Assembly (NCBI GenBank): GCA_041690595.1
Contig: JAWLHB010000023.1
Coordinates: 62,001-114,991 of the forward strand
DNA: 52,991 nucleotides
Reading direction: 5' to 3'
Source of the DNA: Lentisphaeria bacterium
GTDB taxonomy: Bacteria > Verrucomicrobiota > Lentisphaeria > JABSQK01 > JAWLHB01
A model generated the notes under the pieces. It worked only from the letters and a program-made list of their open reading frames with translations, ran no database searches and had not been told where the DNA came from. Of the stretch, positions 1-52,991 are shown piece by piece. The stretch's first letter is position 1. Each line of letters starts with the position of its first letter. The position numbers and the translations under genes are program-made.

Positions 1-709
1 GCATGGGCGCGGGATCCGACGCCGTCGCGGCGATGATGGTCGTATATTCCATGGCGCCAAACTTTTTCAGCGTCTCATAGACCTGGACAACGGTCGTCCT
101 TTTCTGGCCGATGGCGACATAGAAGCAGAAGACGCCCTCCTTGCGCTGGTTGATGATCGTGTCGATCGCCAAGCTGGTCTTGCCAGTCTTGCGGTCGCCG
201 ATGATCAACTCGCGCTGGCCGCGTCCAATGGGCGTCAGGGCGTCGATGACCTTGATGCCGGTCTGTAGGGGTTCGTGGACATTCTTTCGTTCGATGATGC
301 CCGGCGCCTTGACCTCGATCAGACGATCCTCGTCCGACTTGATCGGTGGACCGCCGTCGATTGGCCGTCCGAGCGCATCGACGATGCGTCCAAGGAGCCC
401 CTCGCCGGTGGGAACCGAGGCGATATTGCCGGTACGGCGAACCTGGTCGCCTTCGCGGACCTCGGTATCGGAGCCGAAGATAGCGACGCCGACATTGTCC
501 TCTTCCAGGTTGAGGGCCATGCCCATGAGTTGATTGCCGAAGTCCACAAGCTCGCCGGACATGACGTTGGCGAGGCCGTGGACGCGGGCGATTCCGTCGC
601 CGACACTCAGGACGGTGCCGGTCTCATAAGTTTCCGATTTCACGTCGAAATCGGCCAATTGCTTTCGCAGTATGGCTGAGACCTCTTCAGGCTTCAGATC
701 GATTGCCAT
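1..709 (-). CDS. atpA: F1 ATP synthase subunit alpha (partial, runs off window start)
   Basis: Manual translation from ATG at 709: [18 protein letters not shown]...[16 protein letters not shown]...LNLEEDNVG...[33 protein letters not shown] (Walker A). Follows atpH. Not in the ORF track because it is truncated. Confidence 0.97.
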
Positions 710-722
710 GACCGGTTTCCTC

Positions 723-1262
723 TCAAGCGTGTTGAATATTCTGTTCCAGGCGCAGCAGTTGTCCGCGCACACTCAGATCGGTGACCTCGTCGCCAATCTG
801 AATCGTGAAACCGGCCAAGAGGTCGGCATCGACGATTTCATGGCAGATGATCTGCTTCCCCGTCACGTCGGCAAGCCGACGCTGGATGGCAGCGAGATGC
901 TCGTCACTGAGCTTCCGGGCCGTGGTGATGGTAGCGTGGGCAAGACCTTTTGCGTCGTCGTTCAGATGATCATGAATGCGGCAGATATCCGGCAGCAGCG
1001 CCAATCGATCCTTCGAAATCAGGAAGTCGAGAAAGCGCTGGGTCAGCGGATGAATGCGTCCCGCAAAGAGAGCCTGCAGGACGTGCTGAGCCTGATCGGC
1101 GGGAATGACCGGATCGGCCACCAGCCGCAGAAGAGGCTCAGACTGAGCGAGCAAGGAGCGGATCTCGGTCAGATCCGCCGCTACCGCGTCGATGCTCTTC
1201 TCTTGCGACGCGAGGTCGAAGAGAGCCTTTGCATATCGTTTTGCCGCAGATTCACTTGCCAT
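723..1262 (-). CDS. atpH: F1 ATP synthase subunit delta
   Basis: [10 protein letters not shown]-terminus and [27 protein letters not shown]-terminus; lies between atpF and atpA. Confidence 0.95.
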
Positions 1263-1264
1263 CG

Positions 1265-1834
1265 TCAGATCTCTTTGATCAACTTGTCTACCAGTGCCTG
1301 GTTTCGAGCGTCATCGAGATTCTCTTCGATGACCTTCGATGCCAGTTGAATGGCGATACGGCCGCTTTCGCGGCGCAGTTCGGCCCGGGCGCTGTCGGCC
1401 GCGCTTTTGATTTCGCGGCGGGCATTCTCGAGCATGATCTGCGATTCGTCTTTAGCTTTGTCCTGGATGACACGGGCCGCTTCCCGGGCCGCCTTCCGGC
1501 CTTCTTCGATCAGTTCCTTGGCCTTCTCTTCAGCGGCCAGAATCATCGAATCACGGGTCGCTTCAATCCGGGCCATCTCGGCTCGTGCCTGGTCGGCCTT
1601 CTCGACCCCGTCGCGAATGCTCGCTTCGCGGTCATCGAGGGCGCCCAGAACGGGCTTGAACGCGAACTTGTACAAGATCAGCGCCAGCAGGATAAAGACG
1701 ACCCAGGTCCAGATCACCATCTGAAAGTCGACGCTGCCTCCGCCGTTGCCGCCTTCTTCGGCGGCTCGGCCGGCGAGGGTCGCCAACAGCAGCATGGCGA
1801 TGCCGCACTTGCACTTAAGTCGTTGGTGGATCAT
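1265..1834 (-). CDS. atpF: F0 ATP synthase subunit b
   Basis: TM helix IWTWVVFILLALILYKFAFKPV followed by LDDREASI and a long charged coiled coil. Start chosen at the ATG at 1834, downstream of the atpE stop. Confidence 0.93.
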   Translation of the reverse strand: MIHQRLKCKCGIAMLLLATLAGRAAEEGGNGGGSVDFQMVIWTWVVFILLALILYKFAFKPVLGALDDREASIRDGVEKADQARAEMARIEATRDSMILAAEEKAKELIEEGRKAAREAARVIQDKAKDESQIMLENARREIKSAADSARAELRRESGRIAIQLASKVIEENLDDARNQALVDKLIKEI

Positions 1835-1862
1835 TCCTGGTTCTCTTTCGCTTGGCAGCTGC

Positions 1863-2081
1863 TTACTTGATGAAGAGGGTGAGGAGGCAGACGAGCGCAC
1901 AGAAGAGCGCGACGCCTTCGATCATGGCTGCCGCAATGATCATGGCCTTGGTCATATCATTCGACGCTTCCGGTTGACGGGCAATGCTTTGCACCGTCGA
2001 CGAGGCCAGATATCCGATGCCGCCTGCGGCTCCAATGGCGACGAGACCGGCTCCAATTGCTGCGAGTAGCATTCCATTCAT
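1863..2081 (-). CDS. atpE: F0 ATP synthase subunit c (72 aa)
   Basis: GAGLVAIGAAGGIG glycine stripe, ARQPE loop, carboxylate in MIEGVALF; AAGGAAGG RBS upstream. Confidence 0.96.
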   Translation of the reverse strand: MNGMLLAAIGAGLVAIGAAGGIGYLASSTVQSIARQPEASNDMTKAMIIAAAMIEGVALFCALVCLLTLFIK

Positions 2082-2172
2082 AATTCGCGATCCTTCCTTT
2101 TGCGTTGAGCTATGATGTGGGTTGTTGTTGTGTATACGTTTGGTTGATGAGAAAGGTGAAGGGGGTGGCCGA

Positions 2173-2997
2173 TCAGTGTGCCGGATGATGTACCTGGCCA
2201 ATGAAGACAGCCGAGAGCAAGGTGAAAATGTAGGCCTGGAGAAAGGCGACCAAGAGTTCGATGAGCATGATAAAGACAGCCATGCCAATGGCGGGGATGC
2301 CGATCGCGCCAAAGGCGACGACAATGCCGATCAGGGTGAAGACGACAACGTGCCCCGCCAACATGTTGGCAAAGAGACGAACGGCGAGGGCAAAGACCTT
2401 GATGAAGAGGCCGACAACCTCGAGTGGGGTCAACAGGAAGAGCATCGGCAGCGGGACACCAGAGGGTATGAATGCCGAGGCCAGTCCTTTCGGACCATTC
2501 TTGAAGAGCGCCCCGAAGACGATTACGACGAAGGTGATGATCGAGAGGGCAGCCGTCACGGAATAATTGGCGGTTGCAGTCGTGAACAGCGGTATCAAGC
2601 CCATCAGGTTCAGGGTCAGGACGAAGAAGAAAAAGCTGCAGAAGAGAGGCGTCATCTTCCGACCGTCGATTTCGCCGAGGGAGGGGACGGCTATGTCATC
2701 GCGGATGAAGACCACGAAGACTTCGAGGAGATTGCTCAGCCCGCGAGGCACGCGTGTCGGTTTGCGCAAGGTGCCTCCCAGCAAGACGATCAGGAAGAGA
2801 GCAGCCACCATCAGCATCACGACGTGCAGGCTCATCCATGCGGGCAGGGGTATATGCAATCCGGGGAGATGCCATACCCGCGCATCGGAGAGATGATGCT
2901 CGATGTAGGTCTGGATAAGATCGATCCGGGACGGCTCGGTCGGTTCCACGGGAGCGGCTGTCTGCGCCAGAAGAAGTAGAGATGAGAGGTAATTCAT
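2173..2997 (-). CDS. atpB: F0 ATP synthase subunit a
   Basis: NLMGLIP, TATANY, essential Arg in AVRLFANMLAGH, and ELLVAFLQAYIFTLLS. Confidence 0.96.
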   Translation of the reverse strand: MNYLSSLLLLAQTAAPVEPTEPSRIDLIQTYIEHHLSDARVWHLPGLHIPLPAWMSLHVVMLMVAALFLIVLLGGTLRKPTRVPRGLSNLLEVFVVFIRDDIAVPSLGEIDGRKMTPLFCSFFFFVLTLNLMGLIPLFTTATANYSVTAALSIITFVVIVFGALFKNGPKGLASAFIPSGVPLPMLFLLTPLEVVGLFIKVFALAVRLFANMLAGHVVVFTLIGIVVAFGAIGIPAIGMAVFIMLIELLVAFLQAYIFTLLSAVFIGQVHHPAH

Positions 2998-3014
2998 GCG
3001 TGCCAGACGATCGG

Positions 3015-3443
3015 TTACGGTGATTGATGGATGGGAGGGCCGACGATGTGTGAAGTCGTCTGGCAGCTTTCCGTTCGCGAAAGGAGGAGGACTTCGGCGA
3101 ACAGCGCGGCATAGCACCCGCTGAGAGCAGCGAGGAGAAAGGAGACGGGCGAAACGAACTCGGTGATCAGGACCATCGCCGTCACCATCAGGAAGCCAGC
3201 CGTGCGCAGGAGGCGTACAGCCAGCCCCCAGCCAAGACGGCGGACGATCGAACCTTCCATGCCAAGGTGCATCGACAGAAGCCCCAGGCCGGAGAATACC
3301 AGCGCCACGGTCCAGCCGGCGAGAATGCCGCCAGCGTCAACCTGGCCGAGGGCCAAAGCCAGCATCATCGTCAAGCTCAGGGCGCCCAAGGCGGTCAGGC
3401 CATGCAGCCGGCAGAAGCGGAGCCATTCGTCACTCTTCATCAT
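3015..3443 (-). CDS. AtpI-like 4-TM membrane protein
   Basis: Four hydrophobic segments, located directly upstream of atpB. Assignment is positional. Confidence 0.6.
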   Translation of the reverse strand: MMKSDEWLRFCRLHGLTALGALSLTMMLALALGQVDAGGILAGWTVALVFSGLGLLSMHLGMEGSIVRRLGWGLAVRLLRTAGFLMVTAMVLITEFVSPVSFLLAALSGCYAALFAEVLLLSRTESCQTTSHIVGPPIHQSP

Positions 3444-3479
3444 GCATCAATCTGGGTTGGGTCTTCGGGTTGGGTTCAT

Positions 3480-3710
3480 TCAATCGCGATCCAGGGCCTT
3501 GAGGAGCTTCCACGCTTCGTACATTGCCCCGGTGACGCCAATGGCAAATCCAATCAGGGTGAAGAGTGGCAGCGTCTCCTGCTTCGAATCCAGCCAATAA
3601 CCGCCACCGGTGAATATGGCCACATACGATGCTGAAGTCGTGCCGTGGGCAAGGGTACTCGCCCACTTTCGGCGCTCAGACACTCGCTTTCCACCTTTGG
3701 CTGCGGTCAT
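3480..3710 (-). CDS. AtpZ/AtpI-family (ATPase gene 1) small membrane protein
   Basis: GGGYWLD...PLFTLIGFAIG signature; first gene of the atp operon. Start could alternatively be 3722. Confidence 0.8.
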   Translation of the reverse strand: MTAAKGGKRVSERRKWASTLAHGTTSASYVAIFTGGGYWLDSKQETLPLFTLIGFAIGVTGAMYEAWKLLKALDRD

Positions 3711-3746
3711 CGCTCGCGGCAAAAGGTTAAAAGTTTATAGACTTGT

Positions 3747-3774
3747 AAGATATTCAAATCTGCCCTCATGTCAA
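3747..3774 (-). promoter_or_regulatory. Putative sigma70 promoter of the atp operon
   Basis: Minus strand TTGACA (3774-3769), 16 nt spacer, TATCTT (3752-3747), in an AT-rich intergenic patch. Confidence 0.5.
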
Positions 3775-3888
3775 TACCGTACAGTCGTTTTTCGGCAAAA
3801 GAGAAATGAACTAGACGATTTCGGCAGGAGTTATGCTGCAGGCCAGCCAGCACGAGCAAGCAAGGATGATTGCGGTTCGCGTGAGGGG

Positions 3889-4989
3889 TCAGCGCTTGCG
3901 CCACAATCCGTAGAGGCCACCGGCCTGACAGAGGATGTTCGGCACCCAGACCAGCAGGCGCGGATGCAGGTGGGGCTGATCCGCGAGCATCTCGACCAGC
4001 ATGATGCTGCCGAAATAGAAGAAGGCGATCACGATGGCGCCGACCAGGCCACTGGATGTTTCACGGCGGCTGATCTGCAAGCCGAGGGGAATGCCGATCA
4101 GGAGAAAGGAGAACGGGGCCAAGGCCAGTGCGGCGCGCATGTGCAGTTCCATGAACAACTGGGCGGTTGGAATCCCCATTTCGCTGGCCAGCCTGGCGTG
4201 GGCAAAGAGCTGCCGCAGGGTCATGTCGCTGACGCGTCGCACCAGATTCCTGCGGTTGATCGCTTCGCCATAGTCCATGGGGAGGGTAATCTGCTCGGCG
4301 AACATGCGCCTTAGTTTGCGCGGATCGTCGGGAGCCTCCTGATTCACCGAGATGATGGAAGCATTGTGGAGGATGAGGCGCAGTTGCTTTGCGGCTTCAT
4401 CGACTTCGATTCGTCCGGTCGGCGCGGCAATGTTGCGCTGCAGCTTCTGGGTCCGCGGGTCGATTTCGAGGACATGGACGCCGCGCAGGTCGTTGCCTTC
4501 CTTCTCGTCCAGCTTGATGATGAAGCCGTCAAAGACGTGATTGAATGCGCCTGCTTCGAGAAGTGCCAGAGGGTTTCTGACGCCCGCCTCGCGAATCAGG
4601 ACACGGGCGCGATGATTGAGCATGGGTCCGAGTTGAAACTGAATATAGAAGCAGCAGAGGCTCAGCAGGATGCTGAGGAGGAGAGGCGGGGCAATCACCT
4701 GCAGGAGGCTGACGCCGCTGGCGCGCAAGGCGTTCACCTCGTTCTCCGCGGACATGCGATTGAAGAGGAGGACGGTGGAGACGAGGAGCCCCATGGGTAT
4801 GGTATAGCCGAGGAGCATCGGAGTGCGGCATGCCACATAGAGGAGGAGCGGCGTGACGGAGACGCCCCGCGCGATCATGTCGAAGACGCGTGCGAAATTG
4901 CCCGCCATCATGACGAAGGTGGAGATACCGATGGCCATAACCAGGTAGACGAGCAGGTATCGGGTAATGTAGCTGTTGAGTTTGTTCAC
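3889..4989 (-). CDS. LptF/LptG family LPS export permease
   Basis: 3 TM + periplasmic domain + 3 TM topology; RMSAENEVNALRASGVS motif and WVPNI C-terminal motif. Confidence 0.9.
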   Translation of the reverse strand: MNKLNSYITRYLLVYLVMAIGISTFVMMAGNFARVFDMIARGVSVTPLLLYVACRTPMLLGYTIPMGLLVSTVLLFNRMSAENEVNALRASGVSLLQVIAPPLLLSILLSLCCFYIQFQLGPMLNHRARVLIREAGVRNPLALLEAGAFNHVFDGFIIKLDEKEGNDLRGVHVLEIDPRTQKLQRNIAAPTGRIEVDEAAKQLRLILHNASIISVNQEAPDDPRKLRRMFAEQITLPMDYGEAINRRNLVRRVSDMTLRQLFAHARLASEMGIPTAQLFMELHMRAALALAPFSFLLIGIPLGLQISRRETSSGLVGAIVIAFFYFGSIMLVEMLADQPHLHPRLLVWVPNILCQAGGLYGLWRKR

Positions 4990-5067
4990 GCCGTCTCCTT
5001 CATGGCCGGCCAGTCGTGGTGCGCGTTGCGCAAAGGATACTGGTTGGGTCGCCGCTTTACAAGAGCT

Positions 5068-6504
5068 TCATTCCGGGAAGGGCCCATCGACATCGTCGCC
5101 GTCACCGTCAGGGCTGCCGGGGGTGAGGCGGCGATAGAGCCCAACGGGAAACATGAGGATGCGCAGGGGCCAGGTGCCGCGAAATTCGCTCAATACGGTG
5201 AGAGGCGAGGAACTGGTGGGTTCGCGTATGGTGAAGGCGAAGATGAAGCAGCCGATACGCAGGCAGAAGCTGATGACGAAGAGAAGATGGAAATTGTTCC
5301 AGACGTGGCCGGCCAGCAGCCATGTTTGACCGTCGAGGCGATCCAGCATCCATCCTCCGGCCGTCGCCCCCAGGCCGCCGGCGAGTCCGGTGAGGGTCAG
5401 GGTTGCGGCGACGAACATGCTGCGATTCTCGGTGGGGGCCATTTTGAGCATATAGCCGTTGTTGGCGATCTGCATGGCGGCGTTGAACATGCTGTCGAAG
5501 AAGAAGAAGATCGGGAGCACCAGCAAGGCGGTGCCAGGGGTGACCAGAAGGAAGACGATGACGATGATCGGCTTGCCGGCGGTGCTGAGAATGATGATGG
5601 GGCGAGTACCGTGGGCGTCGGCAATGCGTCCCCAGAAGCGAGCCACGAGGGCGGCGCCCAGGCCCGGGGTGCACCAGATGAGGTTCACCTTCCAGAGGGG
5701 CACCAGAAGCACTTCCAGGACATAGAGTTGCATGAATGCCGCGGCCAGCATGGCAGACGCCATCCATACGCAGTTGAAGCTGATGTACGAACGATAGTGG
5801 CGGTCGCGAAGTGGCTGCAGGAGCACATCGACGACGCTGCGCCCCTGGACCCGCGTGTTGATCGGCTCGCCCACCTTGATGAAGAGCAGGATATCGACGA
5901 TACCCGCCAGCACGCCAATGGTGACGAGCCAGCGAAAGAGCACGTCGGGAGCCACCGCGCTGAAGCGGTAAGTGGCAAAGGCGATCCCTATGTAGGTCAT
6001 GGTCCAGCAGAGGGTCATCAACTGATGCCTGCGTCCCCAATAGCGATTGAGGATGCGCGAAGGAATCAGATCGCCCATCCAGGAAAACCATAGCGGCACC
6101 GAGAGATTGACCACCAGGTAGTGAGCCGCCAGCAGGATGATCAGGATGTTCACCACGGCAAACCGGCTCAACCCGTCGAGCGCCAGCGGCAGGTAGGCGA
6201 TCACCAGGAAGACCAGCCGTCCACCGATGAGGCTCGCGAGAAAGAGCGGTTTTCGCTGGGTCAGACGGTTCGTGAGAAAGGCCCCATAGAACTGCATGCC
6301 CAGCATCAGCATCGGCAGTCCGCCGATGATGCCGAACTGGAGCTTGGTCGCTCCCAGTTGGCGAAAGAATTCGGTGGTCACCGGCGATTGAATACAGGTC
6401 ATGAAGACCATGGCCAGGCACCCGCCTGCCGTGATCAGCCGTAACCAGCTATTCAGTTCCCCACGCCGACTCTCTGGACGTATCGCGATTTTCTCCCTGA
6501 CCAT
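5068..6504 (-). CDS. MFS transporter
   Basis: About 12 hydrophobic segments, WGRIADAHGTRP motif-A-like loop, WFSWMGDLIP. Confidence 0.88.
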   Translation of the reverse strand: MVREKIAIRPESRRGELNSWLRLITAGGCLAMVFMTCIQSPVTTEFFRQLGATKLQFGIIGGLPMLMLGMQFYGAFLTNRLTQRKPLFLASLIGGRLVFLVIAYLPLALDGLSRFAVVNILIILLAAHYLVVNLSVPLWFSWMGDLIPSRILNRYWGRRHQLMTLCWTMTYIGIAFATYRFSAVAPDVLFRWLVTIGVLAGIVDILLFIKVGEPINTRVQGRSVVDVLLQPLRDRHYRSYISFNCVWMASAMLAAAFMQLYVLEVLLVPLWKVNLIWCTPGLGAALVARFWGRIADAHGTRPIIILSTAGKPIIVIVFLLVTPGTALLVLPIFFFFDSMFNAAMQIANNGYMLKMAPTENRSMFVAATLTLTGLAGGLGATAGGWMLDRLDGQTWLLAGHVWNNFHLLFVISFCLRIGCFIFAFTIREPTSSSPLTVLSEFRGTWPLRILMFPVGLYRRLTPGSPDGDGDDVDGPFPE

Positions 6505-6642
6505 CTCCCACTCCTGAATAAGAACAAGCAGCCACTATGCTACCCAAATGGCGATCTGTCGCCCTCATTTGAAGGAAAAAGGGTGCAGAGGGTGATGCGT
6601 GAACGGCGGCGGCAGCTTGCCGCGGGGAAGAGTGGGCGCGCC

Positions 6643-6692
6643 GTGGACGCAACCCCATGGACGGGATGGACGCAGTGGACGCAGTGAATACT
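6643..6692. repeat. Degenerate 9-bp tandem repeat (RTGGACGSR)
   Basis: gtggacgca at 6643, then atggacggg/atggacgca/gtggacgca/gtgaatact at 6657-6692. Confidence 0.6.
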
Positions 6693-6743
6693 CTTGGAGA
6701 TAACAGTTTGCCGCCCGGCTCCCGCCTCGTTATATTGCCCGGC

Positions 6744-8021
6744 ATGGGTAGGTTGATCCTCAGTCTTCAGATGCGTGAGGTTGTTCCCGCCGAGCGGGAC
6801 GACGTACATTTCCTTGTTCCGCGGTTGCTGCGGCAGGAGCAGGTACGCGCCGCGTGCCTGGTCTGCCCGGACTATCTGACGGCGCTGGAAGGTCGTGGGC
6901 GCGCTGATCTGCTCGGCCTGCTTGGTTGGCACGAAGCGGGCATCTGGCATACACCTCCCCCACCCGACTCGACGCCACCCGCCGTTGGCGCTGCCTGGTG
7001 GCACGCCATGTTCGAGCATCATACCCATCACCTCGTCGAGGCGATCGAGAGCTGCAAGCGTCTGCTGAAGCAGCAGCCTGCGGCACTGGCGTGTGCGCCT
7101 TCCTGCTATCAGCCCCAGATCCCGCTCGCGGCCTCTCGGCTGGGCATTCCGATTCTGGCGCACGCCCCCTTTGATGACTCGCCAGCCGGCACCGGTCTGC
7201 ACTACTCGGGCGCCATGCACCTGCGTCAGCATCTCGATCTGAGTCCGGCGTTCACAGGTGCCACCCGCGTCACCAGCTTCCAAGGTCAACTCCGCAAGGC
7301 GGTTGCCGCCGCCGAAGGAAGCCAGGTCGTGGTCGCCGGCTGCGATCTGACGGGGCTTGCGGCGGATCCGGAGCGTCTGGCACGGCAGGAGCAGCGCCTT
7401 CAGGAGCTTGCGCGCCATCTGGCGACGCACTATCTGCCACAACTCTCGACGTGGCGTATCCTCCACGCTCCTCCCGCCAAGATCATGCTTGCCCTGGACG
7501 ATCTCCAGCAGGTTGCGCGGCAGATTACGCAATGCCTTCGCCCGCTACCCCTGCGCGAGCAGTGGCTGTCGCTTGCCGACCTCTTTCACCTTCTGGTTCA
7601 AGCCGGCGCGGCCCAAGCGGATCCATCGTCGTCCCTGGGGTTCGCTCCGGTCGCGCTGGTTGGCCCGCTCTCTCCGCCGCCGGAGCTTGGTGAAGCGCTG
7701 GTTAACCGTCACGAACTCTGGGCGAGCTGCCGGCGAATTGCGCCTGACCTGGCGGAGGGTGGCTGCATTCCATCCATCGTACGGGTTCACGGCCATCCGG
7801 TTACGCCATCCGCGTTGCTGTTTGCTCTGGCCGACGCGCTTCGCTCTCCAGACTCACCGCACATTCGGATTCCGCCGGGGCCGCTACCGCAACTCCATGC
7901 CACCCGCAAGGAGATCCGCCAGACCGCGGAAGGGTTGGCAGCCTCCCATCCCGCGCCGTTGGGTCGTCTGCTTCGCAACACGATCCTCGATCAGTGTTGG
8001 ACGGCCAAACCGACGATCTGA
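6744..8021 (+). CDS. Hypothetical protein, possibly a degenerate polysaccharide deacetylase-like barrel
   Basis: Long ORF divergent from the MFS gene. N-terminus (RLILSLQMRE...VRAACLVCPD...LEGRGRADLLGLLGWHEAGIWH) resembles CE4-like barrels. Start uncertain (6657 or 6744). Confidence 0.5.
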   Translation: MGRLILSLQMREVVPAERDDVHFLVPRLLRQEQVRAACLVCPDYLTALEGRGRADLLGLLGWHEAGIWHTPPPPDSTPPAVGAAWWHAMFEHHTHHLVEAIESCKRLLKQQPAALACAPSCYQPQIPLAASRLGIPILAHAPFDDSPAGTGLHYSGAMHLRQHLDLSPAFTGATRVTSFQGQLRKAVAAAEGSQVVVAGCDLTGLAADPERLARQEQRLQELARHLATHYLPQLSTWRILHAPPAKIMLALDDLQQVARQITQCLRPLPLREQWLSLADLFHLLVQAGAAQADPSSSLGFAPVALVGPLSPPPELGEALVNRHELWASCRRIAPDLAEGGCIPSIVRVHGHPVTPSALLFALADALRSPDSPHIRIPPGPLPQLHATRKEIRQTAEGLAASHPAPLGRLLRNTILDQCWTAKPTI

Positions 8022-8070
8022 GCCCCGGGAAAAAGTCGAGAATTTTCCCAAAAAAGTTCACCAGCCATTC

Positions 8071-8098
8071 TTGCAAAGGGTATGGCTGGGATTATAGT
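8071..8098 (+). promoter_or_regulatory. Putative sigma70 promoter for tRNA-Tyr
   Basis: TTGCAA (8071-8076), 16 nt, TATAGT (8093-8098), about 30 nt upstream of the tRNA. Confidence 0.6.
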
Positions 8099-8130
8099 GT
8101 GAACCTTTCAAGCACACTGCGTTTGACCGT

Positions 8131-8215
8131 GGTAGGGTTCCCGAGCGGCCAAAGGGGACAGACTGTAAATCTGTTGGCAATGCCTTCGGAGGTTCGAATC
8201 CTCCCCCTACCACCA
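8131..8215 (+). tRNA. tRNA-Tyr (anticodon GTA)
   Basis: Acceptor stem GGTAGGG/CCCTACC, anticodon arm ACAGA-CTGTAAA-TCTGT, long variable arm, GGTTCGAATCC T-loop, encoded CCA. Confidence 0.98.
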
Positions 8216-8329
8216 TTTTCGCCTCACCAGCAGGCTGTTAATCAGCATCCATGCAGACAGCTGCTCCGGGTTTCAGGCGACATGCTCTGTATGCGGGGGC
8301 ATTCCGAAAAGGTCATGGTCGATATTCGG

Positions 8330-9490
8330 TCAGGCTGAAGCGGCGCGCAGGCGGAGCAGGCGCTGGCCGGCGGCATGGAGGGTGGCTTCCTGCTTGGCAA
8401 AGTGAAAGCGGATGAGATGATGCACGGGCTCCCTGAAGAAGCTGGAACCGGGTACAGCCGCAACGCCGATCTCGCGAGCCAGCCATTCGCAATAGGCGAG
8501 ATCGTCCGTGCAGCCCAGCTTGCCGACATCAACCATGACATAGTAGGCGCCTTGCGGGGTCGTGTAGTCAAGCTCGGCCTCGTCCAGATAGCGCAGAAAG
8601 AGATCGCGCTTGGCCGTGTAGGCGTCCCGCAGCTCGTCATAGTAGCTGTCGGGGAATGCGAGGGCGGTGACCGCGGCTGCCTGGAGGGGGGCCGCCGCAC
8701 CGACAGTCAGGAAGTCGTGGACCTTGCGCACGGCATCGATGACCTCCGGCGCCGCCACGACGGTACCCAGCCGCCAACCGGTGATCGAGTAGGTCTTCGA
8801 CAGTGAGCTGCAGCAGATCGTGCGGTCGAACATGCCGGGCAGCGCGGCCATATAGGTGTGCTCATGCGGCGCGTAGACGATGTGCTCGTAGACCTCGTCG
8901 GTGATGACAAAGGAGTCGAACTCCCGTGCCAGCGCGGCGATCAGCAGCAATTCATCACGTGAGAAGACCTTGCCGGATGGGTTCGCGGGATTGCAGAGAA
9001 TCAATGCTTTTGGCCGCTGCTCGAAGGCGCGTCGCAGCTCGTCGGGATCGAAGTCGAAGGTTGGCGGACGGAGGGGGACGTAGATGGGGATGGCGCCGGT
9101 GAGGATGGTATCGGCGGTATAGTTCTCGTAGAAGGGGGAGAAGATGATGACCTTGTCGCCGGGGTTGCAGGCGGTCATCATGGCAGCCATCATGGCCTCG
9201 GTGCTGCCGCAGGTCACCACGAGATTGCGCTCGGGATCGATGGGGATCTTCATGAAGCGCGACTGTTTGGCCGCGAATGCATCGCGAAAGGCTTTGGCGC
9301 CCCAGGTGATCGCGTACTGATGGGGCCCTTCGCGGCCCGCGCGCGCCGCTGCCTGGAGCAGCGCCTCGGGGGGGGCGAAGTCTGGAAAGCCCTGCGAAAG
9401 GTTGATGGCGTCGCAGCTGTTGGCGACGCGGGTCATGCGTCGGATCACCGATTCGGTGAAATGTCTGGTGCGCTCACTGGTTCCTGGCAT
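8330..9490 (-). CDS. PLP-dependent aminotransferase class I/II
   Basis: INLSQGFPDF, NPANPSGKVF, ITDEVYEHI, and PLP lysine motif SLSKTYSITGWRLG. Confidence 0.93.
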   Translation of the reverse strand: MPGTSERTRHFTESVIRRMTRVANSCDAINLSQGFPDFAPPEALLQAAARAGREGPHQYAITWGAKAFRDAFAAKQSRFMKIPIDPERNLVVTCGSTEAMMAAMMTACNPGDKVIIFSPFYENYTADTILTGAIPIYVPLRPPTFDFDPDELRRAFEQRPKALILCNPANPSGKVFSRDELLLIAALAREFDSFVITDEVYEHIVYAPHEHTYMAALPGMFDRTICCSSLSKTYSITGWRLGTVVAAPEVIDAVRKVHDFLTVGAAAPLQAAAVTALAFPDSYYDELRDAYTAKRDLFLRYLDEAELDYTTPQGAYYVMVDVGKLGCTDDLAYCEWLAREIGVAAVPGSSFFREPVHHLIRFHFAKQEATLHAAGQRLLRLRAASA

Positions 9491-9583
9491 GCGGTACGTC
9501 CCTGGCTAGGTGGGTACCAAGTGTACATGGCCGGGGAGAAAAGTCAATGGCGCATTGCCGTCAGGCGCCGTCAGGGGGGGTGA

Positions 9584-10333
9584 TCACCAGTAGTTGGTGA
9601 ACTTAATGGCTGGGCTGTTCTCACTCCTTCCGACCAAGCGCATACCGGAATTCATGAGGTAGACATTGCGGCCAACGACCTCGAGATGTCCGTCGGCAAA
9701 GGAGATATTGATGGTGTCGCCGTGATTGCCGCGATTGGCCCTGCCCAAACCGCCCATGTTGCCCGTATTTGCACCGCCGGTATAGCGGTTGTAGACAAGG
9801 TGATGTCCGGAGAAGATACCGGTGGTGGTGTTGTAGGAGCCACTCTCCGCGACGATCGAGATATTGGACGGCTTCTCCAAGCCTTCCGGCTTCCAGGCAG
9901 GCCACTTGGTGGGCGCGACCAGCTCGCCGGTTAGTTCCTGGTTCATCATGAAGTTGACCTGTCCCTGACCACCATGAACGACTTGGTTCCATGAGGGGCA
10001 CATGAACATGGTGTAAGCCATGATGGGGCTGCCGTAGAAGTCGCCGTCGGCACGGTGCCGGTCATCGGTAATGTACTTGCCATTGACCAAGGACAAGACC
10101 CATTCGGCTCGATACCAACTGAAGTTGGCGGGGTTGGGCAGGAATCCGCTGTTTTCGTCGGTATACATCAAGGAGGCCATGTTCACCTGCTTCATGCGAT
10201 TGCCGCAGCTCGCGCGGCGAGCGGAGTCGCGTGCTTTGGTCAAGGCAGGGAGGAGCATGCTGGCCAGAATGGCTATTATGGCCACAACCACGAGCAGTTC
10301 GATCAGCGTGAAGCGAGATGAGCGTAAAGCCAT
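9584..10333 (-). CDS. Prepilin-type N-terminal/H-X9-DG (DUF1559-like) protein, paralog A
   Basis: [24 protein letters not shown] and [19 protein letters not shown] before the ATG at 10333. Confidence 0.92.
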
Positions 10334-10378
10334 GAAGCGAGTCTCCGTTTGGAATGCTTTCATTACCGTGTACAAGTA

Positions 10379-10407
10379 ATTGTAAGATACATTCGGGCAA
10401 AAGTCAA
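10379..10407 (-). promoter_or_regulatory. sigma70 promoter of paralog A with overlapping imperfect palindrome
   Basis: Minus strand TTGACT, 17 nt, TACAAT; TTGTAAGATACAT (10380-10392) overlaps the -10. Confidence 0.65.
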
Positions 10408-10510
10408 GCGAAACTTCAGAGGTAGCGCGTCAACGGGGGGCTGGGGAGGGCTGGGGGGAGGAGCTTCTGGCCGACGGTTTGGGAAGAATGGGAATAAGGG
10501 GAAGTATGGA

Positions 10511-10552
10511 GCCGCGGTGCCTGGGGAGGACAGCCGCAGTGCCTGGGGAGGA
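10511..10552. repeat. 20-bp direct repeat pair
   Basis: gccgcggtgcctggggagga (10511-10530) and gccgcagtgcctggggagga (10533-10552), 19/20 identical. Confidence 0.75.
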
Positions 10553-10575
10553 GGGCGGTGGGTGGCGGCAAGGCA

Positions 10576-11280
10576 GATGGGAAGAAGGGGAAGAAGGGGA
10601 AGCATGATTCCCAGACCTCCCGCGCTATCAGGCAGAGGAGTTGGGGGCAGAGATGACAGCTAACTCCTTGGCTGCTGATTGCGGTGGGCGAGACGCGCCT
10701 TGAACATGCGCTCGCCGAGGCCGCCATGTTCGAGGAATTCCTTTTCCAGCCGGCGGAGTTGCTGGTCGAGCAGGTAGTTGGTCTGATGAATCAGAGAGAT
10801 GGCGATGTTGGCGATTACGTCCGGTGGGCGCGTTTCCAGAAACTCGCGGTAGAGTTCGAATGTCTGCGGAGTCTTGCGCCCCAACTGCCGGACGAACAAG
10901 GCTTCTTTTGAGTCCTTATCCCAGATGACGTGGTCACGTACGCGAAGGTAATCGCGGTAGTCGGCAAGCAACTCCTCCAAGCTGGCGCGGCCCACGCAGG
11001 TGAGCTTGATCTCGGTCTCCTTTTAGGAGATCGCGGCTTTGCTGCCTTCGAGAATGTTCTGTTTGCATGAGCGCGCGGCTTGGATCATCTGATCCACGGT
11101 GCGGTCACCATGGCGAAGAAACTTGTGGGCGAAGCGGTAGGTAAGGTCGTAGATGACTTCGGCTTTCTGATACGAGAGAAGCGTCTGGTAATCGCCACGT
11201 GGGGGAATGACAGGACGGAAAGGATGAGAAGAAGATGGATTATGAGTTTCATCGTTCCCATTCTTCCTGTACTTCCCATC
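10576..11280. repeat. Imperfect 26-bp inverted repeat bracketing the four-helix-bundle gene
   Basis: gatgggaagaaggggaagaaggggaa (10576-10601) vs the reverse complement of 11255-11280 (gatgggaagtacaggaagaatgggaa): 22/26 match. In addition 10482-10494 is a perfect 13-bp inverted copy of 11255-11267. Confidence 0.7.
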
Positions 11281-11295
11281 CAGGCTCATAGACAT
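10660..11295 (-). pseudogene. Four helix bundle (23S rRNA IVS-like) suffix-domain protein interrupted by one in-frame TAA
   Basis: ORFs 11023-11295 and 10660-10995 are in the same frame: ...DRTVDQMIQAARSCKQNILEGSKAAIS*KETEIKLTCVGRASLEELLADYRDYL...LEKEFLEHGGLGERM. The stop at 11025-11023 falls inside the conserved SKETEIKL motif. Confidence 0.85.
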
Positions 11296-11453
11296 TCTTT
11301 GAAGCTCGCCCTATGCTGGTTTCCGGCATGCATTGGGATAGAGTACATTTCGCTTGACGAGATGCAAGTGGAGTTTGCGATGAGGTAGGATGGGAAGAGG
11401 GGACGGTGCAGCGCTTCGGCTGTCGTGAGCGGCGGATGGGGTGTTCTTATACC

Positions 11454-12740
11454 TCAGGTCGAGAGCTTCCCGATCAGATCGAGCATGGCATCTGCCATGA
11501 GGTCTCCGGCCGCAGGTTCCATTTTGCTGGAGATGCACCAGGTGCTTTCGTGACCGCCGATGCGGTCAAAGGCTTGCCGGTGGGGGATGTAGCCCAACCA
11601 ACCGTTTGCCAATGAGACGACAAAGGTATCTCTGACAGGGCTCTGCTCCTTGATGCGCAGGGCATGCTGCGAGAAGTATTCGGCAGGAATGGCACCAAAG
11701 AGGCTAGTGCCAATCCGCAGGAGCTGTATTTCGGCGTTCTCATGGTCGCTGTTGGCGTGCATGGCTTTGAGCTTGTCCAAGGACCACGTATACCAGCCTC
11801 TTTCGATGAGCCCAGCGAAGACGTTGAAGGAGGTCAAGTTGCCCAGATTCTGCTCAAGGCCATGTATCTCTCGGTACCGGATGGGCAGCGTGGTTGTGGC
11901 GGCCGCAAGGCTGGCTTGCCCGGAACAGGCGATGCCATCGACGACACGGATGACATCGTCGGCAAGTACGGATCCGATCCTTTCTTTCGTGTCTTCGCAG
12001 GCGGGGTCGGAGTAGTTTCTATGGATGACGTTGCCGCAGGCGCCATTGAGGAAGAGGGTGATGGTGTGCGCGCCATAGGTTTTCTTGAGCCGATCGCACA
12101 TCACCCCGGGGAAACCGGCGGAGAGGCTGCCCATGTGGTGCGTGGCGTGGCAGGCGAAATTGACGAGCAGCCCCAGAATTTTCTGGCTGGTGTCCCGCAC
12201 GCACAGCACGCCGACCTGCGGATCAATGGTTCCTTCACCAAAAAGCACATCTTTATCCACGACGTTGAAGGATGGCTGTGAGGTCACTGAGCCGTTCTTC
12301 ATGATGAAGCGGCGATTGAAGGAGACGCGCCCCTCGTAACAGGTGCCCGTGCCGATCTCAACGGGCACCATGGCATGGAATGCTTCGATGAGCGCCGCAA
12401 CCGACTGTTCGACCATGTGCCCCACGTAGTCGTGATCCTTTTCTGACCACGGGCGCTCGACAACGGCGGGACACGCATGGTTATGGGTGGCACAGACCAT
12501 GATGCTGTCAGGGGGGATCGGACATGCGCGGCTGACCTGTTCGCGAATCTTCAGAACGTATTCACGCTCGACGATGACGAGGTCAAGGGAGAGGAAGGCG
12601 AGCGTACTCGCGCCATCGTGGAAGACGGCGGCATGGGCATAGAGCGGGTCAATGACAGTGTGGACGGTACCCCAGTAGGTCCGTGCGGGGAAGGTCTGTG
12701 GGTTGATCTCAACTTCGGCAAATCCCGCTTGCAGGGCCAT
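11454..12740 (-). CDS. Neutral/alkaline ceramidase-like metal-dependent amidase
   Basis: DPLYAHAAVF, ATHNHACP, SFNRR, NFACHATH, LNGACGNV and SLANGWLGYIP motifs. Start 12740 or 12761. Confidence 0.82.
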   Translation of the reverse strand: MALQAGFAEVEINPQTFPARTYWGTVHTVIDPLYAHAAVFHDGASTLAFLSLDLVIVEREYVLKIREQVSRACPIPPDSIMVCATHNHACPAVVERPWSEKDHDYVGHMVEQSVAALIEAFHAMVPVEIGTGTCYEGRVSFNRRFIMKNGSVTSQPSFNVVDKDVLFGEGTIDPQVGVLCVRDTSQKILGLLVNFACHATHHMGSLSAGFPGVMCDRLKKTYGAHTITLFLNGACGNVIHRNYSDPACEDTKERIGSVLADDVIRVVDGIACSGQASLAAATTTLPIRYREIHGLEQNLGNLTSFNVFAGLIERGWYTWSLDKLKAMHANSDHENAEIQLLRIGTSLFGAIPAEYFSQHALRIKEQSPVRDTFVVSLANGWLGYIPHRQAFDRIGGHESTWCISSKMEPAAGDLMADAMLDLIGKLST

Positions 12741-12812
12741 GTTTGTCCTCTCTTGTGTCATTGGGCGTCCGCATGCAGGGCGTGAGCGCCTGGTTGCGTT
12801 TGGCGACGATGT

Positions 12813-12849
12813 CTTACCGGAAAGTAGCGAGCGACAGTCGTGGTATCAA
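12813..12849 (-). promoter_or_regulatory. Putative promoter with LacI-like operator for the amidase gene
   Basis: Minus strand TTGATA, 17 nt, TACTTT. Near-palindrome CTTACCGGAAAG (12813-12824) overlaps the -10 and shares the TTACCGG core of the 16577 operator. Confidence 0.45.
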
Positions 12850-12973
12850 CTGACGCCGGGGGATTTTCCGGCGAGGTCCGTCACGGCAGAGCCACGCACG
12901 GGTACTTCCCTCCACACCCAAGAGTGGTGACCGTTGCCGCGGCACTCATGGTGGAGAGGGCGGCGTTGGGCGC

Positions 12974-15628
12974 TTACTGGGGGGTGGCGTTGATGGAGAA
13001 GGGCTTCTCGGTGAGCGTGAGCAGCCAGCTCCTGTCTCCGCTCTGGACGGTGATGCCGCGTTCGCTGACGGAGATCCGGCCTGGCGCGGATGGCGCTTCG
13101 GCATAGGGCTGAAGCAGGGTGGCAAAGGTGGCCTGCGCGACTTTCTCGCGGCGAAGTATGCCGACCGGCGAGAGAATCCCGGATGTGCCGGTGCGGCCGT
13201 CGGCCAGGTAGAAGCGAGCGCCTGGGGCGGGGGCGGGAATGACCTGGACACCGCGGCCACCATGATCCACCACAATGGCAAAGGGCTGGGAGGCGTCGTG
13301 GCCACGGATGTTCTGCAGAAGCTGATAACCGTTCTCGTTGCCAAAGGGGGAGGTGGTTTCCACGACGCCGGCACTGGTGGTCACCGAGCCGGGGAGTTGG
13401 CAGACCCAGTCGATGGTGCGCGGGCTGGGCGAGGTGAGGTGGTCGATGATGACGCCTTCGCCGTGGGGCAGGAGGATGGCGGCGCGAATCCAGCGGGTAT
13501 CGGGGAAGGCATCCTTGAGTTCGGCGGCGACGATCTGGAGATCGGAGTCGAGATCCAACTGAACAATGCTTCCGGCCTTGGGCAGCTGTGTCTGTTCGTC
13601 GACGATCAGCCCGTTGCGGCTGATGGACTTCTGATACCAGCTCTCGAACAGGGGGTTGGCATAGCCGACGACACCGGCGCCCCAGAGGAGGTGGCCGCCG
13701 GCGCCATGGAACTGGAAGTCGAATCTGGCGGGATCGTTGCGTTGCGGAGATCCCCAACTGAGGGCAAGGGTGGAGCCGGCTTCGTTGCGCAGAAGGGTGA
13801 TGCCAAGCGCGGCAAGATGGGTGGAGCCCTGACGCAGAGGCTCGGCAGGCGGGAGATCGACGTCATCCCAGAAAAGGCGGGTGGACGGATCCTGACGGAA
13901 CTTTTCTGAGGTCAGTGAGAGAAAGAGAGGATCGCGATAGTAGCGATAGGCGGTCTCGATGCCGTAGGCTGGAGCACCGTAGCCGACGTTGGTGTGGCCA
14001 AAGGCGGGCAGGGATCCATCTGGAAAGCATTGCCGGGGAATGGCTGCATAGATCTTCCTGGCGCGGTCGTCGAAGAAAGTCACGCCACAGTTCTCGAAGG
14101 TGGTGCCGATGGCGTTGAAGCCGCGCACCAGGTCGCCACCGTAGGCCGGCCCCTTGAGCGAAACGTAGTCGTCGGTGAGGCCATAACGGAAGGTGACTTC
14201 GCGATTGCCGTTGTGACTGAAGGCCATGTAGTGCAGCCATTCGCGATCTTCGGCCAGCATAGCAGACCAGACGGCGACGCGCATCAGGCGGATGTAACCT
14301 TCCGGATAATGATGGTTGTAGTGGTAGATGCGCTTGACGAGGTGCATGAGCAAGTCGTTGCCGATCTTGCGCCGCGACTCGTCGGAGAGCTGAGCGTGGA
14401 TATAGTCGAAGCCGAAGATGAAGTCTTCCATCAGCCAGCAATCGCCCAGCCAGTTGTGGCCGAGCTTGAACTCGCTGATACTCTCGGCGTAGGCGAGGAG
14501 GAGCTGCTCGGCCTTTCTGGCGTAGCGTACGTCGTCGGTCCACTGCCAGGCAAAGCCCAACGCGCGGGCGGCCTCGCCATTCCGCGTATGGCGCAACTGC
14601 ACCAGGAGCTTGTCGTACTTCTCGCCGGTGTGCAGCTTGCCGCACTTGGGGCAGGTGTAGCCATCCGGAGGGGTAGGAGCCAGTCGTCCATCGCAGCCTT
14701 CTGCTTCGCAATGATGGGCGCCCGGCCAGCCGGATTGCTGACGCGGCACCACGATTTCTTCGGTGAGGACCTTGTCGGCCAGACGCAGATCAGCGGCCAG
14801 GTGGGTGGGCATGGCGGCGCCGTTGCTGACTCGCTCGCGGGCCCTGAGGATCTGGGGGCGTGTCTGCTGAATGACGGGGCGGGGCGTTTCTAGGAGGGCC
14901 TTCATCTCGGGAAGGTTGTAGATATCGCGGCGGATGACGGTGACATCATCGAGGGAGATCCGCAGACGCATGGATTGATCCGTGCCGTTCATCAGATGCA
15001 TCCAGACGATCATGCCAAAAGGTTCACCGTCTTTGCGCCGGTCGTACCGGCCCCTGAAGAAGGGGGCGGTATTGCCTTCGTAGAGGGTCCATCCGGTATG
15101 AACATATTCGCTGTGTCCGCGCCAGACATGGGTAGTGGTGCGTTCCATCCACGCGCCATCCCGGACCAGCGGCACTTCGAGCGGTTCGGAATGATAGATG
15201 GTATGGACGGGCGGGTGCGCCTTGTTCAGTTCCATGCGCAGGGGAAAGCTACCCTCTTCCGGTACCTCCAGATCATGCTCGACCTTGAGAAGGAAGCGAT
15301 AATAGAGGCCGAGGGGATCGACTTCCGGCATGTTCATGGCGACCTGCATGCGGCCACCGGCAGGCAACTCCACATCCAATCGATAGCATCCACTGCCATC
15401 CAGACCGCCATCCGGCACGACCCCGCTTGCATGCACCACGGGATTGGGGGTGTGGATGATGGTGAGCCCCGGTGCGTCTGCCTTGTCGAAGCGCTCGGTG
15501 AAGACGGTTTCAGCAGTCGGGTCGGCCCAGATTGCTTCACGGGTAAGGGGGGCGGGCGATTCAGCGGCAACGACGACCGCCGTCAGAGAGATCAGGCCAC
15601 ACAGGATGGAGTTGCGCAAGGGGATCAC
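12974..15628 (-). CDS. Secreted heparinase II/III-like (alpha/alpha toroid + beta-sandwich) polysaccharide lyase-like protein
   Basis: Signal peptide; helical region [66 protein letters not shown] start overlaps the stop of paralog B. Confidence 0.7.
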
Positions 15629-16368
15629 CAATAGTTTGTGAGATAAGCAGGATTGCTCCAGCCAACATACCGCATACCGCTGTTCAACAGGTACTTGGAG
15701 GGGGTGAGGACTTCAAGATGACCATCCGCAAAGGAAAGATTGTTGGTACCGTTATGATTACCGCGATTTGCACGGCCCAAGCCCCCCATGTAGCCGGTAT
15801 TGGCACCGCCGGTGTAGCGGTTGTACGCCAAGTGGAAGGAGGCGAAGTTGCCCGTGTCGGTATTGTATGCCCCACTCTCGGTGGTGGTGGTGATATTGGA
15901 AGGGTTGGGCAAGCCTTCGGGCCTCCAGGAGCGCCACGTCGGCTCATTTCCCGCGAGTTCCTGATTGATCATGTAGTTGCCCGGGCCGCCAGAGGCATGG
16001 ACCACGATATTCCAGGAGGTGCAGGTGAACATCTTGTAGGCCGATCCAGCCGCGCCGGTCGTCGTGGCGGAGGGCTGCCTGTCACCCGAGATGTACTTGC
16101 CATTGACCAAGGCGTTCATCCAGTCGGCACGCCACCAACTGAAGATCGCCGGATTAGGCAGATAGCCATCGTTCTCGTCGGCATACATCATGTTGGCCAT
16201 GTTGACCTGCTTGAGCTGATTGCCGCAGCTGGTGCGTCGGGCCATGTCGCGCGCCTTGGTCAGAGCAGGAAGGAGCATGCTGGCCAGGATGGCTATTATG
16301 GCCACAACGACGAGGAGCTCGATGAGGGTGAATCGGGAGGGAGGAGTGGCTGAAGACTGAGTGCGCAT
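15625..16368 (-). CDS. Prepilin-type N-terminal/H-X9-DG (DUF1559-like) protein, paralog B
   Basis: [29 protein letters not shown] and [12 protein letters not shown]; close paralog of 9584-10333. Confidence 0.92.
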
Positions 16369-16413
16369 ATCGAATGGAATTCCTTTGTGGATAGGGGAAG
16401 GACTGCACTCACA

Positions 16414-16426
16414 TTGTATCATACAA
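16414..16426. promoter_or_regulatory. Palindromic operator overlapping the extended -10 of paralog B
   Basis: TTGTAT-C-ATACAA perfect dyad; the minus strand reads TGA-TACAAT (extended -10). Confidence 0.6.
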
Positions 16427-16536
16427 CTTGAATAACGCAAACCTTTCGTGCGCAAAAAAACGACCATGGCCCGGATGAAAGCGCTGGGGGTATTGGGCAG
16501 CGCTCCCGCAACTTGGAAAAAGCTGGATCAAGAATC

Positions 16537-16588
16537 TTGCAATCGTCACGCGATCTGATTATACTGGCTGATATGCGTTACCGGTAAC
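16537..16588 (+). promoter_or_regulatory. sigma70 promoter plus LacI-type operator for the 16612-26461 operon
   Basis: TTGCAA (16537-16542), 17 nt, TATACT (16560-16565); perfect palindrome GTTACCGGTAAC (16577-16588); AGGAG RBS at 16596. Confidence 0.75.
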
Positions 16589-16611
16589 CTCTATCAGGAG
16601 CGAAGCGAACG

Positions 16612-19600
16612 ATGTGGAAGCGGTGTACTCCCTGGGTGATCGTCCTTCTGACAGTGTGGAGATGCGGAGCATCGCCATTGGACATCGAGATGGTGAAATA
16701 CGCTCGTGCCGATCAGGAAGTTGAGGCTGTTGTGGTGGAGAATGGCTGGTATCGCGCACTTCTGGTGCCGACGATGGGTGGGCGCATAGTAGAATGGGTG
16801 GACAAGTCGACCGGGAGGAATCTGGTCTATGACGAGGGCTATGGGGGCCTGCTGGATGATCATGGGGCACGCCTGAAGGAGCCGTATGCATTGCGCTGGC
16901 TGATTCGGAACGATCAGGAAGCCGTTGCCGAGTTACTCCTGGAAGGCGAAGTAACTTACCGCAAGAGGATTCACTTTCATGCCGACCGACCGGCATTGCG
17001 GGTGGTGTACCATGTTGCGAACCATGGACAGGAACCGCACCGCATGCTCTTCCGTAACGTGGTTCGGCCAGCCGGCGAGACCTTTTCGGGCGATGAGCGG
17101 TATGGTTATTCGCGCGTGGTGGGGCTCCAGGAAGATGTGGGGATGGGACGAACGGACGATCTTGCCGATCCCTGGATGGCGCTGATTTCACCAAAGCAGA
17201 AGACGGTGGTTGGAGCAGCCTTTCGCGGGGATCAGCTGGCCCGTGTCTATACCTGGCAGGGGAGCAAGGTAGCGCCCACCTTCGAGTTCATGCTTCAGCA
17301 ACTCGAAGCCGGCTACGAAACGGAACAGAGCTACACCTGGCTTTTCTGCCACGGGTTGACCGGCATTGATTATCTGCACTCGCATCTTGCCGCCCAATGG
17401 ACGGGGGCCTTTGACACGGGGGAATGGCAGAGTACGCTCAAGCTTGTTGCCACCTGGGAGCCCATCCCGAAGCTGCAGGTTGCGGTTCAGCTTCTGGATC
17501 AGGATCGCCGGCCCCTTCTGGAGTTGCCGCCCGTGACCGTGACAATGAAATCGCTGGACCAGCTCGTGGAGCTACCTATACAGGCCGAGCTGGCGGCAGA
17601 AACGGTGATCGCCATCGCCACCCTGACCGCGCCCGAGCTGCCCGAGGCGATTGTCATCGAGAAGGCTTTCAGCACGGGCAAGCTGCCGGAAAGCTATCAA
17701 CGGCCCGTACGCTGGATCGGCGAAGCCAGTCCGGCCACTCGACTTGCCGATTGGCAACCGGAATCGGCGTACGAGGTGCGGATCGCCCCCGCGGACCGGG
17801 AACGCGGCTGCATGGTGTATGGCGAGGCCGGAGCGGACGCCGGGCGCCACATGTCACGGCTGAGACTGAATCTGGGCCAACGGGAATACGAGAGCTTTCC
17901 GCTGCACTTTCTGGCTCTGAGTGAGGCCGAGACAGTCACTGTATCGGCAACGGGCGAAGGGCTCGACGTGGAGTTCTTCCTGCCCGAAGAGGTACCGGAG
18001 ACATTATGGGGGCGCACCTACAATGGTCTCAAGCTGATGCCCGGCACGAGCTTCACCGTCCAGAAGGAGGCGGAGCGACAGCTCTATGTCCGCCTGTATA
18101 CCGGAGAGCTGCCGCCGGGTCAGCATCGGGCGGGCATTGTCTTTTCCAGGCAGGCGGGAGAGCCGGTGACGGTGCAACTCGAGTTGACGGTGCACCCCGT
18201 ACGGACGCCGCTTCAACCTTATCTTGTCTTCGACGCGAGCAATGTCGTCAACTATCTTGCGGCACGGCGAATCAAGGGTAACCAGATGGAATGGGACTGG
18301 CAGAAAGCCGAGCGTTTTCTGCGGAACATGCAGGTGCATGGTGTGCGCGGCCAATCGACCATCGGCACCAACACTCCAGTTTCCTACTACGAGTATGACA
18401 AGCTGAAGCTGCGAGAGAGCGGTCAGCCGCTCCTCGATGCGATCCGGGAGAATCCGGAACGCTTCCGCGACCGGCTGGACCTGCCGGATCTGGACTTCTC
18501 GGAGTACGACATGCTGACGGAGCAGATCGTGCGCCACGGCAACACGCACCTGCGCTGGCCGATGGGAAGCTGCGGCGAGGACTTCATGCGTAACCAGATT
18601 CAGCTCACGAAGCTCATCTATGGGGAGGCGCCCGCCGCCGCTGATCTGCGTCAGCAGGTGATCCAGGAATGGTATTTCCGGCAGGTGGGTCGCTACTTCA
18701 AAGACCGCGGCATCACGCGGCTGCGCGTCACGATCGATGACGAGATCCCGAGCGAAGAGCTGGCCTGGTGGGTGCAGCATGCGTATCGCGCCCAGCAGAT
18801 GGGCTTCGAACCGTCGGTCACGCAGTCCGCGGCGACGATGGCGGACGACCAGCGGATCAACTTCATTGCGCCCTTCATGACCTACTGGATAGTCGGGACG
18901 CTGCATGAGGAGACCATCGCCAAGCGCAGAATGCAGGGAATCATCAAGCCGGAGCACTGGTTCACGACCTATCACTCCTCAGCAAATCACTGGCAACCTT
19001 ACGACCAGATGCGGGGGCATTGCGGCCTGAATGCTGCCTACTTCGACCTCAATGCGTGCTGGATCCAGACTTACTATCGGTGGAAGCAGAGCGAAGCCGT
19101 CATCTATTATACGGAAGAGGGCCCCATCGACAGCGCCGCGTGGGAGGGAGCGCGGGACGGGCTGGAAGATGGCAATTACCTTTTGCTCGCCCGCCGGCTG
19201 GTGGAGGCCCTGCCCGCGGATCAGCAACCGGCCTGGCAGGAAAGGATCGCCGGGATTGTCGGTCGTGGCGAGGGGGCGACCATCCGCTTTGTGGACCGCA
19301 TGACCGGCGTCGGTCCAGTCACCACGATGGGACGCTTCGAGGGGCAGTTCTTCAAGACCGGGGCGAATACCGACGCCTTCCGAACCGCCAAGCAGCAACT
19401 CCTGGAGCTGATCGACGAGCTTGCTCCGGTGGTACCCCGGCAGGCCGCCGCTGCCAACTACGGGCTCCATCCACTTATCCGCGACGGCAAATGCGTGATG
19501 ACACTGCCGGAAGGGATGACGCAGCTCGCCGCCGCGCAAGCATTCCTGCGGGAGGCGGCCGCTCCGCTGATCGTGAGCACGGAGCCGGCCGCTTTCGATG

Positions 19601-19911
19601 ACGATTTCCCCTACCCTCTCTTCTTCATCGGCTCACTTCGGGAACTGCAAAGCCTCGTGCCAAAGCTGGCGGCGCATCCCGATCTGGCGGATCTGGACGA
19701 AGGCTATCCGGCGGCGGGAGAGTACGCCATCCGGTGGCTTGCCGCGCCGGCCAACGCCACGGCTAGTCCGAGAGGCGAATCGCTGGTGATCGTCTGCCCA
19801 GACGAGCCGGGCGTGGCCAAAGCGGTGAGCATCCTGCCGCGCGTCGTCACGCAGCCGCGCAGCCAGTACAGCCATTGGCTTGTCGACCACTGGGCGGAGA
19901 CCATGCGATGA
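16612..19911 (+). CDS. Large secreted protein: mutarotase-like beta-sandwich plus GH123/DUF4091-like domain
   Basis: Signal peptide; VENGWYRALLVPTMGGRIVEWVDK (mutarotase/DUF5107-like); TIDDEIP acid pair; WEGARDGLED C-terminal motif. Confidence 0.65.
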   Translation: MWKRCTPWVIVLLTVWRCGASPLDIEMVKYARADQEVEAVVVENGWYRALLVPTMGGRIVEWVDKSTGRNLVYDEGYGGLLDDHGARLKEPYALRWLIRNDQEAVAELLLEGEVTYRKRIHFHADRPALRVVYHVANHGQEPHRMLFRNVVRPAGETFSGDERYGYSRVVGLQEDVGMGRTDDLADPWMALISPKQKTVVGAAFRGDQLARVYTWQGSKVAPTFEFMLQQLEAGYETEQSYTWLFCHGLTGIDYLHSHLAAQWTGAFDTGEWQSTLKLVATWEPIPKLQVAVQLLDQDRRPLLELPPVTVTMKSLDQLVELPIQAELAAETVIAIATLTAPELPEAIVIEKAFSTGKLPESYQRPVRWIGEASPATRLADWQPESAYEVRIAPADRERGCMVYGEAGADAGRHMSRLRLNLGQREYESFPLHFLALSEAETVTVSATGEGLDVEFFLPEEVPETLWGRTYNGLKLMPGTSFTVQKEAERQLYVRLYTGELPPGQHRAGIVFSRQAGEPVTVQLELTVHPVRTPLQPYLVFDASNVVNYLAARRIKGNQMEWDWQKAERFLRNMQVHGVRGQSTIGTNTPVSYYEYDKLKLRESGQPLLDAIRENPERFRDRLDLPDLDFSEYDMLTEQIVRHGNTHLRWPMGSCGEDFMRNQIQLTKLIYGEAPAAADLRQQVIQEWYFRQVGRYFKDRGITRLRVTIDDEIPSEELAWWVQHAYRAQQMGFEPSVTQSAATMADDQRINFIAPFMTYWIVGTLHEETIAKRRMQGIIKPEHWFTTYHSSANHWQPYDQMRGHCGLNAAYFDLNACWIQTYYRWKQSEAVIYYTEEGPIDSAAWEGARDGLEDGNYLLLARRLVEALPADQQPAWQERIAGIVGRGEGATIRFVDRMTGVGPVTTMGRFEGQFFKTGANTDAFRTAKQQLLELIDELAPVVPRQAAAANYGLHPLIRDGKCVMTLPEGMTQLAAAQAFLREAAAPLIVSTEPAAFDDDFPYPLFFIGSLRELQSLVPKLAAHPDLADLDEGYPAAGEYAIRWLAAPANATASPRGESLVIVCPDEPGVAKAVSILPRVVTQPRSQYSHWLVDHWAETMR

Positions 19912-20921
19912 CCAGCAACCTGACGATCAAGGATATAGCCGAGCTTGCCGGGGTAGCGCCGATCACGGTGTCACGCGTCATCAACCAGAAGCCGGATGTC
20001 TCCAAGGCGACGAGTCAGAGGGTGCAGGCCATCATCGACAAGCATCAGTGGCGACCCAATGTGCAGGCGCGCGGACTGGTACGTGGCAAGACCTATACAC
20101 TCGGCTTTCTCAGCAGCGGGATCAGCACCTCTTTCGTCACCTATCTTGTCGAGGCGATCGAACGCATCGCCACGGCCAACAACTACGCCCTGCTGCTGGT
20201 GGGGGCCGATCCGCGGACGCGCGAAGCGGATCATGGGTTCGAGATCCTCATGAGCCGGGGTGTGGATGGCATCATCCTTGGCGGTCCCCTCGACCTCAGC
20301 GCCGCAACCCTGGCGGCGGCGGAGGAGCGCAATATTCCGTTGCTCACGCTCTACTGGCCGCAGGAAGGCGTGCCGCTGCTCAGTGTCGATTACCGTGAGG
20401 CGGGGCGGCTGGCGGCGGAGCACCTACGGGAGCTTGGGCATCGACGCTGCCTCTACGTGCATGACAGCAATCCGCTCACTTGCGATCCGTATACCACGGC
20501 ACGCTGGGAAGGCTTCCGCGACCTGGCGGGTCCGGATTTCCACGTGGAGGCGCTGCAACAGGCGTATGGCGGCACCGCCACGCTGACAGCCCGATTGCGG
20601 CAGGGCGACATAACCGGGATATTCTGCCAGAACGATCGCTGCCTGCCGGATATTTATCGGGGCGCCTGGGAGCTTGCCATCGATGTTCCGGGAGAGCTTT
20701 CGGTTATCGGCTGTAACGACCAGGCCATTACCCGTGCCCTCACCCCCCAAGTCACCAGTGTCGACAATGCCAAGCATCGCATCGGCGAGCAGGCTGCCCT
20801 TGCCCTCATCCGGACGCCCGCCGGTGGTCGTCCCAGAGGAAAGATTTACAAACCGGCGCTGGTGATACGCGAAAGCACCGGTCCCGCCCCGCATCACCCA
20901 AAGAAAAGGAGCACGCCATGA
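19908..20921 (+). CDS. LacI family transcriptional regulator
   Basis: [32 protein letters not shown] hinge, [24 protein letters not shown] overlap with the upstream gene. Confidence 0.95.
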
Positions 20922-21649
20922 GGAAGGGATTCCCGGCGGATCAGCCGTCATTCACCCTTATCGAACTGCTGGTTGTGGTTGCGATAATCGCCGTTCTGGC
21001 CAGTCTGCTGCTGCCTGCCTTGGCACGAGCCCGAGGCATGGCGCAAAGCACGGATTGCCTGAATAATCAGAAGCAGCTGGGGCTCGCCTGGCACATGTAC
21101 ACCGACGAATTCGACGGACGTATGTGCACGCCAGGCAGCGGCACGGGCGCCTGGTTCATCTATCTCTGGCTTATTCATCAGGATGTGAAGCTTTACGCGT
21201 GCCCAGCGGATCGCGTGCCTTATGCCCAGATGACCTCGGTTGGCGCCAGCGGCATCTGGCCGACCCGCATTCCCGGCGGCATGCCGGGGGGGATAGGCTA
21301 TCTCGCAAATGGCGGATTGCAGTACTACAACATGCCCTTCCGCAAGCAGGAGCGCTACGCCTATCAGGATCGGACCATGGTCATGATGGACGGCACCAAC
21401 CACTGGTACATGCTCACCTACGATCCAACCCGCTTCTTCGTCTATGGCGCGGACGGCGTTTATTCCCTCAACAGCCGGTATCTTGCCCGGCACCAGGCTC
21501 GCATGAATGCGCTCTTCCTGGATGGCCATTCCGAGACGATGGCCGGCAAGTCGTATCCGGCGGATCCGACCAAGAGCACCATGCCGACCACCATGGAGGC
21601 CGTCAACCTCTTCTGGCGCGGCACGACTGTCGGCAATGGCCCGGGGTGA
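20918..21649 (+). CDS. Prepilin-type N-terminal/H-X9-DG (DUF1559-like) protein, paralog C
   Basis: [45 protein letters not shown]. Confidence 0.92.
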
Positions 21650-23784
21650 AGATCTCTCAATCATCCCGGCATCCTCCACTCGAGGTCGATCCGCGATTGC
21701 CGGCCTTCGTGCCTGACGAGCTGACAGACCATCTGGTGGAAATGGGCGTTGACATGCCGTCCGTGCAGCTGACGGTGGAGCCGGCACTGGGGCGCGAGGC
21801 GCACCTGGCGGAGTGGAGCGATGGCGCCCTGCGGATCCGCGGCGGCGATCCTCGGGGCGTCTATCATGGTGTGCTCTCCTTTCTGGAAGCGCTCGGCTGC
21901 CGTTGGCTGGCGCCGGGGGAATGGGGAACCGTCATCCCACGCCTGGACCGGATTGCGCTGCCCAATGGCTGGCGGAGCGCGGGTCAGCCTGCCATGCTCT
22001 GGCGCGGCCTGCATATCTGCGGCACCGGCCATGACCAGGAGGGCAACGCCATCTTCCACTACGATGTGCGAACTGCTCTCTGGATGGCACGCAACCGGAT
22101 GAACTTCAAGCCGATTCATATCGACGAGATCAACCAGGCGGCGCCGCTCCTCGCCAGACACCTGCTCTCGCCGCTTGCCTTTGGCCACAGCTACAGCGCC
22201 TGGATTCCAATGGGCGACTATCGCGAGCATCCAGAGTGGTTCCCGCTGGTCGACGGCCGGCGTCTTCGCGAGGGACAGCGCTGCCTGAGCAATTCGGCGC
22301 TCCGCGATGCCTGGGCCGAGCGTCTTATTGCCTACGCCGAATCGCACCCGGATCTGCCGATTCTCAGCCTGGCACCCAACGACGGCTACCGCTGGTGCAC
22401 CTGCCCCGACTGCACGGCGCTGGACACTCCCGAAGATCGCGAGCGGCAGGAGCTAAATCGTCGCCACCACCACTTCAGCGCTGATCTGGCGCGGCGCCTG
22501 CGCGCGGCCTGCCCGACCGCCTGCCTCAGTACGATCTCCTACTGTAACTATCTGGATCCTGCCAACGATATAGAACAGGAGCCAAATCTCGCGGTCTCCC
22601 TGTGCGCCATGCACGCGCGCAATCGACCGCTGGACGACCCGCTCAGCCCCATCAACCAAACCTTCCTGCGGCGCCTCGCGGCTTGGCGGGAGAAGGCCGG
22701 GAAGCTCTTCTGGTCCAGCTACGATCTATCCTATGGTGGCACGCTGCCGCAGGCTTACGATGCCGCCACCGCCCGTACCATACAGGTGTTGCGGGCGAAT
22801 GGCGTGGCGGGTCTGAAGACGGAGGTGGTCCCGGGAGAGCAGGAACGCTGGCGCGTCAACGCGTGGCCCCTTTACCTTCTGGCCAGGCTCTGCTATGCGC
22901 CGGATCTCGATCTGGCGGCCTTGCGGCAGGATTTCTGTCGTCACGCGTACGGCCCTGCCGCCAACCCCGCAGAGCGTATTCTTGCGCTTCATGCCGAGGC
23001 TATGGCGGAACTTGCCGGCGAGGATCTGCACGCCCTCTCGCCGGAGCACCTGCCCCGCATCTATCCACCGCATCGCCTGAAGGCGTTGACCGATGCCGCC
23101 CTTGCCGATGCCGGCGACGCCGAGTGCCGGGCGCGCTTCGCCGCGGTTCAGGCCCAGGTGGAGGAGCTGACTGCCGCCTGCGACGCGAAGGTTGTCGCCG
23201 TCATTGAGGCCGCTCCCATCCGGGCGCCTCACCTGCATGGCATCAGCTTCGACGTTTTTGACTGCCTGACCTGGGTTCCGCAGCGTCAACGCAGCAACCT
23301 ATTGCCATTTGCCACGCCCAGCAGCTGTTCCGTTGCCTGGACTGACGAGGAGCTATGGCTGGCTTTCCGTCTGGGCGAACCGGATGTGGCAACCGCGCTG
23401 GCTGACACCGGAGAGGGGTCTGGAGCATTCAGCGGTTCGAACGTCGATTGCTTCATCCATCCCGAGGCGCGGACGGGTGTCTACTATCAACTGGCAATCA
23501 ACATCGCGGGACAGGTGTACAGCGCACGCTGTCATCAGCGGCAGTGGAACTCCGACTACAAGCTGGAACCCACGGTGGAGTTGCGGCATCATCGGAAGAG
23601 ATGGGATCTGCTGATCGGGATTAGCTGGGAACGGCTCGGCGTCACCAGGCCAACAGTCGGCGACAGCTGGCACCTGGCGCTCAATCGAGGTCAGCAATGC
23701 GCCTCGCCACGCCTGTTAGGCGGCTGGCCGAATGGTGGCGGCTGGCATAACATCGAAAACATGGGAACCCTCCATTTTGCATAA
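21646..23784 (+). CDS. DUF4838-family protein with C-terminal CBM9-like domain
   Basis: [53 protein letters not shown]-terminal [10 protein letters not shown]...ISWERLG. GTG start overlaps the TGA of paralog C. Confidence 0.78.
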
Positions 23785-26461
23785 GCTACATTTTTTCTGC
23801 CTCCTCTTTGGTGCTATCACGGCCATCGCCGAGCTTCCCGGCAAGGTGGGGCTGGTCGGAGTTTCGTATGGCCACTACGAGATCAAGGTCATCGTCAATC
23901 GCGTCCTTCTTCCCTCGGCGGAGGAAGAGTATCTCTTCAGTGAGCGCGCGGAGACCCTGCCTTGGGAGACGCTGGACGAATATGCGCTGATCATCGCCGC
24001 CACCAGGCTGGCGGCCGAGGCAACCGATGAGCAGAACGCCCGTCTCCGGTCGTGGGTGGAGGCAGGGGGTCACCTGATTGTCATCCATCAGGCGGCCACT
24101 GCCCTGGACTTGACCTGGGCGGGCATCACCGGCACCGCCTACCAGCGCAACACGCTCAGTTGCGAGGTGCGCCGGCAGCATGCCCTTCTGGCCGATCTGC
24201 CGCTGTCGCCGCCGCCTCCCTGGATGGCCAATGCCGTCATCATCGCCCGCACGACCCCACCCATGACGACACTGATCGGCACCAACACCGCATGCCTGGT
24301 CGGCGTGGCTGCTATCGGACAGGGCGAAGTCGCCTACCTTGGCCATGAACTCTTCCGCCTTCGCCTGGACGGCAAGGATCCAGATGATTCGTGGGTCGAG
24401 TTGCTGCGGCGCCTGGTGCGACGGGCGCGGCCCCTGACGATCGGGCAGCTGCGCCAGGAGCAGTTGGAGCAGTGGCGCCAGCGGGATGAGCAGCTGCTTG
24501 TCTGGTCCCGCGAATGGGAACGCGGCGAAACCTATGGACCGCGCTTCGTGCCACCGATGCCCGAAGCTGCCGAGATAGCGGCCAAGTCCCACCTCCATCT
24601 TGCCGTCGGTGAAGTCGAATCCCTGCAACTCAACCTGACGCCGGTAGAGCCGTTTGGTCCGCTCAACTGGGCACTTGAGTGCGGCGATTTCCCCGCCGCA
24701 CAAGTGGAACTGCTGGTGCAGGATCGCCCACCCGAGATACCGTGGCCGAAGGCGCCGGAGCTGGTTCAGGAGGCGCCTTACTGGCTGCTGCCACCGGAGT
24801 ACGTGGAGCCCATGGGCGACCCGCGCATCGCGATGCCCGAAGCGGGACGGCCACGCATCCTCTGGCTTCGGCTGGTCACGCACGACGTGCCGCCCGGTGA
24901 CTACACCCTGCAGCTTCGCCTTGCCGCCGATGGTATGGCTCCCATGACACACCCCATACGGGTGACCGTGTACCCCGTGCATCTGCCCAGCCAGCGGCTC
25001 ATCACCCTGGCACCCGGGGGCACCGTTTACGGCGATGTCAACGATCCGGCTCCGGCACGCCGGTTCGTTCGCAACCTGAGCGCCCACGGAGTGAACTGGA
25101 CCATCGTCAATGCCTTGCGCCCCCATTCGCTGAGCGTGGAAGGCGAGCCGCTGAACCCCGCCTGGCTTCAGGCGCATCGCGAGGCAGTGGTTGCGGGTAC
25201 GCCTCGCCTCGATTTTGCAGCGCTGGATCCCTGGTTCGATCAGGCAATCGATCATGGCCAGACGCGCCTGCGCATGCTCTCGATGGTCTACTACCTCGAT
25301 AGTCTCACCGGCCGCCTTGGCTACACGGAAACCGAGAGGGCGGCAGCGCGCCTCTGGTTGCGCCGCGCCTATCGCGAGTATCTGCATGAGAAGGGCTTTC
25401 GTACCATGATCGTCTCCAGCGGTGACGAGCTGAGCCCTGGTGAGCTGCGCGAAAAGTGGCTGCCGTGGGCACGCGAGCAGGCCGAAGCCGGCTGGAGCTG
25501 CACCTCCGCCTTCAGTTGGGGACGCACTACCCCCGGCTATCAGGAACTGGTGAAGGAGATTTCCCCGTACGTCCAGCTGTGGACGCTCAACCGGCAGCTT
25601 GCACCGCGCTTCCAGGAAGATCGGGCCAACGGCCTCATCGCCATCCGTCCGAATGCGCTGGTGGGCACCTACGGCGCCGGGGAAGGACGCGGCACCGAAC
25701 ATCGCAAGCAGCTCGGCCGGGGACGCTTTCTCGGCTGGGAAGCCTGGCGCTGGAAGCTCGACAACTGCATGACCAATCCCTACTTCAAAGGGTGGCTTTA
25801 CTATCTCGACTATGGCGATTCCGGGGAAACCGGCGGCATTGCCGGCGAACGCTTCGTCTCGTACATCGACTATGAGGATCAGCGGGTGGATCTCGCCGAC
25901 AGCCCCTTCTGGGAAGGGATCCGCGATGGCATGGAGGACGGTAATCTTGCCGCCATCGCCGAATGGTACATCGAACGACTCCACAATCCGGCCGCCGCCG
26001 CCGCTTTGGCGGAGTTGAAAGAGGCCTCCATCCATGCTGGCGGCACCGACCAATTCCGCCACCTCAAGCAGCGGTTTCTGACGCTTCTCGGCACTCTGGA
26101 TACAAGCGGCCTCCAGCCATCGTTGTACTGGAACCAGGTGGCGCTCATCCGCGACGGCAGGCCAGTCGCTGCCCTCCACGGTCCGGACGGTCAGGTCGCC
26201 GCCTTCAATGCACACGTTCGCCGCCTCACCGGGATGGAACTGCCGCGGCAGGACATCCAGACCACCGTGATCATCTCCTTTAGCCTCGACGACCTCCCGC
26301 CCGAGGCAGCGTTGCCATCGACCAGCCACCGCATCTTCCATCAGAAAGGCGAGGTGGAGCGTTACATCGTCCTGGCTGGAGCCGACGCCGCCCCCAATCT
26401 TGCCGTCGACCGGTTCGCGGCCTTCCTGCATGCCACTGGCTCGTGGCTGATTCACCCGTGA
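23777..26461 (+). CDS. Secreted protein: class I GATase-like domain plus GH123/DUF4091-like domain
   Basis: Signal peptide; LRSWVEAGGHLIV; SSGDELS acid pair; WEGIRDGMED. Paralogous to the C-terminal part of 16612-19911. Start uncertain (23732 or 23777). Confidence 0.62.
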   Translation: MHKLHFFCLLFGAITAIAELPGKVGLVGVSYGHYEIKVIVNRVLLPSAEEEYLFSERAETLPWETLDEYALIIAATRLAAEATDEQNARLRSWVEAGGHLIVIHQAATALDLTWAGITGTAYQRNTLSCEVRRQHALLADLPLSPPPPWMANAVIIARTTPPMTTLIGTNTACLVGVAAIGQGEVAYLGHELFRLRLDGKDPDDSWVELLRRLVRRARPLTIGQLRQEQLEQWRQRDEQLLVWSREWERGETYGPRFVPPMPEAAEIAAKSHLHLAVGEVESLQLNLTPVEPFGPLNWALECGDFPAAQVELLVQDRPPEIPWPKAPELVQEAPYWLLPPEYVEPMGDPRIAMPEAGRPRILWLRLVTHDVPPGDYTLQLRLAADGMAPMTHPIRVTVYPVHLPSQRLITLAPGGTVYGDVNDPAPARRFVRNLSAHGVNWTIVNALRPHSLSVEGEPLNPAWLQAHREAVVAGTPRLDFAALDPWFDQAIDHGQTRLRMLSMVYYLDSLTGRLGYTETERAAARLWLRRAYREYLHEKGFRTMIVSSGDELSPGELREKWLPWAREQAEAGWSCTSAFSWGRTTPGYQELVKEISPYVQLWTLNRQLAPRFQEDRANGLIAIRPNALVGTYGAGEGRGTEHRKQLGRGRFLGWEAWRWKLDNCMTNPYFKGWLYYLDYGDSGETGGIAGERFVSYIDYEDQRVDLADSPFWEGIRDGMEDGNLAAIAEWYIERLHNPAAAAALAELKEASIHAGGTDQFRHLKQRFLTLLGTLDTSGLQPSLYWNQVALIRDGRPVAALHGPDGQVAAFNAHVRRLTGMELPRQDIQTTVIISFSLDDLPPEAALPSTSHRIFHQKGEVERYIVLAGADAAPNLAVDRFAAFLHATGSWLIHP

Positions 26462-26482
26462 TAAAATGGCTCGACACCCATT

Positions 26483-26498
26483 TGTGACAATTTTCACA
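26483..26498. promoter_or_regulatory. CRP/FNR-family (or Rex-like) binding site
   Basis: TGTGA-CAATTT-TCACA, about 120 nt upstream of the cytochrome gene. Confidence 0.6.
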
Positions 26499-26616
26499 GC
26501 TTGGCTGGCGAAATAATGAAACAGCTCTAAATTAAGGTCGACTGTGCTGTTTGGGAGCGGCACAAGCACTGCTTCGTGGATCAGTTTAAAACGAGTTGCT
26601 GCGTGGGAGACAGGGG

Positions 26617-28995
26617 ATGATGAAAAGGGGATTACTAGCCAGTGTAGTGGTTTGCATGCTTGGTGCTCTGTGGTGCGGTGCGGCCGACGAAATGGCCTGC
26701 AGCGACTGCCACGACGTGCAACTTGAGGGATCGGCACACCATGAGGTGCTGTCGTGTCGGGATTGCCACGAAGGACTGGACGTCGAGAAGCACACAGAGT
26801 CGGGCGCCAAACCCGTCAACTGCGCCGAGTGCCATTCCGACCAGGGCGAGAGCATGGAGTTCAACATCCATAAGCGGCTGACGAAGCGGGTTGGTGACCT
26901 GCAGCCAGGCTGCGCGGACTGCCATGGCAGCCATAAGATAGAGCCCATGGCCGCTATCACCGATCCGAGCCAGAAATTCTGCCAGTCCTGCCACGAAAAC
27001 GTGACGCTGACCGGCTCCTTTCATCTGAAGCCCTTCATCGCCAATGATGACTGCCTCTCCTGCCACGATACCCAGGATTACCATGCGGTTGTCGAAAGCT
27101 CCGTACACACGGAATTTGCCTGTATCGACTGCCATGGTTATGTCGGCGAGAATCTGGACAGCCATGTGGGCGGCATTCCATTCGACCAGAAAGCCAACTG
27201 CGCCACCTGTCATGCGCAAGTTGCCGCGACCCATGCTGAAAGTATCCACGGCATCTCTCTGGCCGAGGCAATACCCGAGGCCGCCAACTGCTGGAACTGC
27301 CATGGCAGCCATCACATTGTCCCCGTCAAATCGGCGGAAAGCCCCGTCAATCTGGGCAACCTTTCCAATACCTGCGGCAAGTGCCATGCGGATCCGGAGT
27401 TCGTCAAGAAGTTCAGCATGGGCATACGTAACGTCGTGATACAATACCAGGAGTCTGTCCATGGCCGCCTGGCTCTCGAAGGGCGGGAGGATGCGCCCAA
27501 CTGCGCCACCTGCCATGAATCCCACGCCATCAAAAACCGCCGCATGCCCGGCTCCACCATTTCCAGCTTCAATGTGCCTCAGACCTGCGGGCAGTGCCAT
27601 AGCGAGATCGAGAAGGAATACAAGGAATCGATCCATTGGGTGCTTGCGAAACGCGGCATCAGCGAAGCGCCTGTCTGTAATGACTGCCATAGCGAGCACG
27701 ACGTTCACCGCGTCAACAGCCCGGACCGCCGTCAGGCTATCCGCCAACTGCAGAACGACAGTTGCATCCGCTGTCATCAGGACCCCATGCTTGCCCGCCG
27801 CTTCCAACTCAATGAGCAACGTCCCAGCGAGTATCTCGACAGCTATCATGGCCTGGCAGTGATGCGCGGCGATCCCGATGCGGCCCTCTGCATCGACTGC
27901 CATGGCGTCCATAGCATCCTCCCCAAGTCGCATTCGGCATCTCTGATTCACCCCGACAATGTCCGCGAAACCTGCGCCACCTGTCATCCTGGCGCGACTA
28001 AGACTTTCGCCTTGAGCTATGCGCACAACGAAGTCGTCACCTCCTCCCGCACAGCTGAGTATTGGGTTCGGCAAATCTATATCTGGATGATCATCATCGT
28101 CATCTCCGGCATGATCGTTCACAACGTGATCATTCTCGGCTTTGAGCTGCACAAGCACCGCGACCGCAGCCGCAAGCAGGTCGCACTCAGGCGTTTCAAC
28201 GGCAATGAAGTCATCCAGCATCTGCTGCTCATGCTCTTCTTCACCCTGCTTGCCTTGACCGGATTCGCTCTCAAGTATCCTGACTTCCCGCTCTTCCGTC
28301 TGCTCACCGCCATTGGGCTCAATGAGCCGACACGCCAGTGGCTCCATCGCGCCATGGGCGTTGGCCTGGTCGTTCTCGGCGTTTACCACATCGTCTATCT
28401 CTTCGCTGCTCGCAGCGGGCGCCACCTGCTGAAGGAAATGCTGCCTCGCCCACGGGATATGCGCGACATGGTCCACAACATCCTGTACCACGTACGGCTC
28501 CGCAAGACCCGGCCCAGCTTTCAGCAGTTCAATTACGTGGAGAAATCCGAGTACTGGGCGCTGGTCTGGGGCACGATCATCATGGCCGCCACCGGCTTCC
28601 TCCTCTGGTTTCCCACCATGGTTGGTGACTGGGCTCCTATCTGGCTCATTCGCGTCTCCGAGATCATCCACCTGTACGAAGCCATCCTGGCCACTTTGGC
28701 CATCCTCGTCTGGCATCTCTTCTTCGTGATCTACCATCCGAATGAATACCCGATGAACCTCGCCTGGATCGACGGCTCCATCTCGCTCGAGACCTTCAAG
28801 CACCATTATCGGGAGCAGTACCTGCACATCGTCGAGGAATGGCGCCAGCATCGGGAAGAAAGCCGTCCCGAGGAGAAGCTCTCCTACGATACGCGCCTCC
28901 TCCTCAAGACCCTGCGCAAGCATGATCTGGATCCGGACCTTCTCCTCAAGCATGAGGAAGAGGCCGACACGGAAGACGACGCGTCCCAAAGCTGA
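26617..28995 (+). CDS. Multiheme cytochrome c (16 CxxCH) fused to an FdnI/HydC-type cytochrome b (CbcL-like quinol oxidoreductase)
   Basis: Signal peptide; 16 CxxCH motifs counted; then TM helices with His ligands (IQHLLL, WLHRAMG, IIHLYEA, VWHLFF) and FNYVEKSEYWALVWG. Confidence 0.9.
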   Translation: MMKRGLLASVVVCMLGALWCGAADEMACSDCHDVQLEGSAHHEVLSCRDCHEGLDVEKHTESGAKPVNCAECHSDQGESMEFNIHKRLTKRVGDLQPGCADCHGSHKIEPMAAITDPSQKFCQSCHENVTLTGSFHLKPFIANDDCLSCHDTQDYHAVVESSVHTEFACIDCHGYVGENLDSHVGGIPFDQKANCATCHAQVAATHAESIHGISLAEAIPEAANCWNCHGSHHIVPVKSAESPVNLGNLSNTCGKCHADPEFVKKFSMGIRNVVIQYQESVHGRLALEGREDAPNCATCHESHAIKNRRMPGSTISSFNVPQTCGQCHSEIEKEYKESIHWVLAKRGISEAPVCNDCHSEHDVHRVNSPDRRQAIRQLQNDSCIRCHQDPMLARRFQLNEQRPSEYLDSYHGLAVMRGDPDAALCIDCHGVHSILPKSHSASLIHPDNVRETCATCHPGATKTFALSYAHNEVVTSSRTAEYWVRQIYIWMIIIVISGMIVHNVIILGFELHKHRDRSRKQVALRRFNGNEVIQHLLLMLFFTLLALTGFALKYPDFPLFRLLTAIGLNEPTRQWLHRAMGVGLVVLGVYHIVYLFAARSGRHLLKEMLPRPRDMRDMVHNILYHVRLRKTRPSFQQFNYVEKSEYWALVWGTIIMAATGFLLWFPTMVGDWAPIWLIRVSEIIHLYEAILATLAILVWHLFFVIYHPNEYPMNLAWIDGSISLETFKHHYREQYLHIVEEWRQHREESRPEEKLSYDTRLLLKTLRKHDLDPDLLLKHEEEADTEDDASQS

Positions 28996-29006
28996 GCGTG
29001 ATTCGG

Positions 29007-29960
29007 TCAACGCGCCTCAACCAGTCTCGACCCGGCCCGTTGCGCATCGTCAGCGAAGGGCAGGTCGATGGTGTCCAGGCGGTGTAGCGCCATCGGGTCA
29101 TCGAGGCTGGCCAGTGCCGGTACGGATGTACAGCCAAAGGCGCAACCGTACTGACGCAGTAGGTCGACGGTGAAAGAGGTATAGCTGCCGCACGGATAAG
29201 TCATCGGCCACCGGCGCGGCGGTTCCCCGAATACGCTGGAAAGGAAGACCACCATGCGGGCGATATCCAGTGCCTGCTCGTCGTGCGGCAGCGTGCCCAG
29301 CCATTCATGTGAATAGCCATGACCGCCGATCTCCATGCCCTCACGGTGCATGTCCTGCAGTTGTGGCAGAGTCATGTAGAGTTCGTCCGCAAAGGCAGCT
29401 TCGTCGCCGGTGACGAAGCGCGCAAAGAGACGCGAGCAGATCGCATTGCGAAGATGACGGGGCAGCCCCTTCTGCAGAACGTACTTGACGAACTTCTCAT
29501 CGCCGCTATTCAGCCGGTTGCCCTGTCCGAATTGCTCTTCCAACTCCGCAATCGCCGGCACTCCCGCTTCCCCCTGAAGCGCCGCCAGTTCCGCCAACAG
29601 CGCCCCCTTGATCCGCGACGGATCGCCAGCCGCCGCAAGCACGAAATGGATCTTGTGAACATCCAGCACATGATGCTCCAGAATCGCCTTTGCCGGCGGA
29701 AAAAAGGCGCCCGACAGGCCCCGCTGGCGCAGGAGCGGAAAGACGTGGCGATAGTGATCTACCAGCCCGTCGTCGAAGGTGAGAATGCAGCCATTCGGCG
29801 GTACCAGCCCCGCCAGAAGGTCCCGAAACCCCACAATCCGGTAGTGCTTCATCAGGTAATCCAGTTGCCCTCGGAAGCGCGCGGGAGTCAAGCCCCGGAT
29901 TGCCGGATAGCGGGCGCCCTTCGTCTCCCGTACATAGTGATACATGACAATGGTAAGCAT
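29007..29960 (-). CDS. Polysaccharide deacetylase family protein
   Basis: IVMYHYV, LTFDDG, MEIGGHGYSH and YPCG motifs. Confidence 0.9.
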   Translation of the reverse strand: MLTIVMYHYVRETKGARYPAIRGLTPARFRGQLDYLMKHYRIVGFRDLLAGLVPPNGCILTFDDGLVDHYRHVFPLLRQRGLSGAFFPPAKAILEHHVLDVHKIHFVLAAAGDPSRIKGALLAELAALQGEAGVPAIAELEEQFGQGNRLNSGDEKFVKYVLQKGLPRHLRNAICSRLFARFVTGDEAAFADELYMTLPQLQDMHREGMEIGGHGYSHEWLGTLPHDEQALDIARMVVFLSSVFGEPPRRWPMTYPCGSYTSFTVDLLRQYGCAFGCTSVPALASLDDPMALHRLDTIDLPFADDAQRAGSRLVEAR

Positions 29961-29963
29961 GCG

Positions 29964-30686
29964 TCAGCCTCCATTCGTCCGCGTCAGCACCAGGTGATAA
30001 CGTGCCGTGCACGCCGGCTCCAACAGGTTCCGCCGGTGAATCAGCTGCGCCTCGCGAATCGTAAACCATGGTGCGATCAACGACTCGATCCGCGAGAAGT
30101 TGAAGTAGGACTGAATCGTCCCCTGCTCATGTGCCGCTCCCACAACCTCTTCCCCCGCGAACTCACGCCCATGCGTGCCATCGTCGCCGGAGACAAGATC
30201 CAGATAGAAGAGCCCGCCCGCCGCCAAAACCCTGTGCGCCTCGCCCATCACCTCACGGGCCGTGCTGAAAGGCATGCTGTCCAAGACCCCGTGCGAAACC
30301 GCCACCTGAAAATGGCCATCCGGGAAAGGCATCTCCGTCGCCGAACCGGCGATGAATCGCGTCGCCTGCTCGGCAAGCTGGCGCGCCTCCGCTTCCTGAC
30401 GCGCCACCGCCACCGCCTCCGATGACAGATCGATCCCCCACGCCTCCAGACCACAGGCCTCCATGTAGAAGACATGGCGTCCGATCCCGCAACCGATTGC
30501 CAACCCCCGCCGCGGCCCCGGCGGCAGGCGCCATTCCCACTCCTTCCACCCGACCTGCCGGCAGACATACCGCGACACAAAGCGGATGACCTCCTCGTGA
30601 GGATAGAAAACGTGGTTCTCCCGCCGCGCGTACGATGCATCCCACTCCGCACGCTTCAGATCAATATCCGGTGAATCTATCCGCAT
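29964..30686 (-). CDS. Class I SAM-dependent methyltransferase
   Basis: LAIGCGIGRH motif I, GIDLS, MPFPDGHFQ, RVLAAGG. Start chosen by RBS (alternative 30728). Confidence 0.88.
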   Translation of the reverse strand: MRIDSPDIDLKRAEWDASYARRENHVFYPHEEVIRFVSRYVCRQVGWKEWEWRLPPGPRRGLAIGCGIGRHVFYMEACGLEAWGIDLSSEAVAVARQEAEARQLAEQATRFIAGSATEMPFPDGHFQVAVSHGVLDSMPFSTAREVMGEAHRVLAAGGLFYLDLVSGDDGTHGREFAGEEVVGAAHEQGTIQSYFNFSRIESLIAPWFTIREAQLIHRRNLLEPACTARYHLVLTRTNGG

Positions 30687-30702
30687 GAACCTCTTCTCCT
30701 GC

Positions 30703-31791
30703 TCAGTTGGGGCGATCGACGTCGCCATCCGATTTGCTGATCACGACCTGCCCTGGGTCGATCAGATTATTCCCATCCCTGCACCAGACGGCGCCAGACA
30801 GCCACGTGTAACCCGCATCGAGCGGCTGAAAGCGCGATGGCCAATGGCCAAGCGAACTATCCGCGGCAAGGCGGCGGAATCCCGCTTCCCGCAACCCCCT
30901 CTCCGGCAGCCGCGTGCCGTACAGGTCGGCGAAACATGCCCCTTCCCGCCGCGCCGTTGCCGTCAGCCCAGTCGCCAGCTCCCCCGCGGCATCCTCCGTC
31001 GCCATCAGCTCGATAACCCGCAACACGCGCTCCCCCCGATCGCGAACCTGCTCGATGCGCCAGACGGCCACGCCGTCCACCTCGCCATCCACCTGCCGGA
31101 CCAGATAGCGATAGTCAAAGCGTGGATGAGCCATATAGCGCCACTCCATGTAACCAGCGTCGCGCACCGTCCCCCCATTACTCGCCGAAAATTGACACAG
31201 CCAACGCTTGATGGCGCCGCCAAAGGTTCCTTTCCACTCGCCGACACAAGCCGGCATGGCCAGCTCCGGCGCCAGCCATTCCCCCAGCGTCGTCGCCGCC
31301 AGCGAGAGCCCAGCCGCCTTCGCCAGCGATCGCGCACCGTCCATATCCGTAATTGCCAGATGGCGCGGCAGATCGTCGATAATCGTGAAGCCGAGCCGGC
31401 GGTAAAGCTCCTGAACCGTAGCATTGATCCCCAGAACGCCGATCGCCTCATACCCCAGTTGCCGCAGCCGGGCAAGCAGCTGAAGCCCGGCCCCACTCGC
31501 CCGCAAACGCTCCACCACCAGCCAGTGCGAAAGCCACACCCCCGCCACCTCCCGGCCATCCGTCAGCCGCATCGTCACTGGAATGAAGCCCAGCATCCCG
31601 TGGATACCCCCATCCTCAATCACCAGCAGCATCGTCAGACTCTCCCCCTCCATGCCCGGCACCCCGCGGCCATATTGCCAGCGCAGCAGCGCCTCGTCCC
31701 GCGACAGGATATGGTTGGCGCGCCAATGCTCGTGAAAGAAGCGTTGCAGCGCCGGTATGTCCGCACATCTGGCAAGTCGAATCTCGGCCAT
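30703..31791 (-). CDS. Tandem GNAT-fold acyltransferase-like protein
   Basis: LLRWQY, GIHGMLGFIP, WLVVERLRASGAGLQLL (acyl-donor loop), LYRRLGF, RDAGYMEWRY, KSDGDVDRPN C-terminus. Confidence 0.65.
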   Translation of the reverse strand: MAEIRLARCADIPALQRFFHEHWRANHILSRDEALLRWQYGRGVPGMEGESLTMLLVIEDGGIHGMLGFIPVTMRLTDGREVAGVWLSHWLVVERLRASGAGLQLLARLRQLGYEAIGVLGINATVQELYRRLGFTIIDDLPRHLAITDMDGARSLAKAAGLSLAATTLGEWLAPELAMPACVGEWKGTFGGAIKRWLCQFSASNGGTVRDAGYMEWRYMAHPRFDYRYLVRQVDGEVDGVAVWRIEQVRDRGERVLRVIELMATEDAAGELATGLTATARREGACFADLYGTRLPERGLREAGFRRLAADSSLGHWPSRFQPLDAGYTWLSGAVWCRDGNNLIDPGQVVISKSDGDVDRPN

Positions 31792-31803
31792 CTCGTCTCC
31801 TCC

Positions 31804-32043
31804 TCAGCGGGCAACCGCTTCCTTCTCGCCACAGAGAGCGAGCAACTCCCCAAGACTCTCCACCCCTACCACATCGTCGAAAGCGATACTCACCCCGGTC
31901 GCCTGCTCGAGCGCCATCACCAGCGTGAGATGCTGCATCGAATCCCAGCCGGCCACCTCACCGCGCCGACTTTCCAGCGTCAGGTCGCCGGCAGCGGCCC
32001 CCAGGATGCCAGCACTCAGTTCGATCAACTCCTGCATCGTCAT
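31804..32043 (-). CDS. Acyl carrier protein
   Basis: GWDSMQHLTLVMALE phosphopantetheine motif; ATGA overlap with the FkbH-like gene. Confidence 0.9.
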   Translation of the reverse strand: MTMQELIELSAGILGAAAGDLTLESRRGEVAGWDSMQHLTLVMALEQATGVSIAFDDVVGVESLGELLALCGEKEAVAR

Positions 32044-33695
32044 GCGATCAACTCCTTGATGTGAATATGTGCCGGCACCGCAAGCCTCTCCCCGCAAAGG
32101 CGTTGCGTCTCTGCCGACTCGAACAGCGGCGCCAGAAAGCGCTGTATCGGCGCATTGGCCGCCGTTGCTTCAAGCGACGCGTACAGCAGGTTGACTCCCT
32201 CTTCCCGAAGCTGCTCCGCCAGGAAACTCAGCGCCGCCAGCTCAATCCCTCGCCCCATCACTCGGCAGCTCATCACCAGATCGACCAGCCGCGCCTCCCC
32301 CCCGTCCCGCTTCACCGATACCACCAGGCAGATCCCCTGGTCGCCAAACTTGTCCTGCACCCTGCCAGTCCAGACAGCATGCCCGGGCCACACCGCCCAA
32401 GCGCAAAAAGCCGCTTCATCCAGCCGCCGGGTCGCCATGTTGAACTGATTGCTCTTGTTCAGCAACTGCACCGCTCGCGGCAGGCTCTCGCGGCTCAGTG
32501 GCTCCATCACCAGCTCCGTCTCCAGGCTCGCCAGCCAGCCATCCAGATCGGCCACCCCGGCGCTCCCGCTACGGCGCTCAGCGTCAGCCCGGTAGAGCTG
32601 CGTTCGCGCCCCATCCTCCCGGCTCACCCGAGGCGTCTCGAAGCAGCTCAACCCCGCCACCAAGGCAGGATACCCAGACCAATGCTCCGGCAGCTCAGGC
32701 ACCAGCACATCCGGCAACGCCGCCCGTACGCGATCACGCTCCGCCGGGCTGTCGTCCAGAAAAACCACGCTCTCCAGCCGCAGCTTCAGCGCCGCCACTA
32801 TCTCCGCGATATTCCCGGCCTTGTCCTCCCAATCGATGCGCCACGCCACGAAATCCTCACGGCGCAGAATCATCTCCGGGTGGTTGTCGATGATGTCCAA
32901 CGCTGTCGCCTCCTCGTTCTTCGACGCGATCGCCAGCAGGATGCCCCGCTCCTTCAAGCGCTTGAGATAGCGCTGCACCTGCACGAAAGCCTCGCCCCGC
33001 GCATCATGCCCCCCCAGCGCGATCCCACTCCGCATGTCGTCCCCAGCGACACCTCCCCACAGCGTATTGTCGAGATCGCAGACAATCAGCTTGCGGCCCT
33101 TCCCGCGAATCCCATCCACCACCGCACGTATCTCCCCAGCCGCCGTCGCCAGCAACGCCGGCGACATCGCAATCTTCCCCAGCGCTTCCCACTTCGCATC
33201 GTGCACCGGCCCGTCGCACGCGCTCTGCCAGCGTTGCGCATCCAGCAGTACCACATTCGGCAGGTCCGCCAGGCAGTCGGCCAGCAGCAGGTTCATCCGC
33301 ATCAAGGTATGGCCAAGCCCTCCGGGGCGCATGCTCAGCGCCTGAATCCCCCGCTCATGCGGTGGCAAGGCCCAGCTCGTCACCAAGTGGCTCCCCCCTC
33401 TGCCCGCGGCTACCCGTATCGCCCCGGCGAAAGCCTCCGTCTCCCGCGCCATCGCCTCCCAATCCAGACGCCATGGCGCCTCCAGGTACCGCGCAAAAGC
33501 CGGCGACATGCACTGCGGACGGCTCCAGGTCAGCACCACCTCCGCCCCCTCCTGCCAGCAGACCGCCCCCCCATCCAGCAGGCTTTGTACAACCTGTCCA
33601 TGCGGCCCGAAACTCACCTCCACCTTCGGGAGGAACTGCCGCAACGGCACCAGGGTGCTGTCCGCCAGCACCAGCATTCTCCAATCACTGCTCAT
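32040..33695 (-). CDS. FkbH-like HAD-IIIC glyceryl transferase/phosphatase
   Basis: CDLDNTLWGG, ASKNE, FLDDSPAER, QLLNKSNQFN, DKFGDQG, MSCRVMGRGIE. Start 33695 or 33731. Confidence 0.92.
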   Translation of the reverse strand: MSSDWRMLVLADSTLVPLRQFLPKVEVSFGPHGQVVQSLLDGGAVCWQEGAEVVLTWSRPQCMSPAFARYLEAPWRLDWEAMARETEAFAGAIRVAAGRGGSHLVTSWALPPHERGIQALSMRPGGLGHTLMRMNLLLADCLADLPNVVLLDAQRWQSACDGPVHDAKWEALGKIAMSPALLATAAGEIRAVVDGIRGKGRKLIVCDLDNTLWGGVAGDDMRSGIALGGHDARGEAFVQVQRYLKRLKERGILLAIASKNEEATALDIIDNHPEMILRREDFVAWRIDWEDKAGNIAEIVAALKLRLESVVFLDDSPAERDRVRAALPDVLVPELPEHWSGYPALVAGLSCFETPRVSREDGARTQLYRADAERRSGSAGVADLDGWLASLETELVMEPLSRESLPRAVQLLNKSNQFNMATRRLDEAAFCAWAVWPGHAVWTGRVQDKFGDQGICLVVSVKRDGGEARLVDLVMSCRVMGRGIELAALSFLAEQLREEGVNLLYASLEATAANAPIQRFLAPLFESAETQRLCGERLAVPAHIHIKELIA

Positions 33696-33752
33696 GACCA
33701 GCCCTTGACTGTTGGTTGAGCCTTTATGCACGCAGGATCCGCGCCACCCCGC

Positions 33753-35765
33753 CTAGTACAGAGCAAGGCTCACGCTGCTGCCCGCATGATCGTCCTGGGG
33801 AAGCGAAACAGTCAGTCGCCCGGCCCTCTTCCCGGGCAGGCTCAGCGTCACCGATTCGAGCTGCTGCGACGGATCGCCAACCGTCAGCCCCAGAACACCG
33901 TCCTCCCCAAGATCCACGAGCAGGGCGCAAGGCTGCTCCGCCGTGATCCGTTGGCCCCCCGTCAGCATGATCTCCCCGGGCGCAAAGAAGATGGCCTGCG
34001 CTCGCTCACCCACCTGCACGGCCAACACCTCCCGGTCGTGCCGCAAGATAGAGATCGTCGGAAGCTCCGTTTCCGCGTCGACACCCGGCCGAATCGCATA
34101 CGCGTAACGAGCATCCGCCGGTCCCCGCCCATGATCGATCGCGCCATTGAAGACAGGCAGCGCCTGCAACTCGCTCGACCCCACCCCGCAATCGCTCCAG
34201 ACGCCATGCTGCTCCCCCAGCACCAAGTGCCCGTAGCCATCCAGGAGTTGGTACGCAACGCGATCATGCCATACGCGACTACCCGCGGGCAGCCGATGCA
34301 TTCCCGCCCGCAGAACCTCGCCGTCCAACCGCACCTCGCCACGCCAATGACATTGGTTGATCGTCGTCCGCACCGGCGCATCCGATGCACAACCAATACC
34401 GCTCCCCATCGCCACCATCACCTCGTCAAAGAGAAAGAAGCCCTTCCGCGCCTGAAGACTATCCCGCCGCACGATGCCCCCCATGCACCCGCGGCGCCCA
34501 TCCGACGCGCCCCCGCCAAAGGCACTCGCCCCATGCGTGCGCAGCGCCTCCGGATCGAGTTCACCCGTGCTCTGCTCGATGGTCGCCCCCGGGATCTGCC
34601 GCCAGTTCCACACCGGGAAGATATCCCGGTACTCGTCCCCGTCGCAGTGGATGAAGCTGACCCCCTCCGCCATGTGATGGCAGAGCCTGCCCTCGCCCCC
34701 GCAGCAGGCAAGATCCGCATTCAGCAGGCGGCTGCTCGGCACCCGAACCGATACATAAAACGCCTCCCGATGATGCGCCATGAAGTCGGAGCGCCAGAAG
34801 AGGCGGTTCCCGTTGACATGCGAGCGTCCTTCCGCTGCCGGCATTGCTACCAGCGCACGCACCTCCTCCCGCCGGGGCTGATCCAGCTGCGCCAGGTAGC
34901 GGGCCGCATTCAGAAAACGATCCGCCGAATGGCCCTTGCGGCTGATCTCCCGGCCGATTGCCCCCAGCTCGAAGGTCCGCCCCCGGATCATCCAGCGGCT
35001 GCCATCCAGAATGAAGCGCGTCAGGAGCTCCACCTTGTGCGCCGGCAAGCGATGTGCGGTTCCGTCGCCGATCCACGCCAGCCTGGCCACATCCAGCGCG
35101 AAGCCCTGGCCATAGCCGCCGGCATACAGCAGCATGCCGTGCTGATAAAAGCTCATGTCCGCCTGCAGCCCCTCTTCCCGCGGATCCACAATCCGCAGCT
35201 CCCGGCCCACCATGTTGAAGCCGCCAGCGATCAGATCCATCTCATTCACCAGTATCCCATGCCGGATCTGCACCGCCGCCACCCACACCAGATTCTGCCC
35301 CGTAAACCGAAGCGCCGGCCGATGCGCCACGAACGCCGGCACCGCCCGCGCGATCAAGTCCCCCTCCAACGCATCCTTCAGAAAAAGCAGAATATCCCCC
35401 AGCAGCGTCGGAGCCCCGATCTGGTTATGCCACCAGTTTGGATTCACCGGCCACAGGTCGAACCAGTACGTAAGTCCCCGAACGCAACCATCCAGCAGCG
35501 CCGGCCGCGTTCCATCCTCAGCCGGCAACGGATACCACCTCGCCGCCAGCCGCAACACCCGCCGCAAATGCCGTGCCGCGTCCCAGTCCTTGAGCAGACC
35601 AGGACCATAATCGATATCCCCCCACGATCCATCCACCCCCTGTGCCGACAACAACCCCTCGACCGACTCCCCATTCACCGCAAAGTCATCCGAAGGCGCC
35701 TCCGGCAACGATTCGCAAAAGCGCCGACGCAACACCTCGATCTCATCCATGCCTTCCCTATGCAT
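33753..35765 (-). CDS. Polysaccharide lyase family 8 (chondroitin AC/hyaluronate lyase-like)
   Basis: NWWHNQIGAP, TGQNLVW, EGLQADMSFYQHG...YAGGYG (catalytic His/Tyr), GREISR, WNWRQIPGAT. Confidence 0.9.
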   Translation of the reverse strand: MHREGMDEIEVLRRRFCESLPEAPSDDFAVNGESVEGLLSAQGVDGSWGDIDYGPGLLKDWDAARHLRRVLRLAARWYPLPAEDGTRPALLDGCVRGLTYWFDLWPVNPNWWHNQIGAPTLLGDILLFLKDALEGDLIARAVPAFVAHRPALRFTGQNLVWVAAVQIRHGILVNEMDLIAGGFNMVGRELRIVDPREEGLQADMSFYQHGMLLYAGGYGQGFALDVARLAWIGDGTAHRLPAHKVELLTRFILDGSRWMIRGRTFELGAIGREISRKGHSADRFLNAARYLAQLDQPRREEVRALVAMPAAEGRSHVNGNRLFWRSDFMAHHREAFYVSVRVPSSRLLNADLACCGGEGRLCHHMAEGVSFIHCDGDEYRDIFPVWNWRQIPGATIEQSTGELDPEALRTHGASAFGGGASDGRRGCMGGIVRRDSLQARKGFFLFDEVMVAMGSGIGCASDAPVRTTINQCHWRGEVRLDGEVLRAGMHRLPAGSRVWHDRVAYQLLDGYGHLVLGEQHGVWSDCGVGSSELQALPVFNGAIDHGRGPADARYAYAIRPGVDAETELPTISILRHDREVLAVQVGERAQAIFFAPGEIMLTGGQRITAEQPCALLVDLGEDGVLGLTVGDPSQQLESVTLSLPGKRAGRLTVSLPQDDHAGSSVSLALY

Positions 35766-35816
35766 CCCCTCTACCTCCTCCAAACATGCAAAACAAAAAA
35801 ACTCTTGCCAACGCCC

Positions 35817-36641
35817 TCACCCGTTCACCGTCTCAGGCCGGGTCGCCAGGATATAGCCGATGTGCGGCAGATACGCTTCGTTGCGCGTGATCGCAAAATC
35901 ATGATCCGTCAGCAGCCCCGCCAGCTGACTCGGATTCCCTCGGTGATACTCCAGACTGATCAGGCCGATTCGCCGCAGCGTCTCGGCGGGCAGGTTGGGC
36001 AGAATCTCGTACTCCGCCCCCTCACAATCGATCTTGGCGTAATCGATTCGCTCCAGACCATGCTTCGCCACAATGCCCGGAATGGAAATGGTGCTGACTT
36101 CCTCATGCGCCGCCCCACCCGCTTCACCGCCGCCAACAACCTCTACCGGTGCGTTATACGTACACGAACTCACCGGCATGAACAGCGTCTCCCCATCCTG
36201 CGCCCCCACCGCGAACCGCTCGGCACAGGCCACACCGTCCAACCTGTTGAGCGCCAGATTCTGCTTCAAAATCGCAAACGACTCGCTGCACGGCTCATAG
36301 CAGAAGACCCGCCCAGCCCCCTTCTTCATGATCCAGAGCGCAAAGACCCCAATATTCGCCCCCACATCCAGAACAGTCGCACCAGGAGGCGGCAGCGGGT
36401 ACTCCGCCCGTATGAAAATGCTGAAAATCGTCGCCAGATCGTCCTTGTCCCCGGAGAGCTGCACAATCGTCCCGTCCCGAAACTCCACCCGAGATCCCGG
36501 AACCGTTGTCCTGCGCAGATAGCAGCGCAGAAAGGTCAGCGGCCGACGTATCCGCATCAACACCAGCAGGAAGTACCAGATGTACAGGTGCGCTTTCGGA
36601 AGAGTCCGCAGAATACGAGCGTTGGAGCGACCGAAGGGCAT
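35817..36641 (-). CDS. FkbM family methyltransferase
   Basis: VLDVGANIGVF, YEP, IDYAKIDCEGAEYEIL, LEYH. Start uncertain (36641, 36683 or further upstream). Confidence 0.88.
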   Translation of the reverse strand: MPFGRSNARILRTLPKAHLYIWYFLLVLMRIRRPLTFLRCYLRRTTVPGSRVEFRDGTIVQLSGDKDDLATIFSIFIRAEYPLPPPGATVLDVGANIGVFALWIMKKGAGRVFCYEPCSESFAILKQNLALNRLDGVACAERFAVGAQDGETLFMPVSSCTYNAPVEVVGGGEAGGAAHEEVSTISIPGIVAKHGLERIDYAKIDCEGAEYEILPNLPAETLRRIGLISLEYHRGNPSQLAGLLTDHDFAITRNEAYLPHIGYILATRPETVNG

Positions 36642-36832
36642 GTCGATTGAAGCCTCAAAGGGTGATAGTTTGCTGAAGCCCATAGTGTAGTCCATCGACC
36701 ACCCGATGCAAGAACCTTTCACCCCCGCCATCTGCTTTCTCCTCCACCGACAGCCCCGAAAAGGTGGGAGTCCCCGGACACCGGCGTTGGACGTTGCCCC
36801 TCCCCAATGCCCTGACCTCCTCATTCACTCCG

Positions 36833-36920
36833 TCCACCTATCCGTCCTCTTCGTCCTATCCCATCCCCGCGTCAGCATCCCCCCCGCTCGTTCTTTGCGA
36901 TCTCTGCGTTCTTTGTGGTT
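36833..36920. repeat. Two degenerate 9-bp tandem repeat tracts
   Basis: tccacctat/ccgtcctct/tcgtcctat (36833-36859) and cgttctttg/cgatctctg/cgttctttg (36889-36915). Confidence 0.6.
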
Positions 36921-37032
36921 AATCCTTGCAGCGTGCCCTTCTGTCCGGAACCCGACAAGACGTATCGAGGGGTCTGGGGAGGTGCGCCTCCCCAGCGGGG
37001 CTCGGGGCAGCGCCCCGGTCCGCCGCCTCCGC

Positions 37033-38355
37033 CTACAGCTCGACCGGCTGACCGTGATAGTAGCGGTCGAGCACCTCGCCGGCAAAGTAAATGGAGCCGA
37101 TGACCAGACCATCGCCCAGCGCGCGAATCTGGCTCAGCCCCGTATCGATGTTCCGGCAAACCTTGACCGGCAGCTCCGGCCAGCGCTGCCGGACAAACGC
37201 CTTGACCTCCCATGGGGAGGCCGTTCGCGGCTGATTGATGCGCAGGAGGCGCAGCGAGCGGCAGAGTGGAACCAGGTAGTCCAGACTCTCCTTCCACTGC
37301 TTGTCCTTGAGGACGCCCAGCATGACATTGTACTGGCGTCCAGGCTGAAGCTGCTGAAGGCTGGCCGCCGTAGCCGCCATACCCGCCGGATTATGCGCCG
37401 CGTCAAAGATCAGGCCATCCGGCAAGACCTGGAGGCGGGCGGGCCAGGTGGCATGCAGCAGTCCCTCGCGAACAGCCGCCTCATCCGTCGGCACGCCGGC
37501 ATCGCGCAAAAGCTGCAGCACCGCCCACGCCACGGCGGTATTGGCCGCCTGATGACGCCCAACCAGACCAGTAGGCACGACCAGCTCCTGCTCCTTCCAG
37601 CGGATACGATTCGCCTGCCGCCAGTTCCCGAACGAGACGCTGTCGATCTCATACCCGCCCGCATCGAAGTCGCGTCCGATCAGCAGCGCCGGCGCCTCGC
37701 GCTCGGCGGCAAGGCGCAGCAGCCGGTCGACGGGCTCCTTCTTGCGCTCACCGATCACCACCGGGACCCGCGGCTTGATGATCCCCCCCTTCTCGCCCGC
37801 AATCTGATCCAGGGTTGTGCCAAGCATCTCGGTATGCTCGAGATCGATGGAGGTGACCACGGAGACCATGGGGGTGACGATATTGGTGGAATCCAGGCGG
37901 CCGCCAAGGCCGACCTCGAAAAGAACCAGATCCACCTCCCGGCGCAGAAAATAGACCAGCGCCATGGCCGTCGTGAACTCGAAATAGGTGGGGCACTCCC
38001 CCTTGCCCGAATCGAAAAGTCGCTGGGCCTGCTCATCCACGCAGGACACCACGTCCGCAAAATCAGCTTCGCTGATCGACTTGCCATCCACCCGAATGCG
38101 TTCCCGCACCGACACGAGATGCGGCGATGTGAAAAGCCCGACGCGATAGCCGGAGCGCTGAAGCGCGGCCGCCAGCAGCGCACAGACCGACCCCTTGCCG
38201 TTGGTCCCGGCAACATGCACGAAGCGAAGTTTGTCCTGTGGGTTCCCAAGAGCTGCCACAAGGCGGTACGTGTTTTCGAGACCCAGCTTGATTCCCATGT
38301 GGACCAGGGAATTCAACCGTTCACAGGCAGCCTCAAAGGGGGTTGTCGTATTCAT
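37033..38355 (-). CDS. folC: Folylpolyglutamate synthase/dihydrofolate synthase
   Basis: HVAGTNGKGS, FTSPHL, TYFE, EVGLGGRLDSTN, EKGGIIK, DAAHNPAG. Confidence 0.96.
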   Translation of the reverse strand: MNTTTPFEAACERLNSLVHMGIKLGLENTYRLVAALGNPQDKLRFVHVAGTNGKGSVCALLAAALQRSGYRVGLFTSPHLVSVRERIRVDGKSISEADFADVVSCVDEQAQRLFDSGKGECPTYFEFTTAMALVYFLRREVDLVLFEVGLGGRLDSTNIVTPMVSVVTSIDLEHTEMLGTTLDQIAGEKGGIIKPRVPVVIGERKKEPVDRLLRLAAEREAPALLIGRDFDAGGYEIDSVSFGNWRQANRIRWKEQELVVPTGLVGRHQAANTAVAWAVLQLLRDAGVPTDEAAVREGLLHATWPARLQVLPDGLIFDAAHNPAGMAATAASLQQLQPGRQYNVMLGVLKDKQWKESLDYLVPLCRSLRLLRINQPRTASPWEVKAFVRQRWPELPVKVCRNIDTGLSQIRALGDGLVIGSIYFAGEVLDRYYHGQPVEL

Positions 38356-38530
38356 TGCAAAAAGGGTGAATGGAGTTGTCGAAGATCGATTCGTGTTATG
38401 TTAGTTTACTGGCATGAACGGTATCGTGGTCCCGAGGCAAGTCAACCATGTCACCCGACAAAAGAGGGCCCGACCGTCTCCACATCGAATAGTTTTGAGT
38501 GCTTCACGATTGTAAGATAGGAAGGGTATC

Positions 38531-41065
38531 ATGGAGAATGAGCAGCAGGAAACGATTGATTTCAGCGATGCAGAAATAGTGGAACCCGAACCCGGCGAGC
38601 AGGCGACAGACGGCAGCGGCCTGATTCTGGCTTCCGACATGCTGCCGGAAGAGATCTACATCATCACCGGCACCAACAAGCCCGTCTTCCCGGGCATGAT
38701 GTTTCCTCTGGTGCTGGCGCCGGGGACCCTTGCAGACATTGTCAAGGAAACCGCGGGCAAGAAGGATCGTCCGGTCGGCTTCGTGCTTGCGAAAGAGGAT
38801 GTTTCCGAAGCTGAACCCGAGAAGATCATCAAGCACCTGCACAAGATCGGCACGGCGGCGCGGATCGTCGACTTTCAGACCGGGCCCGATGGCGCGGTAC
38901 GAGCGCTGCTGCAGGGGCTCAAGCGCTTCGAGATCCTGAAGCTGGCGGTGCGCGAAGAGAAGATCCTGGCGCGAGTCGTCTACCTGAAGGAGAAACCCGC
39001 GTCGGGAGACAAGGCCAAAGCGCTTGCCCTGTCGATCATGAACACGATGCGGGAGTTGATCAAGAACAACCCCGTCTTTTCCGAAGAGATCAAGACCTTC
39101 CTGTCGCGGAATACCTGGGAGAATCCAGGGCTGCTGGCGGATCTCTCCGTCTCCATAACCTCGGCCACGCGCGACGAGCTGCAGCAGATCCTCGAAACGC
39201 TGGATGTGGAGAAACGTCTGGAAGAGGCCCTCTATCTGCTGCGCAAGGAGCTGGACCTCAACGAGCTGAAGGAGCGGATCACCCATCAGATCGAGGAGCG
39301 CATCTCCAAACAGCAGCGGGACTTCTTCCTGCGCGAACAATTGAAGGCGATCAAGGAAGAACTCGGGCTCGAAAAGGATGACAAGACCAGCGAGATCGAA
39401 GAGTTCCAGGCGCGGCTGGAGAAGCTGACCCTCCCGGCTGAAGCGGCCGGCCGCATCGAGGAGGAGATGGAGAAGCTCCGCGTCCTGCCTCCCCAGTCGC
39501 CCGAGTTTACCGTCGTGCGCAACTACCTCGACTGGCTGACCAAGCTGCCTTGGGGCGTGCTGACCGAAGACAAGCTGGATGTGGCTCGGGCCAGGCGAGT
39601 GCTGGATCGCGATCATCATGGCCTGGAGGATGTCAAGGATCGCATTCTCGAGTTCATCGGGGTCAGCAAGCTGCGCGGCTCCGTCGTCGGATCGATCATC
39701 TGCCTGATCGGTCCGCCCGGCGTCGGCAAGACCTCCCTTGGCCGAGCCATCGCGGAAGCTCTCGGGCGCAAGTTCTTCCGCTTCTCTCTGGGTGGCATGC
39801 GGGACGAGGCGGAGATCAAGGGGCACCGGCGCACCTACATCGGCGCCATGCCCGGCAAGTTTATCCAGACCATGCGCAGCACCGGCTCGCAGAATCCCAT
39901 CATCATGCTCGACGAGGTCGACAAGATCGGTGCCTCCTATCAGGGCGATCCGGCCAGCGCCCTCCTGGAAGTCCTCGACCCCGAACAGAACAACGACTTT
40001 CTCGACCACTACCTCGACGTACGCTTCGACCTGTCGAAGGTGCTCTTCATTGCCACGGCCAACGTGCTGGAAACCATACCGGGACCCCTGCTCGACCGCA
40101 TGGAGGTGATCCGGCTCTCCGGCTATATCGAAGAGGAGAAGCTGGCCATCGCCCGCCGTCACCTCATCCCGCGACTGCTGCCGGATCACGGCCTGACCAA
40201 AGACGACATCCGCTTCACCCCCGGCGGCATCAAGACCATTATCCGTGGCTATGCCCGTGAAGCCGGTGTCCGCGCCCTGGAGAAGGGAATCAAGACCTGC
40301 ATGCGCAAGGTCGCCTCGCAAAAGGCCGAGCACGGCGAGACTCAAATGGTTGTGATCGATGGCGACAAGGCGGAAGAAATGCTGGGCCGGAAACACTTCC
40401 CCGACCAGGTCCTCATGAAGCAGAGTCAGCCGGGGGTGACGACCGGCCTGGCCTGGACTCCTCTCGGCGGCGATGTCCTCTTCATCGAGGCCATGGCCAT
40501 TCCCGGCAAGGAAGGCTTCAAGCAGACTGGTCAGCTGGGCGATGTCATGCAGGAATCGTCGACCATCGCCTTCTCCTATGTCCACTCCAACGCCAAGCGT
40601 TTCGGCGTCGAGCCGGACTACTTCACCAGACATTCCATTCACCTGCATGTCCCGGCGGGAGCCACCAAGAAGGATGGGCCCTCCGCGGGTATCACCATGG
40701 CCCTCGCGCTCATCAGCATGGCTCGCCAGGAGAGCACCCCACAGCGCGTTGCCATGACTGGCGAACTGACACTTATCGGCCAGATCCTGCCTGTGGGCGG
40801 CATCAAGGAAAAGGTCATTGCCGCCAAACGCAGCGGCATCACCGACGTCATCCTTCCGGAAGACAACAGGCAGGACTTCGAGGAGATTCCCGCGCATGTG
40901 CGGGAAGGGCTCTTCCCCCACTATGTCAGCGACTGCCGAGAGGCCTTTACGCTCCTCTTCGAAGGGAAGCTGGATGAAATCCGCCAGGCGCGCAAGTCCG
41001 ATCGCCAGGCCGCCAGAGAGGAAGCTCTTCAAAAGCAGCAATCACGCGGCAAGGCGGCCGGCTGA
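38531..41065 (+). CDS. lon: ATP-dependent Lon protease (endopeptidase La)
   Basis: LON N-domain, GPPGVGKTS, GHRRTYIGAMPG, LDEVDK, KDGPSAG (Ser) and GGIKEK (Lys) dyad. Confidence 0.97.
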   Translation: MENEQQETIDFSDAEIVEPEPGEQATDGSGLILASDMLPEEIYIITGTNKPVFPGMMFPLVLAPGTLADIVKETAGKKDRPVGFVLAKEDVSEAEPEKIIKHLHKIGTAARIVDFQTGPDGAVRALLQGLKRFEILKLAVREEKILARVVYLKEKPASGDKAKALALSIMNTMRELIKNNPVFSEEIKTFLSRNTWENPGLLADLSVSITSATRDELQQILETLDVEKRLEEALYLLRKELDLNELKERITHQIEERISKQQRDFFLREQLKAIKEELGLEKDDKTSEIEEFQARLEKLTLPAEAAGRIEEEMEKLRVLPPQSPEFTVVRNYLDWLTKLPWGVLTEDKLDVARARRVLDRDHHGLEDVKDRILEFIGVSKLRGSVVGSIICLIGPPGVGKTSLGRAIAEALGRKFFRFSLGGMRDEAEIKGHRRTYIGAMPGKFIQTMRSTGSQNPIIMLDEVDKIGASYQGDPASALLEVLDPEQNNDFLDHYLDVRFDLSKVLFIATANVLETIPGPLLDRMEVIRLSGYIEEEKLAIARRHLIPRLLPDHGLTKDDIRFTPGGIKTIIRGYAREAGVRALEKGIKTCMRKVASQKAEHGETQMVVIDGDKAEEMLGRKHFPDQVLMKQSQPGVTTGLAWTPLGGDVLFIEAMAIPGKEGFKQTGQLGDVMQESSTIAFSYVHSNAKRFGVEPDYFTRHSIHLHVPAGATKKDGPSAGITMALALISMARQESTPQRVAMTGELTLIGQILPVGGIKEKVIAAKRSGITDVILPEDNRQDFEEIPAHVREGLFPHYVSDCREAFTLLFEGKLDEIRQARKSDRQAAREEALQKQQSRGKAAG

Positions 41066-41070
41066 AAGCA

Positions 41071-41856
41071 ATGAAGATCCTGCACTACAACATCCTCAAC
41101 GGCTGCCGGAAAGAACCGGAACGACTGGCCCAGCTCGGCGCCTGGCTTCGAACGGAAGCGGCGGATCTCGTCGCCTTCAATGAGTTGAACGGCTGGACGA
41201 GCGAAACCCTGGCGAGTGCCGCCGCTACCTGGGGCTACGACTACGCGCATGTCATGGAGCTTCACAGTCAGCACCATCTGGGCGTGATCGCGCGCGATCC
41301 CTTTCAGATTGTGGCCGAGATCGACGAAGGATTCCATCATGGCCTGCTGGATGTCCGCTGCAGCGGCCTGCGCCTCCTGATCACGCACCTGACGCCAGTC
41401 TCCGCGGTGGATCGTCACCGGGAAGCAGAGCTTCTGGCGGAGCGTGTCGGCGGCATCGCCGGTCCAGCCATACTCATCGGCGACCTCAATACCCTCTCCC
41501 CGCTCGATGCACCGTGGTATGAAACCATCGATGCACGGACGGAGCTGAGCTCGGCGCCGCCACTCCGCCGCAAGTTCCTGAGCCCCGACGATGCGATCGA
41601 CTATGGCCCCATGCAGTGCCTGCTGGACGCGGGACTGATCGATGCCGGCGCTCAGCAACAGGTGCGCCATTCCGTCCCCACGCCCTTCAACAAGGACCCC
41701 ATGCATGCCGTGCTGCTGCGCCTGGACTATGCCCTTGCAAACAGCGCCGCGGCTGGTGGCATTCAGTGGGTATGTATCCGTCACGGCGAAGAGGTGGACA
41801 GCCTTTCGGATCATTATCCGCTGGAGGTGGTCTGGGATTCGCCAGCGGGCAGCTGA
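41071..41856 (+). CDS. Endonuclease/exonuclease/phosphatase family protein
   Basis: ILHYNILNG, DLVAFNE, THL, GDLN, RLDY and SDHYP motifs. Confidence 0.9.
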   Translation: MKILHYNILNGCRKEPERLAQLGAWLRTEAADLVAFNELNGWTSETLASAAATWGYDYAHVMELHSQHHLGVIARDPFQIVAEIDEGFHHGLLDVRCSGLRLLITHLTPVSAVDRHREAELLAERVGGIAGPAILIGDLNTLSPLDAPWYETIDARTELSSAPPLRRKFLSPDDAIDYGPMQCLLDAGLIDAGAQQQVRHSVPTPFNKDPMHAVLLRLDYALANSAAAGGIQWVCIRHGEEVDSLSDHYPLEVVWDSPAGS

Positions 41857-41993
41857 TGTGCATCACTTCCATCATGAGACGAAATTTGGAATGAATTGAT
41901 ATGGAGGTTTCGTAGGTTAATGTATGCACTGGTGAGGCAGAAACAGTCGATTTTTCATTATGAACGACGGATATTCAGGTGCAGGAAAAGGAC

Positions 41994-43436
41994 ATGAGTA
42001 GCGACGGCCCCGGCAACAGGCAGATCGAGAAGATCGCCACGGAGATTCGTGGCTTTGACGAGATCCTGTGCGGCGGCCTCCCGGCGGGCAGGATGACCAT
42101 GATCAATGGCGGGGCCGGGACCGGAAAGACCCTTCTGGCCATGGAGTTTCTCTATCGCCAGGCCCAGAAGGGGAGGCACGGCGTCTTTGTCAGTTTCGAG
42201 GAGCGCGCCGATGACCTGCGACTGAACGCCCAGTCGATGGGCTATGATGTCGCCAGACTGGAAGCCGAAGGCAGCCTTGCGATTGTCCATGCACCGGCCC
42301 CATACCAGGCGCTCAAAGCAGGCGACTTCAACCTCACAGGCATGCTCGCCATACTCGAGGGCCACATGCGGCGCATTAAGGCCAAGCTTCTGGTTCTCGA
42401 TGCCATCGATGTCGTCACTCAGCTCTTTGGCGACGAAGAGCTCGAACGGATTCACCTCCAGGATTTTCTGGCAAAGTTACGCGATCGCGGGCTGACCGTC
42501 CTGCTGACGGTGAAGGCCCTCGCGCCGGGTGTGCGGGAGTACCCCTTCCTGGAGTTCCTGAGCGACTGCGTCATTCTGCTGGACCAGCGCGTCAAGGAGC
42601 AGATCCGCACCCGCCGCCTGCATGTGTTGAAGTACCGGGGATCCAACTTTCTGCCGAATGAGTATCCCTATGTGATTGCGAACCATGGCATGGTGATGCT
42701 GCCGATTTCAACCGTGAAATTGGACGAGCATGTCACCACGGAACGTATCGGCTTCGACATTGAAACCCTCGATGCGATGCTGCAGGGCGGCCTTCTTGCC
42801 GGCAGCGGCATCCTGCTGAGCGGACCGAGTGGATCCGGCAAAACCACCATTGCCTGCGCCTTTGCCCGCGCCGCCTGCAAACCAGACCACAAGGTCCTCT
42901 ACGTCAGCTTTGAACAGGGCGAGGCGGACCTCTGTCAGGCCATGCGCAGCTGTGGATTGAGCCTCGATGACGTCGTCGCCAGCGGAAACCTGCACATTCA
43001 CTCGACCATGCCCGAGTCCAACGGCATCGAAGAGCACCTCGTCCAGATTCTCGACCTGATGGATTCGCTCCATCCACGATGCCTGATTGTCGATGCCGTT
43101 TCCGCCATTGGCCGTATGGGATCGCCCGAACGGGTCACTAGTTTCATCGTGCGCCTTCTGGCCCAATGCCGGCCGCGCAGGATTACCTGTATGCTCACCG
43201 ACCAACGCGGCGGCACGGAAGCCAATGCGCTTCAGGTAAGCGCCACCAATGTCGCCTCCCTTGTCGATGCCTGCATCTGCCTTCTCTTCGTGGATGACAG
43301 ACAGCACATCCAGCGACGGATCTTCATCCTCAAGATGCGAGGCAGCAAGCACAGTCACTACTATCACAGTTTCGACATCTATGACGACGGCATCAGAGTC
43401 AACCGACTGGAAAGCGTCTCACCATCTGAAACCTGA
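41994..43436 (+). CDS. kaiC: KaiC-family double-domain ATPase
   Basis: Two RecA domains: GGAGTGKT/SFEE/KYRGS and GPSGSGKT/SFEQ/KMRGS; adjacent kaiB. Confidence 0.92.
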   Translation: MSSDGPGNRQIEKIATEIRGFDEILCGGLPAGRMTMINGGAGTGKTLLAMEFLYRQAQKGRHGVFVSFEERADDLRLNAQSMGYDVARLEAEGSLAIVHAPAPYQALKAGDFNLTGMLAILEGHMRRIKAKLLVLDAIDVVTQLFGDEELERIHLQDFLAKLRDRGLTVLLTVKALAPGVREYPFLEFLSDCVILLDQRVKEQIRTRRLHVLKYRGSNFLPNEYPYVIANHGMVMLPISTVKLDEHVTTERIGFDIETLDAMLQGGLLAGSGILLSGPSGSGKTTIACAFARAACKPDHKVLYVSFEQGEADLCQAMRSCGLSLDDVVASGNLHIHSTMPESNGIEEHLVQILDLMDSLHPRCLIVDAVSAIGRMGSPERVTSFIVRLLAQCRPRRITCMLTDQRGGTEANALQVSATNVASLVDACICLLFVDDRQHIQRRIFILKMRGSKHSHYYHSFDIYDDGIRVNRLESVSPSET

Positions 43437-43464
43437 GAGCGGCGGCGCCGTTAGTAAAGACACC

Positions 43465-43770
43465 ATGAACAAAGACGAACAACCCAAGTACTCTTTCCTG
43501 TTGTTTGTGGCCAGTGGGGAAGCCAATTCCCTTCTGGCTGAACAGAACCTGCGACGCCTCATCGACGACCATCTTGCCGGCCACAGCGATCTGCAAGTAA
43601 TCGACGTCTTTCAGGAAGTAGATAGCGCGATCAACCACAACATTCTCGTAACTCCTTGCCTGATTGTTCGACGCCCGTTGCCGCAAGTCATGCTCGTCGG
43701 CAACTTGAGCGACAAGAAGCAAGTGCTGACCGCCCTGCGCCTGTCGGCTGGAGGCCCCAGTGAACCCTGA
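43465..43770 (+). CDS. kaiB: KaiB-family protein
   Basis: FLLFVASGEANSLLAEQNL, LQVIDV, ILVTPCL, PLP, VGNLSD; the C-terminal half aligns without gaps to cyanobacterial KaiB. Confidence 0.92.
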   Translation: MNKDEQPKYSFLLFVASGEANSLLAEQNLRRLIDDHLAGHSDLQVIDVFQEVDSAINHNILVTPCLIVRRPLPQVMLVGNLSDKKQVLTALRLSAGGPSEP

Positions 43771-45829
43771 AGAACTGCCGGGAACCGCACCCGAACAGCC
43801 GACCGAAGAGATCCTCAGAGCTCTGAAAGCCGGTGAGATCGACGCGGTGATTGGCCATAGTCAATTGCGGTTGCTGCGCCTCCATGAGGTGGAGCAGGCA
43901 CTGCGACAGAGCGAAGCCCGATACCGGGGCATCGTCGAAGATGCCGCGGAACTGATCTGCCGGTGGAACAGCGACTATAACCTGACTTTCGTCAATCACA
44001 CCTTCTGCGAGTTCTTCGGAGGATCCGTTGCCGATCATATCGGCGCGCCGCTGCTGAACTACCTTGGCAGCTGCGAGCAGGAGAGAGCCGCGGCCCACTT
44101 GCGACTGGTGGCACTCGACCAGCCCCCCGCGTATTTTGACCAGCGTTGTTTTGCGCAAGGCGAGCGGCGCTGGATTGCGTGGACAAGCCGTGCCCTGCCC
44201 AGTCAGGATACGGGATGGGAAGGACAGTCGATCGGCCATGATGTCTCCCAGCGCTGGCGTATGGAAGAAGCGCATGTGGTGCGCGAGGCGCTGCTGACCA
44301 GTGCGGAGCAACAGGCCGGCCTGGGTAGTTGGCAACTGGACCTGAAAACGGGTCAGATAGTTCAGTCTGAGCAACTGATGCGCATGCTTGCGGTGGACGA
44401 GATCATCGGCTGGAAGGAACTGCTGCCATGCATACATGCGGATGATCGTGAAGACTTCCGGAAGGCCGTGACTGCCTGCATGGAGAATGGCGAACCCTAC
44501 GCGGTGGAAGTACGGATACACAGCAACGATGGCCAGTGTCACCGTTGGATGCGCGCTCAGGGCCAGGCTTTCCGAGACAGCGCCAACTCCATCGACCGGG
44601 TTATCGGTACCCTGCTCGACATCCATGACAGCCGCAAAGTCAAACAGTCTCTCGAACGAAGCCGGAAAGAACTGGAGGAGCGGGTACGCGAACGTACCAT
44701 TGAACTCGAATCGCGCGCCGATCAACTGGCTCATCTGGCGGCAGAATTGACCCTGGCCGAACAGCGTGAGCGTGGTCGCCTCTCCGAAATGCTGCACGAC
44801 GACCTGCAGCAGATCCTGGTCAGCGCTGGTTTCCATCTCGATCTGGCATCGCGCAATCCTGGTCTGGATCCGCGGGTGCAGGAGCTGCTCGAACAGACAA
44901 GGGGAATGCTGAACGATGCCGTCTCCAAATCGCGAAACCTGTCGCATGAGCTGGCCCCCCCCACCCTGCGCGAGCGAGGTTTGCTCTCGGCGATTCAATG
45001 GCTGAGCAAGAGGATGGAGGAGAGTCATCACCTGCACATCGACCTCGACCTCGACCGGCGGGCGGAGCCCCAATCGGAAGCGACGCGTGTCCTGCTCTAC
45101 AAGTGTATCCACGAGCTGCTCTTCAACACCGTCAAGCATGCGAACACTCAGCGCGCCCAGGTTACCATGAGCCGGGAAGGAATCGAATTGCGAGTGATCG
45201 TCCGGGACGAAGGCGTCGGCTTCGATGCGCAGGCAGCCATGACTCAGGACGGCGAGGGCGGCTTCGGCCTCTCCAGCATCCATGAACGTATCCGCCTTCT
45301 GGGTGGCTCCTTCTTCGTTGAGAGCCGCATCGGCCACGGTAGCCGCTTCGAACTTCTGGTGCCGGATCGCCATGGAACGGAGACCGTCGCCCAGCTGTAT
45401 CGCAACCAGGAAGAAACCGTCCAGCTTCGCCGCCAGGACTTCAAGCCCGTTGCCGCCACCGAGTTGGTCCATATCCTCCTTGTCGACGATCACAAGGTGA
45501 TGCGGCAGGGGCTGGCAGCACTCCTGGCGGAAGCGGATGGCATGCAGATCGTCGGCGAAGCCGGTAGCGGCGCTGAAGCCATCGTTCGAGCGGGGGAACT
45601 CAAGCCGGAAGTCATCCTGATGGATATTTCGATGCCTGACATGAATGGCATCGAGGCAACAAGAGCCATCAAGCAGCGGTGGCCAGACATCACCGTTATC
45701 GGCTTGTCGATGCATGACGAACCGAGCCTCTATCAGGAGATGAAACGCGCCGGCGCCCACGCCTGCATGAGCAAGGCCTTGGCTTCCGAAGATCTCTTTG
45801 ACGTGATCCACAAGTGTCGCGGTGCATGA
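43760..45829 (+). CDS. Hybrid sensor kinase: 2 PAS + HisKA_3 + HATPase + receiver
   Basis: PAS repeats ([16 protein letters not shown]), [16 protein letters not shown]-box, [30 protein letters not shown]...[12 protein letters not shown]; no TM segments seen. Confidence 0.93.
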
Positions 45830-45876
45830 CCGGCACCACAATACGCAGCCTATACTACCCAGGAAGGGACGCCCTC

Positions 45877-48800
45877 ATGCTACGGAACCTCGCTCTTATT
45901 GTCACACTCTTTGGAATCTTCACCGCCGCGGCCGCCCCCCACGTGGTAACCTTGCGCGATTACCTGGGACGAAACTGGGATGATGAGCTGGTGCATGATC
46001 GGCTCGCCTTTTCTCCAGGTGAACTTTCGGTCCCGAGAGCGGCGGTAACCCTGAAACCGGGCGGAGCGGTGCCCGCGCAGGTCAGCGATGTCGAGTACCA
46101 CGACGATGGGTCGATTGCCGCCATGAAAGTCTGGTTCAAGGTGACACTATTGGCCGGTGCAACAATCGAAGCGACCATTCAGCCCGGTGCCAGCGGACCT
46201 GCCGATTCAACACTTCGCGTGCAGGAAAGCGCGGACCACCTCGAGTTGACGACGCAGAGCAGCGATGGCCGCATCGGCGTGCGGCTTCCCCGAATCGACC
46301 GCACCTGGAATTGGCCAGCTCAAGCGCAAGACGTTGCCGCTCCTCTCGAGGCCGTGCTCGTCCCATCCGGGCGGTGGGTCGGCAAGGGACGCCTTGAAGT
46401 CCCTTTCACCGTCAAGTCCTGTCGCTCCGAAATTCTGGCGAATGGCCCCCTTTTCGCGGAAGCGCGGGTGACCTACACCTTCGACACCGGCTACTGGACC
46501 TTCACCGCACGCCTGATCGATGGCGCCCCCATGGCCATTGTCCGGGAAGAGCTGGATACTGGCTTCAATCATGACCAGGCGTGGGATGAGGTGGATCGTT
46601 ACTTCACCTTTGCCTTCACCGACGGGACCTTCGCGCCAGACCAGGTCTTCTACGGATCGGCGACCAACGATCAACCCCACCTGGAAACACTCCTGAAAGG
46701 TGGGATGCCGGAGATCGTCAAGACCGTCAACATCCGCGGCAACTGGTTTGCATCCACCGTTCGCGGTTACGAACTGAACCTGGACAAACCGGAAGAGCAA
46801 TTCTACTTCAGCGGGTACCAGAGCGTCCTGAATCGGATCGGCGGCGCCATTCGAGTCATGGAGTCAGGAGGGGACGCGATCGGCTTTGCCGCACTGGATA
46901 CCGCCTGGTGGCGCAACGCCATGAGCCTGCGCTTTCGGGTCACCGACGACAGAGAGTTCGTGGTCAGTATGCCGCTCCAAGTCTACAATCAGGAGTGGTC
47001 CGTGGATGGCTACGGTCGCAACAGCCCGAACTATACGGGAAAGACCCAGTTCGTGCCCGAGACCACCGCGCGCCGCACCTATGGCATCATGCTCAGCAAG
47101 GCCGAGAACGAGGTCGAATCGCTCCTCCTTTCGCTGACGACGCAAGGCTCCAAACTTGGGGCGTTTCCGCTGGACAACGTAAAGGAATGGCAATTCGAGA
47201 TCGCCGATCCCATGGCGGATGCCGAGTGGGCCGCGGAAACCCAGACGGAGGCGGCGGAGATCCTGCAGACCATGCGCAACCGCATCGAGCTCCGTCGTCA
47301 GTTGGGTAACCTGGCCGAGTTCTCCATGGGCTACCACTATGGCTATGCGAAGGGGCGCTGGAGCAAGATCAAGGATACTATTGATGACCCCACCAAGCTG
47401 ACGGCGGAGGATCGGGCCGAGATGCGCCGTCTGGCAATCTTCGATGCTTACGATCAGAACAGCATGAACACCTTCCCCTGGGGCACCGGTTTCCACCTGA
47501 ACAACCCCAATATGTCGATCATGGCTCTGGAGGCGCGAGTCAAGTCCAGCCTTCCCGTCAAGGATCACCCCATGTTTGCCGAATGGGGAGAGTGGAGCCT
47601 CGAATTCCTGAAAGATTACATCCGCCGCTTCACCTTCGACTCCGGCGCCCTTTACGAAAACGTCCACTATTCCGTGGGCGTAACCCTTTCGTGGGCCGCA
47701 CAGGTCAACCAGATCCTCATGGACGCCGGCATCGGCGATGGCTTCGATACCGACCTGTTCAAGCGCTCCATGCGCTTTACCCTCGACTGGCTGACGCCCC
47801 CGGATCCGCGCTTTCTCGGCCATCGCGTCGCCATACCCTTCGGCAACTCCTCCTACCAATCCTTCCCGCCCGACTTTGCGAACCAGTTTGTGGGCTACTA
47901 CAAGGATCGTGATCCCGAACTGGCTGGCAAGCTGCAGTGGGCCGCCAACCAGACTCTGCCGGAAGACAAGCAGGTGAGCATCGTCGAAGAGGTCATACCC
48001 AAGCTGGAGAGTGTCCACTACGGCAACTATGGCGTTACCTTCCGCCACGGATTCGGCACTCCGTACGAGACGATGTTCGCGATGCTGGCCGGCGATTGCC
48101 ATGGGCACTATGAATGGGAGCAAGACCAGATGAGCTACACGCTCTATGCCAAGGGGCAGCCCATCAACCTGCACTTCGGTAACGGCTATTTCCCCATGTT
48201 CGGCCGAAGCTGGCTGAGAAATCGCGTCAGCATCGACATGTCCTACGAGAAATCCGAGCGTAATCCAACCCAAGTGATGACCGCCAGCTTCACCCCCGAG
48301 GCCGAGTACCTGCGCGCCTCACGCGGCATCGACATGCTGCGCAAGCTCGAAACCGAGTACCCCCTTCTCAACGCCAAGGGCGCCTGGTCCGACGACGAAA
48401 AGAAGAGCTGGCCCGCGGTGCCCGAATGGACGGAGATCCCGATGACGCTCTGGTACCGCCAGGTGATCTTCATGAAGGATGCCGATCCGCGCGGCCCCAA
48501 CTATTTCGTCATTCGAGACGGCTTCGGCGGCACACCGACCCGGCCCACCGAGGTCTCCTACTGGATGCTCTCCAAAGAAATGCAGCAGGAGGGAGATCTC
48601 TTCCACTTCGAGGGGCAGGCCGACGTCAATATGGATCTCTTCCTGCACACGCCTCAGGGGCAAGCGCCGGAGACCGGCGAGCACAGCCACGTCCAACAGC
48701 CTTATGTCCGCCTCGTGGGCTTCGATCCGGCCTATCACCCCGACGGCAAACTGCAGGAACGGCAGCAACTCATCCGCTGGCGCCAGGAGCCGGGCGACGG

Positions 48801-49152
48801 TTACATGGTCGTCCTCTACCCGCGCCTGAAGGAGAACGATCCCCCCGCCACCTTCACACGCCTCGCCGACAGCGCCGTCAGGATAGAGACGCCCCTCAGC
48901 ACCGATTACGTCTTTCTCGCCCCCCACCCTTTCGACTACGCGGATGATCGCGTCGCCTTCAGCGGTCTTGGCGGTTCCATTCGCTTCTACAAGGACGGCA
49001 GGACCGTCATCGTCAATACCGACGGCGATGCCAGCTTTGCGGTCGACGGCAAACGATGGAGCGGCACGGGCGCCTTCATGATCACCCTGGCCGACGGCAA
49101 GGCCGCCAGCACGCTGCATGGCGAAGGGGCCTCCGTCCAGGCGGAAGAGTAG
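45877..49152 (+). CDS. Large secreted protein, heparinase II/III-like C-terminal region
   Basis: Signal peptide MLRNLALIVTLFGIFTAAAA; SGALYENVHY; PFGNS; GVTFRHG...HGHYEWEQDQMSYTLYAKGQP; WYRQVIF; NYFVIRD. Confidence 0.6.
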   Translation: MLRNLALIVTLFGIFTAAAAPHVVTLRDYLGRNWDDELVHDRLAFSPGELSVPRAAVTLKPGGAVPAQVSDVEYHDDGSIAAMKVWFKVTLLAGATIEATIQPGASGPADSTLRVQESADHLELTTQSSDGRIGVRLPRIDRTWNWPAQAQDVAAPLEAVLVPSGRWVGKGRLEVPFTVKSCRSEILANGPLFAEARVTYTFDTGYWTFTARLIDGAPMAIVREELDTGFNHDQAWDEVDRYFTFAFTDGTFAPDQVFYGSATNDQPHLETLLKGGMPEIVKTVNIRGNWFASTVRGYELNLDKPEEQFYFSGYQSVLNRIGGAIRVMESGGDAIGFAALDTAWWRNAMSLRFRVTDDREFVVSMPLQVYNQEWSVDGYGRNSPNYTGKTQFVPETTARRTYGIMLSKAENEVESLLLSLTTQGSKLGAFPLDNVKEWQFEIADPMADAEWAAETQTEAAEILQTMRNRIELRRQLGNLAEFSMGYHYGYAKGRWSKIKDTIDDPTKLTAEDRAEMRRLAIFDAYDQNSMNTFPWGTGFHLNNPNMSIMALEARVKSSLPVKDHPMFAEWGEWSLEFLKDYIRRFTFDSGALYENVHYSVGVTLSWAAQVNQILMDAGIGDGFDTDLFKRSMRFTLDWLTPPDPRFLGHRVAIPFGNSSYQSFPPDFANQFVGYYKDRDPELAGKLQWAANQTLPEDKQVSIVEEVIPKLESVHYGNYGVTFRHGFGTPYETMFAMLAGDCHGHYEWEQDQMSYTLYAKGQPINLHFGNGYFPMFGRSWLRNRVSIDMSYEKSERNPTQVMTASFTPEAEYLRASRGIDMLRKLETEYPLLNAKGAWSDDEKKSWPAVPEWTEIPMTLWYRQVIFMKDADPRGPNYFVIRDGFGGTPTRPTEVSYWMLSKEMQQEGDLFHFEGQADVNMDLFLHTPQGQAPETGEHSHVQQPYVRLVGFDPAYHPDGKLQERQQLIRWRQEPGDGYMVVLYPRLKENDPPATFTRLADSAVRIETPLSTDYVFLAPHPFDYADDRVAFSGLGGSIRFYKDGRTVIVNTDGDASFAVDGKRWSGTGAFMITLADGKAASTLHGEGASVQAEE

Positions 49153-49164
49153 CCCCCCGCGCGT

Positions 49165-50796
49165 TCAGCCGTGTAGATCCATGTCGGGGAAGCCGGGGCG
49201 CATGAAGGCACGCCGGAAATCACCCTCCGGAATCAGCGCCTCCAGATAGGGCATGGCATGCTCAATCCGCCGTACGCTTTCCGCGTAGAGCTCTTCGCAT
49301 TCCGCGAACCGTGAGCCATGGCCACCCAGGTTGAGATCGATCCCGCGTCCCATCATGGTGCGATAGGCGGCAAGATCGCCCTGCTTGCCCGGGACGCTGT
49401 GATTCCCGATGATGAAGCCCAGCGCCGACGCATCACCCTGATTCTGAATGCTGTCACCAGTAATGGCAAAGCGCTTGCCGTTGAAGTCGAGGATGTAGCC
49501 GCCATGGCAGTAGCTGTGCCCAGGCAGATGCACGCAGGTGATCTCCACATCATGCCACATATATGGCGTCTCTGAGCTGAGGGTGAGATCCATCGGCACA
49601 TACTCGAACCCCAGGTTGTACCAGGGCAGTGTGCAGCAATAGGGGAAATCCCACGGCGCTTTCAGCACCCGCGCCGTCAGATCCCAGGCCCCCACCGCGC
49701 ATCCATATCGCTGGATGAGCAACGGCGCCAGATCATAGTGGTCTCCATGGTGATGCGTAACCAGCGTCAACTCCACGCGCTTCAAGCCCGCTTCCTCTTC
49801 GAGCAACGCGAAATCAGCCACGAAATCCGCTTCACGGGTTGGCGAGCCATACTCGCAGGGCCCCGGATCGAAGACCAGGCCGTTACCGCCCTTGTCGATG
49901 AAGACGATCGTGTTCCCGGGCGCCTGGAACTGGTAGACGCCATCGTGCACCCTGCACCAGCGCCCAAGCCGTTCGCTGGCGGGAGCCGGCGCAGGCACAA
50001 ACCGTCCGGACGTCCACGCGCGCGCCTCGATGAACGCGTCGATCTTGTCAGCCAGCTCACGTGCCTGCCGGGGACCTTCGAGCAGCATCGGCCCCCTGGA
50101 TGGCAGAAAGAGATCGGTACCCAGCTCGCAGATGCCACGCAAGAGCGCCGGCATCTCTTCCAGGCATGTGCCGCCATAGCGACGTTCCAATCCATGTACA
50201 TCCACCAGGACGCTGGGATGCCGCAGGAGGTCGCCGGTGAAGAGGGCAAGCGGCCGGGCGCCGTCACTCAGCAGGAAGCCCAGCGCATGCACCCCGCCAT
50301 ACGCGGGCAGCGAGATAGGCTCGATAGTCAAGCCCTGCCAGTCAAAGCTCTCTCCGGCCTTGATAGACGGCCCCAGCTCGAGTGGTACCGCGGGCGGAAA
50401 CATCGTGATGCAACCCGCTACGCCAAAGGTTTCGCCGCCGCCGGTATCGCCCCACTTCTCCGGCTCATCCCAAACCGTATGGGCCTGACGGTGCCAGGCT
50501 TCATGGTCTCCCGCGAGCACCTCCAGCCCTTCCGGGACCCGCGTGAGCGCTTCAGGAAAGCTCTTTCCCTCGCGGCACAGTTCCGGCGTCACATGCGTAT
50601 GCAGAATCAGTTCTGGCATCGGCAGGCGGCGGTACTGCAGCAGCTTCCGCAGATTGGGCGTATGGCAGTTCACCAGGAGCGACTTGCCGTTGCGCACAAC
50701 CAGATAAGAGGTCTGATCGACCGAGAAGCTGTAGAGGGTGATATCCTCCCCCAGTAGCAGCTGGTCGGGAAGGGTACCGGGTGTGGGGCTCTGCAT
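49165..50796 (-). CDS. Tandem metallo-beta-lactamase fold hydrolase
   Basis: Degenerate N-terminal repeat (LHTHVTPE, FTGD) and intact C-terminal repeat (THHHGDH, PGHS, ITGD, GGHG). Confidence 0.8.
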   Translation of the reverse strand: MQSPTPGTLPDQLLLGEDITLYSFSVDQTSYLVVRNGKSLLVNCHTPNLRKLLQYRRLPMPELILHTHVTPELCREGKSFPEALTRVPEGLEVLAGDHEAWHRQAHTVWDEPEKWGDTGGGETFGVAGCITMFPPAVPLELGPSIKAGESFDWQGLTIEPISLPAYGGVHALGFLLSDGARPLALFTGDLLRHPSVLVDVHGLERRYGGTCLEEMPALLRGICELGTDLFLPSRGPMLLEGPRQARELADKIDAFIEARAWTSGRFVPAPAPASERLGRWCRVHDGVYQFQAPGNTIVFIDKGGNGLVFDPGPCEYGSPTREADFVADFALLEEEAGLKRVELTLVTHHHGDHYDLAPLLIQRYGCAVGAWDLTARVLKAPWDFPYCCTLPWYNLGFEYVPMDLTLSSETPYMWHDVEITCVHLPGHSYCHGGYILDFNGKRFAITGDSIQNQGDASALGFIIGNHSVPGKQGDLAAYRTMMGRGIDLNLGGHGSRFAECEELYAESVRRIEHAMPYLEALIPEGDFRRAFMRPGFPDMDLHG

Positions 50797-50802
50797 GGTG
50801 GT

Positions 50803-52155
50803 CTATCCTTGGTCGGCGGCTGGATGGATGACGGGGCGATACCCCTCGATTTCTTCGATTCGGCGGGTCATCAGCTCACGCAACCCGGCGCGAGTCTCGG
50901 CGTGGCCCGGCGCGGCGACCAGATTGCGGCGTTCATGGGGGTCCGCCTCCAGATCATAGAGATAATCCTCATGATAAACGTCACTGGCGGCAACATTGCC
51001 GGCTGCATCGAGCGCCCGGATGCTGTACTTCCAGCGATGCGTACGGATGCAGCGGCCGCACTGACTCTCGCTCAGTTGCGCGAAGACGTGATCCGTCCAG
51101 TCCGCGGCACCATTCACGGCCTCCTGCAGTGGACGTCCCTGCAGATCGGCCATGGGGGTGGCCCCGGCCGCCTGCACAATGGTCGCGGGAAGGTCGATCA
51201 GGCTCGCCATGGAGTCGACCACCTTTCCACCGGAGAAGCCGGGCCCGGCGATAATCATCGGCACCCGCAGGCAGTTGTCATGACAGGAGCGCTTGTACTC
51301 CGAATTGCGCGTACGGAAGTGCGAGCCATGGTCGCTCGTGTAGATGATCAGGGTATTCTCGGCCAGTCCAAGCAGCTCCAGCTCTTCACGAATGCGCCCG
51401 AGGTTGCGGTCGAGGCTCCAGCAGCAGCCGAGGTAATCGGGCAGGTGCTTGTGCCAGTCCCCCTCGGTGTCCGCCAGGTCGCCAGGGAGCTTGTAGTCGG
51501 CAAAGCGCTGCTTGCTGCCGATCGGCCCGATGTAGCGGTCGAGATCGTTCTGGTGGTGCGGCTCGATGTACGAGGCAAAGAGAAAGAAGGGTCGCTCTTC
51601 GCGCCGCGTCGTGTAGTCACGCAGATAATCCAGAACGAAATTGGTGGTGCAGTCCACCCGATAGCCTTCGAAATCGACGCGATTCATCTGGCCGTCGAAC
51701 ATGAAGCCTTCGTAGCCGCTGCTGGTGAATTCGAGGACATCCGCAGCCAGCCAGTGATCACGGTAACCGCCCCGCCGCTCAGGCGGCACCGGCCCAATAC
51801 GATAGTCGACCGGTTCACGCCCGGAAAGCTTCGAATCCGACGCCAGGTGCCATTTGCCGATGTAGGCGGTCTCGTAATCTGCTTCATGGAGACGATCAGC
51901 CAGAAAATCCCCACTCGGCGGCAGCGCGATACCATTGACATGGCAGCCCACCTGGGTCGCGTAGCGGCCCGTCTGCAGACATGCCCGAGCCGGTCCGCAC
52001 ACCGGCTGACAGGTGAAGGCGTTCTGAAAGCGCACACCCTCCGATGCCAGGCGGTCGAGGTTTGGAGTCAGACCATCGATGATCGGCCGGCCGTAGCACG
52101 ATACGGTGTCCCAGCGCTGCTGATCGCTGAAGAGGAAGAGGATATTCGGGCGCAT
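50803..52155 (-). CDS. Cys-type sulfatase
   Basis: RPNILFLFSDQQRWD, CGPAR formylglycine motif, GKWHL, EPHH, TSDHG, LYDLEADPHERRNL; AGGAG RBS. Confidence 0.94.
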   Translation of the reverse strand: MRPNILFLFSDQQRWDTVSCYGRPIIDGLTPNLDRLASEGVRFQNAFTCQPVCGPARACLQTGRYATQVGCHVNGIALPPSGDFLADRLHEADYETAYIGKWHLASDSKLSGREPVDYRIGPVPPERRGGYRDHWLAADVLEFTSSGYEGFMFDGQMNRVDFEGYRVDCTTNFVLDYLRDYTTRREERPFFLFASYIEPHHQNDLDRYIGPIGSKQRFADYKLPGDLADTEGDWHKHLPDYLGCCWSLDRNLGRIREELELLGLAENTLIIYTSDHGSHFRTRNSEYKRSCHDNCLRVPMIIAGPGFSGGKVVDSMASLIDLPATIVQAAGATPMADLQGRPLQEAVNGAADWTDHVFAQLSESQCGRCIRTHRWKYSIRALDAAGNVAASDVYHEDYLYDLEADPHERRNLVAAPGHAETRAGLRELMTRRIEEIEGYRPVIHPAADQG

Positions 52156-52297
52156 CGGATCTCCTGATTGAGAGGCTGGAAGTTTGCAGCCTACTACATA
52201 GCCTCTTCCGCCACTCCTGACAAGCCATGCCCAACAACATCTTTGACCCTCCCGCCCTCCGCCAAACCCCTTCAGGCACTTCCCCCTCACCCCAGAC

Positions 52298-52427
52298 ACA
52301 GGTACATTCCTCAGCCTGGGGACTGGTACATTCCCTCAGCCTGGGGACAGGTACTTCCCTCAGCCTGGGGACAGGTACTTCCCTCAGCCTGGGGACAGGT
52401 ACTTCCCTCAGCCTGGAAACAGGTAAC
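52298..52427. repeat. Tandem array of ~5.3 copies of a 24-bp unit
   Basis: ACAGGTACTTCCCTCAGCCTGGGG: exact at 52347-52370 and 52371-52394; variants at 52298, 52322 and 52395; partial at 52419. No spacers. Confidence 0.92.
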
Positions 52428-52595
52428 TTACTTGCTTGGTAGCTCTGTCGGTGGCTACAGTTGCGGCGTGCGGTACATCCTTATCTAGTTTCATCATAAT
52501 TGAGATACTAATCTACAGATTTCTTCTTTAAGATCTTGACAACAATGACTATGGCGGCAAGATTACGGCCATACCTACAACAAAGGGGAACAACG

Positions 52596-52991
52596 ATGCG
52601 AATGGCGCGGACGAAGCATCGGGGCGGGGGTTGCTACTATCATCTGACAAATCGAACGGCGGGTAGCGATAAGGACCGGCCCTTTGGCGATGTTGAGAAA
52701 CGGAAGTTCGAGAGTCAGGTGCATTCCTTGAGCAAGCTGTATTCACTGCAGCTCGTAAGTCTTTGCGTCATGTGCAATCATTTTCACCTCACACTTTTTG
52801 CTCCAGGCGAACCTCCGAGCCGGAAAGAAACTGCCCGCCGCTACAACAAATTCTACAAGGACAAGCACCCCATCACCGCCGACTCGCCCATCGCCGCCGA
52901 GCTGGCGCCGCGCCTCAACGACATCAGTTTCTTCATGCACGATCTGCAGCAGCGCTTCACGGTCTGGTTCAACAAGAGCCGCCCCATCCGG
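52596..52991 (+). CDS. HUH Y1 tyrosine transposase, RAYT/IS200-like (partial, runs off window end)
   Basis: Manual translation: MRMARTKHRGGGCYYHLTNR...LCVMCNHFHL (HUH motif)...LNDISFFMHDLQQRFTVWFNKSRPIR. Absent from the ORF track. Confidence 0.88.
   Translation, partial: MRMARTKHRGGGCYYHLTNRTAGSDKDRPFGDVEKRKFESQVHSLSKLYSLQLVSLCVMCNHFHLTLFAPGEPPSRKETARRYNKFYKDKHPITADSPIAAELAPRLNDISFFMHDLQQRFTVWFNKSRPIR

Follow-up and report, generated by a model that had tools for sequence, protein, structure and literature searches.

Organization of the kaiC-kaiB-kinase locus

The window, which is the whole stretch of 52,991 nucleotides of Lentisphaeria DNA analysed here, contains kaiC, a single kaiB and a hybrid histidine kinase gene, all on the + strand. 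The kaiC gene (41994–43436) encodes 480 aa from an ATG at 41994, preceded by an AGGA ribosome-binding site, to a TGA at 43436; an in-frame GTG lies at 41979. It is followed after 28 nt by kaiB (43465–43770; 101 aa, ATG at 43465, TGA at 43770), the frame of which shares 11 nt with that of the kinase (43760–45829; 689 aa, GTG at 43760 behind a GGAGG ribosome-binding site, TGA at 45829). The kinase opens with an apparently uncatalogued, Kai-linked module (43793–43891, + strand), and domain searches mapped PAS and PAS_3 domains at residues 54–151 and 218–284 (43919–44611, + strand), HisKA_3 at 337–403 with HATPase at 444–536 (44768–45367, + strand) and a receiver at 572–683 (45473–45808, + strand). 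The resulting order is module-PAS-PAS-HisKA_3-HATPase-REC, with a NarL-type receiver and without a DNA-binding domain. His346 of the H box, the N, G1 and G2 boxes and the receiver residues Asp622, Ser650 and Lys672 are present, as in hybrid HisKA_3 kinases of the NarX/UhpB type. The most hydrophobic 19-mer of the kinase averages 0.88, indicating a soluble protein without a membrane helix, and a LOV-type Cys motif was not seen in the sequence of either PAS domain. A promoter and terminator scan of the locus stayed at chance level. The upstream lon and EEP genes are not conserved neighbours (2/80 and 0/80 of the loci surveyed below) and thus give no basis for a stress link, and the large downstream gene belongs to a 19-member family within the genome and is unrelated to the operon.

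The host genome is 97.0% complete and gave 0 matches to KaiA (PF07688), which matched the Synechococcus positive control. KaiA3 was checked separately with a profile built on the helical C-termini that precede kaiB-kaiC loci on their upstream side; it had no match in the genome, and it is not proven to represent KaiA3 because its resemblance to KaiA is weak (E 0.34–0.59). The PVC signature protein TIGR04137 scored above its cut-off, and the reaction-centre protein PF00124 was absent from the genome. Thus, the original prediction of a tight operon of kaiC, one kaiB and a soluble PAS-PAS-HisKA_3-HATPase-REC kinase was borne out, its lack of kaiA now extends to the genome, and its non-phototrophic PVC host is supported. 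The genome also has 20 HisKA_3 matches against 3 LuxR-type HTH proteins, and two REC-LuxR regulators are encoded on contigs C49 and C24. On contig C48 there is a further kaiC-kaiB-kinase locus, which lacks the module, has a frameshifted kaiB and adjoins a transposase remnant. Of 40 nearest relatives, only one was found to have KaiC, and it is of another clade.

The kaiC-kaiB pair followed by a histidine kinase or by a GGDEF/EAL protein was described in non-cyanobacteria as the first kaiC context (De Luca et al, 2011; PMC3164672), and the present locus has the same clustered kaiC and kaiB, a signalling gene directly downstream and no kaiA. It differs from their second context, a kaiB-less kaiC-Nt_HK pair, as kaiB is present and the domain search found no receiver match at the kinase N-terminus. 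A kaiC-kaiB-PAS/HK operon is known in R. palustris (PMC4794148), and the KaiBC hourglass of Rhodobacter (Cereibacter) sphaeroides (PDB 8DBA, 8FWJ; PMC10076222) comes from a kaiC-kaiB-PAS/HWE-kinase operon, which shares with this locus the gene order, the single kaiB, the absence of KaiA and a double-domain KaiC with B-loop. The KaiA-less operon proposed as a candidate switch is therefore real, but its arrangement is not new. The two differ in that the kinase here is of HisKA_3-REC type in a non-phototrophic host and that of R. sphaeroides is of HWE type. The cyanobacterial KaiABC and KaiA3B3C3 systems share the KaiC and KaiB folds; here KaiA is absent, the TIGR02655 and TIGR02654 scores stay below their cut-offs and the gene order is reversed.

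Sequence features of KaiC and KaiB

KaiC matched PF06745 twice and NF006799 with 445.7 bits (cut-off 408), whereas the cyanobacterial TIGR02655 reached 261.9 bits against a cut-off of 546. By sequence, CI is intact (Walker A/B, Glu69-Glu70, arginine finger and B-loop). CII retains Walker A/B and the arginine finger, with Glu307-Gln308 as the catalytic pair and Ala421-Ser422 as the phosphosite pair, as against Glu302-Glu303 and Ser413-Ser414 in R. sphaeroides. The chain ends 34 residues past Lys447 of the CII arginine-finger motif (128 in R. sphaeroides), and neither a coiled-coil nor a KaiA-binding tail is present; in the alignment to the 519-aa cyanobacterial KaiC, residue 467 falls on 477 and the protein stops at 480. 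The Ser-Thr phosphosites, A-loop and KaiA-binding tail of cyanobacterial KaiC1 are all missing, as are the Ser-Ser phosphosites, coiled-coil tail and clade membership of the KaiC2/R. sphaeroides-type hourglass. The KaiC tree, which contained no Synechocystis reference sequences, resolved four separate groups and placed this lineage (support 98/98) apart from the R. sphaeroides type (100/99).

The original claim that KaiC has lost the delay elements of the cyanobacterial oscillator holds in part. The tail is missing in 101 of 120 members of the lineage, and only 18 have at least 100 residues after the Lys447 position, but the other changes are rare: the first phosphosite is Ser in 106/120 and Ala in 11/120, the second Ser is kept in 119/120, and Gln replaces the second catalytic Glu of CII in 12/120. 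The CII Walker motifs, Glu307 and the arginine finger are invariant across the 120 KaiCs, which together with the mostly retained Ser pair indicates that CII is under selection in the lineage. In this copy, 15 of 66 conserved CII columns deviate from the consensus of the family (others 5.1 ± 2.4, maximum 14; 0/119 as high), compared with 8 of 82 CI columns (32/119 as high), with a Fisher p of 0.04, and the protein forms the longest end branch of its subclade (0.96). The loss of the first phosphosite and the Glu-to-Gln change are mostly private to this KaiC and may reflect decay of CII rather than design.

KaiB matched PF07689 with 48.3 bits (gathering cut-off 27). It retains Thr63-Pro64 and has Ala90 and Arg92 at the positions of T. 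elongatus G89 and D91. The Ala occupies the site of the N84A fold-switch mutation in R. sphaeroides KaiB, and the natively fold-switched Legionella KaiB Lpp1115 (PDB 4KUN) has Ala at the same position. The fold-switch Gly was found in 0/65 KaiBs of this lineage versus 44/48 KaiBs of R. sphaeroides-type module operons. The KaiB model (pLDDT 85.5) is thioredoxin-like, with the fold-switched KaiBs 5JWR, 8FWJ and 4KUN as best matches (rmsd 1.2 Å to 5jwr_B); as AlphaFold2 favours the fold-switched state of KaiB, the model by itself does not establish the resting state. The best reading is that KaiB rests in or near the fold-switched state, in line with the earlier suggestion that changes in KaiB remove a delay element. 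The Legionella KaiB has been described as stress-related and not circadian (PMC10808063).

An apparently uncatalogued module at the N-terminus of the kinase

The key feature overlooked in the original prediction, which did not note the C48 locus either, is a module of ~40 residues with which the kinase begins, comprising a helix, a short hairpin and a second helix. Its family consensus is LxxRLxxAExIxxALxxxEVDAVVGxxxxxxLRLxE, in which Asp28 is invariant. The present copy is shortened, its leading coiled coil lacking the initial two turns, scores 48 bits and is the one strong match in the host genome. Any one Pfam or NCBIfam family matched at most 4 of 65 module members; the best PDB sequence match (E 0.012) fell on a short turn motif seen in binding proteins, the best fold-search Z was 2.6, and the module modelled alone (pTM 0.36) matched coiled coils only. 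The ESM Atlas returned only unnamed clusters (0.90, 191 members), and no description of the module was found in the openly readable literature text searched. In PMC3164672, as far as its text goes, an N-terminal consensus is given for the kaiB-less context only (a receiver-like domain) and not for kaiB-linked kinases; in its Fig S6, some kinases bear a region labelled “Nt”. The R. sphaeroides kinase carries the same module (E 5.8e-12; a row of the alignment).

Association of the module with kaiB

A single-protein scan of genome contigs gave no matches, and the loci were recovered with an alignment scan. In the neighbourhood survey proposed earlier, the module lay behind kaiB in 74 of 80 KaiC-selected loci, a biased sample since the best 80 of 214 were taken with one peptide pattern. 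The 6 exceptions comprised 3 loci at contig edges and 3 visibly broken ones. Searched in the opposite direction, starting from the module, four phylum samples (1,104 genomes) gave 46 new module matches at E ≤ 1e-5, of which 40 lay directly behind kaiB, 5 had no kaiB within 1.5 kb and 1 was at a contig edge; L107 was left out because it repeats L040, already an alignment row. Six matches weaker than E 1e-5 had been left out before counting: two behind kaiB (L127, L131), two resembling binding-protein turns (L128, L129), an orphan kinase (L130) and a coil only (L132). In a 251-genome sample, the module occurred in 29 genomes, KaiB in 28 and both in 23 (Fisher p 2e-22, overstated because related genomes are not independent), and the module was absent from 10/10 genomes that have a KaiC-like gene of full length and lack kaiB.

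The module matched once per genome in 5/5 records tested, started no later than residue 25 in 148 of the 150 proteins listed and was the sole constant part of the third gene across loci. It caps HisKA, HisKA_2, HisKA_3 and HWE kinases, a REC-LuxR regulator (L040), PAS-only proteins and kinases without any PAS (L073, L090), and a KaiB-module-kinase fusion also exists (P0273; 4 members, 1 contig). The module is not obligatory for kaiC-kaiB loci, as L134, L135, a second locus of L136 and the C48 locus lack it. It also stands beside a kaiC fragment where kaiB is absent (L105/L137), and broken loci and orphan modules occur in other genomes. Beyond the known gene order, the locus thus has a co-travelling, apparently uncatalogued module on its kaiB-linked kinase, which probably connects the kinase with the Kai proteins and, at the level of sequence, backs the coupling between them that had been postulated.

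Predicted interaction of the module with KaiB

Co-occurrence alone fits binding to KaiB, to KaiC or to the KaiB-KaiC junction alike. The complex prediction, which took in KaiB and not KaiC, scored 0.42 for the module dimer with KaiB against 0.06 for the best control (runs 0.64, 0.40 and 0.42); contacts agreed by at least 75% with partner pLDDT of at least 72, and no interface was obtained. In the calibration of the tool, with rough counts, 116 of the 157 solved pairs reached the mark, as did 2 of the 215 mismatched ones, and only 18 of the 157 solved pairs, along with both mismatches, fell at ≤0.60; the tool rates the range of 0.42 as more often wrong than right unless the pairing is likely beforehand. 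Binding of the module to KaiB is thus predicted with weak support.

Proposed function of the operon

We give about even chances to a three-protein switch that would report on the ATP/ADP balance, having little delay built in, and would not be a 24-h oscillator. The intact motifs suggest that KaiC forms a hexamer with an ATP-hydrolysing CI ring. Fold-switched KaiB, as modelled, would bind the ADP-bound CI ring without a slow refolding step, following the rule from R. sphaeroides, where KaiB binding is under ATP/ADP control and KaiB binds the ADP state of CI whatever the phosphorylation (PMC10076222). The ATP/ADP-responsive switch postulated originally agrees with this reading, but the idea is not new, as such control of KaiB binding was shown for R. 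sphaeroides KaiBC (PMC10076222); nothing observed pointed to the stress-responsive alternative. With one site, one catalytic Glu and no regulatory tail, CII phosphorylation would be minor or vestigial. The module would dock on KaiB, probably on KaiB held on KaiC, and relay the change, with either sign, along an unbroken helix that runs through both PAS domains as far as the kinase core; phosphate would then move to His346 and on to Asp622 and/or an unlinked NarL-type regulator. Non-clock behaviour of the module-KaiBC system is inferred from these features.

An hourglass timer like that of R. sphaeroides, in which Ser422 phosphorylation and ATP turnover would create a delay of hours with the same module as readout, agrees with the shared gene order and module and with the selection on CII and its Ser pair across the lineage. 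We consider it unlikely for this copy, as there is no coiled-coil tail, the part driving dephosphorylation in R. sphaeroides (PMC10076222), KaiB has lost the fold-switch Gly, KaiC lacks one phosphosite and one Glu, and the host has no reaction centre (PF00124) to provide a daily ATP/ADP swing. The module might instead bind KaiC or only a composite KaiB-KaiC surface, or the kinase might be an input carrying PAS-sensed redox or oxygen signals to KaiBC, a role suggested for the R. sphaeroides kinase (PMC5520375; PMC10931921). The module beside a kaiC fragment without kaiB and the omission of KaiC from the complex prediction leave room for these arrangements; the absence of the module from all 10 KaiC-only genomes, the PAS-less and transcription factor-fused module proteins, which fit an output role, and the weakly predicted KaiB contact make them quite unlikely.

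Lateral acquisition of the operon followed by early decay, with relaxed selection on KaiC and a kinase now acting alone, would account for the divergence of CII beyond that of all 119 relatives (CI being matched or exceeded by 32), the single KaiC of another clade among the 40 nearest relatives, the frameshifted kaiB beside the transposase remnant and the broken loci and orphan modules elsewhere. Nevertheless, the three frames are intact with their ribosome-binding sites and 11-nt overlap, CI is preserved, as is every kinase motif, with drift limited to CII, and the module still scores 48 bits, which renders this explanation improbable.

The cyanobacterial kinases SasA and CikA read the KaiB-KaiC state via an N-terminal or accessory domain; the present module, unlike those domains, is neither thioredoxin-like nor a receiver. 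For the output route of KaiBC outside cyanobacteria, even in R. sphaeroides, where the timer is solved, the module offers a concrete candidate of ~40 residues with one invariant residue in a system with proteins already purified. A lineage with fold-locked KaiB and tail-less KaiC would also be a natural “no-delay” control for the sensor-to-timer question. A wider reading of the switch, which we regard as somewhat unlikely, is that the module is a general KaiB-reading domain and the output link so far lacking for KaiBC systems outside cyanobacteria, that of the R. sphaeroides hourglass among them, and maybe an ancestral output later replaced by KaiA/CikA/SasA-type partners; this lineage would then have shed its timer parts, the tail and the fold switch, with KaiBC retained as a portable sensor of energy charge for any kinase or transcription factor. 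In the tree, the deepest split of the kaiB-linked KaiCs has the module on either side, and hence it may be an ancestral output.

Organization of the operon and its host genome

Searches against Pfam and NCBIfam located the three genes of the original prediction on the forward strand with the proposed domain identities, namely kaiC (41994–43436), kaiB (43465–43770) and a PAS-PAS-HisKA_3-HATPase-REC kinase gene (43760–45829), which starts with GTG 11 nt inside kaiB. His346, the ATP-binding boxes and Asp622 of the kinase are intact, and no membrane helix was found in its sequence. The absence of kaiA from the window was extended to the whole source genome (8.1 Mb, 97% complete), where KaiA gave 0 matches and the positive control matched in Synechococcus. 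A PVC signature protein is present and no photosynthetic reaction centre was found in this genome, in agreement with a probable non-phototrophic PVC host.

R. sphaeroides shows the same kaiC-kaiB-kinase order (plasmid record), as do, in the accessible portions of the papers cited here and below by PMC number, R. palustris (PMC4794148) and the ‘first kaiC context’ described by De Luca 2011 (PMC3164672). Because R. sphaeroides KaiBC is also described as an hourglass reset by ATP/ADP (PMC10076222), the operon and ATP/ADP sensing were both already known. The new features are the lineage-wide loss of the KaiC tail and of the KaiB fold-switch Gly, and an N-terminal module on the kinase.

KaiC lineage and motifs

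An IQ-TREE phylogeny of 39 KaiC sequences, taken from an 81-row FastTree run without cyanobacterial references, resolved four groups: KaiC-only genes, Ser-Thr proteins in kaiB-kaiC order, the R. sphaeroides type, and a separate lineage (support 98/98) holding the window copy. When the tree is rooted on the distant KaiC-only genes, this lineage branches as the sister of the remaining two groups (96/89). KaiC was found in only 1/40 nearest relatives, and that copy is of the Ser-Thr group; since the closest homologues of the window KaiC occur in Planctomycetota, Desulfobacterota and others, the distribution fits lateral transfer. A second kaiC-kaiB-kinase locus of the genome (L010, G000:C48:57482-63242) has a tailless KaiC falling inside the R. 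sphaeroides-type group. Its kaiB is frameshifted near 59165, either genuinely or through misassembly, and its kinase, a 1,303-aa multi-PAS/GAF HisKA-REC protein, lacks the module; the remnant of a DDE transposase is found immediately upstream of the locus.

In alignment, Glu307-Gln308 and Ala421-Ser422 of the window KaiC correspond to Glu302-Glu303 and Ser413-Ser414 of R. sphaeroides KaiC. Among the 120 best homologues (40–50% identity), the motifs of CI, the first of the two RecA-like halves, are invariant and Ser occupies the second phosphosite in 119. The original prediction that both Kai proteins had lost delay elements stood for the tail, short in 101/120, and for KaiB Ala90/Arg92; it was too strong for the Ala and Gln changes, which are rare in the lineage and may reflect decay of CII. 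The first phosphosite is Ser in 106 homologues and Ala in 11, the second Glu of CII is retained in 96 and replaced by Gln in 12, and both changes occur together in four. The window CII departs from consensus at 15/66 conserved columns (5.1 ± 2.4 in the others, all of them lower), and CI at just 8/82. The coiled-coil tail of R. sphaeroides KaiC accelerates dephosphorylation (PMC10076222). As long-tailed members sit near the base of the lineage, the tail was probably lost within it.

KaiB

Ala90 and Arg92 of the window KaiB align with Gly89 and Asp91 of T. elongatus KaiB, where G89A and D91R push the protein toward the fold-switched state (PMC11665890); Ala90 is also the position and residue of the R. 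sphaeroides N84A mutation (PMC10808063). Position 90 is Ala in 60/65 lineage members and Gly in 0/65, whereas Gly occupies it in 44/48 proteins from R. sphaeroides-type module operons. An AlphaFold2 model showed the thioredoxin-like order of elements (pLDDT 85.5) and matched 5JWR, 8FWJ and 4KUN, suggesting a fold-switched KaiB. AlphaFold2 tends to yield fold-switched KaiB, so the model is weak alone and the sequence contrast is the stronger support. In the R. sphaeroides-type module operons (L110, L113, L118 and others), kaiB is frequently present in two or three copies, and the kinase-adjacent one has a distinct D-I/L-Y-Q-Q-P motif.

The kinase N-terminal module

Residues ~12–45 of the kinase form a module with no Pfam or NCBIfam family and no PDB relative found by search; it is predicted as helix-hairpin-helix, is not compact when folded alone, and also opens the R. 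sphaeroides and Rhizobium kinases. A neighbourhood survey found the order kaiC-kaiB-module in 74/80 KaiC-selected loci (best 80 of 214), a count that is partly circular as the profile was built from 39 of them. Three of the six exceptions lie at contig edges and three are damaged, by a stop codon cutting the module (L070), a frameshifted kaiB (L025) and a deletion (L041). In an independent search of 1,104 genomes from four phyla (E ≤ 1e-5), 40/46 new matches lay directly behind kaiB (18/22, 9/9, 8/8 and 5/7 by phylum sample); one other was at a contig edge and five had no kaiB within 1.5 kb. A 251-genome sample contained 23 genomes with module and KaiB, six with the module only (three being weak, noise-like matches) and five with KaiB only; the module occurred in 0/10 of its genomes in which a full-length KaiC-like gene is present and kaiB absent. 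It was likewise found in 0/7 loci of kaiB-kaiC order. At E ≤ 1e-3 the profile, whose 60 columns take in a portion of generic linker helix, matched 904 clusters (50% identity); among the 150 matches listed, the module was N-terminal in 148. No published account was found in the accessible text of the literature; an ‘Nt’ region labelled in Fig. S6 of De Luca 2011 (PMC3164672) may bear on priority.

By domain scan (n = 29), the module precedes kinases of four classes, a REC-LuxR regulator, proteins with PAS domains only, and sensorless kinases. The regulator, a REC-LuxR transcription factor fused straight to the module, lies behind kaiB at L040:9767-10570, which L107 repeats. In P0273 (KaiB-module-PAS-HisKA-HATPase-REC, 916 aa, four members, one contig), KaiB, module and kinase form a single fusion protein, which could reflect a lost stop codon. 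A complex prediction of the module dimer with KaiB scored 0.42 against 0.06 for the best control, with contacts agreeing at ≥75% and partner pLDDT ≥72; by approximate counts, that range holds 18/157 solved pairs yet also both passing mismatches, and the model lends weak support to module–KaiB contact.

An MpsC-family gene (PF10057), of which none was found in the source genome, occurs in 24/80 loci, straight after the PAS gene in 21 and often with a second copy upstream. These Planctomycetota loci (L033, L035, L037 and 21 more) read kaiC-kaiB-[module-PAS, no kinase]-mpsC, and their output may be MpsC rather than a kinase. Upstream of kaiB-kaiC in six non-cyanobacterial Ser-Thr loci (L012:3655-4380, L136, L140, L141, L143 and L144, one from a relative in the same taxonomic order), receiver/PAS proteins share a helical C-terminus weakly resembling that of KaiA (E 0.34–0.59); they are candidate KaiA3-like proteins unmatched by Pfam, and are absent from all module loci L014–L096.

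Possible mechanism of signalling

Gene order, motifs, co-occurrence and modular fusion were directly observed, and a signalling route can be proposed around them. R. sphaeroides KaiB binds the post-hydrolysis CI ring irrespective of phosphorylation state (PMC10076222). By analogy, the CI nucleotide state would govern KaiB binding, the module would read it, and the signal would travel down the helix into the PAS domains and then the kinase. We give about even chances to a switch with little delay, as originally predicted. It is likelier than an hourglass timer, which we consider unlikely, because the known delay sources are missing: the tail is gone, KaiB is apparently pre-switched and CII is drifting. 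Decay of the operon is the least probable reading.

The R. sphaeroides kinase has been proposed as a redox input (PMC5520375, PMC10931921). For the window kinase, a different docking site or signal direction is considered improbable; output is favoured over input because the module is fused directly to sensorless kinases and a transcription factor. For the little-delay switch, two REC-LuxR regulators are candidate output partners of the kinase. The genome has 20 HisKA_3 matches, 14 kinases with a terminal NarL-type receiver and only three LuxR-type HTH proteins; 13 other HisKA_3 kinases also end in a similar receiver.

Downstream of the operon, 45877–49152 encodes a secreted-looking 1,091-aa protein without a Pfam match, whose closest Atlas clusters are unnamed or heparinase II/III-like and which has 19 family members in the genome. 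A transposase of the IS200/REP-associated type (PF01797, E 0.007) begins at the contig end (52536–52991), preceded by short tandem repeats near 52330–52430.
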